A stretch of DNA of 63,222 nucleotides, filler included, from Reticulomyxa filosa (lineage: Eukaryota; Protista; Foraminifera), in assembly GCA_000512085.1 (NCBI GenBank). It is 19 parts of 19 records of this genome, joined end to end, with 100 filler letters (N's around TTAATTAATTAA, not from the genome) between each part and the next. Parts side by side here need not be neighbours in the genome. Positions count along the whole stretch, not along the records: positions 37,688 to 40,169 come from ASPP01004633.1; 18 more parts are not named here. One strand, written 5' to 3'. Numbering within the stretch: position 1 is the first letter of the stretch; every line of letters starts with the position of its first letter. The translations under genes were made by a program, and so were the position numbers. Positions 1-63,222 of the stretch are shown here, piece after piece. Below the pieces are notes generated by a model. The model made no database searches. It saw only the letters and a program-made list of their open reading frames with translations, and was not told where the DNA came from.

Positions 1-173
1 AAAAAAAAAAATGGATTGAAGTGGCTTTTATAAATCCATGAACGTTTAAACCTGTGTCAATCTTTATTTATTCTTTTTTTTTAGATTGCAACAAAAGTTA
101 AAGAGTACGAATTGTGATAAGTGATAGTAATGATAGCAAAACCAAAAGTGGGCTGTCACTCTCCGATTAATTG

Positions 174-949
174 TTATGTGGTAGAAGCAAGTCCAGAAAC
201 ATTAGCCAAAGAAGCTTTCTGTTCTTCACTTTTTGGAGCTGCAGGTTGTGAGCAGACGCTTGATTCCAACGTCGCATCCAAAGCCAACAGCTCATTCAAT
301 TGCAAGTCAACATCATTGAACATCACATTTTTGTCATTGTGTTGCTCCTGAGAGTCATTACCTGCATGTTCTGGCTGTTTGGGGAGTGGAAGCGTTTCTT
401 TTTCTGAAGGCTTCCCATTCTCTTCCTGGGTTTTATGTTGTGCTTCTTCATCTTGTTTGTTCTTTTCAATCATCTTATAAAACTCTTCTTCCTCTTTGAA
501 TTTTTTTTGTCGGCTCTTTGCTCGCTCTCTATTCTTACGTCTTCGTTTAGCTTTGAACTCCAAGTCTTTTTGAGTATCTAAATGTTTTGCCAACGCTTTT
601 TCCTTTCGTTCCGCCTTTTTTCATTCCACGTTGTATTTTTTTGTTTGCTTGCTTTTAAAAAAATTCTTATCAATAACAACAACAATAATATCGGGGAATT
701 AACCTGAACAGCTTCTTGCTTCATTTGCTGCAAACGAAATTGCTCTCTTCGTTTACATTGTCTATATTTGTGGAATGTCCCACTTCCTGCACCTGCTGTG
801 GATCCACACACATTCCTGATTTCAACATCTTTGTAGTTTCGTATCACTGCTGTTGTGTTTGCTATTGCTGCACTATCATCAATTTGACGGGAACGAGAGT
901 CAGTACTTACAATATCTTTTTCCTTATTACCAATATTCAGATAAGACAT
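174..949 (-). CDS. PRKRIP1: PRKR-interacting protein 1 homolog (DUF1168, spliceosome-associated), 2 exons
   Basis: NVCGSTAGAGSGTFHKYRQCKRREQFRL matches the family motif GSSAGAGSGEFHVYR. GT donor at 703. The second exon has the basic AKRRRKNRERAK helix. Confidence 0.85.
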
Positions 950-1623
950 TATGCACCTTTTTTAAAAAAATTCTATTCGAATTTCCGTTGTCCCTTCAAA
1001 ACCAAAGTTTTCTCAGAAAGGCAAATCTCACACTAAAATTTCTTAAGAATATCTTCACTTTAAAATAGAGATTGTATGTGTCAAGTTGGATGAGATACTA
1101 AAAAAAATCGCTTGTGAACTAATGCAATTTTAATCTGAGAAAATATTTCAAATGAATATATCGTGAATTGGATTTGTTCATTACATTGACACAAAACAAA
1201 ATAGTTATTTTCCTTAGATTGTTTGCACAATATCGAGTATTTTTGAAAGTTTAGCGAGGCGCTTGAACAAACAAATAAAATGGATGGAAAGAAGAAAGCC
1301 TGCTGTTATCCTCCGAGTTGATTTGAGTGCAGACAAAAACAATTTCAAATAATATGATCGTATATTGTGGGACGAGGGGGAAAAAAAAGAAACAGTCGAA
1401 TAAACAATAGGCATAGCAAATATAACTATTGTGGTGGACGTCAAATATTTGCCCACAAATATATGGATAAACATAAAACTAGTCAGACGTCATCAACTTT
1501 TTTTTTTTTTTTGTGATTTTTAACAACACAAACTTAAAACCACAACAAGATTCTGGCCCAAAAGATAGAGGTTTTTTTTTTTTGTTGTCGATGGAGGGTA
1601 AAAAAAAAAAAAAAAAGGCAATG

Positions 1624-2548
1624 TTATGTTTTCAAAATGATATCATTAAGTTTGGATTTTTGTTTTGGAACAGTGAGAGTATCATTGGGTTGACTATGTT
1701 TTTCGTCCATATCAAAGTCTTCTGGGATTGAGTTGAGTGTATTAAATTCTCTGATTTTGGCGAAAGAAAGATCGGGGTCAGTAGTGTCATTGCGCCAAGT
1801 GTCTTCCATGATATCGAATTGAGCTTCCAGCTCATTTTTTGCAGAAGGGCTGAACAAAGACACGCTAGAACAGTCGCTATCGCACGATAGTTTGGCGCTA
1901 CTTTGGAGGACGTCCGAATCAAAGGAGCTGGACGACCGCGTATTCCATTTGTATTAGGGACAGTCCCTGTTGTTGCTGTGTTCCACATTTCTCTTGGGCT
2001 GCGGCTGCTACAATATATTAATAGTGACAATCGATCGCCACTCAGACTGTTCACGCTTTCCATCAATGATTCTTCGGTCAGACTGTTTTCGTAATGCCAT
2101 TCGCTATGACTTGGCGTTTTGTCTTTTTATTTTCGTTTTTCTTTTTTTTTTTTTTTTTTTTTTTAGTTTAGTTTATTTTATTTTTTTTTTTAATTGAGTG
2201 TGGGCATGCCATTTCATCTCACGAAACTTCTTCTAAAGCTTTTTTGTGAGAGGTAGTGGCGGGGGGTCCCTTCGCACTTCTCACTGGAAATAACATCTTT
2301 GTACGGATTTTGGCTGGCTTTATCTGATTTCTTCCTTTGTCGGGCTCTGCTTTTTTTTCATTAGCTCTGCTTTCTGCTTCTTTGTTTTCTTCTTTTTGTT
2401 TTTTTTCCTTTTTGCTTTTTTTGTTCGCTACTGGCGTTTTGTCATCATTTGTGCTTGAAATATTATTATTTGATTCAAATTGTGACGCCAATGCTGATAT
2501 TTTCTTCTTTTTTTTCTTGCCTTTCAGCTGATCTAAATATGCACTCAT
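1624..2548 (-). CDS. Hypothetical protein(s), multi-exon, Lys/Glu-rich N-terminus
   Basis: Coding-like ORFs 2219-2548, 1632-2066 and 1624-1863 are separated by a poly-A/T intron-like tract and a frame change. No recognisable family. Confidence 0.35.
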
Positions 2549-4260
2549 TTTAATTCTTTATGAAAAAATCATTGTCCCTTAACACAAAAAAAGCCTACAA
2601 CAAGAATTTGAATATTCTTACTCGGATTGTCTAGTCTTCTTACTGATAATGAGATACTGTTCCATTTGGACGCAGACCAATGGAAACAAAATCGTTTGAC
2701 ATGCTGTCGCTGTAATCGTTCTTCCGCTTTATGCTGTTGTCTCGATTTTTTTTTTGTTCTTCTGGATATTCATTGTTAAAACATGACCGATATGCAGCGA
2801 AGATTAACTCACACACATTTGTTTTTGAAGCTTCAATATAAATCAGAAAAACAAATTTTAGACGTTGTGTCTTTGTATTTTGCTATCTATGTAAAGAAAA
2901 TGAAATGTATCAGTCTTTTAGTTTGTTTGCTGTTCCACTCGCAATACTAAATTTTTCAATGATAAACGTGAAAAAATAAATTTTTGTGCATAAATTTCGT
3001 TAACAAAAATGATATTTTTTTGAACTGCAAATTCGATATATTTCATTATAAAAAGTGTTAGTAATGTGCCAAAATATTATAATTAAATTTCAAAGTTAAA
3101 TTTATTAAATAAAAATATCTCCAATTGTTGCCTAAGTCAAGGGCATTCTATTTATGTACATATTTTTTTTTTCATATAAATCATAATGATCATTCAACAG
3201 AAAATGTGCAAATATTTATACTATATTCATCTTACATGCATCACACTTTTTTAAAATACTCATTCTATTGATTTTACAAAAAGAAAATTGATTTTCAGTT
3301 TTATGACAATACTTTTTCATTGCAAGACAACAATACAACGAATTATTTGAAACAAGACAGCTTCAAAAACTTGTGTTGGATAGATGTAAATGAGTTGAAT
3401 TTCTGAAAGTGAAGTTTGTCATTAGATTGTACAGTTATTATATGAAAGAAGCTAGTCAAATGATAGTTGAAAACATGACAAGTCTTTATATTGCAATCAG
3501 TTATCGATGTTCAGATATAATAACAAATCTTTTCCTTTTCCTTTGTATCTCCATTGTCACATTTTGCTTGTCTGTGTTGTATGAATTATAAACATGGCGA
3601 TAATTGGTAAGAAAACAAAACTTGAAATCTTTTGGAATGATAGATCAAATGTAAGCACAATGTTAAATGTTGCTGGTGTTGTGTATTTTGAGAGATATGA
3701 ATGTAATTGTTGATGTACACAAGATAATCTTTATGTGTAGAAGTCGAGCAATTTTCAATTGCTTCCAATTTATTTTAGTCACTGGACCCCTTTTATACTA
3801 TAATTGCTTTGACGAATGATTTTATCAAAGTTAGATCAGAAAAGACATGATTTTATTTGCACAACCTCGAATTTACTTAATGGATGCACGATTTGATTAA
3901 TATGATATATTGCAGTATTCGTGGGAAAAAAAAAAGCGGGCAATAGAAAGACAAATAGAATATTCTAAACTATATGCTATTTAAACCACAACGACTCACA
4001 AAATTAAACATAATCAAATTGGTATTAACGTTCACCATCTCTCTCAAAAAAAAATAAAAAAAAATTAATCCATGTTCGAGCGAAGACAAAATTCACGCCA
4101 AAGTCTTGTTAAACGTGATGCATTTGTTAGATAGCATTTATACAAGATCAAGATCTCAACATTCTGTTTTACTGCCAAGCGTCGCAGCTGCGCTCCTTCA
4201 CTTATGGATAGCATTCCATTATTTTCAAATTCTGTTGAAGTTGAGGTATTTTGTTTATTT

Positions 4261-4851
4261 TTATTTTTTATTTTTTTTATTGAAAAACAAATCTCTCAAT
4301 AAAAACGATACAAAACTGTCAATGGCATGAACGAGATTGATCCAATCGTTTATGGCGACATCTTGTTTACTCTGTTGGGAAGGTTCGTTCGCTGGACTTT
4401 TTTCATCGTCATGCGATTTTTTTTTTTTGCGCACAGGTGGTATAAGTGTGGGTGGTACGTGCTTATTTTTCCCCAATTTTGCGCCAGATGCAGATGCATT
4501 GTTTTTCCACTTATTTTTGATTTTTTTGTGTTGATATAATAATTCATCGTCATCATCATCGTCATCATCATTATTGTTATCACTATCATTATCATCGTCA
4601 TCGTCATCGTCATCATCATCATTGTTTTCACTATCATCTTTGAGATAATGACTATCACTGTTTCCTTCCTCTCCTTCTTCTTTCTCTTCGCATTTTTTTG
4701 TTTTTTTAATATGCTTCTTCCGAGTACTTGCACGTTTGGTCTTACTGTCCCCTTTGCATTTTCCACCGAATTTTCCTCCATTGTGTTTCTCTTCGTCTTC
4801 ATGTTCGCATTCGGACTCATTGTGATCGCTACCTTCTTCTTCTTCTTCTTC
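4261..4851 (-). CDS. Low-complexity Lys/Asp-rich hypothetical protein fragment (contig edge)
   Basis: GAT/GAC-rich trinucleotide run at about 4546-4622 and basic NLS-like clusters. Confidence 0.3.
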   Translation of the reverse strand, partial: EEEEEEGSDHNESECEHEDEEKHNGGKFGGKCKGDSKTKRASTRKKHIKKTKKCEEKEEGEEGNSDSHYLKDDSENNDDDDDDDDDDNDSDNNNDDDDDDDDELLYQHKKIKNKWKNNASASGAKLGKNKHVPPTLIPPVRKKKKSHDDEKSPANEPSQQSKQDVAINDWINLVHAIDSFVSFLLRDLFFNKKNKK

Positions 4852-4951
4852 NNNNNNNNNNNNNNNNNNNNNNNNNNNNNNNNNNNNNNNNNNNNTTAAT
4901 TAATTAANNNNNNNNNNNNNNNNNNNNNNNNNNNNNNNNNNNNNNNNNNNN
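4852..4951. other. Artificial contig-joining linker (first of 18)
   Basis: 44 N + TTAATTAATTAA (stops in all six frames) + 44 N. Identical 100-bp linkers start at 4852, 22384, 25886, 28752, 30028, 31209, 32763, 34369, 37588, 40170, 41598, 43476, 52289, 53413, 54627, 56749, 59981 and 61833. Confidence 0.99.
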
Positions 4952-4993
<42 letters not shown>

Positions 4994-5014
4994 GTTGTAG
5001 GAATTGAAAATAAT

Positions 5015-6324
5015 TTGTATGAACACATGGCATGGATGTACCAATTGTATGGAAGCGCGTGGAATACGTTTGGAATAAAAAGCCTTTCGAAAATATGCTT
5101 TGAAATGATATTCCACAATTACGTGCATTTGTCGTCAGGGTCGATCAAATTATCCAAGTTGTCTTTTGCGGTTGTTCACTATGTAATGAACCACTACTCG
5201 TATAGCGAAGGAATGGGCTTGCTGCGCACTTTCAACGAAGAATGCTCGCGCATTCCCAATTCGCCCATGCACAAACATCACTTTGGAATCGAGTGCGATG
5301 AATATCTGTTGTTTTTGGAAATGAGACAAGCTTTGTATGATAATGACACGAAGAACGTCAATCGGTTGCTTTTGGAGTTGCAAAATGTGCTGCCTTGCAC
5401 GAATCTCACTACCGCGTTTGACTCTAGTCCTTCAGGCTGCAGCTACAACACGTCGTCTTCTTATTATCCCCATTTGATGTCTTTGTACGCTTTGCTCTAT
5501 CAGAAAAATAAGCAATTCACTCAGTCCTCATTTATTTTGCATCACTTGCTTGAACTCACTTCCAAAAAATATCAAATCGAAAGATTGGCTGTTCCTTATT
5601 TGTTGATATTGGTTGAAATACATTTAGTTAACCTTTAAAAAAAAAAAAAAAAAAAAAAATGTTAATAGAAATTTTATTTTATTTAATACTGTTATTGATT
5701 GTTATTGTGATTGCTTGTTTTCTTTTTTATTTGTTTGTCTATTTGTTTTTTTTGCAGGAGGCTCATGACAATATTAGCATCCCTCTTCGACTAGTTACCA
5801 ATGCTTTAGCGATTGCGGACAAATACCATTTGGTTGAATACAAAATCGATTGCGTTTTATTGTTGTGCGAAATTTATTTACTCCTCGATGATCCTTCTCA
5901 AGTTTTTGCGTTGTTACGCCCTTTGTTTCCTTCCATTGTTTCCATCAATTCCACTCATTCCATGGATACAAAACATTACACACGCATTACCAATGCTTAT
6001 TTTTATTTGGCCAAGGCTTGCTTAGCCTCACAACCTCAAAGTTTTCTTTTTTTTATCCGTTTGTATATTTTGCATATTGATGTTGTTGTTTTTTTTTTTA
6101 AATGTTGCTTGATAGATTGTGCTGACGCTGTCCAATACTTGCACTGTGCAAGAGTGTGGTGTGTGCATCACATGACTCATAACAAAGCCTTCCAGGTCAT
6201 GGGAACGGAATTACTCTCACAAATTCTTTATTATTTGGGTAGGGTCTATGAACATATGCAAGACTCTCTCAACTGTGAAATGTCTAATAAAAAATTGAAA
6301 CAATTACTCGATTCATCTCAGTGA
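5015..6324 (+). CDS. ANAPC5: Anaphase-promoting complex subunit 5, C-terminal TPR region (5' partial, multi-exon)
   Basis: Helical repeats align with the APC5 C-terminus: PLRLVTNALAIADKYHL ~ LPMLLQALALSKEYRL, AYFYLAKAC ~ AMFLVAKCQ, QILYYLGRVYEHM ~ DVVYFQARLYHTL. GT..AG intron at 5627-5757. Confidence 0.75.
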
Positions 6325-6477
6325 ATTTTTTTTTTTTGTGGGCAGTTTTTTAGTTTGTTTTTCTTTATTTACCTTAACTTTTCGTCATTTTGAAACAATT
6401 TCCTTCGTTAGTTAGTAGCAAAGTTTCAAGAAAGCATTAGCCAACTTTCATTGTTGATGCTGTGAATATTTTTAAAA

Positions 6478-9109
6478 ATGAAAAAACTGTCACACTTTCA
6501 AAATTTGTCAATAATCAACCATACAAAAAAAACGGAAGTAGAAGGAGATACAAGTTTTTTGAGATTAGTGGGATGGATAATAATGCTGAAGTTTGACCTT
6601 ATTCCAACGTATATTTTAGATTTATATCCTTCAACAGCATGTATAAGTGGTCCAGACTCAAATAATGACAGTCCTTCGATTTTAACGTTGCCGACAAAGT
6701 CACCGAAACAAGGTTTTGAAATTGGAAGTTTTCCAACAAATGAAAAGGAAGAAACGGACCAAACAGCAAACGAAGTGCAGATGATAGGGAGTTTGCACCG
6801 AGCAAAGACAGTACCAAGACAAAACCGCTCAAAGACAATAATGGACATCCTCCGCGACGACATAGACAACATATATATAAACACCTTGAGCAGCGATTTG
6901 AGATGTTTTTTGAAGACACATATTGTATTTACTTCCACTGAGTTCCAATTCTGACTATTCTAAAAATCTATTCAATCTTAAAAAAAAAAAAAAAAAAAGC
7001 AGACTTTTATTTTGTTAAATTTTGTATGATTATTTTGGGGGGGGGGGGACATGTGGAAAAAAAAAAAGTGTAATATTAGGAATACTGTATCAATTATACT
7101 TTGGCCCAATTCCACCCAATATCACCCCCACAGAATATGAAAAATGTGTATTGTATCGAGACAGTCTGAAGCGCCAAAAGATATTACAATGCTGTCATTA
7201 CTTGATAGACAAGTGTTGGAACATTGCTTTTCAGCATAGTGAGTCTTCTCAAGTTTGTGGCTTTGTAGCATACACACGTATAAATACAAACATGAACATA
7301 TACATATTGCACTTATCAAAATTGAAATGGAAAAAAAAAAAAAAAAAAAAGAAAGTAAATTTTAAGTTCGTTTTGTTTTTTTTTTTTTCAAAAAAAAAAA
7401 AAGAAATTGATGGAGTTTTTTTTAATGGAAATCCCCAACGGCAATGAAAAAGTGAATGAGTTAAAACGACTGATGGAACAACGGAATGACGCATCAAAAT
7501 TGGAAGTGAATAAAATAATCGAAATGGAATCTCATCGACAAATTGACGTGGATCGAGAATGGAAACGCCTGTCGCTAAACACCATCGACAAAACTTGTGC
7601 AGAAGAGAATAACGATTGCAAGTACATACAAATGGGCATTGTCATGAACACAAATATGATAATATAAGTCATTTTGAAAATCCAACTGACAATACCAACA
7701 ATAGTAATAATAATAATAATAATAATGAAAATAATACAATTGGTCTCATCCAATGGAAAAAACATATGCCAAAGATAGTAGAAATTGTCACGTTGATAAA
7801 TATTCAAAAAGGAGCTGTACCGATTCATGGGTTGGCCCATGCTTTGACTGCAAAACAGAGAATGCTGTTCCATTGTCTGTCCCCAATTGTCGTTTGTGTT
7901 AAGTCTTCCCTTTCACATTTGCTGACCCAACTCTTGTCAATTTATTGTGTCCTTTCAATGTTTGTCCAACCACTCCCTCCCCCCCCCTCCCCTCTTCTCA
8001 ACACAAATAAAGGAATACGTAAAAAATGCGGACAAACGTGGGGTTCAACCTTTATTCCATCATTTCAATGACACTGGGCTATGGGTCTCTTTGCAAATAT
8101 TGAGCGCGCCTGTCTTGGCCGACAGAATTGCCGTTCTCAAATACTTTGTTGCTCTCATGAATGTACTGTATGCTGTGATATTTATTTTATATTTCATTTG
8201 TTGCATTATTTTTTTCCCCCTCCCCCCCTTTTTCCTTTGCCCCCCCCCCTTAAATCAAATAAATCAAATACAAAATAGTATTTGATCGATCTTGGAAATC
8301 TTACCGGAGCTTACTGTATCTTTTGTGGGATAGAAAGCACACCTATTTATCGATTGCGAAAAACACGTGCAGTTTGTGATACATGCAGAGAGTGAGAGAG
8401 AGAGAGAGAGAGAAAGGAAAAAAAAACAACACATATATACACCGGCCAATTCATGCGCTCCGTACTATGTTATATATGCATGTATAGCACATACATATTA
8501 TATAATGTATACGTAGCAATTAATGCTAAAACAAAGTTTTAATATGTGCATATGTATGCACATATATTTATGTAGGGACTGACTCCAGAAGAAGAAGAAA
8601 TGTTAGAAAACACTAGAAATATGTTTTCGACTACAAATGGTTTTCAAAACATACGCAAAGAAATCCAGTGGCGATTGCAACACAAACTCCCTGTGTTGCC
8701 ACACATGGGCGTCTATTTCTCCGATTTGACGTGGCTGAAAGATCAGGGACCATATTTCTCTGGGCTTGGAGCAAAGTTTGATTTGATCAATTTGGCCTTT
8801 TGTACCAGTCTGTTTCAGCGATTAAAATTTATGCACATTGCACAAAAGGTTTTGAATTTACTCCATCTTTTCTTCTCTTTCTTTGTTTCTTTCTCTCTCT
8901 TATATACATACTTGCTTTTCTTACTTCAACTTGTGCAAGGTTCATTATTTAAAGACTTTTTTTTTCTCTTGGAAAAACAGAGCTATCAGAATGTGCAACT
9001 TTACGAAAGTACCGAACTGATCCACAAACTAGATGTCTCTCTGGCGATGCTTTTTAGTCTAAATCTAACAGATGAAGACTTATATTTACTTTCCAAACAA
9101 ATCGAATAA
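6478..9109 (+). CDS. Ras guanine-nucleotide exchange factor (REM + CDC25 domain), multi-exon
   Basis: REM-like CFLKTHIVFTS. CDC25 motifs FNDTGLWVSLQILSAPVLADRIAVLKYFVAL and LPVLPHMGVYFSDLTWL..DLINL, ending LYLLSKQIE. Confidence 0.85.
8387..8412 (+). repeat. (GA)n microsatellite, probably within a RasGEF intron
   Basis: agagagtgagagagagagagagagag. Confidence 0.8.
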
Positions 9110-9685
9110 AACCATTTGCTTGTCCGTTTTTTTTCCGTGTTCGTGTTCTTTTTCTTTTCCTTTTCCTTTTGTACATTTATTGAAAGAGTAATAAATGACA
9201 ACAATTTCATTATCACAACAACTAAAAAACTGGTGTAAGTTTCTTTTGTTTTTTTCATTGTGATTGGTAACATAATTTGTGATTGGTGAAATTCGCTTCA
9301 ATTGAGGAATATATTTGTTTTTTATACAGAAATAATTACACTGTTAACACAAATTTTGTTCGATAGTTTTTCCCATAAAATAATTGATTGTAAGAGAGAC
9401 ATAAAAAAACTGGAACTTTTTTAAACCAAAGTGAAAGTAAAGGGGACTGTAGCTGGGTGAAAAAAAAGCTCACCTGTGCAATTATGGCACTGCAATCGTA
9501 ATTGCAATTATAAATGGCAATATCAAAATGCAATTGACAATCAGGTAAAGAAAGGGGCGAGGTTATCTAATGTGCGTTGACATGAGGGGTAGGTTAATCT
9601 TGTTTTTTTTTTTGACGTGGCTTGGACTAGGAAGAAAAAAATAAAACGAATTGAAAACAAAAAAAAGTGAATCTCCTCAACAGCA

Positions 9686-10820
9686 ATGAAAGAAAAGAAT
9701 ATTTTTACAAAGTTGAAAAATGTGCCACAGACTCAACTTCGTCACGCGCCATGTGTTTGGTTCGGTGATGAAATTTTGATATGTGGTGGGCAATGTAACA
9801 GCGTCTGTTACTCCTACAACACAGTGAGTGATGAGTATCGAGTGATTTGTAATTATCCGGAGGAGGTGAATTTGATCGGACATGCAGTGGTGGCATTGAG
9901 AAGTGAGAAGAAAGATGAAGTGACATTATTGTCATTTGGAGGGTTTTGTAAGCATACGTTGATAATGAGATACAAAAGTGTATGGGCAAAGAACAGTGCG
10001 GACGAATCATCGCATACAAATGAATGGGTGGCAACAAGTAATATAATTGGAAGTCCTGACGATGACTTGCGATTTGTGAGGGCACTGATTGGAGGAGAAA
10101 ATAACGAAGTATTGTTTATATGTCATCCTCCTCATCATGTGCGAGCATTGGATGCGCATACCTTCAAATGCATTGCCAAATGTGTGTTGCCCAAAACCAA
10201 CGGTGAAATCACTGGCGGAAGCTGTTTTGTAAAAACACGACAACCAAATGAAGTCATCTTGTTCAATAAAGCCAATTGCGCTTGGATCACTTTTCATAAA
10301 GTAAAAAAAAACTTGAGTTTGTCAAAATCTCTTGTTGCCAAAACTTGAGACAAATATCTGACTATTCGTATGTCCTCGTGCGGGACTTGGTCGTTTTGCT
10401 CGGTGGACACGAGATAGGGGATAACGACATTCGCAAACCCTCAGTGAACTTTATCTTTGCCTTTTCTCTACATACCAAGAAATGGAAGGCTTGCAAACGC
10501 GTTTTGCCACATCCCATTGCAGAGGGCTTTGCTGTCATAAGCCCTGATTATTCTTGTATTCATATCATTGGTGGGTATCCCTATCCTTATCACTTTGGTG
10601 TTGATATTCAAGACCTTGTTGGACCAGTTGCAATCTCAATCACGACTACTCTTATAACTTATTATACATATATATACATTTATGTATATTATTTATTATG
10701 AACCCATCCTTTTTTTTATTTTAAAACTCCAACACAGAGCGAGCAAGTCATTGGGACGATAGTTCGTCAATGGTTTCGACAATGCTCTTTCGTGTGTCTT
10801 GGATGGATTGCTGCTTTTGA
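9686..10820 (+). CDS. Kelch/galactose-oxidase-type beta-propeller protein
   Basis: Blades EILICGG, LLSFGG, ALIGG, VVLLGG, IHIIGG. One frame change at the A9 run near 10303-10311; adding one A gives VKKKLEFVKISCCQNLRQISD. Short terminal exon from about 10738. Confidence 0.8.
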
Positions 10821-11815
10821 CGAAATCGTTGGAAATTACTTATGGTAAAAAAAAATACTTTTTTGAAAATATCATTTCTGTATTGCAATGGAAAAGAAGA
10901 AAATTGTATTGTCCTTATGTACATTGTACTTGTCATTTGCTTCCTCAGTATTCATTATATCAAAAAGAAGTTGCGAAATCTTCACACAATATCAAGATAG
11001 TTTCTTTTGTGCCTGGTCAAAGGTGTAAATAGCAAATTTCATATGTAAGCAAATTAACGTTTACTTCATAATCAAGGGTTATATTTTGATGCAATTTTTT
11101 TTTAAATACTAGAAAAATAATGTGCAAAACTTGTTGTAAGTATTCTTATGGACGTAAAGAAAATAATCCGAGCCAGTTGAGTCAGATCCACTGTCTACTG
11201 CATTTTCTTTTCACTTTTTTTATAAGAAAAAAACATGCCACCTCAACGAGTCAAAGAAATAAAGGATTCCTGCTAGTGCTCAGTTCCTTTAAACTTGATG
11301 TAAAACAAGCAATCAATTGGATATAACCGAATCATGAAACTAACCAATCAGCAATAGTTTTGAGCTGCAGAAATGGATGTGACAATTAGGAAGTAATATT
11401 CAAAAAATAAAAAAAACAAAAAACGAAACAACAATGCACGACACAATTAAAAGTTTGCAAAAACAATAGTTCCAGCACAAGCTTTCCAAGGAGAAAGAAA
11501 CATTTGTTTGCTTGGTGGAAAAAATGAAATAAAATAAAAAAACAGCGTTCTGTTCATGAAAAAAACCCAAGATTAAGATTATTTTTTTCCCTTTGTCTAT
11601 TCAACCACAAAACCATAGAGAGTAACAACAATGGTTACAAATGAAAACAACAACAAAAAAGTCGAAAAACTAGGTAAGAAATAGTAAAAAGTCTTAGTAT
11701 GTTTTTTTTCATGCCAGAACAAACTTCTCAAGCAAAATATAAGTAATTAACGCGTGCGCGCTATATTCTCTTTGTTGAAGACTTGACAAAACGTAAGGAG
11801 CGTGTCAGCCCTATT

Positions 11816-13821
11816 TTATTTCTGTGGAGTTTTGAAAAGAGAAGAAGTGATATCAGGAGTGGTTTTTGATTTGATTTGATAAGTGACAGTAGTAGGAACT
11901 TGATCATTATCATAGTTATTATTACCATCATTATTGTTATTGTCGCTGTTGTTAGTAAAAGTATTTTCGAAAGGAGTGGAAGCGATTGAACCGGTAACAA
12001 TTTTATTGTTGCTATTTCTCCAAGAGCGGTTCATGTCTCTCACTTTGGTAGGTTTGTTGAAAGGTTTGTCGTGATGATGTTGATACTGTGAAGGATGAGC
12101 ATCCAACGACGGAGCATTTCCAGCCTCATTTGCGTCTGTAGTGATATTGCCACGTGTTGTCACTGACAAAGTATCAGTGGAAATGGACGAAGGATAAAAT
12201 GTGTCATCGTAGTTGCTTTGGTTTGGCATTGCCCTCGAGTGTTTCTTTTTTTTTCTTTCCTTGTTGTGATGATGATGGTTATGCGAATGATAGCGATGAT
12301 GAGCATAATTATGCGTATTATGATTGTAGCTGTTAGCGGGAATCATTTCCTCATAATCGTCATTTTCTTGAATGGCCATAGTATTGGAATATTCAAATGC
12401 AGATGGATTTGCAGTTAGATGAAACGATTGCAAGTATTGTTGATTTGCATTGTTTGTATCTACCAAAGGTTTGTTTGAACTCCACTCTGTTTCATCTACA
12501 TGACGCACTGCCACCCCTTCTGCATTGTCCCTCCAAAAACTTGTCAATACCTTGTTTATGTACGCCACTGTATTGCCAATGCTTTCAAAATCGTTATTAT
12601 TTCCAATTGATTCGTCAATCTCTGCACGCTGATATTCAGTCTTCTCGTCAATAATTATACTATCATTCACCACTATTGCGTTTTCCCTCCATTCTATCTT
12701 TCCTGTCACACTTTTTTTTTTTTTAATTGATTTCAATTTCAATTTGTATTCGATTACCAAAGGGGGAGGAAAAAAAAAGGGGGGGGACATACACATCACA
12801 AAAAAAAAAAACTTTACGATGCAGGCGATTAAAACATTTTTGAATAAAGGGTGGAACATTCAAGTTGATTCTCGCCGCTTGCTCTTTTCGCAATGCTAAG
12901 TTTTTTTCCAATGTTTTGTCACGATCTTGTGGAGGGAACAATTCCATATCTTGATCATTTTTCGCTTCTGAAAGTGGTCTCCACTTTCTAATTCCAATTT
13001 GTATGTTTTTGGGGGGAGTTTGTTGCTCTTTCGAAATTGCGCCGTTTCTCCTTCTTTTTTTTTTTTTTTTTTTAACAAAAACTATAACACAACTCAATTT
13101 CGTCCAATCGAACCACGTGGACATGAAACCCTTCGGTTGGATTTTCACGGCGATGTCCTTACAAGACAAAGTCATGTTTTTTTTTTTTTTTTAAATTCTT
13201 GTATTATTATTCATTTGTTTGTCAAATTTTTCATTTTTTAATTTTAAATTTATTTTTTTTTTTATATTTTTATTTTTTGCTTGAAGAACTGAGAACGCAA
13301 AGTGGAATGGGCTCGGGCACACAACATATTATCGTGCCTTCGATCATTTCGTACCCGTTTTTTAAGTAGAGTTGCACCTCCCATTGACCACCCATATCTA
13401 TTCCGTCACTGGTGAATCGCCACATGCTTGAGGTTGTACTTGCAGTGCTCTCTTCGTTGGTTGCGCTTGTTCGTTGCTCTTCTCTCTGCTCAGATATTAT
13501 TCCCTCGGTCTCCGCTCCTCTTCCACTTATTGTCGTTATTGGAAACATCAAGGCTTCAACGTTTGTCGCCGGTCTTCTCATCATGCTATCATGGGCATAG
13601 GATAATGCTTGCTCGTTATTTGGTGCCATCATCACCCCATTTGGAAAGTAATTGCTTCCTGATCCTTCCCAGCCCAGTTCTACGTTCCCGTATAATGACA
13701 TCGGTAGTGGCTGTGCTTGAGTCATAAACATTCCAAAATCACTCCTTTTAGATTCTCCACTATTTTGCATCATAACTGTTCCATTGTTTGATAATTGTAA
13801 CATATGCGATTGATTCAACAT
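11816..13821 (-). CDS. LSM12: LSM12-like protein (LSm fold + anticodon-binding AD domain) with long low-complexity tails, multi-exon
   Basis: LSm-like WEVQLYLKNGYEMIEGTIIC..HVHVVRLDEIE. AD domain INLNVPPFIQKCFNRLH..IEWRENAIVVNDSIII..VAYINKVL ~ ISAGVSLEGQQLFQTIH..CKWQEKNIVVMEEVVI..LSHVRKIV. Confidence 0.75.
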
Positions 13822-15038
13822 GTTCCTTTTTTTAACTTTTTTAATCCTTTTTCTTTGTTATTCAAAAATTTAAAATGGTAACTAACGACTCTTAAAGTTT
13901 CAGCTTAACTGTAGCAAAGGAAATTTTGTTAATTTTTCGTCTAGGAAAAATACTCAAGTTTCTTTTTTTTTTTGGAAGTGCACTTTGAAAGTTCTGATAT
14001 AGAAAAAAACTTGTTCAGAATCAATGGCCAAAAATCTACAATAACTCCTACTTCTGAAAAACAAGAGCTTGGACAGAAAATGATTGGAGTGAATTGTATT
14101 GGAGTGGCTTTGGTCCACACCTGACAGGAGTTCCTTTGGTTGACACCACTTCCAACGAAGTAAATCTTAAAAGAATGATCAAACTTACAAAGGCAAAAAT
14201 GAAGAAATTTCTGGAAATGAGCAATTACAAAAGAAGGGAGTGATTATAGAAGATTATTTTGTTACCTTCCAAAATGAAAATAGCAAGGATAATGAAGAAA
14301 TTCGTTGTTGTTATTTATGTCATAAAAATGTATTTGTTGGCGCACGTAGTGCAGGCGTTGCGAATTCTGGTGCTTCAATTTTATTGCCAGATATAAAACT
14401 ATTTCTGCAAACAAAAACAAAGATGAAACTAACACTAATGATATTCACGATAATTATGATGATAACGATAATTCTTTGATTGTACAACTTCTTGAGTTCG
14501 AGCATTGGAAATAATTCAAATCATTCCACTTTTAATTTGTAATATCAACTGCCTTTCGAAGTTATTTCTTTTAAAAATTAAAAATTCAATTTTTACAATA
14601 GGAGCAACACAAAAATGAAAGGAAAGCTAAAATTGATGATGAGATCTTCTCATGGAAAAAAAAAATGCAGTTGAACAACAACCACAAAAAAATATGCAAT
14701 TATTAGTGAAAGAATCACTTAAAAGTGCTGTAATTACTCAATATCATTTTGATTAGATGCGAAAAATGTTAATTTTTGGTATTTGTGTTTCGACATTTGA
14801 AAGCTGAATTGTTTGTTCTTGTGATAATTAAACTACATTGTATACTTGAACTAAATTTTTTGAATTAATAATTTTAGTTATTTTGTTAAAGATGTTGCTT
14901 GTGAATTAGAATAGTTTTAACAACTTTTTTTTAAAAACATACCTTCAAACTTTTTTCGTTCAAATCTACATTTTTTGTTGAAAAAACTCATGAAATTGCC
15001 ACTGTTTATTGAATTTGCGAGAAAAAGTTTCACATAAG

Positions 15039-16710
15039 CTACAACTCATCATGATGGGCCATTTTTTGGTGTTCTCTCGTCTGTTGATGATAAGCTTCCC
15101 TCCTTTTCTTACGCCTCTCTTCCATTTCCTCTCTTATTTTCTGTCTCCGTTCGGAGTGCTGTACGTCACGAAATTGATTCCTGTCAAAACCTCGAAGAGG
15201 TTCATCATGTCTCAAAAGTTGGATTTCTTCTCGTATTTTGTTTCGTTTTTGATGAAGCTCTTCGCGTCTGGATTGCCATTGTGCTTCGTCTATTTCGTCA
15301 TTGCTAAGTTTCTGTCTCCACTTTTCCTCCTCATCACGCAACTCTCTCATCTGTTTCATGTGTTTTTCCATTTTGTTCGGCACTGTTCGATCCTTTGGAT
15401 TGTCCCCTGTCCAATCTTTCATCTTCTCTTTATCAAAATGCCCCCACGTTTCCATTTCTTGTCGTTTTTTGTCGCGGAGGGTTTTTAGATCGTCCCACTT
15501 TTCATTGTTTACCCTTGTTTCCCTTGACCGTTCTTTTTCTGTTCATATGTGTGTACCCCTCTTAAAAAGCAAACATTATATTTACACATGTATACATATA
15601 TGTATATGTATCAATGTACCCCTTTCGCTAAGGGCTTCATCGAGTGTTCTTTTAGTTTTATCAATATGATCGAAATCGATATGATGTTCTTGATCAACTC
15701 TGTGATTGAACTTGTGATGATCTCTCGGCTGTTCGCGTTTTGTTTGTGCATGTACATCGTCCCGTGATTGGTCCTTTGTTCCCCTTTGCGATTGCGGTCG
15801 TTGTGCGACTACGGCCTTGGATAATCGTTCCAAATGCTTTATGGTGAACTCGTCCGTATCCTCCAAGCGCTTGAGCCTTTCCAAGTCCCAAGTCACTTGT
15901 TGCAATTTCAAGAGCTCTCCGAACTTAATCACCCGCGTCAGTACGATATTGTATCCTAGTGTTTCACGAGGCCATCTAATGTTACAGTTGTATTTGTCCC
16001 CAAAGAAAAAGAGGCTTCATTCTTATCTTTTTTAATGCATTTACTCGACACACACACACACACAATAAATAAACAAACAAAAATGACTTTCATACAGACC
16101 TGTGAACGGGTGCTTTGGCCAGCCAATCGACGAGATCCAAGCCATTGTTATCCTTGGCATAAACATTCGCGCTATTTTCCAATAGCTTTTTTGTCACATC
16201 GATATATGCATTTAACATGCATGTTTGCAACAGACTCATCCCTGATGGGTTTTGCGACTGGTCGTTGATGTCCACTTTGTACTGTAAATACGTGTCCAAC
16301 AGTGCTGTTGAATATTCTCTATCCTCAAATCCTATCTGCGTTTGTTCGCTTAATCGTTGGTGCGCTTTTGCTTCGCCACTGTCCACGCATATATAATACA
16401 TCGATTCCATCGCATTGCCGCCTGCTTTCCTATCCAATAGATACTTCACCATTTCCAGGCGTCCATATATTGTCGTTATATCCAACAATGTGTATCCTTT
16501 CCCGCTTTCTTCTCCACTTTTCCCTTCTGCTGCTGACGGAATGTACTTTTGCTCTGTCAGTTCCGGACTCTTTTCTACCCACTCACGGAATTGCGACAAC
16601 TCATTTGCTTTTATTGATTGGACAACATTTTGCAAGTCATTTGCTTTGATACTTTGTGATACTTTCAGCCAAAAGATACTCAAAAGTAACAATAATCCTA
16701 GCATCGTCAT
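15039..16710 (-). CDS. Ankyrin-repeat protein with signal peptide, charged coiled-coil tail and C-terminal HDEL (3 exons)
   Basis: N-terminal MTMLGLLLLLSIFWLKVSQS. Ankyrin repeats GYTLLDITTIYGRLEMVKYLLDRKA and GMSLLQTCMLNAYIDVTKKLLENSANVYAKDNNG. Phase-compatible GT-AG introns join the ORFs. Ends KMAHHDEL*. Confidence 0.8.
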
Positions 16711-17095
16711 GACCCCAACAAAAAAAGAAACGCTGTCTTTTTGTGTTCACCAAACTTGTTTAAGTAGTAAAAAAAGCACAACTTTTTGTAACCATTAAAT
16801 TTAAATTTATTCTTAAGTATAATTATTTCTTTTTTCGTGTTATTTTTGTAATGATTGAATATATTTAATATTTCGACAAAATAATATCACTTTGAAAAAT
16901 TTTAATATATCTAGATTGTTGATGCACAAACCATTCATTAAGAGATTTTGCACTTTTATCTTATCTACAAGATGTTCTACCACGACTGAAGTATAAAAAA
17001 GTTGTTTGAAATGATCAAGGGGATTTGTCTGAGTAACAAATTAATTGAACGTAATCTCTTTGAAACAATGTGTTGTTTTTTTTTAAGATATTGAC

Positions 17096-20000
17096 CTAGA
17101 TGTAATTGCCAATGTCTTTTCTTTCAAAGATGCCTAATACTTTCAGCTTGTTCAAAGTAAGTCTTTGGTTTGATTTTGTAACGGGCATTTGCAGTTTCGA
17201 AAGTAAAATTTCCCAATCTTTGGAAGTTTTGATGGAAATTTTTAGTTTTTGGATTATGTCCACGGCGTTTTGCCAATAGCCAAACACTTGTTCTTTTAGG
17301 TATTTGAACATTTGATTGACTTGGTTATGTTGAATAATTTTGTCTTGAGCAGAAATTTCGTCAAGTGAATTGGAAAGAAAATTTTGGAAGACGGAATCTT
17401 GGAATTCATGCAACGTAAGTAGCAATTGTTGATCGAGAAAGACTTTGAAATTTTTCCAGACTTGAAAAAAGACACACAAGGCATTAAAAATGGCGAGACA
17501 CTTTGTGAAAGTTTTGAAGTCATATTTTGTCTCGTCAAACAAAGTTTGATAGTATTGAATTTTCTCGGTATTTTCTTTGATGTCATTAATTTCCAAAGAA
17601 ATTTCGTGTTTCAAATATTGACTGAGGATTTGATCCAAATTGGAAGAGAAGGCTTCTTTGGTGGAACCCGAGTTGGAGGAGATAAATTTATTCAACCAGT
17701 CGGCCATGAAGGCCTCCAACTTGTTCAAAAGCGCTTGAATTTTTTGCATACTCAGTTGAATTTGTTTGGACAATTGATCGACATAAATGGATTTTTTCAG
17801 AGCAATTTCATTTTCATAGTCGATGATTTGATGTTCCAATTCGACCTTCATTGTTTCCATGTCTTTGTGAAGTACCCGATCACTGGCGGAAATATCAATG
17901 TGGTTATTTTTGATTAGCACAGTCAATTGAGATATTTCAATGATATGTTTTTCTTTGATTGAATTCAGTTCGAGTTTGATCTCTTTGAATTTGGAGACAT
18001 TTGCGGCATATGTTTCCAAAGTGGGTGGTTCGGATTGTTGGGAAAGAGGGGGAAGAATGAAGGAAGAATTGGATGCAATTTGATCGTTGGGAGCGAAAAG
18101 AAGAGGAGAGAATTGCTTCTTCTTCAAATAATTTAAATGCAAAGAAAAGCGGTGAACAATGGACATGCATTTGAAATGAAACAAATGGGCTACCACTTGC
18201 TTTAATTCTTTTAATATCATATCGCCTTGCACTTTCAATTCTTCCTTCAATATCTTGCAATCCACAAAATATATTCCACTGTGATATTGGGTTATAAACT
18301 TGTTTTCAATTTTTTCATTGGAGTGATTGCGATCGGATATGTCTTTCATTAACATATTCACAGAAAGATCAAGAATGATGTCCTCGCCATTGCCTCCATC
18401 CAAAGTGGACACCAGTTTATTCATATTCACTTGGGCACCAAAGCGATCCATAAACTGCTTGTATTTGTTATCATCGCATTTCCAATCCATATTTTGCAGA
18501 TGGATCAACTTGAACTCATCCAATTTGCTAGATATGTCTTGGCACCTTCGAAAGTCTTTATCGATCAAATGGAAGATGTCATTCACACATTGTTCAAAAT
18601 GCTTGTCTTGATGTATGATGATGTGCAATTTTGTAGGATTGAATGTACCAATATCCTCTTCCTCACCATTACCATTACTATTGCCATTGTCGCTATCGTT
18701 TGCAATACAAGACCCACGTGCCATCCCTTCACCGCATCCCTCCAATTTTCCCTTTCGACAGCAACTTGCCGTTGCAATGAGCGGCCGGAAGTTGGTCACG
18801 TACACAAGTCTCGGGACCAAATCAAAAGCTTGAATGTAGTGCTCAATCAAGGTGATAATTGAATCTTTGATATCAGTATTAGTAATGGAAAAGCATGTGT
18901 CGATTTGCTTCGGCACACGTGCGGCATCCTCCCCACTTTGAAAGAGCATGTGCGTGGTAAACAAAGATGAAAGAGGGTGTGAGCTTGCGCTTTTTTCCAA
19001 CAGAGACGCCGAGGAAGATGGAGAAAAGACAGAACTGGAATTGGAAGACAAGAGCGACAGAGTTTGTTTCATATTATTCAAACTGGATAAAAAAGCCATT
19101 ACGATGGAACAAATGAACATTTGATCAGCCAATCGAATAAAGTCGCCCAAACGATTGCATTCATTTTGCGATTGAATCATATTGCGGGTATTTAGTTCTT
19201 GCATTTCTCTTTGTTTTTGCATTGGGATGCTCTTATTACAAAGCGACATTTTCTGTTGAAAAAAATATTGATTACTTTTCATCTTCACTTGGTTCACACA
19301 TTGTGTCACAATCAATTTGATACTGTCACTCAATTCCTCCAATTTTTTTATTGCCTCCTCTTTGTGCTGCAGCTGTTCTATTTCGAATTCCTTGTTATCA
19401 TTGTATCTCATCATTGTTGGCAATGAGTTGTTTATAAATTGGCTGCTATTGCTATTATTATTGTTGTTATTGTTTGGATTGCTTTTATTAATGCTGGTAT
19501 CATTGCTATTGCTATGACCATTTTTTTTGATATCATTTGCATTTTTATTTGTGGTATCCACAGCATTGCTTTTTGCGTTTGAATGATTCTTTATTTCAAA
19601 CATTTTCAATGTTTTCACTTCGCTTAACAAATTTTGGATTTGTTGCAATGGCTGTCGAAACGAATCATTCGTTTGAAATAATTTCTTCTTCACTTGTTTT
19701 CGTTGCTTTTGGTAATGTGAGTGTCTCACTTTCCCACGCCACAACTTTTTTCAAATCAATCGAAAAATAAATTATTTTAACTTTAAAATGTTAGCAAAAA
19801 TTATATATGTATATATGTACACATATTGTTTATTTATTTAAACTCGAAATGATTTGGATTCCCGAAATCGCTTAAATGTGGGAATAGTTTGCAATATATG
19901 AAAGATAGTGGATTCGTAGATCCATCGCGATAATGATGTCGTGTATGTTGCCTCGTTTCCTCCGATTTTTGTGACATTGGAACATGTGATCGTGTAAAAT

Positions 20001-20870
20001 TCTTCACCTAATTCGTCTGTATTTGTTACTACGATCAAATCGTATGGTGTGTTTCCACGCACACAATACACAAAACGAATGTCTGTATTCGTCCCATTTC
20101 GGATAAAATACTCAATCGCGTCATTCCCTGTCTGTAATAATTGCTCTACTATATTTGGATCATTCATTAGCTGCTCGTCATTTATTTTTGCTCTTAATCC
20201 TTCCAATTTGCTTACTAAAAGTTCCTGCGTTTTGGCTTTGCCATTTTTTTCTGACTGTGCATCCTTTCCTTCCAAAAAATCAATCCCTTTCACAATAAAC
20301 AAAGCAAAAAATTAATTTGTGTTGCTGCAAAATTGTATAGAACATATTCAAACTCCTTATTGAGAAAATTTTCTTTTAAATTCAAATTTCTTTCTTTAAA
20401 AAAAAAGAGCTAACACTAACCTAGTAAATCTTTTAAAAATGGCAGATTCAATGTCGGAAGCTTTGTTTGTTTAATTGTCGAAAGACGAATAGACTCACGA
20501 AGTCTGTCACGATTTAGTGCAGACAAACTGGCACGTGAACTTCTTTTTCTGGAAAATTGGCGAGAAAAAATCTCTGGGCCTGTTCCACTTTTTTGAGAAG
20601 TCACTTGGCCGTCTAAATTTGTGAAAACCACGTATTAACAAAGCGTAAACAAAAATGTGGTCATTTCCACATAGGAACAAAGGCGAAACTTTGAATGTTT
20701 TTTTCTTCAGAGGTAACAGCCTTTGTCACTAGCTTTCCAGTTCGATCCAATTTTGTTTGAAAAGAAGCAGTGAAGTTGGAAATACTGGAACCAAACTCTG
20801 GCAGCCTTACTTCTAATGTTTCAGAAGTATGAAACTCGAACAGATATTGGCTTTGGTTTGTATTGCTCAT
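17096..20870 (-). CDS. Axonemal inner-arm dynein heavy chain (DNAH6-like), N-terminal tail only, multi-exon
   Basis: PYDLIVV..EFYTIT..LSRWIYESTIFHILQTIPTFKRFRESKSFRVWRGKVR ~ DNAH6 YNLKVV..DYYTIS..IDRWEQEYLYHRELTKIPIFSLFRKWKAFSVWRKNVR. Also RLGDFIRLAD and DHC_N2-like KDWEILL..LTLNKLKVLGIF. No AAA P-loop present. Confidence 0.8.
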
Positions 20871-21830
20871 TGCCTTTTTAGTTGCGATTTAATTTGAAGT
20901 AACTTTTGTATCTCATAAGTTACTCAAAATAGCTATGGCAAAAATAGTAGGTGACAGACCACAGGTACAAAGTTTTCATCAAAGACCTACGCTCTTAATA
21001 GTTAAACATAGAATCACTGACAAAGGCCTACAACGACAATGGAAATTGTACTTAGACCTTCTTATTTCTAACAAATTATTCGTTTTGCTTTTATTAATTG
21101 ATTTTCATTTTCTATCAGCCATTTTGAATTCATTTGTCTGGCCTTTTTATTTGCTTTTTAAGAACATGTTGTGTCCTTGGCCATGCTTGTTTATCGGCTG
21201 ATTGCTGGTCAATGCATAGAATTTCGCAATGTTTACAAGTGTTACCATTAGATGCCAAAAACAATCAAAATTTCTGAAATGCAAAAAAATGAAAATTTAA
21301 CAAACACCAACTCAAGCTATTTCTTGTCCATTCCACTGTTTCGCCATAAAATTAAAAAAAAAGAAAAAAGAAAAGCTCGATCATTCCACGAGTATCTTAA
21401 TGAGATACCGACATCCAATAAATAGTGTCTTCAAAGGCTCGAGGGTATCTGTTGGCTCAGTGGGTTAATCTAACTTTTCTTAACTTATCTATAATGTCGT
21501 TCTTTTATATTAAGAGAAGGTATTTTAACAATAAATCTATTGCGTAAAATTTTACTTTTTTACTTTTTCAACCAAACAAGGGAAAGTTGTATAATACAGC
21601 AGTGTAACAAAAAGTTTCATTGAAGTATATTATTTAAGCGCTAACTCTTTGGCACATGCTCGTATCTGCAAATAGAGTGAGAATTGGTTATCCAAAATTT
21701 TTTTTGTAATTAGATGGAAAAGGGGATTGTCTCAAAGTGACGTAAGAGATTGCTCGAGAGTCCAAAGCTTTAATCTTTTTTATTTGACAAAGGCAATGTG
21801 TTTCTGAAATTTTATTTTTTCTCCTCAAAA

Positions 21831-22241
21831 TTAATTGTGTCTGTAAATTTTGAACCCAATCCAACTGAAATAAGAAAAAAATAAGATGAAAGGGATGAAA
21901 GAAGGAAGCAACAAATTATAGTACCAATCATTAATAACAAAAGTAGTAAAAAATTTAGGAAAAAGACTACTGAAAGATAAAAAAGTAAATCCAAGTGTCG
22001 GAAAAAATTTAGTTAAAATGCTGATCATGAAAACGCTCCAAAGTGATAAAGTTGTAATGAGTAAACATAAACCCGCAAAGAAGGTTTTACACCTCCAATA
22101 TATTTCACTACACTTTGTGTGCAATTTTTCTGTTTGTTCGGCTTCTGCTTGTTCTGCCTCTGTCCATACTTTTCTTAACGCTTCGGCATTTCTTTTTAAG
22201 CCTTGCTTTCTCAGTTCACCGACTGTAAAACGTTTTTTCAT
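21831..22241 (-). CDS. PIGY: GPI-GlcNAc transferase subunit Y (PIG-Y/Eri1 family)
   Basis: Two hydrophobic segments and the C-terminal signature NDWYYNLLLP..YFSWIGFKIYRHN*. Confidence 0.8.
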   Translation of the reverse strand: MKKRFTVGELRKQGLKRNAEALRKVWTEAEQAEAEQTEKLHTKCSEIYWRCKTFFAGLCLLITTLSLWSVFMISILTKFFPTLGFTFLSFSSLFPKFFTTFVINDWYYNLLLPSFIPFILFFSYFSWIGFKIYRHN

Positions 22242-22483
22242 TGTTTTGTGTTGTTTATCAACAATGCTTTCTTACGTCTATTTCAAAAAATCAGGAGAGA
22301 GGATCCTTCCTTAGTTTCTCTGTTTAGTCGTTTCTATGATAAAGCAATTTTGTTCTTTGATTCACCTCAAATACATATTTTCGNNNNNNNNNNNNNNNNN
22401 NNNNNNNNNNNNNNNNNNNNNNNNNNNTTAATTAATTAANNNNNNNNNNNNNNNNNNNNNNNNNNNNNNNNNNNNNNNNNNNN

Positions 22484-25400
22484 CATTGACGAAACTTTGA
22501 AGAATTTGGAGAAGGGTGGAAAAAATATGGAAGGATCTTTTTTTGAAAGGCGTCAAAATAATATTGACACTTTGTTAGTTTTGGCTTTGGTTAATGTATT
22601 ATTTATTATTTATCAAAATGGTGGTTTTGCAGTTTTGTAACACTCTTTACATAATTATGTATGTATATATAAGCACTGCATTGTATTTACAGTATACATA
22701 AGATATCAAAACAAAATTAAAAGAAATATGTCGAAAGCAAGAAAAAAAGTCTCAATGGTATCCAGAATTGTTTGAAAAAGCATTGAAAACTCCAGAATTG
22801 GTTAAAATAAAGTCACCAGATATTAATGCCAGCCAATTGCATTTAGCTGTGATTGACCCTCAAGTATATTCTCTTCAAAGCAACTTTCAAACTTGCTTTC
22901 CTTTCAGTAATTGCATTCACAAACGGTGTCAAAAGCAGTGCTCCATATATCCTGATCCATCATACAATAATTTAACTTCACTTGTGAATAACTTTGGAAC
23001 AAGATTTAATTGACAATGATTATTCGGCGGAAAGCCACTCGCGAATATGCAATGGATTTGGTTCAAAACTTTTCGAAGCATGAATATGCCCCAGCGAAAC
23101 AAAGTATTCTTCGAGATATCTTTGTGTGTATGGCATTGTTATTGTGTGATAAATTGTCCATTGCAACCATTGAAGCGACTTTACATTGTTTCCATCCCAT
23201 TATTTCCCATTATGATTATTTAATATCTGTTGCCTTGGATAGCGACAAGAAAGTAAGGAATGATGAATATCCCGGACAAGGGTTAGTGGATATGACTTTG
23301 TCTCTTTGGAAATCCATTCTATCCACCACAAACGTGCAATCAGTTTTTCCCAATTCGATTTCAATTGTCTTGGATTTCATGTATAAACATTTACCAGGTA
23401 AAAATACTAATCTAATCAATACGGTATTGGTAAGCGCTCGAAACATTGAAATAAAGTGTCTTGGGCTCATACATATAAATGCAGATCAATTTTTCAATGA
23501 AATGGAACATTTGACCGAGCAAGATTTTTTGAGAAATGAAAAAATCGCCACTTGTATCATAGAAAATTATCTCGCAAATCAAAATGCATCTAAGGAAAAA
23601 TATCTTCTCTTTGTTCAAGATTTACTCACTGCAATCAAACGCGTGGAGAGAATTAAGGAAGATAAGGACAAATATGGAATATATACCTCCATTTTGTCTA
23701 ACTTATATTCCAAGATTGATAATATATCCATTTCCAAAATGCAAATTTTAAAAGAAATGCTAATGCATGAATGTTTGCGCGGCAGTATTAGTCTATATTC
23801 GACTGAAGCAGTACTATTGAATCGTTGTTTGGAATCAATACTTTTAAACGAACAAGTGGATAAAAATAGTGAGAGTTGGACGAAGTGGTGTAATCAAATT
23901 CGTCAGAATGAAATTGGATTGATTATGAAAATTTCAACAACAAAAGTGAATTTGGTTAAGCTTATTACAACCATGATTAACGAGGATATAAATGTGTCAA
24001 AACTAAATGAAAGCCAGAGCATGCACAAATTATTGCAAAAAATGAAACAACTGCTCTTCAGCACTGAGAATTGCAAGTATACACGCTCTTTGCATGTGTG
24101 GTTTTTGAAACAACTTTACATGTTGAAAGGGATCCATTGGATTGAAATTGTCTTTACGTATCCAGCAATCCGTCAATGCTTCAAGCTATTTCGACAAGGC
24201 AATCTAATCAATGTGTTTGGATTACTTCGTGAAAGGGAGTGGCATAATAATACTTTCAATCCCTTCTTTGAAATCTATGGAAACAGGGATTACGCTAATA
24301 TATTAAATGAAAACATAACCCAAAACACTTTCTCTGTTAATGACTCATCCCTTTCTTTTCGAATAATTGCAGAATCTTTGTCACTGATATATTTGTCTGG
24401 TAACAACTACTCGGAAATGCAATTACAAAGTTACTTCTATTTTCTCCTTTTTCTCAAACATATTGAAGCAAACAAATCCAACGCAAATAAAAATACGAAT
24501 ATTTCATATAGACTTGCGTACACATATCCAACAGTGTTTCACACCAGGACCTGTAAAAAGAATATTTTTGCAAATCTTCACTCATTTGACATCATCTCCA
24601 AGGGACATCCAATCGTCTTATTGGAAGTCTACAGGAGATCCACTTGACTTAATCGTGATAAGATTATGTTTCCATTTTATGTCAGTTCTCCCATTCATGA
24701 AACGCAATCCATTTCGATTTCTATTTGATGAATCTGAGCTATTCTTGTTCGACAAAGGTTATGAATCGGATACTTTGAAAATCCATTATTGTTCGCATAA
24801 TCACCCACTTTTAATCAATGCTTCGGTATCTAAAGATGTGACATGTCCATGGAAAGATTGTGATGCCACAATTTCTAGAACATCTATCAATAATTCATTT
24901 CCCAAATCGAAGAATACAACAGACACAAAGAGTATTTGGTCTATATTGAGGAGATATTATACGTCTCCCAAAAAGAATAGAGCCAAGTGGTTTGAGACCA
25001 TTGACGTCGACATTGTTGCGATTTTTGTATCATTTGCTGTTACTATTACGAAGTGAAGGAGTTCCACAAGATGAAAGAAAAATTCAAGAGCTGATGAAGC
25101 AAAACAATAAACAAGACGTCTTCAAAATTTTATTGAAACAGATAAAACAAGATTTCAAAAGTTTAGAAATACAAACAGATTTAAATGAAGAACTATTGAA
25201 TATTGCTCTTCATTCGTGGATTAAACATTTCTCTGAAAACTTTAAAACATGGTATCCTCAAGGACTTACTCGTGGAGACTTAACAGAGGTTTATGAATTT
25301 GAAAAGAGGTTGGATAATGAATATTCGACATTTTTTAATTCAAAAAACGAGTTCATTAAACTCAGAAATAAAAGTGAACTTGAACCAAATGATAACAACA

Positions 25401-25885
25401 AGTTTAAAGAATTAATGGATGAAATTGAAGAAACAAAGGAAATGAATCAATGTTATGAAGCCGAGCATCTCCCACAACTATTTTTAAAGATTCAGCCATT
25501 TTCATGGAGAGATTTGTCCCATGTTTTTAATAATAATCCTTCTTTATCACAAAATTATCCTTTGATTGCTAAATTGTTGAAATGCGACGAGAGTATTTGG
25601 TATATTCAATATCTACCCTCCATTGTCAATTTGATCAGGTTTGTGCACATGGAATACTCACGACAATGGTTTTCAGATGAGTTTCGTCAAATTCGTGTGA
25701 GTGATGTATTGAAGCAACAATATCAATGTAGGATATGGTGGGAACACTTCATACGCTGTTGGAACTTCTTTGCATTGGATTGCGAAAAGCTGAGCAATAA
25801 TTGTCAAGATTTGTCAATTGAACGATTATTCATCATTGATCCCAATGCAAACAATACACAATTGAATATTTACAAAATAATCCAA
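22484..25885 (+). CDS. RNF213/mysterin-like giant E3 ligase, C-terminal region fragment (frame-disrupted)
   Basis: About 1000 aa of helical coding sequence in four overlapping ORFs. WFLKQLY; RZ-finger-like HYCSHNHP..TCPWKDCDATI; LRPLTSTLLRFLYHLLLLL ~ LSPVVFLLIRLLTHLALLL; IQYLPSIVNL ~ LQFLPEILAL. Frame changes at about 23000, 24460 and 24975. Confidence 0.6.
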
Positions 25886-25985
25886 NNNNNNNNNNNNNNN
25901 NNNNNNNNNNNNNNNNNNNNNNNNNNNNNTTAATTAATTAANNNNNNNNNNNNNNNNNNNNNNNNNNNNNNNNNNNNNNNNNNNN

Positions 25986-26021
<36 letters not shown>
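25986..26021 (+). repeat. (AT)n microsatellite at contig edge
   Basis: About 18 AT units. Confidence 0.9.
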
Positions 26022-26025
<4 letters not shown>

Positions 26026-26090
26026 GTATTTATTTTAACTATTTATAATTTTTTTTTTTTTTTGTTAAAGCATTATTTCCTTTGACCCAA

Positions 26091-28704
26091 CTAAACTTTT
26101 CTTATATGGACAAATACTTCGTCCCTGTCGTTTCGGTATACGTCAAGCGCATCCCTTAAGGTAGTTCCGAGTGCCTGTCGCAGTGAAAAAAGGGAGGACA
26201 GAAAGGGGACGACGAGACCAAAAGCAACGGCAATCGTGACGCCGTGGGAATCGAGAAGCAATAGACGGTCGGTCTCACTTCTGTCCAAATTTGCAAATTG
26301 TGCAATTTTCCATGCAACGAGCGCGTAGCAAGCATTAGCGAGTGGAAGACCGATGACAATGCCGATAACGGAAAACAGCAGTGACTTGGCGGATAGCAGG
26401 TGCAGCAGTGTAGTCTTGCGCATACCTAAGCACCGCAGTACACCCAATTCGCACGTGTGCACTTCAACATCGCTAAGCAGCAGCGAATAGATTACGACGG
26501 ATGATAAAATCACAATCACTCCGGCAATGGTATCCAGTGATGATTGCAGCACCAATCGAATGAATACAAACATTTGCATTGCGATCAACAATGGCGCATA
26601 CACCGTATCTCCATACCAACGATTCGACAATCGAAGCATTACACTCCGACCAAACTCCAATATCGACCGTTTCATCTCATTGTAATCCGATTGCTTGTAA
26701 ATGTCCAAACGCTTTTTGTGATTGATCACTGTCATTTGACTGAAGTCGTTCACTTTGAACTTGTTACGCAGCTGATCGCTTGCGTAGTTGTAGTGTTCAC
26801 TGTTATTCACTATGTCTTTCTTTAACCAACTCGTTGTTTCCTTTTTTTTTGTTAATTCGTTGGGAAGGGAGGGAAAGGGAAAAAAAAAGAGGGACTCTTT
26901 TTAACTATCCCTAAAAAAATTAATTGGAGTGGGTCGGTCATGATGGCACTAAAGTTAGCATGCGTGAGAAAATAATCGACGGCGGATACTGTTTGCATGG
27001 TTTGTCGAATATTTGTGGCGATTTGACTGGTCACATAGTTTTGCAGCCATTGAGACTCCAACATGACTACGCCTCCTAACTGCAATGGCCATTTTCCGTT
27101 GCTGTCATCGATCACATCTCGAATTCTAAAGTCTTGCCACTGAGCTGGTCCATTGTTGCGTATATTGTTATTATTACTATTTTCATTCACAATTGCCAGC
27201 ACTATCGACCATCGAATTTCATTCATCGTGTAACTGCCTGTTTTTAGCCTTCTTAATGTTTCCATCACTTGTGATTTCGATATGTTCCACCGCCACAACA
27301 AAGACGGAGTCTCTTCGATGGCCTTGACTGTTTCATTTACTTCCGTTCCATTTATGAACAATCTGTCGTCCCATTCTTGCACAGTACGTATGGTCATATG
27401 TTGTATACAATAATAATAATAATAAAAAAAAGATGTCACTCCAAATCAGGATTGTCTTTTTTTTTTTTTTTTTTTTTTTTTGGTATCAAAAAGGAATAGA
27501 ACACTACTTCACTGTGGATTTCATCGCAAATGGATCGAATCACCAGACGAACGTAATCGTATTGATTCGAGTCGATGCACTTGTTTAGAATAGTTACATT
27601 TATTATATCGCTGACATTGAAAGCGCATCTTTGCTTTCCTAAGCAATGGCTCTCTATCGCCTTTGTTTTGTGTTAATGCAACTTCAAACAAAACAAAAAA
27701 AAAAAAAAAAAAAGAAATATATATGTATAAATGTACAATTTGTAAATATTAATATATGTTCATATATGATATATATGCATTTTTTTTTTTTTTTTCATGC
27801 GCTCATTCAAACTGTTTTGACATCAATGTAGCACTCCAAATTTTTAAAATCCCCACTCGAAAACGAGTTTTGACAAGAGCCAACAATATTTCCAAGTTTG
27901 GCATATTCTATTGACAAAATGAACCTTTGATAAGGGCACGTCAATTCAAGCTGTCCATTTGCAACAGTGGCCTCACTACGGTTTTCGCTGTGCAAGATTT
28001 CGAGTGAAACGTCGTTACATTGTGTATAATCTGCATGTTGTAATTGTGCATATGTTCGATTGTACTTGTGATCAGTACCGAAGCTACGTAACGTATACAA
28101 AAAAAAAAAAAAATCACTAAACTTTGATAGCAGTGTGGAATGAGACAAGCTTCAGTTTTGCCTTGAAGTGCTCCAGATCCGGTCAAGTAGCAGAAGGGTC
28201 TGTCGGAAATGTGGAGCCCGTGATCTGGGACTCTACAAAAGTTTCTTTGCAAATTTTTGGAGTTTTGTCCGACTTGCATGGCATTGACCAATGACAAGGT
28301 ACTTCAACCTCCCATGAGAGACATACGTCACCACTCATTGAATGGGACGTGTCGCCTTGATACGCGACGCCATCACCGTCGTAGCAATTCACATTCATTG
28401 GCGGGGACGTGACGTTCGGTTGGTACACAAAGCCCGGATACAAGTTCAGCCCGTTTATGGCAGCCAACATATGTATCATGCCAATGACCAACATATCGCT
28501 GCTACTACTTTGCCCATTGCTTGTATCAGTTGATCGTGCGGGGTCGTCATTGGAAGATTGGGTACTCTGAAATCCATCTCCATTCCCGTTGCTGTTGGAC
28601 ACTTGCATCTGAGAGATCAGCAGCTGCAACATCTCCATAAACGATATACGTATCCATTGCCCAATCGCTTGTTGTTTGCTTTCAAATTTCAGCGCTTGCA
28701 TCAC
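26091..28704 (-). CDS. FtsX-like (ABC3/MacB-type) permease with kringle and SUEL galactose/rhamnose-lectin domains, multi-exon, partial at both ends
   Basis: Kringle: CYDGDGVAYQG..SGDVCLSW..NFCRVPD..RPFCY..EACLIPHC. SUEL: LELTCPYQRFILSIEYAKLG..GSC..C..HCLGKQRCAFNV..C..Y..C. FtsX: VIYSLLLSDVEVHTCELGVLRCLGMRKTTLLHLL plus TM helices. About 2 frame changes. Confidence 0.75.
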
Positions 28705-31308
28705 CGCAGGAGTTATGTAACACTTTTTTTTGTTGTTTTTTTTTTTTTTTTNNNNNNNNNNNNNNNNNNNNNNNNNNNNNNNNNNNNNNNNNNNNTTAAT
28801 TAATTAANNNNNNNNNNNNNNNNNNNNNNNNNNNNNNNNNNNNNNNNNNNNACACTTGTTTGTGATGTTTGCACATTTGATCAACGATTGATCTACTCAA
28901 AATTGACTGATATAAAAAACTTGTCCTTTTCAATGTGCAAAAATACAAAAAAATACATAAAGTTTTCAGATACAAAATGTCATTTTGTTCATTCTATTGA
29001 AAATAAAGTCATTAGTATAAATAGAGATATAATTGTTATTGATGTTATTCATATGTTAGTCTTTTCTTTTTCATCATTGATTCGACCATTTCGCTTGTTA
29101 AATTATGAAATGATATGATTGACATAAAAAAACGATATCTTGTCAGTTGCGGCATAATTCACTATTAAGATTTCCAACTACTCTTCTTTCAAAGTAGCGT
29201 TTGTATTTGTCGTTTGATGTCGCTACACTTTTGGATGCGCTTGGCACTGTCGAGCTGTCCTGCTAATTTCACCATAATGCATACCGATTCACACACCGAT
29301 GATTGATTGACCACCAATAATCCATTGCATCCCTCGCTCGTTCCGTCATTAAAACAAAAGTTCCTGTCAGAACAAAGTGTTCGAGACAAAGGCACGGAAA
29401 GCGAAGATGAGATACAGAAAACGAGTCCAATGCAAGAGCCTCCAGAATATGTACCTCATCGATCTAAGAGTCACAACAAGTCAATGATATTTGCCGTGGC
29501 AAGTTTGGATTGGAAAAAGAAAGTCTTTTTAAAGTAACAAAAATACTTTCGCATTAAATTGTGTCAATAAGATTATGTTTTTTTTTTGCTTTATTCAAGT
29601 TTTTAAAACAAAAAGGACTAATTATGTCAAGAAAAACAAAAACAAGAGTTTTTTCATCTTTTGATTTCTCCCTCCAATATTATCCATTTTCATAGGAACT
29701 GACCAAGTTCAAATATTGAGAAATGATATCATAAACAAACAAATTGAGGCAAAATGTTGATTTTATTTATTTTTTTTCGATTAGATACTGAATAACTTTA
29801 CTTGGAAAAAAATCATAAAACATCAAAAGACTTTAAGTTGAGGGTAAAAAAAACCCCTTGCATCGTCAAACCTATCATTAAAAGACAGGCTATTATCATT
29901 TGGATCATATGTTGCACAAGAAGAAATTGGAGATGAATCTCTTTACAAGTCTTCTTTGTTGGAGAATAATAAAAAAGAAACGAGAAAGAACAAAGACAAC
30001 TCAGAATTACCTCACAACTTGAAAGAANNNNNNNNNNNNNNNNNNNNNNNNNNNNNNNNNNNNNNNNNNNNTTAATTAATTAANNNNNNNNNNNNNNNNN
30101 NNNNNNNNNNNNNNNNNNNNNNNNNNNTTGAACGACGACAACATTTGGAAACAAAGAAGATTACTTCTGTCGGGCAGCTCCTACACTCGTGATCACACCA
30201 GTGGAAATTATTAAAATCTTCACAATCTGTGTTGAAATTGGTTGGTGGAAAAGGTGGTTTGCAGTGGGGAGTGTCAAGAGTCGCTTCATCCTCAAGTTGT
30301 AATTCTTTTTTCACTATCTACCTGCATAAACTCAGGTCTTTCAAGTTAAAAGACTACCTCGTTCTAAGAAATAGAACACAATACTCAAAAGAAGACAAAA
30401 AACAAAAGAAAGAGCCTCACAAAATCTAGTTAATCGATTTAGATTGAATTTGTCCCAAATCTTTCTCTTAACGAACTTCGCTGCTGCCTTGATCCTAATG
30501 TCTGGTTTCCATGTTCGGTCTCCAACAATGAAATATTTCATCGATAGAGACAAATTTATCCACCAACTGCGACGTAAATTTTGGTACCTTTTTTTTTTTA
30601 GATGAAAAGAATGTAATTTGTTAAATTGACAAAAAGGCAAAATATTGTAAAACAAGCACCTCACTCAAAGTTGAACACAGCACTAAATAATACAATACGT
30701 TACAAAAAGTAACTAACAATAACATTCATGCTTCAACATTGAAGCAATAAATTTTACTTTAAAATTTGTTTTGGTGAAAACAAGCATTGCAATATTTTAT
30801 ATAATTCAAAATGATATCAATTTAACCAACAAAACATTTGTAATAACATTGCTCAGCTCAGAGGGAATCCAAGGGTCCCTTTGGGACCACTCTCAGATTC
30901 TACGAGACTTCAGCAAATGATAAAAAATCAACAATATCAGTCACCACTAACAAATTTACAAGTGGATATATATCTTTTTTTTTTAAATTTTCCATTTGTT
31001 TTTTTTTTGAAGCTTTTGCACTGGGAGGGCGTGAGGGTGTCAGACTACTCCCATCACTGTTTTTAGCACTTTCCTCATCCCCAAAGTGCAAACAAAAGCA
31101 AGTTGAAAAAGCACCTGGTCCAAAATAGGACATGGCACTAAATAAAACAAAAGAAAAGTACAATTATAAAACCAAACACCCAATTATGCGTTCTCTGAAA
31201 TAATTTTANNNNNNNNNNNNNNNNNNNNNNNNNNNNNNNNNNNNNNNNNNNNTTAATTAATTAANNNNNNNNNNNNNNNNNNNNNNNNNNNNNNNNNNNN
31301 NNNNNNNN

Positions 31309-32025
31309 ATTTGAATTTGAATTTGAATTTGAATTTGCATGCGCTTGCATGTGCATATGTTTGTTCTCCACTTTACTTATCAACTTTCTCACGTGTGGTA
31401 TTCTCGCTAGTCTCAACTCGTATGCTTGAATATACTCATTTTCACTTGTGGTTATACGTCCCACATCCTCTTCCACTATCGAGATGACGAACACATATGG
31501 TATCTCTTTTTGATCGAACACGTACGGCTCCACTGGGATATGCAATTCCAACAACTTCTTTTGATTTATGTGCTTCTTTTTATTCGTGTATTCGATGTAA
31601 CATACTCCACTATATCGTGACAACACTGTCGGCGAGGTGGGGATACTTTGGATTCTTCGCTTTGGAATTGGCTCTTCACTTCTCTTTTCCACACACATAT
31701 TTATCACACTAAAGTTGCGCTGGATCTCTTCCATTACTTTGTCCAGGTTCTCCACTCCAATTATTGTATCTTGCACTTTTTTCTCACTCATTTGACTCTC
31801 TTTCCATCTCATGTACTTCAATACAAACGCCCCGTACTCACTTTCGCTCCGAAATTTTATAGTGCTTCTTTGCTGGTCTTCACTCATCCTTATCTCACTC
31901 AACTGCGAGCCATGAGCTAATTTTTCCGATTCTAAGTACGTCAACAACCGTTTCGCACTCCATGAATTCGTCTCGGTTGAAAGATATATTGCGAGCTCTT
32001 TTGAATGTAGCTGTGAGATAGACAT
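31309..32025 (-). CDS. Hypothetical protein (3' partial), ending in an (AATTCA)n Asn-Ser repeat
   Basis: ORF of about 240 aa starting at ATG and running into the contig edge. No family recognised. Confidence 0.5.
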
Positions 32026-32986
32026 GCCTTTTTTTTTTAATTTTTTTTTTTTGTTATGGAACCCCTCCCCCTTTTACGTTCAAAGAAAGAAACAAGTTCT
32101 TGTCCCTTTTTATTTTGAAGAACATACTTTTTTTGGAGAAAGTCCAAAAATTGAAATTCCACAACAATTTTTTTATGACCTCTGATGATGCAACTTCTCC
32201 AAACAAAAACAGAAAAAAGGGCCAGATGACAATCGACTGCTGACTCAATTTTTGTTTGTTGCGAGAAAAACAACGTTTCTGAAAATTGAATAAAGAAATT
32301 ATTGAAATCTAATGTGAACAAAAAAAACAAAAAAAAAACAAAAAAAACAACAACCAAAAAGGAATTGCAAATACCGAGACACAGCTTACACGAATGAGAA
32401 AAAAACACAACAAATCTAAACGACCGTGACTGAATTGATTCTTGTTCGCAGACCTCAAATGAGTTCTTGTTTTGTTTTTTGAATGACAATTTCAAAATCA
32501 AAAAACAAATTTGTTGAAACGCATATTTTGTGTATGCAATGTGTGACCAAAGTTCAAAATTCACATCTAAGGTCTCACTTTTTGTGTTTCTCCAATACAT
32601 AAATTAAGGTCTACCCAAAAAAAAAGAGCAAAACAAATAAAAAAAAGAAACACGCACACAAATACAATACGCTCTACGTCCGACAGAAGAAAAATGTCAA
32701 AAACAATGAAAAAATAGCTGCAGTGAAATATCTGGTGATTGTTGTGATGTATGGTCTTTTTTNNNNNNNNNNNNNNNNNNNNNNNNNNNNNNNNNNNNNN
32801 NNNNNNTTAATTAATTAANNNNNNNNNNNNNNNNNNNNNNNNNNNNNNNNNNNNNNNNNNNNATCATTTAAAAAAAACAATTTTGAAAAAGATAATTTTC
32901 AACAGATTCAATTTGTTTATTTGAATTGTGCTTCTTTGTATAAAAAACAAAAAAAAGAAATAACCAGTACTACATTGCTGGAAAAA

Positions 32987-33406
32987 TCAAAAATCACAAC
33001 TTAAAGTGAAGTGAGATGAAATGAAGGAAATTAAATGAACAATTTGTTTAAATTTTTTAAGGTGAGTTTGGGTTCTCAGGAAGTTGTCCTTTGTCAATAA
33101 ATTGAAGCAAGTTTTGATATTTTGTTTGTATCTCATCTTTGTTTCACTTGTCTCCGTATAGTTACGTTTCAAATATCTATATTTATGCACTTGATGAACA
33201 CCCTCGAGATCCTTTAATTGCCATCTCGCATACGCAAATTGCTTTTTTATTACAGTCTCGTCTTTACAGCTTTCATGTTTTCGAAACTCCTCTTTCACTC
33301 TATTTAGTAGCTTTTGTCCATCTCCTGGATACAACTTGCTCATATATACAAATTGTTTGTACAAATTTCTTCCCTTTCGTTTCAAGCTAGTTGACAACCA
33401 AGGCAT
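32987..33406 (-). CDS. LYRM5: LYR-motif protein, LYRM5/ETFRF1-like
   Basis: NLYKQFVYMSKLYP..VKEEFRKH..DLEGVHQVHKYRYLKRNY ~ KLYKNLLYLGRDYP..ELEALYFLRKYRAMKQRY. Likely ATG at 33406; 3' end uncertain. Confidence 0.8.
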   Translation of the reverse strand: MPWLSTSLKRKGRNLYKQFVYMSKLYPGDGQKLLNRVKEEFRKHESCKDETVIKKQFAYARWQLKDLEGVHQVHKYRYLKRNYTETSETKMRYKQNIKTCFNLLTKDNFLRTQTHLKKFKQIVHLISFISSHFTLSCDF

Positions 33407-33908
33407 TATCTTTTTGAACTTTGAATAAAGCTCAATTTTTGGACAATCAAAAGGGGTCGTAGAAACGGCCTTGTTCGAGCACGGCATCAATACAACACGT
33501 TGTTTTTTTGGACTACCTTGAAGAAGCATTTAGTAATGAAACTTTAATTTGCATTGCAAAATTCGACGACATTGGTCCCGCATATATCAGAGACTCAACT
33601 TTCGAACAAACATCCCCAAATATAAAAAAAGGGGGGATTTGGAGTTTAGCCAACAAAACGTAAACGTATGGACCGATAAAAAAAATCCTCGAGGAGAGCA
33701 AAACGGGAGAAGGGATAAAAAAGAGTAGTCAGAAGGGGAAAAAAGTTAAAATCTGGGGAATATTTTTCTGTTGTTTTTTTTTTAAAAAAGAGAGATTTTT
33801 TTTGTGGTTAGTGATTTTAAAAGAGAGTTATGAAAATTTTTTTTTGACGTAAAAAAAAAAACACTTATAGCAAACGACCATAAAAGGGATCAAATCACAA
33901 AAACAAAC

Positions 33909-34345
33909 TTATAAAAAAGAACATGAGGGTGTTTCACAAGCGCAAGTTTCCATTCCGATGAGCTCTTGTTGACTTTGAGCAGATCGCAGAACAGTACTGG
34001 CCCGTTTTCGCAAGAAAAGCAGTTCATTTTTATCGGCAAATCGAACGTGCGAAGTGTCGACCGACTTGCCATATTTCCTCCAAAAAATGTCTTGAATAAG
34101 ACTGAAGAAGATATTGCGCACATTGTCGCCGCTGAGAGAAGAGACCTCCAAGGCACTAATATGGTAGCGATGTGCGAGTTCTTTCGCATAATCGGTACTC
34201 ACCTGCCATTGTTTGTGGTCTTTGTCTGCGTGCGTTCCGACCAGGATCACACTGGGTTTGAATAAGTTGCTGTTATTTTTATGTCCGCCTCCGACATTCA
34301 TTGAATCTCCTTGAAACTCATTGTACACATCATCGGAATAATAAG
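33909..34345 (-). CDS. Ras/Rab-superfamily small GTPase, C-terminal half (5' partial)
   Basis: G4 VILVGTHAD, G5 LEVSSLSGDNVRNIF, C-terminal CaaX CSFL*. Confidence 0.8.
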
Positions 34346-34468
34346 TCCCTTTTTTTTTTTTTTTTTTTNNNNNNNNNNNNNNNNNNNNNNNNNNNNNNNN
34401 NNNNNNNNNNNNTTAATTAATTAANNNNNNNNNNNNNNNNNNNNNNNNNNNNNNNNNNNNNNNNNNNN

Positions 34469-36935
34469 TTGATTGCTGACTCGGATTTGATCGATTGTTT
34501 CTGTTTCTCGACTGGATTGTATTTTTTTAAGATTGGCTTCAAATTGAATCCTCTTAATTTCAATTGGCTGATGATATTCTCAAGCTTTTCAATTTTGACA
34601 ACGCTTGTGTGGATCCGTGTATGTCATTTTTGATAAAGCCTTTGTTTGAATATATTCTTTCTCGATATCAATACGTATATCCAATTTGTATTGTTTTTAT
34701 TTGATTGTAGCTGGCAGTAGTGATCAGCACGATAATCTTTATATTCTCACTTGTGATATGTTTCAATCCTGTCATTTTTGTGAAAGTAGCACGTCCGAAT
34801 CCTTTCGAATATAGTTTGACAAGTAGGAATCGTTTCTTTCATCATTTCCGGTCATGGTGTTAAGCGAGTCCTTAAAAAAAATATTTGTGCAAGTTGCCTG
34901 AGTCAAAATTTTTTTTTTTTTGATAATTTAGAATCATTTCATGCAAAATTAACTGTTGAATCGTTTCCCAAATATACAAAGCCAGGAATTTCTTGTCGCC
35001 TTTGTTCACATTGACATACAACGAGATAAATGCGTTCGTGATTTGAGTGGTCCAGTTATTTTACGAGTAGGTGATCTTGGCAGTATTGTCATTCACGTTA
35101 TACGTGAGAATTGATCGATTCCGGATATATTGAGCATTTTTGCTCCATCGTTGGCTCCCTTTTGGTTGCTTTCACGATATCATACGAAATTACAATTCTT
35201 CACGTTTTGCTGGATACATCCAATTAAAGGCGATCGATTCGTTTAGGTGCAATTGAATTGATTCATGCTCTTGTATCATTGCTTGAAACCTTTTTTTTGT
35301 ATACGTTTAGTGAAATAATTGTCCAAATCACGTCCATGTACTTCAAAAAAAAATAATGTTATTTTAACTTGTTTATTTCGATGGTTTCTTCAAAGTTGCG
35401 CGAATGAAATCCTGAGAAAAAATGTGGCGCATTTAGTCAAGACACTGAGATATTCCTGTAACTAATGCGATTTTAACGTTCAATTCAAACTCTATGCTTT
35501 AATATCGTTTTTTACTAAACAATTTGTCAATACGCATATAGCTGCCCACTTCATCCACTGCAAAGGGTTCCGAGAATTTGTCCAATTATATGATGTTTGG
35601 GAGGTCGAGCGCGACAGTTTCTTTCTGATATTTCCGTCCTTTCGATAGATTGAGCTAATATCACCTGGTATTCATTTACGTTAAATAGTTAACACATTTA
35701 CATTAATATCATTGTTGTTATTATCATTTGAAACAAACAAAAGCAAATACTTTCTGTCTTTTTCTGATAATCATACCACAAAAAAATCAAAGATAATCCG
35801 GTAAATCACAAATCCAATGCAGACATAAAACATTTACAAATCACTTTCTTTACTCAATTGATAGCATTCAGTGTGAACATAAAGCTTTTTCTTTGATGAC
35901 TAGATCGGTCAATGCGAAATCTTTTACGTGCTTTTCAATTAGTCTTTCCTTCATGCGTTGCAGTTACTCAAAATTTTGGATCAAGACTCGGGACCGTGCC
36001 AATCCAATTTCCAAGTTTTAAAAACGCGAACTCGGGATGCTGTTTCTACTGTACTTTTTTTAAAGCAAATACTTGGCTGTTCACATGATATACAATTCGT
36101 TCACTTAATCTTCTTTGTAAGTCTGTGTTTGAAAAGAAAAAAAAGATGTTTTTTTAATGAAAAAAAAATGAAGTAGGCCTTTAACATTGAAAACGTGAGA
36201 ATAGATTGATATTTCCATCAAATGCTTTGTATGTGATCAGTGGCACTTTAACCGAATTGATGTTTACAACTTCGTTTTCATTGTCGATAGCCGGCGCCCA
36301 AGTGAAATCTAACTTCTGTTTCAAGACATACTAGAGAAATAGATCACTTCTCTTTTTTTTTCTGCCCCAAAGATTCAATATGCATATACATGTGCTTTTT
36401 TTCAACCTATCAATCGATTTGTGCAAAGACAAAACGCCAAATTGTTTAATCGGGCATCTATTTTCCATTTGCAACTCTTATGAGTTTAATGATGTGATTT
36501 GCATTTTCATAAACTGAGCTGGGACAATCTTTTGGCATTCTTGGAATTCAATGCCAACACCAACTATTCTTCCAGTCTTGTTGCCTATGGTGTGAAAGAG
36601 AGACACATGCACATCTGTTGTGCGCGCCATTCAATGACAGAAGATATGTTTTTATTTAGCCAAAAAAAATTAATCACTAACATGACTATTGATCCAACGA
36701 ATGATGGCCAAAATTATATTACAATTTGAAACAAGTATTTGTTCCAAATCATTTACAAAGTCCAATTGAACACAATGTCCATTGAAACTTTGAGCGTTTG
36801 CGGGAACAGCTATTTCCGAGTTCAAGTGTTCAAACTCAGTTTCTTTGTGATCTCCATACAAGCAGCGACATCTGCAAATCAAATTCCGTGCAATTTTCAA
36901 TAGTGTGATGGTGAATATCTAATATAGACACCAAT
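34469..36935 (-). pseudogene. Degraded coding sequence of a large protein, family unassigned
   Basis: Coding-like segments between intron-like tracts but broken by many stops (e.g. KGSQRWSKNAQYIRNRSILTYNVNDNTAKITYS*NNWTTQ). Only short ORFs over about 2.4 kb. Confidence 0.45.
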
Positions 36936-37755
36936 TGCGAAGTTTTCTGTTTGTTCTTTATGTTTCAAGTCTTGCTCAATTTCCCATTATTAACAATATT
37001 CTTTGTACTTCGCCTTTTTCTTTTTTTTTCAACTTCTTATTTTTCTTTTTTATCACTTTTTGGCCTATCTTTCTATCTTACCAACGAGGCAATTGCAATC
37101 AAATTATTCTTTTTCTATACATTATTTTACATATTTTTTATATTTTTAAAAATGACAAATTAAAAAAAGATACTTAACTGGCAGGACAGCAACTTTATTT
37201 CAATATTTTTCCTTTTTTTTTTTCATTTTTATCTTTTTTTTCTTATTTTTTCCATTTATTTTTTTTTCTTCATTCATTTTATTTTTTTAAAATTTCTTTT
37301 CTAATCTTTTTCCCAAATTTTTTACCCACTTCTTCACATTATTTTTCCAATATTTTTTTCACAATATTTTTTTCCCAAATTTATTATAATACTACTATTT
37401 TTTTTAAAAAACAATCTTTTTCACTTTCTCTTGAGTCTTGAACGTCTGTCAAACAACAAATAACTTTTTTATTTTTTAAAGAAAAAAACAAATAAAAATA
37501 ATACATTGTTGAAAGTAAAACAGCTCCAATTTCCAATTTAATACTATTTTTTCTTGTGGTGTGATACAATATATTTTTAAAAAATTTNNNNNNNNNNNNN
37601 NNNNNNNNNNNNNNNNNNNNNNNNNNNNNNNTTAATTAATTAANNNNNNNNNNNNNNNNNNNNNNNNNNNNNNNNNNNNNNNNNNNNTTTTTTTTTTTTT
37701 TTTTTTCTCCTGTTTGTTTATTTGTTTGAAATTACGTACGTGTTGTTTGTCTCAG

Positions 37756-39371
37756 TGGTGCCTTGGTCTGCAGTCGCTGTTCAAAACATAAATTGATGAA
37801 CATGGAAGGCATAATGCAGAGAGCTTGTAAGCAATGCTAGTTGAGTACATTCCAATTCAAATATTAAGATATGTATATATGTATATATATGTTTGTGTGG
37901 AACACACAAAAGCACTAAAGCCAATGAGACGAAAAAAAAACAAATGAACGGGATGGAGAACATGGAACCGATAACAAGTGACGTGGACGAGAACGAGTCG
38001 TCGGACAATGAATACCAGACAGAAGAGAACACCTTGCATAAAATTGCTTGCTATGTGGATGTGGAGGTTGGAATAGAACATATATTTGATTCGTTTGGAC
38101 GCGGAGTGGGATCTTATGTTCTCGTCCCAAACCCACACAACAACGACTCTCAATATTGTGTTTCATTGGTCGTTCATACCAAACGTGGCCTTCAAACCTT
38201 TGCCATTGCTCTCGTCAATAAAAAAGAAGGCGTCTATTTTAGACTTTCAGTTTTGTTACATCCACATCTTCAATTCCACTTCCCTTCCCTCCTTGAGGGT
38301 CTCTTGTAATTTTGTTCTTTTTGTCCTGATATGTTTATATACCATTACACAATCCTTCTCATTCAAATGATAGTCCCACAAAAGCAAAGATTTTGCTGAT
38401 TTCAACCAAATGATTTTTTTTTTGAGTACGAAAGAAAACTTACTTTTTACTTATCCAATTCCACGAGTTCATGTCCAAGTTTAGTTTTATTTTGTTTTGT
38501 TTTTTTTAAAAAAAAAAAAAAATAATAACACAATAATAATAAATCAAATAAAAATGTAAAAAAAAAAAAGGACAAAACTGGCTTGTCGACATGCCTATCA
38601 TTATCGACTGGTGAAAGTGCAGCCAATTCTTCACCAACCGGAAATGATGGCGATATGCTCGTTGCATTGTTCGACTTTAAGGAGAGCAAAGAACGGGAAC
38701 TGGAATTTGAAATGGGGGACCAAATACGACTCATTCGAAAAGATAACAGTGGTTGGTGGTTGGGCAAATTGGATAAAACGGGAGACATTGGATGGTTTCC
38801 TTCCGAATTCACCGCGCCAATTACTGTCCCAACTTCCAATCGAAACTGTGCAAGCTTTACTTCGGAAATTCACTCTTGTGTCTCTCAGCAAGCTAGCTAC
38901 AGTAGCAGTAGCAGTACCAGCAACACCGCTCCTTCGCTCACCCTTGCTAGCCATTCGTCCCGTCCATCCGATCGCAATCCCAATCGTGATCTAAAAATAT
39001 TCAAATCCATTGAAAGTAATCTACTTTCTCCTTCCAGTGACCCACGTCATGGAGCTTCCACTTTCATTGACAGAAATTACTATGTTATTTCTTATCACGA
39101 TTTGAAAAATAAAAACTTTGATGAAACTATCGATAAACAACATCTCGAAGTTATCTATACAATATATATATATACATATATATATGTGTATATACATATT
39201 TGTTGTTCGTTCGTTTGTTGGTCTGTTTAGTTACGTTATTTTGAATACAACCGACAGATGTATTTGAGTGATTTGGAATTTCAAGAGCTATTCCAATGTT
39301 CACGACGAGAATTTAGCGCACTGCCTGTGTGGAGACAAAAGCAAAGAAAAAAGGCTCTGGAATTGTTTTGA
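37756..39371 (+). CDS. FYVE / SH2-like / SH3 / villin-headpiece adaptor (5' partial; exons 37756-37839, 37913-38249, 38374-38478, 38571-39149, 39258-39371)
   Basis: Four phase-compatible GT-AG introns give one open frame: GALVCSRCSKHKL..QRACKQCY (FYVE C-half); GSYVLVPNP..YCVSLVV..LQTFAI..GVYFR..DFADFNQMIFFL..LFTYPIP (SH2-like); VALFDFKESKERELEFEMGDQIRL..GWWLGK..GWFPSEF (SH3); HLEMYLSDLEFQELFQCSRREFSALPVWRQKQRKKALELF* (headpiece). Confidence 0.85.
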
Positions 39372-40269
39372 GATCTTTGTTTTTGTTTGTTTGTTTGTTT
39401 TTTCCGTTGAGCTTTTCCTCTTTTTTTTCTTTTTTTCCCCCCCCCCCCTCTCCTTGCACCTCTTCCCCATGGATATTTGTATAATTAGAATGCTTGGTTA
39501 TAATATTTTTAAATCTATTTTTCAATACCCATTGTTTTTATTTCCACCATAATTGTCCATCAGTTCATCTAATTGTTGCAGAAAAAACAAAAATGTGCTG
39601 TTTTTAAATTTCTTTTTACTACAGGTGGTATGAGTTGTCACCGCAATGACTGCTTGAACAATTGTATCAGGACATATTTATCACTAAACAGGAAGAAGTT
39701 ATCTTCAGTTTTTTTTAAACTAATGAAAATTTATAACTTTTTAAAAATATTGTTCGCCAAAAAGTGGATAGTAAATCCAAAAAGTCCTTTTCTTAGCGAA
39801 AATATCAAAATAGGTTATGAAGTGATCTATTTTCTTCACGAAAACATTCAAACCTAATTTTTTTAAAAATCAAATTTTTTTGCAACTTTTAATTTTTTTG
39901 ATTTTATTGCTTTTTTCATTCATTTACTTTTTAATGCTTTTTTTAGAGAAATAGTTATAGGACCCCGCTCCAAAGGACATAGCCCACCACAAGAACGTAA
40001 ATAAATTTATTGAAAAGTTGTAAAAAAAACAAATGATTTCTTAAATCTAACATAGAATAAAAGATCAATAAAAATTTGATAATTCTCAAGCAACTGAATG
40101 CAGCGAGAAATTTATTCCAACCGACTGTAAGAGCTGTTGCTGCGGAAGGAGACTGCACTAAATGTAATANNNNNNNNNNNNNNNNNNNNNNNNNNNNNNN
40201 NNNNNNNNNNNNNTTAATTAATTAANNNNNNNNNNNNNNNNNNNNNNNNNNNNNNNNNNNNNNNNNNNN

Positions 40270-40950
40270 GAGCATTGGAAAAGCCAATCTCCTTTGGTGG
40301 ATTTGCTCCTATGACAATAGCAGTGGTCATTCACCATACCGACGCTTTTGTAAGCTCCTAGTAGGGGCTTCGTAACTTCATATTGTGGACATCGTCGTTT
40401 CAAATATTTGGAGCTCGGATCATCATTGCAGCGACATTTTACTTCTTTCACAAACAATTCTTGCTTTGGTGGACATGCAAAGTAATGTATTCCTTTGTAC
40501 ATACCATCATGTTTGTCCCATTCTTCACAATTATCTTCTTCGTCTGTTGCAAAGTGCATGGTACCAATGAAGCGGATTGTGACCACCATGCCATTGGTAA
40601 ATTTCAGTCTCCACTCAATCAAGAGACTTATCGTCGCTTTTTTCGATTCGGTCCACTCGTTTGAATTGCGTTGTTGTCTTGGTCGAACTTGTTCAATGCT
40701 GAAAGGTGAAAGAGTTATGCTATGTCAGTGATTCACACTGAAGTGCCTTGTTTGTTCAACTTCGACGTTTATTGATTCTCTGATCCACATGTCGGTCTCG
40801 ATGACATATATTTCTCCTTCCTCCATATCTTCAATGTTTTTCTAATGTATCCGTGACGTCCACTGTTCAATTTCGATGCTGCATTTTCGAATATCGTTTT
40901 CGTCGATTACCGTTTTGATTACATGTTTTCGCGTAAATATACCGCCATAT
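40270..40950 (-). pseudogene. Degenerate CAP-Gly domain gene
   Basis: TIRFIGTMHFA..KHDGMYKGIHYFACPPKQELFVK matches CAP-Gly, but the conserved W-x-G-V-E-L segment is lost and upstream frames contain stops. Confidence 0.65.
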
Positions 40951-41697
40951 GTCTTTTTTTTAAAAAAAAAAGATAGAATAAATAATTGAATTTGTGTTTT
41001 GTTCATTTGTCATCCTATCCCTTCTATCTCAATGGCAATTGACAAACAATAACAAACCTATGAAGAATCTCATTTGATTGTACTGCTCATTGATACTTTT
41101 ATGTATTTTTCATCTAGCTCAATGCCGTATACGTTCTCTCCGTTCGTATCTTTTCCAATTTATGGTATTTTCTATTTTTACAAATTTCAAAATCCAACAT
41201 TGCATAAACGTTTAAAAAAAAAAAATATAGTCAGATTAACTTCTTTTTTTTCTCGTGTCAATCTGTACTCGTTGTCCAATACTGTATTTGCGTTCTTCCC
41301 TTTCATTGTCACTGTGGCCTGTCACTCTGGTTTCCACTTCCGGAATCAATTGAATGATGACAACTGAACACTGTTTGACAAGAATACCTCTTCCTTTGGG
41401 ACACTGCATTTTACACTCGAATCAAGTCATTCTAAATTGATATATGTCTTTTGACTTTAAGCAAATATGATATAACAAAAATAAGACAAAAAAAAAAAAT
41501 CTTAAAGTATTAACATTGCTTGTACATGCAATCATGATCACCAGGAAGCCATATGTCTATAAAGAACATACAAAATATCATTACATACAAAAAAAAANNN
41601 NNNNNNNNNNNNNNNNNNNNNNNNNNNNNNNNNNNNNNNNNTTAATTAATTAANNNNNNNNNNNNNNNNNNNNNNNNNNNNNNNNNNNNNNNNNNNN

Positions 41698-42434
41698 ATC
41701 CAGGTCGACCTGGCGCCCTACCTGCCGGGCATCCTCAAGACCGCGCGTCTGGGCTACGACGGCAAGGGCCAGGTCCGCGTGAAAACCGCCGACGAAGCCC
41801 GCGCCGCTTACGCCAATCTGGGCGGCCAGGCCTGTGTGCTGGAAAAGTGCTGGACCTGAAGCTGGAAGTGTCCGCCATCGTCACCCGCACCAGCCCGGCG
41901 CAAGTGGCGGTGTTCCCGGTAGCGGAGAACATCCACAAGAACGGCATTCTGGAGGAGTCCATCGTACCGGCGCGCATTGCGCCCGAGCTGGCCGCACGCG
42001 CCCAGCAATACGCCAAGCAGCTGGCCGAGGCACTGGATTACGTCGGCGTACTGGCTGTGGAATTCTTTGTACTGGGCGACGACAGCCTGGTGGTAAACGA
42101 AATCGCACCGCGCCCGCACAACTCCGGCCACTACACCATCGACGCTTGCGTCACCGACCAGTACCAGCAACAAGTGCGCGCCATGTGCGGCCTGCTGCCG
42201 GGCAATACCGGCCTGTTGTCACCGGTGGTGATGGTGAACCTGCTGGGCGACGTGTGGCAGGACGACGGTGGCGAGCCCAACTGGGCGGTGCTGATGGAAG
42301 CGCCCAACGCCCACCTGCACCTGTACGGTAAAAAGCAGGCGCGGGTTGGCCGCAAGATGGGCCACTACTGCGTGCTGGCAGCCAGCGTTGACGACGCGCT
42401 GGAACAGGCCCGTGCACTGAAAGATACGCTGTAA
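41698..42434 (+). CDS. purK: N5-carboxyaminoimidazole ribonucleotide synthase (bacterial, 5' partial)
   Basis: [47 protein letters not shown]. One missing base at GAAAAG near 41845 splits the frame. Confidence 0.96.
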
Positions 42435-42442
42435 GCATTCAG

Positions 42443-42474
42443 GCGACGCCCACAAGGCGTCGCTTTTTGTTTTG
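42443..42474 (+). terminator. Intrinsic-terminator-like hairpin between purK and purC
   Basis: GCGACGCC-cacaa-GGCGTCGC followed by TTTTTGTTTTG. Confidence 0.65.
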
Positions 42475-42487
42475 TGAAGGAAGTTTC

Positions 42488-43351
42488 ATGACCCAACTGA
42501 CCAGCCTGAAAAAAATCTACTCGGGTAAAGTACGCGACCTGTACGAAATCGACGACCAGCGCATGCTGATGGTGGCCAGCGACCGCCTGTCCGCCTTCGA
42601 CGTGATCCTGGACGACCCGATTCCGGGCAAGGGCCAGATCCTAACCGCCATCTCCAACTTCTGGTTCGATACGCTGAAAGACGTGGTGCCGAACCACCTC
42701 ACCGGCGACAAAGTGGAAGACGTGGTGGCTGCGGCCGAGCTGCCGCTGGTAGCCGGCCGTGCCGTGGTGGCCAAGCGCCTGAAGCCGGTGATGATCGAAG
42801 CCGTGGTGCGCGGCTACCTGGCCGGCTCCGGCTGGAAGGAATACCAGAAGTCCGGCACCGTGTGCGGCATCGAACTGCCGGCCGGCCTGCAGGAATCCAG
42901 CAAGCTGCCGCAGCCTATCTTCACCCCGTCCACCAAGGCGGCGGTGGGCGATCACGACGAGAACATCACCTACGCCCAGTGCGAAGCCATTGTTGGCGCC
43001 GAGCTGGCCGCCAAGGTGCGTGACACCACCATCCTGCTGTACAAGACCGCTGCCGAGTTCGCGGCCAAGCGCGGCATCATCATCTGCGATACCAAGTTCG
43101 AGTTCGGTCTGGACGCCGACGGTACACTGGTGCTGATGGACGAAGCGCTGACCCCGGATTCCAGCCGCTTCTGGCCGGCCGACAGCTACGCCGAAGGCAG
43201 CACCCCGCCGTCGTTCGACAAGCAGTTCGTGCGCGACTGGCTGGAGGCTTCCGGCTGGAACAAGCAGCCGCCGGCGCCGCAAGTGCCGCTGGACGTGCGC
43301 GAGAAAACCGCCGCCAAATACCGCGAAGCGCTGGAGCGCCTGACCGCCTGA
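42488..43351 (+). CDS. purC: SAICAR synthetase (bacterial)
   Basis: [59 protein letters not shown]. Shine-Dalgarno-like GAAGGAAG upstream of ATG 42488. Confidence 0.98.
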
Positions 43352-43394
43352 GCCTGTTACCACGGTTGGCCGCCAGGCTAGCCCTGCTCGTACC

Positions 43395-43432
43395 GACACC
43401 CGTCGTCCACCTGCTGGACGGCGGGTGTTTGT
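43395..43432 (+). terminator. Stem-loop downstream of purC
   Basis: ACACCCGTCGTCCA-cctgc-TGGACGGCGGGTGT, a 14-bp stem with one G-U pair and a short T tail. Confidence 0.6.
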
Positions 43433-44329
43433 CATGGCGCTGCGGCGCGCGGCAGCCACGCTGGCAGATGCCGGGNNNNNNNNNNNNNNNNNNNNNNNNN
43501 NNNNNNNNNNNNNNNNNNNTTAATTAATTAANNNNNNNNNNNNNNNNNNNNNNNNNNNNNNNNNNNNNNNNNNNNTGGAAATAAAAAGGATGAAAAAGGG
43601 GAAAAAATGGAGAAAAAGGGCGTGAGGAACGATGTATACGTGTTGGTGGATATGTGGATTATTTATAATAACCTTCGTTGGCAATCCAGCAGAAAATAGA
43701 TGAAAAAATTATTAAAGCCCCCATAAAATTGCGTTGTTGGTTTGTGGAGATGAAAAATTATGGGCATTACGATAATTCAAATTGTTATACGTCCATCCAC
43801 TCATCTTGTTCAATCTCAACAACTTCATATCACTTCGACTGCATTAACGTCAAATTCCCATTCTACAATCGACTTCACAATTTCTCCATGATCAACATCA
43901 ATTGTTGATATCAAAGTGTCTTGTCATACGCACGCAATGACACGTTATTCATTGTCAAAGACTTGACGATCTCGCAATTACCCATTGGACTCGTCTGGCT
44001 ATTAAAATGTTTTGATACCGAAAAGTGTTTGAATCGCGCAACATCGTGGGAATGTGATGTCCAACTAAAGTCGTTCGAGTGGCCAAAAGCGGAGAACATT
44101 ATGATCCGGTGTTATTGCGATCAATCGAAATTCCTAAAAGTTGTCATAAATAAACAGTTTGTCTTTTTGTGATTAGACAAAACAAATCAAAAAACTTCTT
44201 AAAAAAAAAACTTATATGTACAGACATAAAAATAAGTTCTTAGAACAATCGGCGAGTCACTTGGGGAAAAGGTGGTCATGTGAATCGAAAAGGTCAAAAA
44301 CGAAGATTCACAAAAAAAAAAAGATCATG

Positions 44330-46310
44330 CGAAAAATTTTATTGAAATATACGTGGCAGTGATCTCGACAACTATACGTACCTGATGGCTTCAATGATAA
44401 AAAAAGAATGTTATTTGCTCTGCATCATCTCAACCAAAGCAACGGCAGCACCAATAGCCATTCGATGTGGAGAAAGTCATTGCAAGAACTTGGACATAAG
44501 TAAAAGAAATGGAATTGGCGACGATCTCGTTGCCACAAGGCAAAAAAACAATTGGAAGCTGTTGCAGCCTTCAAAGTCGTGGTATATAGCAACTAAGCGG
44601 CGACGAGTCATTGGCAGCGTAATTGTTCTCCATTTTCACGTTCTCGAAATCAAAGTCTTGGATCTGTCCATTGAAAAGTTTAATTATTTCATATATATTT
44701 AATTAATAATTAACAGCAACATACTCAAACAATATACTTACTTGAACTTGATGTGCGCTTGAAATATTTATAAATATTTGAATATGTAAGTGAACATTGA
44801 GTGTGCGACCAGGATGGAAAGCGTTCTTCATTTAAGTACACGATATGAATGCTGCTTCTGGTCTGAATTCACTTGAAGCAGATGGGCGCGGTGCTGATGT
44901 TCTATTGCCATTTAACATCAATAGTGGCGATTCAAGAAAGTGAATAATGTGGCGATCATGATTCAAATTGTAAAAAGATCGCGTTCTATTTGCCACGACA
45001 ACGCGCACATGGGTCCACATTTTCTCCATACATATATTTGTTATTTGTTCAACAATGAACAAATCAATATCGTTTGATGGCACGTATCGGGTGGAGAGTC
45101 GATGTTGCTTTTTTTTTTTATGCGTATACTTTTTAAAAAAGTATAAGTATACATAACTGATTGAAAGGTATTTTTTTAACTGTCTCAATTTGTACTTTGA
45201 ACCCAAGTTGTGATCAACATATGTGATGTATAGATCTTCAAACAACCAAAAATCGTCAGTCGGACTAATGGAAAAGTTGAACATGTGGTGTCGGTGGACT
45301 AGGCAAGTGAGGTAGTGTGTTGTTCGTCTGGAATGTTTGAAAGTGTAGTTTGGTTTTTTGTTGTGCAATTTGCACCAAATGTTTTGTTTTTAATTTTTTA
45401 ATTTCTTATTTGAAAAAAGGTTACAATTTATTTTTGCAACAAAATTCACAAAAGCGATTGACATGATCGCGATAATCTTTTTCGTTGTCATGTTTTTGCA
45501 GTCGTTCTTTTATGTGGTGTATATGTTATATATGTATATGTACGATGGCATGTCGTGAGATAGTGAACAAAGTACTTTTTTTTATATATCCTCCCTTCTT
45601 ACATAACTGTCAAATTTGCTCACACTTAATAATTTTTGACTTGAGGCAGTCATTGATAAATCTCCACAACTTGACATCTATCCAACCCAAGTTTTTTTAA
45701 TTTTATTTTTATTTTTAAAATTTATACATTTTTTTTATACTAAACCACTTCTCGGATTGCATTGTCAATTATCGTTGGATTTTCATGTGGCTTTAGTTGG
45801 ATTAGTGTTTTTTTTACTTCCTCCATAAATATCCTCTGATTCATTTTTTATTGTTATTTAGATGTAAAATAAGATAAACAAAACAAAATATAAAAATATA
45901 AAAATACATGAATGGTTTTGGGGTGATGAAATTCTTTCATCCAATCAACCAATAAATTGCACATTTTTGTGTATCCTTTGTAATTTGAAGCTGCCAATAA
46001 AACACCTTCTTTTACGTAATTTATAAATTCGTCCTTGTTTCCCTAATTATTTCCAAAGTTATTTTTATTATCTTAATTTGTTAAACATATAAATTAAAAA
46101 AATATATATACATATATAACAACCTCTTGTCATTATGCAACAAATCTCACATTTTAAAGTTGCATATTCTTTTACTATGGTAATGAAATTTTCATCTAAT
46201 ACACTATCTAATCTTGAAAGGCGGATCTCGAAATCTTCATTGGTTAACAACGCTTGTGACTCTTGTAGTTCATCACTCATTTCAACATCAGAAGCATTAT
46301 CTACTGCCAT
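44330..46310 (-). CDS. NELFCD: Negative elongation factor C/D (TH1-like); 5' exons intact, 3' half degenerate
   Basis: RLSRLDSVLDENFITIVKEY..VLLAASNYKGYTKMCNLLVDWM ~ KFSTRDYIMEPSIFNTLKRY..IQLLSENYTAVAQTVNLLAEWL. Downstream matches are weak and have stops or frame changes; the 3' boundary is uncertain. Confidence 0.6.
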
Positions 46311-46995
46311 CCTCTCTAATTGAGCTGAATCAACACTTCATCATTTTCAATATCCATGTCAATGTGTTTTGATTGGGAGTTATAATTATGCTTTTTGTTT
46401 TAGGGACTTTTACCAAAAAAAAAAGCCATGCTGTTTTTCTAAAAAAAAACAATCTTTTTTAGAAAAAAAGAGGAGTCTAGCTACAATGACATTATATTTC
46501 CTTTCTTTTATTGTTTCACTTGTTAATTTTAGAAATATTAAGATTCCAGGAATAATTGATGACAATTACTCCAAGAATGTGAAATGCTGGAGATTGTGGC
46601 TTAGTCTAGTTATTTGCTTTTACTTATCTTTCAATTTTCTAAAAGTCATTTTAAAGTATTTCCGAAAGTTTCAGCTTATACAAACAGAAAATATCAAGAA
46701 AAAGATAATTTTTCCATTTTTGAAAAAAAACAACAAACTTTGACTGGAATATTTAAAACACAATTTCGTAGTAATATTGTCAAATAAAAACCTTTCAAAA
46801 AAAAAAGATGTTAATGTAACATATATGGATAAATGAAAATGTTGCCTAACAAAAACAACAAATGCATCAAAGTATTACAAACAACCCAAATGGTTGCATG
46901 TTTATTGTGTGTCACGCTTAGTGAAGCAGCCCCATACAAAACTCCTATCCAAATCAATCAGTTTAATACTTACTAAACAAACATGTGTATTTGTT

Positions 46996-47493
46996 TTAAA
47001 CAGATAGATTACCTATGACGAAGACAGTGGTATAGTAAAATTGAGATGTCCAAGGATCTCGTAGATAATAAGATGTTTTGTAAATATGGAACCAAAAATT
47101 ACAATGCAACAGAAATGTCTCTGTTGCTGATTTTAACGAGTTTAATGTTGGAAATTGCCAATAATAAACCGTAAAAAGCCATGATAATGTATAAATTAAA
47201 CACAGGTCATAAAATCGATAAAATAGAGCAACAATTGGACCAAGTCCAATAAAATAGGTCATATTCTGTAAATAGATATAATGTTGAGGATAAAACACTG
47301 CTTCCCAAGAATCCCTGTCATCAAATATTGGATCTAAAGCTCGTGACAACAACTTCAATAGCTGAGCAAACACTACTGTTTCTGCAAGTTTACTTTTTGC
47401 AATTGGATTAAAATCATCTTGTGGCTCGCTTTTATCTTTTGAACCTGTTGGTGTATCTGCCTGAGATTTTTTCGATTTTTTCGATTTTGGCAT
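46996..47493 (-). CDS. Multi-pass membrane protein, unknown family (first exon; probably continues to about 46450)
   Basis: ATG-initiated 165-aa ORF with several hydrophobic segments. Confidence 0.5.
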   Translation of the reverse strand: MPKSKKSKKSQADTPTGSKDKSEPQDDFNPIAKSKLAETVVFAQLLKLLSRALDPIFDDRDSWEAVFYPQHYIYLQNMTYFIGLGPIVALFYRFYDLCLIYTLSWLFTVYYWQFPTLNSLKSATETFLLHCNFWFHIYKTSYYLRDPWTSQFYYTTVFVIGNLSV

Positions 47494-47830
47494 TTTTTCC
47501 CCTGGGTTAGACCCTTTTCAGAACGTTAACTGTTACTCGTTTTATACGGTTCACATTTTAAAAATTTTGATGCTACACAAAATCATACTTAACAGACCAC
47601 ACATATCGTTAAATTATTTTTGACGTAGTTGCCATTGTTAAATCAGTAAAGAAACTTGAATTTTTATTTTAGATAAGCCATCCATTGCTGACATGCAAGT
47701 GCGAATAGGCTTTTTGATTGTGTGCGAGTATGATCAAAAACATTGAAAGGCAAAAAAAAGTTTGAATTTTGGTGTCTGTGTGTTTGAAACATTGACGAAT
47801 ATTGAAATAGTGGAAGAGTATTGCATATGT

Positions 47831-49357
47831 TTAGTTTCTGTCCGTGCGAAATCCCTGTGTCAAGACTTGCAAAGGAGTTCTTTCGGTGAGATCAAAAAGA
47901 GGGCCCTGCCACATTTTGAGTTGTCGTTGGTCGTCAACATAAGCAGGATTCCAAAAAATGCCAGTGCAAATACCTTCCAGTTTATCACGACAAATCCGAA
48001 TTAAATCACGTAAAAATAGATATTGACCTTCTTCGGAGTATTCATATGAGCTGTTAAAATCAACCTTGGGTTTTGTCAGAGGATATCCAGTTTCGGCAAT
48101 GACAATGGGAAATCGTCTGTCAAAATAATCATATATGTACTTGAGTTCCTGGAGTTTGGACAAGTCGCAACCTTGCGCGAGAACTGTAGTGTGCAATCAT
48201 AGGGCCATTTCATATTTTCTCTGTCATATTCTGCACAATCATTCCTTAGCTCCGCCCTCTCTCCATACAAAAAAAAAAAAAAAAAAAAAACTTGGATAAA
48301 AAGTTAATCCAATGACATCAAAAGCAACTTTCCAACGATCATTTAATTCACTATAAAATTTGATAATGTTATCAGCACCATTTCTGCCCAAATGCAATTG
48401 ATTTCCCAAAGATGTGTGCAACATGATTCGGGGAGAATGGCTGACACTACGAATCCCATTAATTGCGGATTTCAATAAGCTAGCAAAAAAAAATGAATTT
48501 TTCTCTTGACAAACGGGGGAACCAATAAATCCACCCGATTTTATGCAGCCTTGTGTTGGCTCACTAAACAAAAAGCCGTTTTCAATTTCATGTCCAATTG
48601 AAACTATTTCTGGCAATGCATCCACGTTCTTCAACTTTTCCATTATTTCTTTTGACCATTGAAACACTGCGCCCATCAATCTCTTATCTTTCATTTATTA
48701 TTTATTTGTCTTTTTTCTTGTTGTGCTATTATTCGGACATAAATATACACACCTGCGTAAGATTTCCACGCATGTGGTTTCGATTGGGAAATGTTACTGG
48801 TAAAGTTATCACTGAAATGCAGCTCTAACAGCAATCGGAAATTTTCCTTTGCACGCTTTGCTAATTTCACTATATCATTCACTGATCCATATTTCAATGT
48901 CATCGAAGGATCGTTATATACGCTCAATCGCATTGTCGTTACAAGACTTTTTTATATTCATTTATTATATACTTACATTTCATTTTTTTTGAAGACCCCT
49001 TTTTTTTTGTGCAACTTGTGCTCCAATAAAGTGTACTGAATGTTGTAGAGCTCCGTTCAACTTGTTTTTTAGAATTGACAGTCCATCGTTTGTTGAGGAG
49101 TGATTAACGGACCAATAAAAGACATTATTCTCTCCATCATTGTCCATGCTCTCCAGTATGGTGAAATCTACACCGTACATGAAATTTTTCAATGCTCGCC
49201 GATGGTAGGTCAATAATGGGGCTCCCGAAGGGAACAAGTGATCCGCTTGGGTGACGAGAAACATCATAATGGCACCAAAACAAAATACAGTAGCAGACCA
49301 AAGACCTTGCTGAATTTTGTTGCCATATCGTTTACTTGGCTCACTTGTTAGTTGCAT
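47831..49357 (-). CDS. Glycoside hydrolase family 53 (endo-beta-1,4-galactanase-like), N-terminal membrane anchor, multi-exon
   Basis: YGVDFT, MRLSVYNDP, LAKRAKENFRLLLELHFSD..QSKPHAW, PEIVSIGHEIENGFLF, FDVIGLTFYP, PIVIAETGYP, SEEGQYLFL and GIFWNPAY occur in GH53 order. Confidence 0.88.
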
Positions 49358-49669
49358 GTGCTTAAATATTGGAAAAGGAGATTTCTAAAAAAAAGTGAAT
49401 TGATTTTTTTACGACAGCAATTCTTTGACAAAAAAAATGTGATTTCACAAAGCATAGTGAATGTTTTGAATTGTTGGCTGTAAGCAAAATGTAATATCTC
49501 ACTTTAAAGGCAATTATTTTCTCTATTTTTAATTTACTTTCAAAAGACAATTTCACTGCTACCCTTTAAAAATGAAGTGCTTTAATTTTTTTGAAAAATG
49601 TTATAGAACATGTCGGAATGTCAGCGTTTGCAAAAACAAAATTCAAGTTAAAAAACAAAATTCAAACAT

Positions 49670-51050
<1,381 letters not shown>

Positions 51051-51431
51051 GGCTTACTTGGAATGAATTACTTTTTAAAGTTGAAAGTACACAAATGATC
51101 AACAAAACAACACTGAAAACGACAACAAAACAGCAAAAAAAATTTGACCCCTTTGAACACTTTCTCTCAACCTTTTGAGCAGTGTTTGCCGTGAGCACAT
51201 TTGGAACTATTTTTTTGAAGCTTTCAAGCTTCAAATCAATTTTTATAATTAATATATTGATCAAAGAAGTTGTAGACAGGCTCGTTTTGGGTGAAACCAA
51301 AAAGCTTATACACTTAATGTCATGTATTTATTTTGATCTGAGCTTAAGAAAGTAACAACTTTGAGACACAAAAAGAAACAAAGAACGAAAGAGAAGGACC
51401 CCGTAACAGTATCACAATCAAAACAAATAAG

Positions 51432-52236
51432 ATGTTAGCTCTGAATGGAAACAGTGAAGAAGGGCAAAATATCATGTTTTTTGTGAATTGCGTTTGTTTT
51501 CTCTTTCTAGTATCGTTTTTAGTTGTTCACAAGATTGTACTTACTAACGAAAGCCGCAAGAATAAGGACGCAAGCAAACGTTCGAGCCAAAGATTGAGAG
51601 TTTTTTCATCGTGTCCTTGGTTGGGGACGATAACTTACAGTCATATAATGCACACTTTGAGCACATTCGCGATCCTGTGTGGTATCGCATATGTCATAGC
51701 GAGTGTATTGCCCTATCATCTCTTCAAAAACAAGTCATGTAAAATGCAGACTCCAGGAGCGGCAATAAGTTACTCGTGTCACAAATACTGTATCTATAGT
51801 TGCTTAATAGTAAGACTGCAATCGTCGTTTGTCGGTAGCGACCATGAATATTCCAAAGTACTTATGTACATGTTACACGTATTCAACACATTAGTTACTC
51901 TTATATTGGGGCCGATTTTGGAAGCAATACTAATGAAAAAACACAAAGAAGGCGTCACCAGCAATGGTGCATACATTTGCGCAATATATTACCCTTCTTG
52001 GATGACCAGCACTAGTGCCGCCATTGACTTGATCTTTAATATCGTATTGCTCCTTTTGTTTGTCCGGCCATTGGTGAAACTGGCAAAAGAGCAACATATC
52101 CTCGAAAAAAGGAACATGCAAGAGGATACGTCCATTAATGGCTCACCAGGTACGAACAGTGGACAGATAAGTCCTTTTGAGAGTATTCGAAATGACAACA
52201 GTAATTATAATAACAATAACAATAACAATAATAATG

Positions 52237-52288
<52 letters not shown>
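51432..52288 (+). CDS. Multi-pass membrane protein, 7TM/GPCR-like (3' partial)
   Basis: Five hydrophobic helices, Cys at the start of TM3 (KSCK) and in the second extracellular loop (YICAI), TM5 DLIFNIVLLLLFVRPL, then a poly-Asn loop cut by the contig end. Confidence 0.6.
52193..52288 (+). repeat. (AAT/AAC)n microsatellite encoding poly-Asn
   Basis: Long in-frame AAT run at the contig end. Confidence 0.9.
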
Positions 52289-55023
52289 NNNNNNNNNNNN
52301 NNNNNNNNNNNNNNNNNNNNNNNNNNNNNNNNTTAATTAATTAANNNNNNNNNNNNNNNNNNNNNNNNNNNNNNNNNNNNNNNNNNNNAAAAAAAAAAAA
52401 AAAAAAAAAAAAAAAGATCGTCTGCCGACTTTACTGCTCTTCAAATTCGCGAGTGGCGGATTTGCGCACCCTTCGACATGGACGAATTTCATATAGTGTG
52501 CCCCCCCCTCCCCCAATGGAGGCTGTGGCAATATCAAGCGCACAGTGCCAATGGTGAGACAATGACGACACTCAGTCCATGTTTTTTTTTTATTACATTA
52601 GGCAATTGTTTCAAGACATTGGACTGGTGTTGTGTATACCAATTATTTGGGTACCCGCTGCTTTATTCCAGCAACTGTTGCCTTTTATGACAGATGACGC
52701 AGCACCAAATCAAAGTGTCTTGACAGTCGATAATTGGATCGACGATTCAAACGTCGTGCAAATTATTTGGCGAATCAAGGCAAATGCTTAGATATTGGCA
52801 ATGTGTGTTAGTGGCGATGGGCCCCCCTTTCTCTCTCTCTATCTCTCTCAAAAATGTCGCCATGGTCACGAAATTGTTCGGTTACCAAAAACCGAATCAC
52901 TCAGATTCGAAAAGTGAAATGGTCTGCCATTGACAAGACCGCCAATTAAAAAAATGGTAGCTCTAGAGGACGAGAGCATTTCAATGATACCAGCTTCCTC
53001 CAAGTCCGTTCAGTCGCTCAAAATAACGGAATACTTGATGGAGGCATTGTCGTTGAAATCAAAGTGCGCATTTGAACACAAGAATCCAAGAGTTGCTGTT
53101 ATTCTGTTTGTTATTTGTGCGCCTGTCCTCTTTCATGTTACCTGATGTTATAATTGCGATTGAAGCCATTGCTTGAAAAAGTTTTTTTTTATTTTTATGT
53201 ACATATTCGACATAATATCTTTATACGTATATTTGATTATATATTTATTTGTATGTTTTGCTTGAAATGTTTTAAAGGTATGCAAATGGACGTATACTAC
53301 ATGAAGTTTGGATTGCAGATGGACAAATTGTTGCTGCTTGTATTCCTATTGATGCTGCAGTGAGTCTCCAGCAATAATAGCAACGGCAACAGTAGCAGCA
53401 GTATCGATTATTNNNNNNNNNNNNNNNNNNNNNNNNNNNNNNNNNNNNNNNNNNNNTTAATTAATTAANNNNNNNNNNNNNNNNNNNNNNNNNNNNNNNN
53501 NNNNNNNNNNNNTCACTCCAAATACAAAAAAAAAAATGGGGTCGAAGACCACCTGGCATATAATAAAAAAAAACACGGTATGTTGTGTTTATATTTATAT
53601 TTTTCTTTTTTTAAAATAATGTGATTGTGTGTGCAATAAATAGGAATTCCCCCGCACAAAGAAAAAAAATTGTATTTGTATTTTATTTGCCCCCTACCTA
53701 TATACATAACAAAAAAAAAGTTTTAGTGTTAATAGGAATTGAAATGTGAGCTTGAACTCAATCGCAAAGTTATGTAAATTATTTTCATTGATCTTAAAAA
53801 TTTTTTAAAAGTTTTTTTGTGTGTTTGTATAGGTTAACAAGACGCAAATGTTTTTTTATGAGAAGAAATTGGAGAAGTGGGTGAGGGAAAAAACAGTGGC
53901 AATATGGGTAAAAATAGTAAGAAAATAAAAAATAAAAAAGGGAGTAGTGGGGGAAAAGTATGAAGAAAAAAGATGGAAGAAAAAAGAGGGGAGAAAAAAG
54001 AGAAATATGAAAAAATTATTATTATTATTATAAAAGAAAAAAAAAGGGATTGAATAAAAAGAAGAAAATGATAATGAAAAAAAGGTTGCTAAAAAAGAAA
54101 AAGAAAAGATAAAAGAAAAAGATAAAAAAAAGAATAAGATAGAATGATAAAAAAGAAAAGAAAAAAAATAAGAGTTATTTTTTAATTTTTAAGTATTGGA
54201 GCAATGACTCCAAAAATATCTAAATAAAAAGTTAAGTAAAATAGATAATTTTTTTTTTTTTTCATATTGAATTGTTTAAAATGAAAAAATAGAACTGGAA
54301 AGCAATGGAAGCGGTGAATCGTCGACAGCAAGTTCAGTATTAAAAAAAATCATTGCACATTATACGTTCTTATCACTTTCCATGCTAGCAATGTGTGTTT
54401 TACCTTTTTTTTTATAACAATAAATAAATATTTTTTTTACATATAAAGAACTTCGCATATCAAGAAAGCTCGATGGATCTGCCTTGCAATGCAGTCAAAG
54501 ATATTTGATGCAAAAAGCCATTTGTCGTGGACTAGGTTTCGAAAACCTATTTACATTTGATAACAGCTTCTAGCTGTATCTGCGCCAGCCGATCTACGCT
54601 TCAGCACGCCATATAAGCCGCAGCCANNNNNNNNNNNNNNNNNNNNNNNNNNNNNNNNNNNNNNNNNNNNTTAATTAATTAANNNNNNNNNNNNNNNNNN
54701 NNNNNNNNNNNNNNNNNNNNNNNNNNCGTTTAATTGATGTTTGTTTTTGAAATAAATAAATAAAAATAGACTGCAATATATCGACTCAAATGGTTGTATC
54801 GTCTACGTATCGCTGCAGCAAGGTACCCCAATGCTCTTTTCTCCCCTTTTTAAATGTTCCATTGTGTCCTCTTTTTTGTCATTGTTTATATTACAAAAAT
54901 ATAGCTATTTATTAATCATTCGTGTCCAGTGCAATACTGTCCAATCCGCGCCCTCATTAACTTAAATTACCACGTTCCAGCTCCATTATAATTTTTTACA
55001 AATTATCAATGCCATCACCTGTT

Positions 55024-55340
55024 CCAACTCAACTCAACATACTAAACGCAATGCAATCGAACACAACTCAAGACAATACATTACACCCTACTCACTCCAA
55101 CTACTCTTAACACAATTCAACTTAATCCAACACATGACACCTCAACACAATCTAGTCTAACTCAAACAAACTATACCCAATATACTCCAATGCAACCCAA
55201 CTAACTCCATATCAATCTAATCCAACCCAACTAAACCCAACGCAATCCAATCCATTACATTCCGACCCAACTTAACATAACGTGATCCAACGCAGTCCAA
55301 CTAAATTCGACTCAATGCAAGTCGATTTAATCCAAATCGC
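55024..55340. repeat. Degenerate 5-bp-period tandem array (ACTCA/ATCCA/ACCCA/ACGCA variants)
   Basis: About 60 pentamers, e.g. atcta atcca accca actaa accca acgca atcca atcca ttaca. G-poor on the + strand. Confidence 0.8.
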
Positions 55341-55748
55341 TTTACCAAATCCAATGCTCTCCACAAATGTTCGTCATATAATTGGTCCCCAGCTAGTGAC
55401 GTTTGCAATATCCGTGTGGCTATGCTCCAAATGACTCCAATCTTTTGTACTTTGGATATTGCCAGCTGGAAACAATGTGGTGCTCCATTTTTTGATTGTC
55501 ATGTGGCTCTTTCTTCGAATTGTCAATGTGCATCAATCCAAAATATCTTTGTATGTCTATATAAACAATACAACAATTATGTTCATGTGTTGTCAACTCT
55601 TTTTCTTTTATTATTACAAACAAAAACTATAAATATAGATTACATTGCATTCGTTGGAGCACCACCATTCACTTATTTATCAATCAATTACAAATTATTC
55701 ACAATTTATTTATATACTAATCCACTCGCCAAATGTCCAGTTGCAATG

Positions 55749-56719
55749 TTACTCAACGCTATTCCATCCAGCACCAAATTCATCTCGTAATAGCGTTGAG
55801 AGCATCTTGTCCGTCTTTCTCTTCATTCTCTTTTCTTCGCGCTCCATATCCTCGATTGTATCAGGACCTAATTCGAAATCATTTCTTTTCATCTCCATGT
55901 ATTCCTCGTAGGTCCTATGTTGCCATTTGTTTATTTATACATACACATACATACAATTGTTTGTTTATCTTAAAATGTGAATATAAATGTACAAATATGA
56001 TATTGCATACCTGATAGATTTCCCATCGAGTGCTGCTTTTGAGCACAGCCACTCAAACGATTGGAGTCCATCCAATATTGTCTGGACGTTTTCTGTTGCT
56101 GCCAACGTCGTCAGCAGTACTGGCAGCAATTGTTTGAGCTAAGTATTCATTTTTTTTATTTGTTTGTTTGTAAAATCAAAATAAATAACATAAAAAGAAA
56201 TATAAAGTATTTTTTTATTTAAAACTAAACTTGTTGATCATCAGCAGCTCCTTTGAACTTGCCGATTGGCACAGCATTATTGAACTGGCCAGCATACGAA
56301 CTCGGCATATCATCGACTATGATGACCTTTTCCAATGGCTTGCCAAGTCGTCCCAGGTCCTAAACAAGCAACATTTACACATTCACAAAAATACAATACA
56401 ATCAATTATTGAAATTATTCAAATATAAACATAATTGGATATAATATTGAATATAGGCAATCAACAAAACTTTAATATATTTGCCGTCACCGAACTTGGT
56501 GAGGCTATCACCAAATAGTCGATGCGCAATGACGCAATCGACATCAATTTTATCCAACACGTAGTTGGCATACGGCGCCCCAGAGGCAGTAAATACGACG
56601 ATATCGTATTTTTTACTGCACTCTGACAGGAAGCGGCGCAGGAATGGACGAACTTTTACTTTCGTCTTCACACGACCTGACTTGCTCATCCCATCAATCA
56701 CAAAGTCAGGATTTTTCAT
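55749..56719 (-). CDS. FCP1/SCP-like (NIF domain) HAD phosphatase (5' partial, multi-exon)
   Basis: VKVRPFLRRFL..YDIVVFTASGAPYANYVLDKID..HRLFGDSL..YIK|DLGRLGKPLEKVIIVDDMPSSY. The DxDxT motif lies beyond the contig edge. Confidence 0.88.
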
Positions 56720-56848
56720 TTCCTATTTTGTTTATTGTGTATGTTTGTNNNNNNNNNNNNNNNNNNNNNNNNNNNNNNNNNNNNNNNNNNNNTTAATTAA
56801 TTAANNNNNNNNNNNNNNNNNNNNNNNNNNNNNNNNNNNNNNNNNNNN

Positions 56849-58549
56849 AAATGGAAATTGCAAAGTCGAGTATAAGCGTGTGGTAAATGAAAAAAAGATT
56901 TTTAATCCAAAGACTGTTGGAGCCAAATCTTTTGAATATGATTCACACATTGCTGCGAATGGTAAGAAACATAACTGTAGTCAACTGTTGCCTAAATATA
57001 AAAAGATGCACGAAGGACGACACAAATGCACGGAAAATGTGCATAGTTGTCAAATTACTTGTCGAGCTTGTGGCTATTATTGCATCAAGCCATTTGGACA
57101 CAGTGACAAACATAAAACAGAACATGGAAATATGTTGTACTCCACATTCATTGTTGAAAACAATGAGTCTGTCGAATTCAAAGTGCAAACAAAGAAGACT
57201 GTCAGGGACTCCACCACATCAACTGAAAAAGAAGTAATCGAAGACACTGTTCGTGTGTATACCACTGGAGACACTGCAGAGGCTGAAATTTGTGATTTTT
57301 TTTGCGAGAAAATGGGAAGAGGTCATTTCCATTTGATCGAATGCGAAAAACATGGAGATGAAAGCTGCGATGTTATGGAGACAATTAACAATGAAACTTA
57401 CTATGTACGAAGACATGCAAATCCTGATGAATGCGGAGGAAGAAATGATTTGGATAAAGTTACTCATAAATATTATTGGGAGAAGTATCTGAAATTTGAG
57501 GATGCTTGTAATTCTTCATCTCAAAAACAATTTGAGAGATGTGACCATTTTTGTTCTCATCCAGATCATGAAAAAACCAAAGATAATTGTGGTGAAGCTA
57601 ATAAATCTTATTGCATAGAAAGATTATGGCATGCTCTTGTGACAGAAGAAAAGAGTGATTTCATTGACCTTACTGTTATGGACGGTCATGTCTTCCCCTG
57701 TTCTCATCCTTCTGGAAAGTACCACGTGTTACGCATATAATTACGTGTGTTGTGTGCATTTGTTGGGATCAAAATTCTTAAAAAAGTAATTTTATGTATT
57801 TGTTAAAAAAAAAAAGTGTATTCGCCATTGATGTCAGTAGCAGCATGTCTTCGACAGATATAAAGCCTACAAGAGAGATAACAAAAACCTATTCGTCCCC
57901 TACGAACTGTGATGGTCTTAAGAATCGATTAGGTGCAGCATATGACGCAAGTTGAGACGTGTTTGAAAAAAACGAAACATTTAATCACATTCACAACTCA
58001 GTTTTTGGAAATAAACAAAAAAAATTAATTGTGGTTGTTCGAAACGTGATATCTACAATACTTGGAATAGTTCACTCGTTTATTCAACAACGATGCAACA
58101 CAGGATGCAAAGATAAAGGAACGATTATTTTGTTTGATCGTGAAGCCAGGATTATCGAAGAAGACATAGAATTTAATCTTGATACGGTAAAAAAGCTTCT
58201 CTACCCAGTTAGTGTATTCAAAAAGGGTACGTCGTTTATTGAGGCTTTTAAATGCATTCACGGGGTCGTGCAACGGAACAACTCAAAGTCCATTGTCCTT
58301 ATTTTTTTGACTGATGGTGAAGACGGAGATAATGGAGCTTCTAAACTCTTGGTAGAAATCAAAGCATTTTGTTTCAATGGATTTCATTTCTTCCCTTGTA
58401 TTCTCAGCAAACGTAGCAGCTCTACTTTGAATAAGATGGCAAGCACAGTTGACGCAACAGTAAAAGGAAATTTAAATGCAAATAGTTTGGAAACTCATTT
58501 TGTTGGAATTGCAAAGAAAATTACTAATATTTCATATATTCAAGACTAA
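56849..58549 (+). CDS. Cys/His-rich region + C-terminal von Willebrand A domain protein (5' partial, multi-exon)
   Basis: CGYYCIKPFGH..HKTEHGNM, CDFFCEKMGRGHFHLIEC, DKVTHKYYW, CDHFCSHPDH, DGHVFPC. vWA MIDAS HV|VFAIDVSSSMS..GTSF..LIFLTDGED. Confidence 0.8.
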
Positions 58550-59277
58550 AAGACTTGTATTGATCAAATTGTTTTTGTCTTGTGATTGTTGATAAATGTT
58601 GTTGTTGTCATTATCTCTATTAGACAACATAAGCTAAATGTTTCTTTCATGTAGAAAAGATAACATAAAAAAAGATACTGTTTTGATAAGTTCAGCAAAC
58701 ATGGTGATGAAGATAATTTGATTTTTCTTGTCTTCTAAGGCAAGGAAAAAAGAAAATTGCCATTGGGATATTTTAATATAAGAACATAAAACCAAGAAAG
58801 TGGTTCATATCTTATACTACTTGTGATTTCCACATTAAAAAGATCAAAAATCAAGTTATCTTCGTCATCATCTTTGTCGGCCATCACGCGAAATTGTTCC
58901 AAAAAATTGAAAAAGAAATTTAAGATTACTGAAACAATCAAGATTGTCTGTAATTTTCCAAAAATTGAATAGAAACCCAAGGTCCTCTTGTTCAGTACTA
59001 CGGATACAACGTGGCTTTTGCTTTAATAATTGAAAAGACAAATTGTAGTTCACAAACTGAGAGTTAAATTCCAATAATTAATTTATACAATAAAAAATTT
59101 GCATTCAAGTACGGTATAATTTTGGAATGTAGTTATATTAAAATTACCTTTATCAAACCGATATTATTCCATTTATAAAAGTCAAAAAATAACTTATCAC
59201 TGAAGTCCGCTGTTTGCAAGTGAACGTATGTTGTGGGGGACTAATCTGATTTGTTTTTGTAAGCGGATTATATTAGT

Positions 59278-59770
59278 TTGGAAGATATTGCAGCACAATT
59301 AGCCTTAGTTTTGGGTGATCTGCATGTGCCAACAAGAGCAAGAGATTTATCAGAACACTTTAAAAATTTGTTGTTAAGATGACGAAAAAAAAACAAAGAA
59401 ATATTGTATTGTAGTTGAAAAAGATGAAACAATAAAACATAAAGGTACCTGGCAAAATCCATCATGTATTGGCCACTGGAAATGTTGGAAGTAAACAAAT
59501 ACGAGAGTATTTGACAATAACAGCTCCGAGTTGTCATCAAGTGATAGATTATTTTGATAAAGGATCCAAATTTACCATTACAAATTGGTAATTTTAAAAT
59601 TAGTATCATCCATGGACATCAAGTATTTTTTTAAATCCAAAATGTTAATATATCTGTTGTATTGCATAAACAAATAACAAATAATAATCCAATAATAACA
59701 ATAAAAAAAGGCTGTTCCTTGGGTGACACTGAATCTTTATCTGCCATTCAACGCCAATTAGATGATAATC
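59278..59770 (+). pseudogene. VPS29: VPS29 (retromer) pseudogene
   Basis: LALVLGDLHVPTRA..FKNLL|VPGKIHHVLATGNV..QIGNFKISIIHGHQ|AVPW(G)DTESLSAIQRQLD. Two or more frameshifts, an internal deletion, and loss of SGHTH and the C-terminal half. Absent from the ORF track. Confidence 0.85.
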
Positions 59771-60080
59771 TTTTCTCAAACTTTACAGTGGCATTGGCAA
59801 TGTAGTGGAGCAATTTCGAATAAAATTTCATATTTAGTTTAGCAATATCCTGCATTACGTCTGTCTGTTGTGATGCGTTTTTTACGTATATACTTTTTCC
59901 TTTAATGTACCAAAAAAAAAAAGGGGAACGCAAAACATGCTTTTTTTTTTATTTGAAAAAAACCTAGTACTTTACATCTCNNNNNNNNNNNNNNNNNNNN
60001 NNNNNNNNNNNNNNNNNNNNNNNNTTAATTAATTAANNNNNNNNNNNNNNNNNNNNNNNNNNNNNNNNNNNNNNNNNNNN

Positions 60081-61314
60081 TATAAATATTGATTTTTTTT
60101 CACTCCATCATCGATCCAATTATACAAAAATAAGCAATTATTTATAACAATGACGAATGCAACAGCCAAAAATGAGCCAAAGTTTTTTCCACTCAAATAA
60201 TAGTTACAATAACAAGTACATTCGATTGACTTGTTAAAACCATAATCACTTTTATCCCAATTACTTAAATCCAATTCCTCTTGCAAAAATAGCCCAGCAA
60301 ATAAAAATATCCACGCACAAATACTGACAAAGCTACGTAAACAAGCAGTTGCCCATGCACTAATAGTGCAAAGAAATCCATTATTATCACAAACACAGCA
60401 AAGATAACTACGTATATTTTTCTTGATACTCCACAAAATACTAATTATTGAGAACAAAATACAATAGCCAATCCATAGCATTTGGAGCAAAAAAAAAAAT
60501 AAATAACAACAGCAACAATGATATAAATTACAATAATAAGAATAACAGCAACTAATAAAATATAGCAGTAAATCGGGCAGCAAATACAGTGGTAAATCCA
60601 GTGGCACTTATAGTTGTAATGACGTTTAAATAAATCAACTATAAAATCAACTTTGTCGAAAATTTTAGCACAATCCACATAATCTGCTAAAGAACAGAGC
60701 CAGTTATGACAAGGATAATACCCTTGTTTGATAACTCTATTCATTGTAAAATCAGCCATTCCATTGGAATACAATAATGAACAGTCATGAATCATAATGA
60801 ATAGACTATATAATCCTGTACATAAAAAAAGAATGACTGCTATTGAATTGATTGGTTCAAACTTAAACAGTGTTCTATTATGAAGATGTAATTGAGCTGA
60901 ATAATGGCAATTCCATGACGTATACATCCATGGCTCCACTTTTTCAGAAATTGAACTGTTTGAATCATTGTAATAGGATATGTTATTTGCCAATAATGAC
61001 ATTTCACGTGCCATTCTATTGCAATATCCGTTCTTCTCACCAATACATGATATACCGTCATATGTATGCAGTGATTCTTTTTTTGTTACGCGCAGTCGTT
61101 CCACGCTGGACAAGAATGTATAAACTGCTGAAATTGATGCTGCCAATAAAAATGCTAGAAAAACAAGGAAAAGATATGATTTCCATCGATTTTGTAAATC
61201 TGCACAACAATGTCCATCTTGTTTTAGGATCACATACTCTGATATTTTGTTACGCTGAACTTTAATATCTGTTTGTTCAACTTGTAAAAGCTGCTCATTG
61301 TTTGCTTCTAGCAT
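60081..61314 (-). CDS. Multi-pass membrane protein, unknown family (3' partial)
   Basis: Two overlapping hydrophobic ORFs that join through a frame change at the homopolymer near 60489-60499. Confidence 0.55.
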
Positions 61315-63129
61315 TTGTTTTTATTTGTCAGCAAGTTTGAATGAGATAAAAATTGATAAAGGAGCAGTTTTGTAAATTAAGTGTAAAATATACTCAAAGT
61401 TACTCCACTTTTGTAAGAAAACTGTTGAAAAAATCTTTTTCGCAAAAAAAAAAAACTACAGGAAAAAAACGTCAACTCTATTTCTAAAAATTTACACAAA
61501 CTAAAGAAAATCCGATCAAAATTGTAATAACTTTAAATATCGACAGAAAAGGGTAAGATTTGTGAAAATGAACAAGCAGAGAATAGAAACATTAGATGTT
61601 CAAAACATATAATTTGTAAATTTTTAAATTTGAAATATTTGCTTATTTGCCTTCTTTTCACTTCAAGAAAAATCTCTACTGCAACGACATAATTAGTAAC
61701 CATTCATTTTTTTGGTACAAATTTTGAATTTATATTGACGTTATAGTAACTCCATATCTGGAGTGGGCGCAAGTGAAATAAAATTGAATGCATGATTGCG
61801 TTTGTATAACCTTTTGGAGAGTTTTTGCACAANNNNNNNNNNNNNNNNNNNNNNNNNNNNNNNNNNNNNNNNNNNNTTAATTAATTAANNNNNNNNNNNN
61901 NNNNNNNNNNNNNNNNNNNNNNNNNNNNNNNNAAACATGTTTTAGTAGAATTTTATACTCCATGATACGAATATTGTAAAGTAATGCAATTATTACAATT
62001 TGAAAAAGAGGGGGAATATATACACTTTTAGTAAAAAATTGACATTTCAAGAGAATAATGATCTCTCAACAAAATATTCTTCTATTCACAATTTGTGAAC
62101 AATCCAAATGAAGATTTGGAAAAAAGTAGAATAATATATTGGAGGACGTACCACAAAATATGAGTTATCAATTTAAAAAATAAATGTTCCAACTATATCA
62201 TTGATAATCGAATATCTTTGTTTCACATTGTTACAAAAATACTCTAACAAATGGATTTTTTATGAATAAAAATATTTTTAAAATTTTTATACGTGTACAA
62301 AAAAATATTATTATCTAAACTCCATGATTTTTTTAAAATCATAACTGTTACTCTTTATGGATTCACAATCATGTAATCAATAAATAAATCAACAAGACAA
62401 TAAATAATATCTAACTTGCAAAATTTGGTTATTCGATTGAAATATCAATTTATTAGGACTCTAAAAAAAAAATAAAGATAACTACATACTGAATGCAGTA
62501 ATTTGACCTAGTTTTATTTTGTTTCAGGATTGAAAAAAAATGATAATTTTATCAATTTTATTCTTTAACAAAAAGTTTCAAATTGCATTGAAAAAATGAT
62601 TAAATTGATAACATGAAATGTTTCATCACAAAAAAAAAAATAAATTGTTATTTGATTTATAAACATCAAAAACTTCAGAAACACCATCAGGAACATTATA
62701 CATAATCAGAGTAATAATATACTCAACATTACCTCAATCTTTTTTTTAAAAAAAACTCATTTAATTCATATCTATATTTTATTTTAAACAGATATGTAAC
62801 AAAAATATATTTATGTATACATATTTGTTTTTCTTTAAAAAAAAAAACAATCACTAGATCCAAATGCTAAAATAAATAATAGATAATAAGAACCTGATTG
62901 CAATTATCTAAAAATTGCTGCAAGTCGTTGTTGCTGTTGCATCCATTGTCTTTGTTATCATTGATGTCGATGATGTTGAATGCCATTGAATGAAAAAAAA
63001 AATAAATTAATAAAAAAGAAGATTGTTGAGGAGGAGGTGAGAAAGAAAGGAGAAGTGATGTTGGAGATGCAAAGATGTGCTCACAAATCATTATGTGTCT
63101 CCGGCCATTGAGGAGAAAAAATAACGCTG

Positions 63130-63201
63130 TGAGAGGTAGTGCAAACCACTACGAGTCTCCAGCAATTGATGAGAGGTAGTGCAAACCACTACAAGTCTCC
63201 A
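63130..63201. repeat. Two-copy direct repeat (32-bp unit, 40-bp period) with internal hairpin
   Basis: TGAGAGGTAGTGCAAACCACTAC(G/A)AGTCTCCA at 63130 and 63170. Confidence 0.85.
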
Positions 63202-63222
63202 ATTCATTAATGAAAAAAAAAA

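Follow-up and report, generated by a model that had tools for sequence, protein, structure and literature searches.

A kringle and a SUEL-like domain inserted in the ectodomain of an FtsX/MacB-type permease of the foraminiferan Reticulomyxa filosa

A short contig of the foraminiferan Reticulomyxa filosa carries a kringle, a lectin-like domain and an FtsX-type transmembrane unit, all on the minus strand, which raises the question of whether the three belong to a single protein and, if so, what the two inserted modules would do in a permease. The contig (2,766 nt; 25986–28751) is filled wholly by the gene fragment and forms part of a window, the whole stretch of 63,222 nucleotides analysed here, in which 19 pieces of the genome are joined. 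The contig has 100-nt N/TTAATTAATTAA spacers on either side and, because such spacers separate the joined pieces, its neighbours in the window are not its neighbours in the genome.

Gene model of the contig

A homology search of 1.84 billion representative sequences returned 532 matches at E ≤0.001, of which the best 150 were listed. Four relatives were central to the analysis: P0003 (labelled Ammonia, and as a transcriptome protein), P0004 (Bolivina), P0152 (Nonionella) and P0155. The R. filosa gene is truncated at both ends of the contig, with about 280 N-terminal and about 590 C-terminal residues of the aligned relatives lying beyond it. The available text of PMC13746701 describes an R. filosa assembly of 50,809 scaffolds with an N50 of 3,609 and a mean intron of 87 bp, figures that fit the short contig and the introns of 65–152 nt found here.

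The spliced model contains four GT..AG introns (92, 152, 137, and 65 nt) and a single X, and yields 727 stop-free codons. The first exon held by the contig (28123–28722, minus strand, as are all features below unless stated) follows an A-rich acceptor ending in AG and is collinear with the four relatives; it encodes the last part of the ectodomain's N-terminal half, then a helical linker and the kringle. Intron 1 (28031–28122, 92 nt, phase 1) is followed by two exons of the SUEL-like domain (28030–27813 and 27660–27513) on either side of intron 2 (27812–27661, 152 nt). Intron 3 (27376–27512, 137 nt) has a variant with a 16-nt micro-exon (27455–27440), which is also in frame and scores nearly the same (432.5 versus 431.8 bits); an acceptor at 27363 was rejected, being out of frame with a donor at 27508. 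The permease ectodomain resumes in the next exon (26906–27375), in which a pair of N-x-T/S sequons is conserved and the GKWPLQLGGV segment described in the earlier note, with the GKWP motif, is present (27097–27068). Beyond intron 4 (26841–26905, 65 nt), the last exon held (26097–26840) encodes the end of the ectodomain and the first FtsX transmembrane unit. A fifth intron probably begins immediately afterward (25986–26096), with a GTTTAG donor at 26096 identical to the donor hexamer of intron 1; the candidate is 88% AT and gives way to an (AT)n repeat where the contig stops, and the relatives extend some 590 residues past it. Judged from these features, the stop at 26091 looks to lie inside this intron.

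The database product for the contig, hypothetical protein RFI_15418 of R. filosa (P0001), omits the second half of the kringle (28258–28123) along with the last stretch of the FtsX unit (26220–26097), and translates intron sequence as protein. Against a profile of the four relatives, the corrected model scores 432 bits, compared with 289 for P0001; the database gene model is thus corrected by the present analysis.

The remaining pieces of the window were also surveyed. ORFs for polyubiquitin (three units; 49673–50491, minus), SH3 (38529–39227, plus), RasGEF (8576–9106, plus), ankyrin (16093–16746, minus), PIG-Y (21834–22271, minus), LYR (32990–33529, minus), and DUF1168 (581–961, minus) are ordinary eukaryotic genes or pieces of them. 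One piece (41698–43475) has a GC content of 64.5% among pieces of 28–40% and contains a SAICAR synthetase ORF (42392–43348, plus, E = 4e-79); it is likely a bacterial contaminant contig. An AT-rich piece contains part of a gene for a family 53 glycosyl hydrolase (48242–48694, minus, E = 2e-15), which may belong to the host and descend from a bacterial gene. One long ORF of 884 aa (17099–19750, minus) and a series of three that shift frame from one to the next (23010–25885, plus; 545, 222, and 312 aa) gave no Pfam match at E 1e-4.

The kringle and its frame change

The kringle that the earlier note had placed at about 28390–28130 is borne out at 28386–28130, with all six canonical cysteines, although it is broken by one frame change and matches Pfam Kringle (PF00051) in two frames: positions 1–36 in one (E = 3.8e-5) and 41–79 in the other (E = 1.8e-5). 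Taken separately, the halves score 24.4 and 25.4 bits against a Pfam cut-off of 34.3. The kringles of all four relatives are intact and score 59–62 bits against the same cut-off (E ∼1e-16), and the kringle profile matches plasminogen at E = 5e-44. Identity between the R. filosa kringle and those of the relatives is 41–44%, versus 22–30% in the flanking segments and 39–40% in the FtsX unit; measured in this way, the kringle is the best conserved outer part of the protein.

The foraminiferan kringle shares its six-cysteine pattern with the kringles of plasminogen, apo(a), HGF, and ROR. Unlike these, it lies inside a polytopic permease, has an insertion of 3–4 residues in the loop after NPD, and is without the residues of the lysine site. 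In kringle 4 the latter are Asp56, Arg70, and Trp71, according to the available text of PMC8373733, and they are replaced by G, E/S/K, and K/T in all five kringles. At the level of sequence, therefore, the canonical lysine-binding site has been lost from these domains.

Two frame changes had been suspected, one within the kringle and one ahead of the lectin domain. The first is real. The second is intron 1 (92-nt GT..AG, 28122–28031), so that just one true break is left, a single frame change that leaves the kringle one base short of frame. It can be placed anywhere in 28258–28297, where the profile score ranges from 69.6 to 73.7 bits with its peak at 28297; the codon-usage score is best at 28296, and the two together point to about 28296–28290. 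At the break point of best score no base is repeated three or more times in a row, which weakens the reading as a homopolymer error; runs of A4 and A5 are present within the allowed interval. By our own estimate, a sequencing error has a slightly better than even chance of being the cause, a young lesion an appreciable but smaller one, and an unusual micro-intron is improbable. A 23-nt GT..AG stretch (28295–28273) would restore the frame of the kringle; as an intron it is disfavored by its AT content of 52%, compared with 65–82% in the four introns of the model, and by the 6 loop residues it would leave, where the relatives have 10–12.

An alternative accepts the fusion as genuine in Foraminifera but takes the present copy for a recently dead pseudogene, a possibility we take seriously while regarding it as less probable than a sequencing error. 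The single frame change without a clear homopolymer is consistent with it, as is the divergence of this copy, which is 30–32% identical to the relatives, whereas these are ∼45–62% identical among themselves. Against it, no further stop or shift occurs in 727 codons, the four introns are canonical, the A4 and A5 runs fall within the interval allowed for the frame change, and, of the invariant positions of the kringle, 19 of 25 are kept after the break, compared with 12 of 20 before it.

The permease host

The ELGVLRCLG stretch that the earlier note assigned to FtsX helices is present at 26450–26424, within a Pfam FtsX match at about 26528–26163 that scores 41.9 bits against a cut-off of 25.5 (E = 1.2e-10). 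Only part of the first permease repeat is covered by the window, and the full-length relatives contain two FtsX copies. Hydropathy analysis gave 10 segments with a 1+6+3 spacing for P0152, a layout that we take to be that of the TCDB entries for the eukaryotic ABC3 family (E-ABC3), and 11 segments for P0155; by homology, the full R. filosa protein would have about ten helices.

P0004 was modelled with AlphaFold, with high confidence everywhere but in the insert and the N-terminal tail. When the model was compared with 48,161 chains, the top 12 hits were all ectodomains of type VII ABC systems (Z 8.7–12.2), led by MacB (Z 12.2; 3ftj, rmsd 5.2, 201 residues aligned), LolE (11.9), and YbbP (11.8), with LolC, YknZ, HrtB, and YtrF also found. 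The aligned ranges run from about residue 155–171 to 839–852, that is, over the permease core that flanks the insert. The top 15 Foldseek rows for P0004 agree on a type VII ectodomain, none reaching E 0.001. In addition, an E-x-G-x-L-R-x-x-G motif, which matches the corresponding stretch of MacB and YtrF in the second repeat, is nearly invariant in both repeats, every one of 35 rows keeping its R and G. In the R. filosa fragment it reads ELGVLRCLG; it lies on the cytoplasmic side after the second helix, where type VII permeases contact the ATPase. The host protein is best read as a eukaryotic type VII ABC permease of ABC3-like type.

Our leading explanation, put at a little short of even confidence, is that the contig is the middle of a gene for a two-repeat MacB/FtsX-type permease with the insert in its first outer domain, and that this insert would dock a protein partner, to be moved via a separate, putative ATPase. 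No ABC ATPase was found fused to the permease among 152 proteins scanned, and neither Walker motif (A or B) nor the signature of an ABC ATPase was found in six-frame translations of 83 family loci (403 kb) or of the window. The 32 ORFs that flank the permease in five of the larger loci have no relation to it, being other eukaryotic genes, or have no assignment. The lack of a linked ATPase is nevertheless weak evidence, as no more than 11 of the 83 loci are 8 kb or longer and eukaryotic partners need not be linked. Were the family to have lost its ATPase, the insert might serve adhesion or as a scaffold, anchoring proteins of a surface coat, a shell matrix or an organelle lumen with no power stroke. 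The missing fused or nearby ATPase is what this account, which we hold to be unlikely, would predict; set against it is the near invariance of the cytoplasmic motif in both repeats, from which something would still be expected to bind there.

Cluap1, DRC7, and ARMC9, which we take to be ciliary genes, are found close to the permease in two compact loci of eukaryotes (L003, 5554–7407 and 20615–24151; L014, 5919–7211); their proximity is probably chance.

The SUEL-like domain

The second domain of the insert had been described as a SUEL lectin split by an intron at about 27990–27515. The split domain is there, at 28019–27526 (with intron 27812–27661 inside it), and is better termed SUEL-like. 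It has eight cysteines, as do all of the five domains known here, and scores 27 bits with Pfam SUEL (PF02140), under the cut-off of 31.4; all five domains match that model weakly (maximum E 10), the R. filosa domain being the best by E-value. A profile built from the five rows matches the lectin domain of LAT-1 at E = 2.9e-5, and five of its six PDB matches are entries with the rhamnose-binding lectin (RBL) fold. A structure search of the Atlas gave a TM score of 0.66 over 96 residues, the accompanying feature score of 0.79 serving as a lead only. The domain has a SUEL/RBL fold. Searches with the single exons did not detect it, and two matches were treated as chance: chloramphenicol acetyltransferase, at E 0.4, and Fijivirus P9-2, at E 6e-4 but below the cut-off. 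Both structure predictions have low confidence over the insert (pLDDT ∼30–55); the second, made from six rows, has a mean pLDDT of 34, and its Foldseek matches to the RBL fold (best E 0.026) are likewise a lead only.

The domain shares eight cysteines and the RBL fold with latrophilin, CSL3, the C terminus of plant β-galactosidase, and Plasmodium P113. It differs from SUEL/RBL domains in falling under the Pfam cut-off and in its missing sugar motifs. The motifs of rhamnose-binding lectins are YGR, DPC, and KYL in the available text of PMC10817417, with GTY as a further motif in that of PMC7482062, and each is found in none of the five SUEL-like domains. The missing GTY is shared with P113, whose RBL-fold domain is judged an unlikely lectin and binds protein, according to the available text of PMC7482062. 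Identity of the SUEL-like domain to the relatives is 23–28%, no better than that of the flanks, unlike the kringle.

These results bear on the proposal of the earlier note that the protein senses prey glycans, which finds no support in the sequence, given the absence of all four sugar motifs and the precedent of P113. A broader form of it, in which the SUEL fold uses a non-canonical site to bind sugars of prey or substrate and the permease relays the signal in the manner of BceAB, appears quite improbable. The fold itself and the eight cysteines kept in five of five domains agree with such a role, and BceAB, a type VII system, both senses and detoxifies according to the available text of PMC5985334. 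Yet no domain retains YGR, DPC, GTY, or KYL; P113, a top Foldseek match of the low-confidence model, combines the same fold with a missing GTY and binds protein; and the domain is conserved no better than its surroundings.

Relatives and distribution of the insert

The fusion of kringle, SUEL-like domain and permease is genuine. P0003, P0004, P0152, and P0155 each contain, in a single chain and in the same order, permease sequence, a kringle, the lectin-like domain and permease sequence again, so that the two modules lie within the ectodomain. That a kringle/lectin gene was mis-joined to a permease gene, or merely neighbors one by chance, is refuted in effect and retains almost no probability, for although the contig is short and the assembly fragmented, permease sequence flanks the insert on both sides and the four relatives share the domain order within one chain. 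For the same reason, two of the outcomes that the earlier note had named as fatal to its reading, a chimeric contig and separate transcripts, fail, one of the four single-chain relatives being labelled as a transcriptome protein. A further protein labelled Bolivina (P0026) is 98% identical to P0152, and the Bolivina and Nonionella labels may therefore not be independent.

Pfam scans of 152 proteins of the wider family identified a kringle or SUEL domain only in P0001 and the four relatives, and in none of the 147 other members, many of which are fragments. By alignment, the insert region of the four intact relatives comprises 345–381 aa with 14 cysteines, and that of 80 other rows 26–297 aa (median 111.5) with at most 2 cysteines. 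This survey used 85 of 90 rows, the five without flanks being dropped; the row for P0001 is mis-aligned (140 aa, 2 cysteines) and was not counted among the four. Profiles of our own for the kringle and lectin-like domains found no convincing further case in 164 proteins and six frames of the 83 family loci. Weak kringle- or SUEL-like scores in L073 (iE 0.0011), L069, L025, and L027 were treated as chance, that in L073 being antisense to the permease. Metagenomes scanned with the foraminiferan alignment yielded no case among 269 candidates.

In a quick tree of 60 of 157 rows, the R. filosa protein grouped with the four relatives and with P0006 and P0016 (SH-aLRT 93, under the 95 mark). P0006, P0016, and P0151 are fragments that group with the kringle-bearing proteins in this tree, and P0153 and P0154, from the profile search, are fragments that resemble them. 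P0006 retains the linker following the lectin-like domain, which indicates that additional members of the kringle subfamily exist, divergent ones included. Few family members have organism labels, further ones seen being Thecamoeba, Flectonema, and Bulimina; with that coverage, the kringle/SUEL-bearing form is likely restricted to Foraminifera. Three family members (L081, L082, and L083) lie on short contigs of 4–10 kb in bacterial MAG assemblies and are probably eukaryotic contamination.

Discussion

For the permease, the closest known systems are of two kinds. The first is the eukaryotic ABC3 family (TC 3.A.1.207), named in the available text of PMC7997004 and made up of eukaryotic permeases with FtsX domains. 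The 532 matches form such a family, with two FtsX repeats and about ten helices, and by this layout are candidate members of TC 3.A.1.207. The kringle/SUEL-bearing proteins differ from the 147 other members scanned in having these domains at all, the insert region of the others being shorter and nearly cysteine-free. The second comprises the bacterial type VII permeases MacB, LolC/E, YknZ, YtrF, and YbbP, which have the ectodomain fold in common with the foraminiferan permease (Z 8.7–12.2) and whose FtsX unit is matched by the family profile at E values down to 4.8e-10. According to the available text of PMC5985334, YbbP is built from a pair of permease units, with a pair of helices linking them and a pair of outer domains, and the full-length relatives have the same layout. 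In contrast to the bacterial proteins, the foraminiferan permease is eukaryotic and contains introns, carries disulfide-type modules in its ectodomain, and has no fused or adjacent ATPase that could be found in 152 proteins and 83 loci (only 11 ≥8 kb).

The domain architecture read in the earlier note therefore stands, given the same order in four single-chain relatives, as does its novelty. Automated annotation already assigns FtsX and Kringle to P0003 and P0155; a literature search, with subscription journals largely outside its scope, found neither a paper describing a kringle/SUEL permease fusion nor a described function for the eukaryotic type VII branch.

By homology, the insert would face the cell exterior or the lumen of an organelle, a placement that the cysteine pattern and the two invariant N-x-T/S sequons of the permease ectodomain fit. 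In the explanation favored here, the kringle and the SUEL-fold domain would together form a docking site for a protein partner, and a separate, putative ATPase would move or activate the docked partner through the ectodomain by mechanotransmission. Type VII systems, in the available text of PMC5985334, hydrolyse ATP in the cytoplasm to power processes beyond the membrane, and their Sabre subdomain may be tailored to particular tasks. A bolder form of this explanation, which we offer tentatively and consider rather doubtful, is that Foraminifera grafted animal-type kringle and RBL modules onto a moving ectodomain, producing an ATP-driven machine of the cell surface or a lumen that grips and pulls on or activates a specific extracellular protein, its putative target being, for example, a protein of the pseudopod coat or the shell matrix. 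If true, a eukaryote would possess an ABC receptor that works by mechanotransmission.

Type VII ABC systems have been studied as bacterial machines, and their eukaryotic branch has been named. The foraminiferan proteins reveal that the type VII ectodomain fold tolerates a graft of about 250 residues. Moreover, an insert of two modules that is likely limited to one lineage and is conserved within it offers a handle on the family as a whole, as its ligand would reveal both the target of these permeases and their site of action.

What the first reader, a model, noticed from the sequence alone, without database searches (positions are those of the whole stretch)
37756..39371. FYVE / Arg-less SH2 / SH3 / villin-headpiece protein hidden by introns: candidate endosome-to-actin adaptor
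Seen: five exons with phase-matched GT-AG introns give one uninterrupted frame. It contains a FYVE C-half, an acidic linker, an SH2-like fold, a canonical SH3, a Ser-rich linker and a terminal villin headpiece. The ORF track shows only the SH3 and part of the SH2-like region. Known: FYVE binds PI3P, the headpiece binds F-actin, and SH2 needs the FLVR Arg to bind pTyr; here that motif reads YVLVP. Inference: a scaffold coupling PI3P vesicles to actin with a non-pTyr SH2. I do not recall this combination in any described protein, and it could relate to organelle transport in reticulopodia.
Basis: partly seen in the sequence, partly recalled or inferred. Interest (0 to 1): 0.8.

Follow-up and report, generated by a model that had tools for sequence, protein, structure and literature searches.

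The report
Foraminiferan RhoGEF tail with hidden SH2
This short Reticulomyxa filosa contig carries the intron-split 3' part of a gene from a family seen only in foraminifera, most likely a Rho-GTPase activator, whose tail combines a FYVE zinc finger, a sequence-undetectable SH2-fold domain lacking the phosphotyrosine-binding arginine, an SH3 domain and an actin-binding villin headpiece.

Summary
The piece is the whole 2482-bp R. filosa contig behind GenBank ETO31886.1 ("hypothetical protein RFI_05231, partial"). Five GT-AG exons in matching phase encode a FYVE C-half, an acidic linker, a 113-aa domain, one SH3, a Ser-rich linker and a villin headpiece.

SH3 and headpiece pass Pfam. The FYVE half is 67-78% identical to orthologues. 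The 113-aa domain has no Pfam or PDB sequence match. AlphaFold2 on a 19-sequence family alignment gives pLDDT 91.7. Every top structural match is an SH2 domain (Z 12.6 to the p120RasGAP C-SH2). Its βB strand reads SYVLVP and has no basic residue in any family member.

Two corrections:
- The tail of the exon-2 ORF (...FPSLLEGLL) is intron. The true αB/βG half of the SH2 fold lies in a separate 105-nt exon.
- The gene is cut at the contig edge. Transcript-derived orthologues (Ammonia and others) and an R. filosa paralogue are DH-PH-FYVE-SH2like-SH3-SH3-headpiece proteins.

So this is probably an FGD/frabin- or Vav-like RhoGEF, not a passive adaptor. All relatives with a named source are foraminifera.

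The parts
37688..37755 (+). 3' end of an upstream intron (T19 run, pyrimidine-rich tract, acceptor AG at 37754-55). The contig edge cuts the gene here.
   Evidence: Sequence. The R. filosa paralogue has an intron at the same codon position and phase, TG|intron|T of the Cys codon after RRHHCR.
37756..37839 (+). Exon 1: C-terminal half of the FYVE zinc finger, (C)GALVCSRCSKHKLMNMEGIMQRACKQC, plus TA, the first two bases of a Tyr codon.
   Evidence: Translation. Pfam FYVE positions 31-61 of 67, 15.8 bits, below cut-off. 67-78% identity to the FYVE of orthologues. The donor TA|GTTGAGTA is identical in the paralogue. Orthologues read RACK.CY, matching the TA+C = Tyr junction.
37840..37912 (+). Intron 1 (73 nt, phase 2, GT..AG), with a TA/TG microsatellite.
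   Evidence: The GTAAGC at 37827 is an alternative donor, but it would delete the conserved CKQC Zn ligands.
37913..38018 (+). Exon 2, first part: Lys-rich then acidic linker (…DVDENESSDNEYQ).
   Evidence: An acidic run with one conserved aromatic residue precedes the SH2-like domain in all relatives.
38019..38249 (+). Exon 2, second part: N-terminal three quarters of the SH2-fold domain (N-terminal helix, βA, αA, GxGxG AB loop, βB SYVLVP at 38112-38129, βC, βD, βE ending FRLS).
   Evidence: Alignment A1. AF2 pLDDT 91.7, pTM 0.85. Foldseek and VIA-align top hits are all SH2. Homology to all 12 relatives stops at residue 112 of the exon translation, at the donor TCA|GTTTTG at 38250.
38250..38373 (+). 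Intron 2 (124 nt, phase 0). Its first 57 nt extend the exon-2 ORF as VLLHPHLQFHFPSLLEGLL, which is not coding.
   Evidence: The intron position is conserved in the R. filosa paralogue and in Tara scaffold L002.
38374..38478 (+). Exon 3 (105 nt): C-terminal quarter of the SH2-fold domain, SHKSKDFADFNQMIFFLSTKENLLFTYPIPRVHVQ (βF, αB, βG).
   Evidence: 45-48% identity to orthologues (KKKDFNDMNGLIAYIEKKEKLIFSYAIPRSEVE). 38374 is the only in-phase acceptor after in-frame stops. Helix 87-97 of the model.
38479..38570 (+). Intron 3 (92 nt, phase 0), A/T-rich. Donors at 38467 or 38473 are also in phase.
38571..39149 (+). Exon 4: short linker, SH3 domain (38661-38804), Ser-rich low-complexity linker (about 38805-39080), then the N-terminal subdomain of the headpiece (…YYVISYHDLKNKNFDETIDKQHLE).
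   Evidence: Pfam SH3_1 1e-15. PDB SH3 hits 2e-11. It corresponds to the second SH3 of orthologues, and the first SH3 is absent here. The headpiece N-part is conserved in the family but is not detectable alone against PDB.
39150..39257 (+). Intron 4 (108 nt, phase 0), with a TA microsatellite. The GenBank model uses the upstream acceptor at 39229-30 and so adds LRYFEYNRQ.
   Evidence: Orthologues and villin HP67 spacing support the acceptor at 39256-57.
39258..39371 (+). Exon 5: villin-headpiece C-terminal subdomain, MYLSDLEFQELFQCSRREFSALPVWRQKQRKKALELF, plus the TGA stop.
   Evidence: Pfam VHP 2.9e-16, full profile 1-36. Advillin 1.2e-5 and villin HP67 residues 32-67.
39372..40169 (.). 3' UTR and intergenic AT-rich sequence. 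No tRNA, no Rfam family, no convincing ORF.

Best explanation
The piece encodes about the last 370 residues of a Reticulomyxa filosa member of a multidomain family found so far only in foraminifera. The family's full architecture is DH(RhoGEF)-PH-FYVE-acidic linker-SH2 fold-SH3(-SH3)-low-complexity linker-villin headpiece.

Shown:
- The five-exon gene model.
- The FYVE C-half.
- The SH3 and the headpiece.
- An SH2 fold that no sequence profile recognises. It has Val or another aliphatic residue where the FLVR arginine would sit, a near-invariant Pro next to it, and Glu where the αA arginine would be.

Inferred:
- The missing 5' exons encode the FYVE N-half and a DH-PH module, as in all complete relatives.
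- The protein is a Rho-family exchange factor.
- The FYVE finger places it on PI3P or other endomembranes, and the headpiece places it on F-actin.
- The SH3 and the Arg-less SH2 fold act as protein-docking or autoregulatory modules that do not read phosphotyrosine in the canonical way.
- The acidic run right after the FYVE may damp membrane binding, as the polyD tail does in Phafin2.

The logic is that of frabin/FGD4 (F-actin binding plus DH-PH-FYVE) or Vav (DH-PH-zinc finger followed by an SH2/SH3 cassette), assembled from different parts.
For: - Identity of the locus: P0001 is 99-100% identical exon by exon and is ETO31886.1 on a 2482-bp contig.
- Domains: Pfam SH3 and VHP above cut-off. PDB matches for SH3 and headpiece.
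- SH2 fold, my model: AF2 with alignment A1 gives pLDDT 91.7 and pTM 0.85, with βA-αA-βB-βC-βD-βE-βF-αB-βG order.
- SH2 fold, structural matches: the Foldseek top 50 are all SH2, best E 2.9e-5, TM 0.63-0.67. Foldseek-independent VIA-align gives Z 12.6, 98 residues, 2.3 Å to 6wax, and all 50 listed entries (Z 8.7 to 12.6) are SH2 domains; 58 chains reach Z>=8.
- SH2 fold, independent model: the ESM Atlas's own model and the language-model features also land on SH2 clusters.
- No Arg: the βB strand has no basic residue in 19 of 19 members, and P37 is near-invariant.
- Family architecture: Pfam shows RhoGEF+PH+FYVE+SH3+VHP in P0004, P0006, P0014, P0016, P0018 and P0019.
- Family architecture, loci: colinear DH, PH, FYVE, SH2-like, SH3x2 and VHP exons lie on R. 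filosa contig ASPP01025270.1 and on a Tara scaffold.
- Splice model: conserved intron positions and phases, and gap-free alignment of the headpiece to villin HP67 across the junction.
- Headpiece residues (my own knowledge of villin): the Trp, the KK pair and the C-terminal LF needed for F-actin binding are present (alignment).
Against: - No DH or PH sequence is on this contig, so RhoGEF status of this paralogue is inferred from relatives only.
- This copy is divergent. Its SH2-like domain is about 46% identical to orthologues, and it has lost the first SH3.
- The SH2 assignment rests on predicted structures. Sequence profiles do not reach it.
- No binding or catalytic activity has been tested for any family member.
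- FYVE fingers of FGD-type GEFs are not always PI3P-specific (my own knowledge).
Confidence: 0.7

Rival explanations
1. One reading: this paralogue is a stand-alone FYVE-SH2like-SH3-headpiece adaptor without a GEF module. It passively tethers PI3P vesicles to actin filaments.
For: The piece shows only these domains. This copy has already lost one SH3 relative to orthologues, so further domain loss is conceivable. GenBank models of R. filosa paralogues (P0007, P0002) begin near the FYVE or the SH2-like domain.
Against: The contig begins inside an intron within the FYVE, so upstream exons must exist. The short paralogue models are annotation artefacts: on L001 the DH and PH exons lie directly upstream on the same strand but were called as separate genes. 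All transcript-derived complete orthologues carry DH-PH.
Confidence: 0.15
2. The SH2-fold domain is still a phospho-ligand reader (pTyr, pSer/pThr or a phosphoinositide). It uses a non-canonical pocket, for example the invariant GxGxG AB loop with the near-invariant Arg of FRL and the flanking Lys clusters. The GEF would then be recruited by phosphorylation or by lipids.
For: G27, G29 and G31 are the only invariant columns, and R75 is near-invariant. The best structural match is the p120RasGAP C-SH2, whose structure paper is listed in PMC7530234 under the title 'FLVR-unique' SH2 domain. [quoted passage not shown]
Against: There is no Arg, Lys or His in βB or in the first turn of αA in any member. 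In man only RIN2, TYK2 and SH2D5 lack the FLVR arginine, and the review holds that such domains cannot bind pTyr through that residue (PMC7530234). No residue-level structural superposition could be made here.
Confidence: 0.15
3. The locus is a decaying or unexpressed duplicate in the highly repetitive R. filosa genome, and the domain string has no current function.
For: It is the most divergent family member found. It lacks SH3-1 and sits on a tiny contig. No expression data were available.
Against: The frame is intact over five exons and about 370 codons. All four splice-site pairs are canonical and in phase. Core residues of SH3, headpiece, FYVE Cys ligands and SH2-fold hydrophobic positions are kept.
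Confidence: 0.07

Closest known systems
GenBank ETO31886.1, hypothetical protein RFI_05231, partial (Reticulomyxa filosa)
   Same: It is the same locus and contig (2482 bp). Exons 2, 3 and 4 are identical to my model.
   Different: It carries no functional annotation. It omits the FYVE exon and starts with 15 residues of intron 1 read-through. It inserts 9 residues (LRYFEYNRQ) in the headpiece through an upstream acceptor, which relatives and villin HP67 spacing contradict.
Foraminiferal orthologues and paralogues (Ammonia sp. MMETSP1384 transcript P0014; R. filosa ETO08192.1 'intersectin-like protein'; Nonionella stella and Bolivina argentea EukProt proteins)
   Same: They share FYVE, acidic linker, the same SH2-fold domain with GSY[VM][LV][VIL]P, SH3 and headpiece. 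They also share intron positions in R. filosa.
   Different: The complete ones have DH-PH at the N-terminus and two SH3 domains. A sister subfamily (P0008, P0011, P0012) ends in a SAM domain instead of the second SH3 and the headpiece. The window copy has one SH3 and is cut at the 5' end.
FGD family / frabin (FGD4) RhoGEFs, and the Entamoeba EhFP DH-FYVE GEFs
   Same: They share the DH-PH-FYVE core (seen in the relatives). Frabin also binds F-actin. EhFP10 links a FYVE GEF to the actin/myosin machinery (title and abstract of PMC6396940). FGD-type GEFs are described as widespread in PMC5499878.
   Different: FGDs have a second PH after the FYVE. The foraminiferal family has an SH2 fold plus SH3 domains there. 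Frabin's actin-binding region is N-terminal and is not a headpiece. DH membership of this locus could not be tested.
Vav family GEFs (DH-PH-C1-SH3-SH2-SH3)
   Same: A GEF core is followed by a zinc finger and an SH2/SH3 cassette. Vav SH2 domains are among the structural matches.
   Different: The Vav SH2 has the FLVR arginine and binds pTyr. The domain order differs. The zinc finger is C1, not FYVE. Vav has no headpiece. (Vav architecture is from PMC5499878 and my own knowledge.)
FLVR-less or atypical SH2 domains: SH2D5, RIN2, TYK2/JAK, Spt6 C-SH2, p120RasGAP C-SH2
   Same: They have the SH2 fold with the canonical pTyr arginine missing or unused (PMC7530234). SH2D5 and RasGAP clusters are the nearest structural neighbours.
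   Different: Those domains are recognisable by sequence profiles, and this one is not. Here the position is aliphatic and is followed by a conserved Pro. The AB loop is an invariant GxGxG. The lineage is Rhizaria, not Amorphea.
Villin, advillin, supervillin and dematin headpieces
   Same: A 36-residue C-terminal subdomain matches at full profile length and sits at the extreme C-terminus. The Trp, the KK pair and the terminal LF are conserved.
   Different: It is attached to a signalling protein, not to gelsolin repeats. KKEK is KKAL here. F-actin binding is untested.

Membership tests
SH2 domain (fold level) | Central antiparallel β-sheet flanked by two helices, in the order βA-αA-βB-βC-βD-βE-βF-αB-βG. 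| tested here: met
   AF2 model pLDDT 91.7 with exactly this order. The Foldseek PDB top 50 are all SH2. VIA-align gives Z 12.6, 98 aa, 2.3 Å, with 58 chains at Z>=8 and all 50 listed entries (Z>=8.7) SH2 domains. Atlas matches are all SH2. These are predicted structures only.
SH2 domain (Pfam PF00017 / clan, sequence level) | Score above the gathering threshold of an SH2 profile. | tested here: not met
   There is no hit at E<=10 for the exon-2 translation or for P0001:51-163. Only 1 of 19 family members gives a sub-threshold SH2_1 hit at 0.0031. phmmer and hmmsearch against all PDB sequences found no SH2.
SH2 domain (canonical pTyr reader) | The FLVR arginine (βB5) and the αA2 arginine that coordinate the phosphate. 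| tested here: not met
   βB is SYVLVP in the window and [ST]Y[VMLIF][LVI][VIL][PN] across the family, with no basic residue in 19 of 19. The first turn of αA is I-E-H here and mostly T-E-D in the family. The register is assigned from the model's strands and the conserved Gly before βB, not from a residue-level superposition.
SH2 domain (canonical pTyr reader) | Binding of phosphotyrosine peptides. | not testable with these tools
   This needs recombinant protein and peptide arrays.
FYVE zinc finger | Eight Zn-ligand cysteines and the WxxD, R(R/K)HHCR and RVC motifs. | tested here: inconclusive
   The piece holds only the last half. It has the third base of the Cys codon in HHCRxC, then C-x2-C, and RAC-x2-C as the RVC-like motif. 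Pfam gives 15.8 bits against a cut-off of 27.8. WxxD and RRHHCR lie beyond the contig edge. They are present in the paralogue and in all orthologues (WVPD…RRHHCRRCG), where Pfam FYVE scores 58-65 bits.
SH3 domain | Pfam SH3_1 above threshold, with ALYDY-like, WW and G-x-FP-x-x-[YF] motifs. | tested here: met
   57.5 bits against 22.9. ALFDF, GWWLG and GWFPSEF are present. PDB SH3 hits down to 2.3e-11.
Villin headpiece (VHP) | Pfam VHP above threshold, at the extreme C-terminus, ending in LF, with the conserved Trp and a basic pair. | tested here: met
   59.5 bits against 27, profile positions 1-36 of 36. Aligned to advillin and villin HP67 residues 32-67 with W, KK and LF conserved. F-actin binding itself is not testable here.
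Dbl-family RhoGEF (FGD-like DH-PH-FYVE) | A DH domain followed by a PH domain, N-terminal to the FYVE. | not testable with these tools
   The contig ends 68 nt upstream of exon 1. Relatives have it: RhoGEF 89-103 bits in P0011 and P0012, and DH and PH exons upstream of the paralogue on L001 and on L002.

The most novel reading that the evidence does not exclude
Foraminifera carry their own ancient lineage of SH2-fold domains that is invisible to sequence profiles. It has replaced arginine-based phosphotyrosine capture with a different site: an invariant GxGxG AB loop plus a near-invariant Arg in βE. It is built into a RhoGEF, where it senses a new class of ligand or clamps the neighbouring acidic/aromatic linker for autoinhibition. 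This would extend non-Spt6 SH2 domains to Rhizaria and show a new SH2 recognition mode tied to control of pseudopodial actin.
Probability: 0.2. Interest if true: 0.7.

Novelty: new variant of a known kind. Interest (0 to 1): 0.55.

Why it matters
- SH2 evolution. SH2 domains outside Spt6 are usually discussed as a feature of Amorphea and of phosphotyrosine signalling. Here an SH2 fold is conserved across monothalamid and rotaliid foraminifera, has no FLVR arginine and is missed by every sequence profile. This suggests that the fold's distribution and its non-pTyr uses are under-counted. It also gives a concrete protein to test.
- Foraminiferal cell biology. The family joins a Rho activator to a phosphoinositide finger and an F-actin headpiece. 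It is a plausible regulator of the membrane and actin dynamics behind reticulopodia, a system with almost no molecular handles.
- Annotation. GenBank gene models for this locus and for the paralogue on ASPP01025270.1 are wrong or fragmented, and comparison with transcript-derived orthologues shows how.

Tried and rejected
- **Exon-2 ORF as the whole SH2-like domain (ending FPSLLEGLL).** Single-sequence AF2 of it gave a poor all-β model (pLDDT 60) with only weak immunoglobulin-like matches. Homologues showed that the last 19 codons are intron, so I rejected it.
- **Donor GTAAGC at 37827.** I rejected it because it removes the conserved CKQC ligands and the CY junction seen in all relatives.
- **Other exon-2/SH3 joins.** I tried a direct join from 38306 to the acceptors at 38616 or 38621, and several mini-exon alternatives. 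They are in phase but unsupported by homology.
- **Word-based protein searches.** Searches with exon 2 and exon 4 found nothing. This reflects the length window and the exact-word requirement, not absence of relatives.
- **PDB sequence searches.** Searches with exon 2 and with the family profile found no SH2.
- **Headpiece N-subdomain alone.** It gave nothing against PDB.
- **PH-like fold.** I considered it for the region from the first poor model and dropped it after the alignment-based model.
- **Joined translation.** Exons were searched one by one by reference. For analyses needing exons 2+3 together I used the stored database protein P0001 (the GenBank model of this locus) by reference.
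Full report
**What the piece is.** Places 37688-40169 are a complete 2482-bp contig of the foraminiferan Reticulomyxa filosa. A protein 99-100% identical exon by exon (P0001) is GenBank ETO31886.1, "hypothetical protein RFI_05231, partial", and its longest contig is 2482 bp. The gene has therefore been called before, but without any functional annotation and with errors.

**Gene model.** Direct reading, ORF listing, enumeration of splice sites and tblastn of ten relatives onto the piece agree on five exons on the + strand.

| Exon | Places | Content |
|---|---|---|
| E1 | 37756-37839 | FYVE C-half |
| E2 | 37913-38249 | acidic linker, SH2-fold βA-βE |
| E3 | 38374-38478 | SH2-fold βF, αB, βG |
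| E4 | 38571-39149 | linker, SH3, Ser-rich linker, headpiece N-part |
| E5 | 39258-39371 | headpiece C-part, stop included |

- The four introns (73, 124, 92 and 108 nt) are GT-AG, in phases 2, 0, 0 and 0.
- E1 begins with the third base of a Cys codon and is preceded by a pyrimidine tract and AG, so the contig starts inside an intron.
- The R. filosa paralogue on ASPP01025270.1 (L001) has an intron at the same place and phase (…RRHHCRT-TG|intron|T-GGT…). Its next donor, TA|GTTGAGTA, is identical to the window's.
- That paralogue also has a phase-0 intron after FRL[ST] and one at LE|xYLSD in the headpiece.
- The intron after FR is also present in a distant Tara-metagenome relative, L002.
- The junction TA+C gives Tyr, matching RACK.CY in all orthologues.

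**Corrections to earlier models.**
- The exon-2 ORF continues for 19 codons (VLLHPHLQFHFPSLLEGLL) beyond the real donor at 38250. Homology to all 12 relatives stops at residue 112 of the exon-2 translation.
- The conserved continuation, KSKDFADFNQMIFFLSTKENLLFTYPIPRVHVQ, lies in another frame in E3.
- The GenBank model misses E1 and begins with intron read-through.
- The GenBank model also uses an acceptor 27 nt too far upstream in the last intron, inserting LRYFEYNRQ. Orthologues read KLE-xYLS. E5 aligns to villin HP67 residues 32-67. The paralogue's headpiece aligns without a gap to HP67 residues 23-67 across this junction. So 39258 is the better exon start.
- The E3 donor could also be 38467 or 38473. 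This affects 2-4 non-conserved residues.

**Domains recognisable by sequence.**

| Domain | Evidence |
|---|---|
| SH3 | Pfam 57.5 bits, cut-off 22.9; PDB hits 2e-11 |
| Villin headpiece | Pfam 59.5 bits, cut-off 27, profile 1-36 of 36; advillin 1.2e-5 |
| FYVE C-half | Pfam profile positions 31-61, 15.8 bits, below cut-off; 67-78% identity to orthologue FYVE fingers, which score 58-65 bits |

- WxxD and RRHHCR lie beyond the contig edge. They are present in every relative that covers the region.
- The window's SH3 corresponds to the second SH3 of the orthologues. The first SH3 is absent, and intron 3 is too short to hide it.

**The disputed region is an SH2 fold.**
- Sequence methods see nothing. 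Pfam finds no hit at E<=10. phmmer and a family profile find no PDB hit. Only 1 of 19 members gives a sub-threshold SH2_1 hit.
- The exhaustive representative search with the exon-2 translation found 12 relatives. A word search with P0006 added eight more proteins, several of them transcript-derived.
- AlphaFold2 on a 19-sequence alignment of the domain (A1, first row P0001:51-163, that is exons 2+3 as joined in the database protein) gave pLDDT 91.7 and pTM 0.85. The order of elements is N-helix, βA, αA, βB, βC, βD, βE, βF, αB, βG.
- Foldseek against PDB returned SH2 domains in all top 50 places: p120RasGAP C-SH2, Grb7/10/14, SOCS1/2, SHIP, SHP2, Src and Vav2. The best E is 2.9e-5 and TM is 0.63-0.67.
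- VIA-align, which does not depend on Foldseek, scored 48,161 chains. It gave Z 12.6 (98 residues, 2.3 Å) for 6wax. In all, 58 chains reach Z>=8, and the 50 listed entries (Z 8.7 to 12.6) are all SH2 domains, Spt6 and JAK included.
- The ESM Atlas's own single-sequence model of this protein and its language-model features also point to SH2 clusters, SH2D5 first.
- I regard the fold as established as far as prediction can go.

**No phosphotyrosine arginines.**
- The βB strand (model residues 32-37, window 38112-38129) reads SYVLVP. Across the family it reads [ST]Y[VMLIF][LVI][VIL][PN].
- Anchoring on the conserved Gly before βB, the FLVR position is Val/Ile/Leu and the next residue is a near-invariant Pro. 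No shift of one or two places brings in a basic residue.
- The first turn of αA, where the second phosphate-binding Arg normally sits, is I-E-H here and mostly T-E-D in the family.
- The only invariant columns are three glycines of the AB loop (F-G-x-G-x-G). An Arg in FRL is near-invariant.
- FLVR-less SH2 domains are rare. In man they are RIN2, TYK2 and SH2D5. The C-terminal SH2 of Spt6 also lacks the canonical pocket (PMC7530234).

**What the whole protein is.**
- Pfam on relatives shows RhoGEF(DH)-PH-FYVE-[SH2 fold]-SH3-SH3-VHP in P0004 and P0006 (both are incomplete models) and in the complete, transcript-derived P0014 (Ammonia, taxid 29189), P0016, P0018 and P0019.
- A sister group (P0008 Bolivina argentea; P0011 and P0012 Nonionella stella) has DH-PH-FYVE-[SH2 fold]-SH3-SAM.
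- On the 10-kb R. filosa contig L001, DH exons (3418-4279), PH exons (4498-4993), FYVE, SH2-like, two SH3 and the headpiece are colinear on one strand. The annotation splits them into three genes and reads through the FYVE intron. The Tara scaffold L002 shows the same order.
- Every relative whose source names an organism is a foraminiferan. No protein outside this family reached E<=1e-3 among 1.84 billion representatives.
- The family therefore predates the split of monothalamids and rotaliids and looks restricted to the phylum, within the limits of current sampling.

**Mechanism.**
- Shown: the domain content and the order of the C-terminal 370 residues.
- Inferred with about 0.8 probability: upstream exons encode DH-PH and the FYVE N-half, making this a Rho-family exchange factor.
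- Inferred from knowledge of the domain families: the FYVE targets PI3P-type membranes. The headpiece binds F-actin, and Trp, KK and the terminal LF are conserved. The SH3 binds proline-rich partners.
- The Arg-less SH2 fold most likely serves as a phospho-independent docking or intramolecular regulatory module.
- The acidic run that follows the FYVE in all members recalls the polyD tail that autoinhibits PI3P binding in Phafin2 (abstract of PMC9324892). This is only an analogy.
- The nearest functional analogues are frabin/FGD4 and Vav, and the DH-FYVE GEFs of Entamoeba (PMC6396940). Fort and Blangy noted the large Dbl repertoire of R. filosa and linked such expansions to amoeboid form (PMC5499878). 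They did not describe this architecture.

**Novelty and verdict.**
- Searches of the held literature for SH2 with Reticulomyxa, Foraminifera or Rhizaria found nothing relevant.
- The locus is an annotated hypothetical protein. The parts are known domain types. The combination, and above all the conserved, profile-invisible, Arg-less SH2 fold inside a foraminiferal RhoGEF family, are new as far as I can tell.
- I class it as a new variant of a known kind, of moderate interest (0.55).
Its interpretation is partly supported: the parts are right, and the whole is probably a GEF rather than an adaptor.

Exons were searched singly by reference, and P0001 was used where exons 2 and 3 were needed together.
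- No residue-level structural superposition could be made, because model coordinates are not exposed.

Noticed in passing
window 37869-37913 and 39231-39257: The GenBank model ETO31886.1 starts with 15 residues of intron-1 read-through (ICIYVYICLCGTHKS). It also inserts LRYFEYNRQ into the headpiece by using the acceptor at 39229-30. It omits the FYVE exon 37756-37839.
   Followed up: yes
L001 3253-7244 (R. filosa ASPP01025270.1): One colinear DH-PH-FYVE-SH2like-SH3-SH3-VHP gene is annotated as three separate genes. The third (ETO08192.1, 'intersectin-like') reads through the FYVE intron (5330-5440) and mis-splices around the SH2-like domain.
   Followed up: partly
P0008, P0011, P0012 (Bolivina argentea, Nonionella stella): A sister subfamily keeps DH-PH-FYVE-SH2like-SH3 but ends in a SAM domain and a long tail instead of the second SH3 and the villin headpiece.
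   Followed up: partly
window 38479-38660: The window gene lacks the first of the two SH3 domains present in orthologues and in the R. filosa paralogue. Only about 30 linker residues separate the SH2 fold from the remaining SH3.
   Followed up: yes
alignment A1, window 38097-38111: The only invariant columns of the SH2-like family are three glycines in the AB loop (FG-x-G-x-G), next to the site where the phosphate-binding residues of canonical SH2 domains lie. Their role is unexplained.
   Followed up: no
window 37869-37892 and 39156-39199: Introns 1 and 4 carry similar TA/TG microsatellites (ATATGTAT and TATACATA units). The paralogue's intron after FRLT has the same kind of repeat (L001 5955-5990).
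   Followed up: no
L002 2578-4894 (Tara scaffold TARA_SAMEA6035044_METAG-scaffold_6494): An environmental relative, presumably a planktonic foraminiferan, has the same gene with fewer introns. Its FYVE and headpiece are unsplit, but the intron inside the SH2-like domain is kept.
   Followed up: partly
window 40076-40169 (+): A short open frame (…LFQPTVRAVAAEGDCTKCN) runs off the 3' edge of the contig. It could be the start of an exon of a neighbouring gene or mere chance.
   Followed up: no
window 37980-38018: The acidic linker holds one conserved aromatic residue in an acidic context. It is DNEYQTEE here and DDFEDEN or DEFQxES in relatives, just before the N-terminal helix of the SH2 fold. 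It lies outside my model.
   Followed up: no
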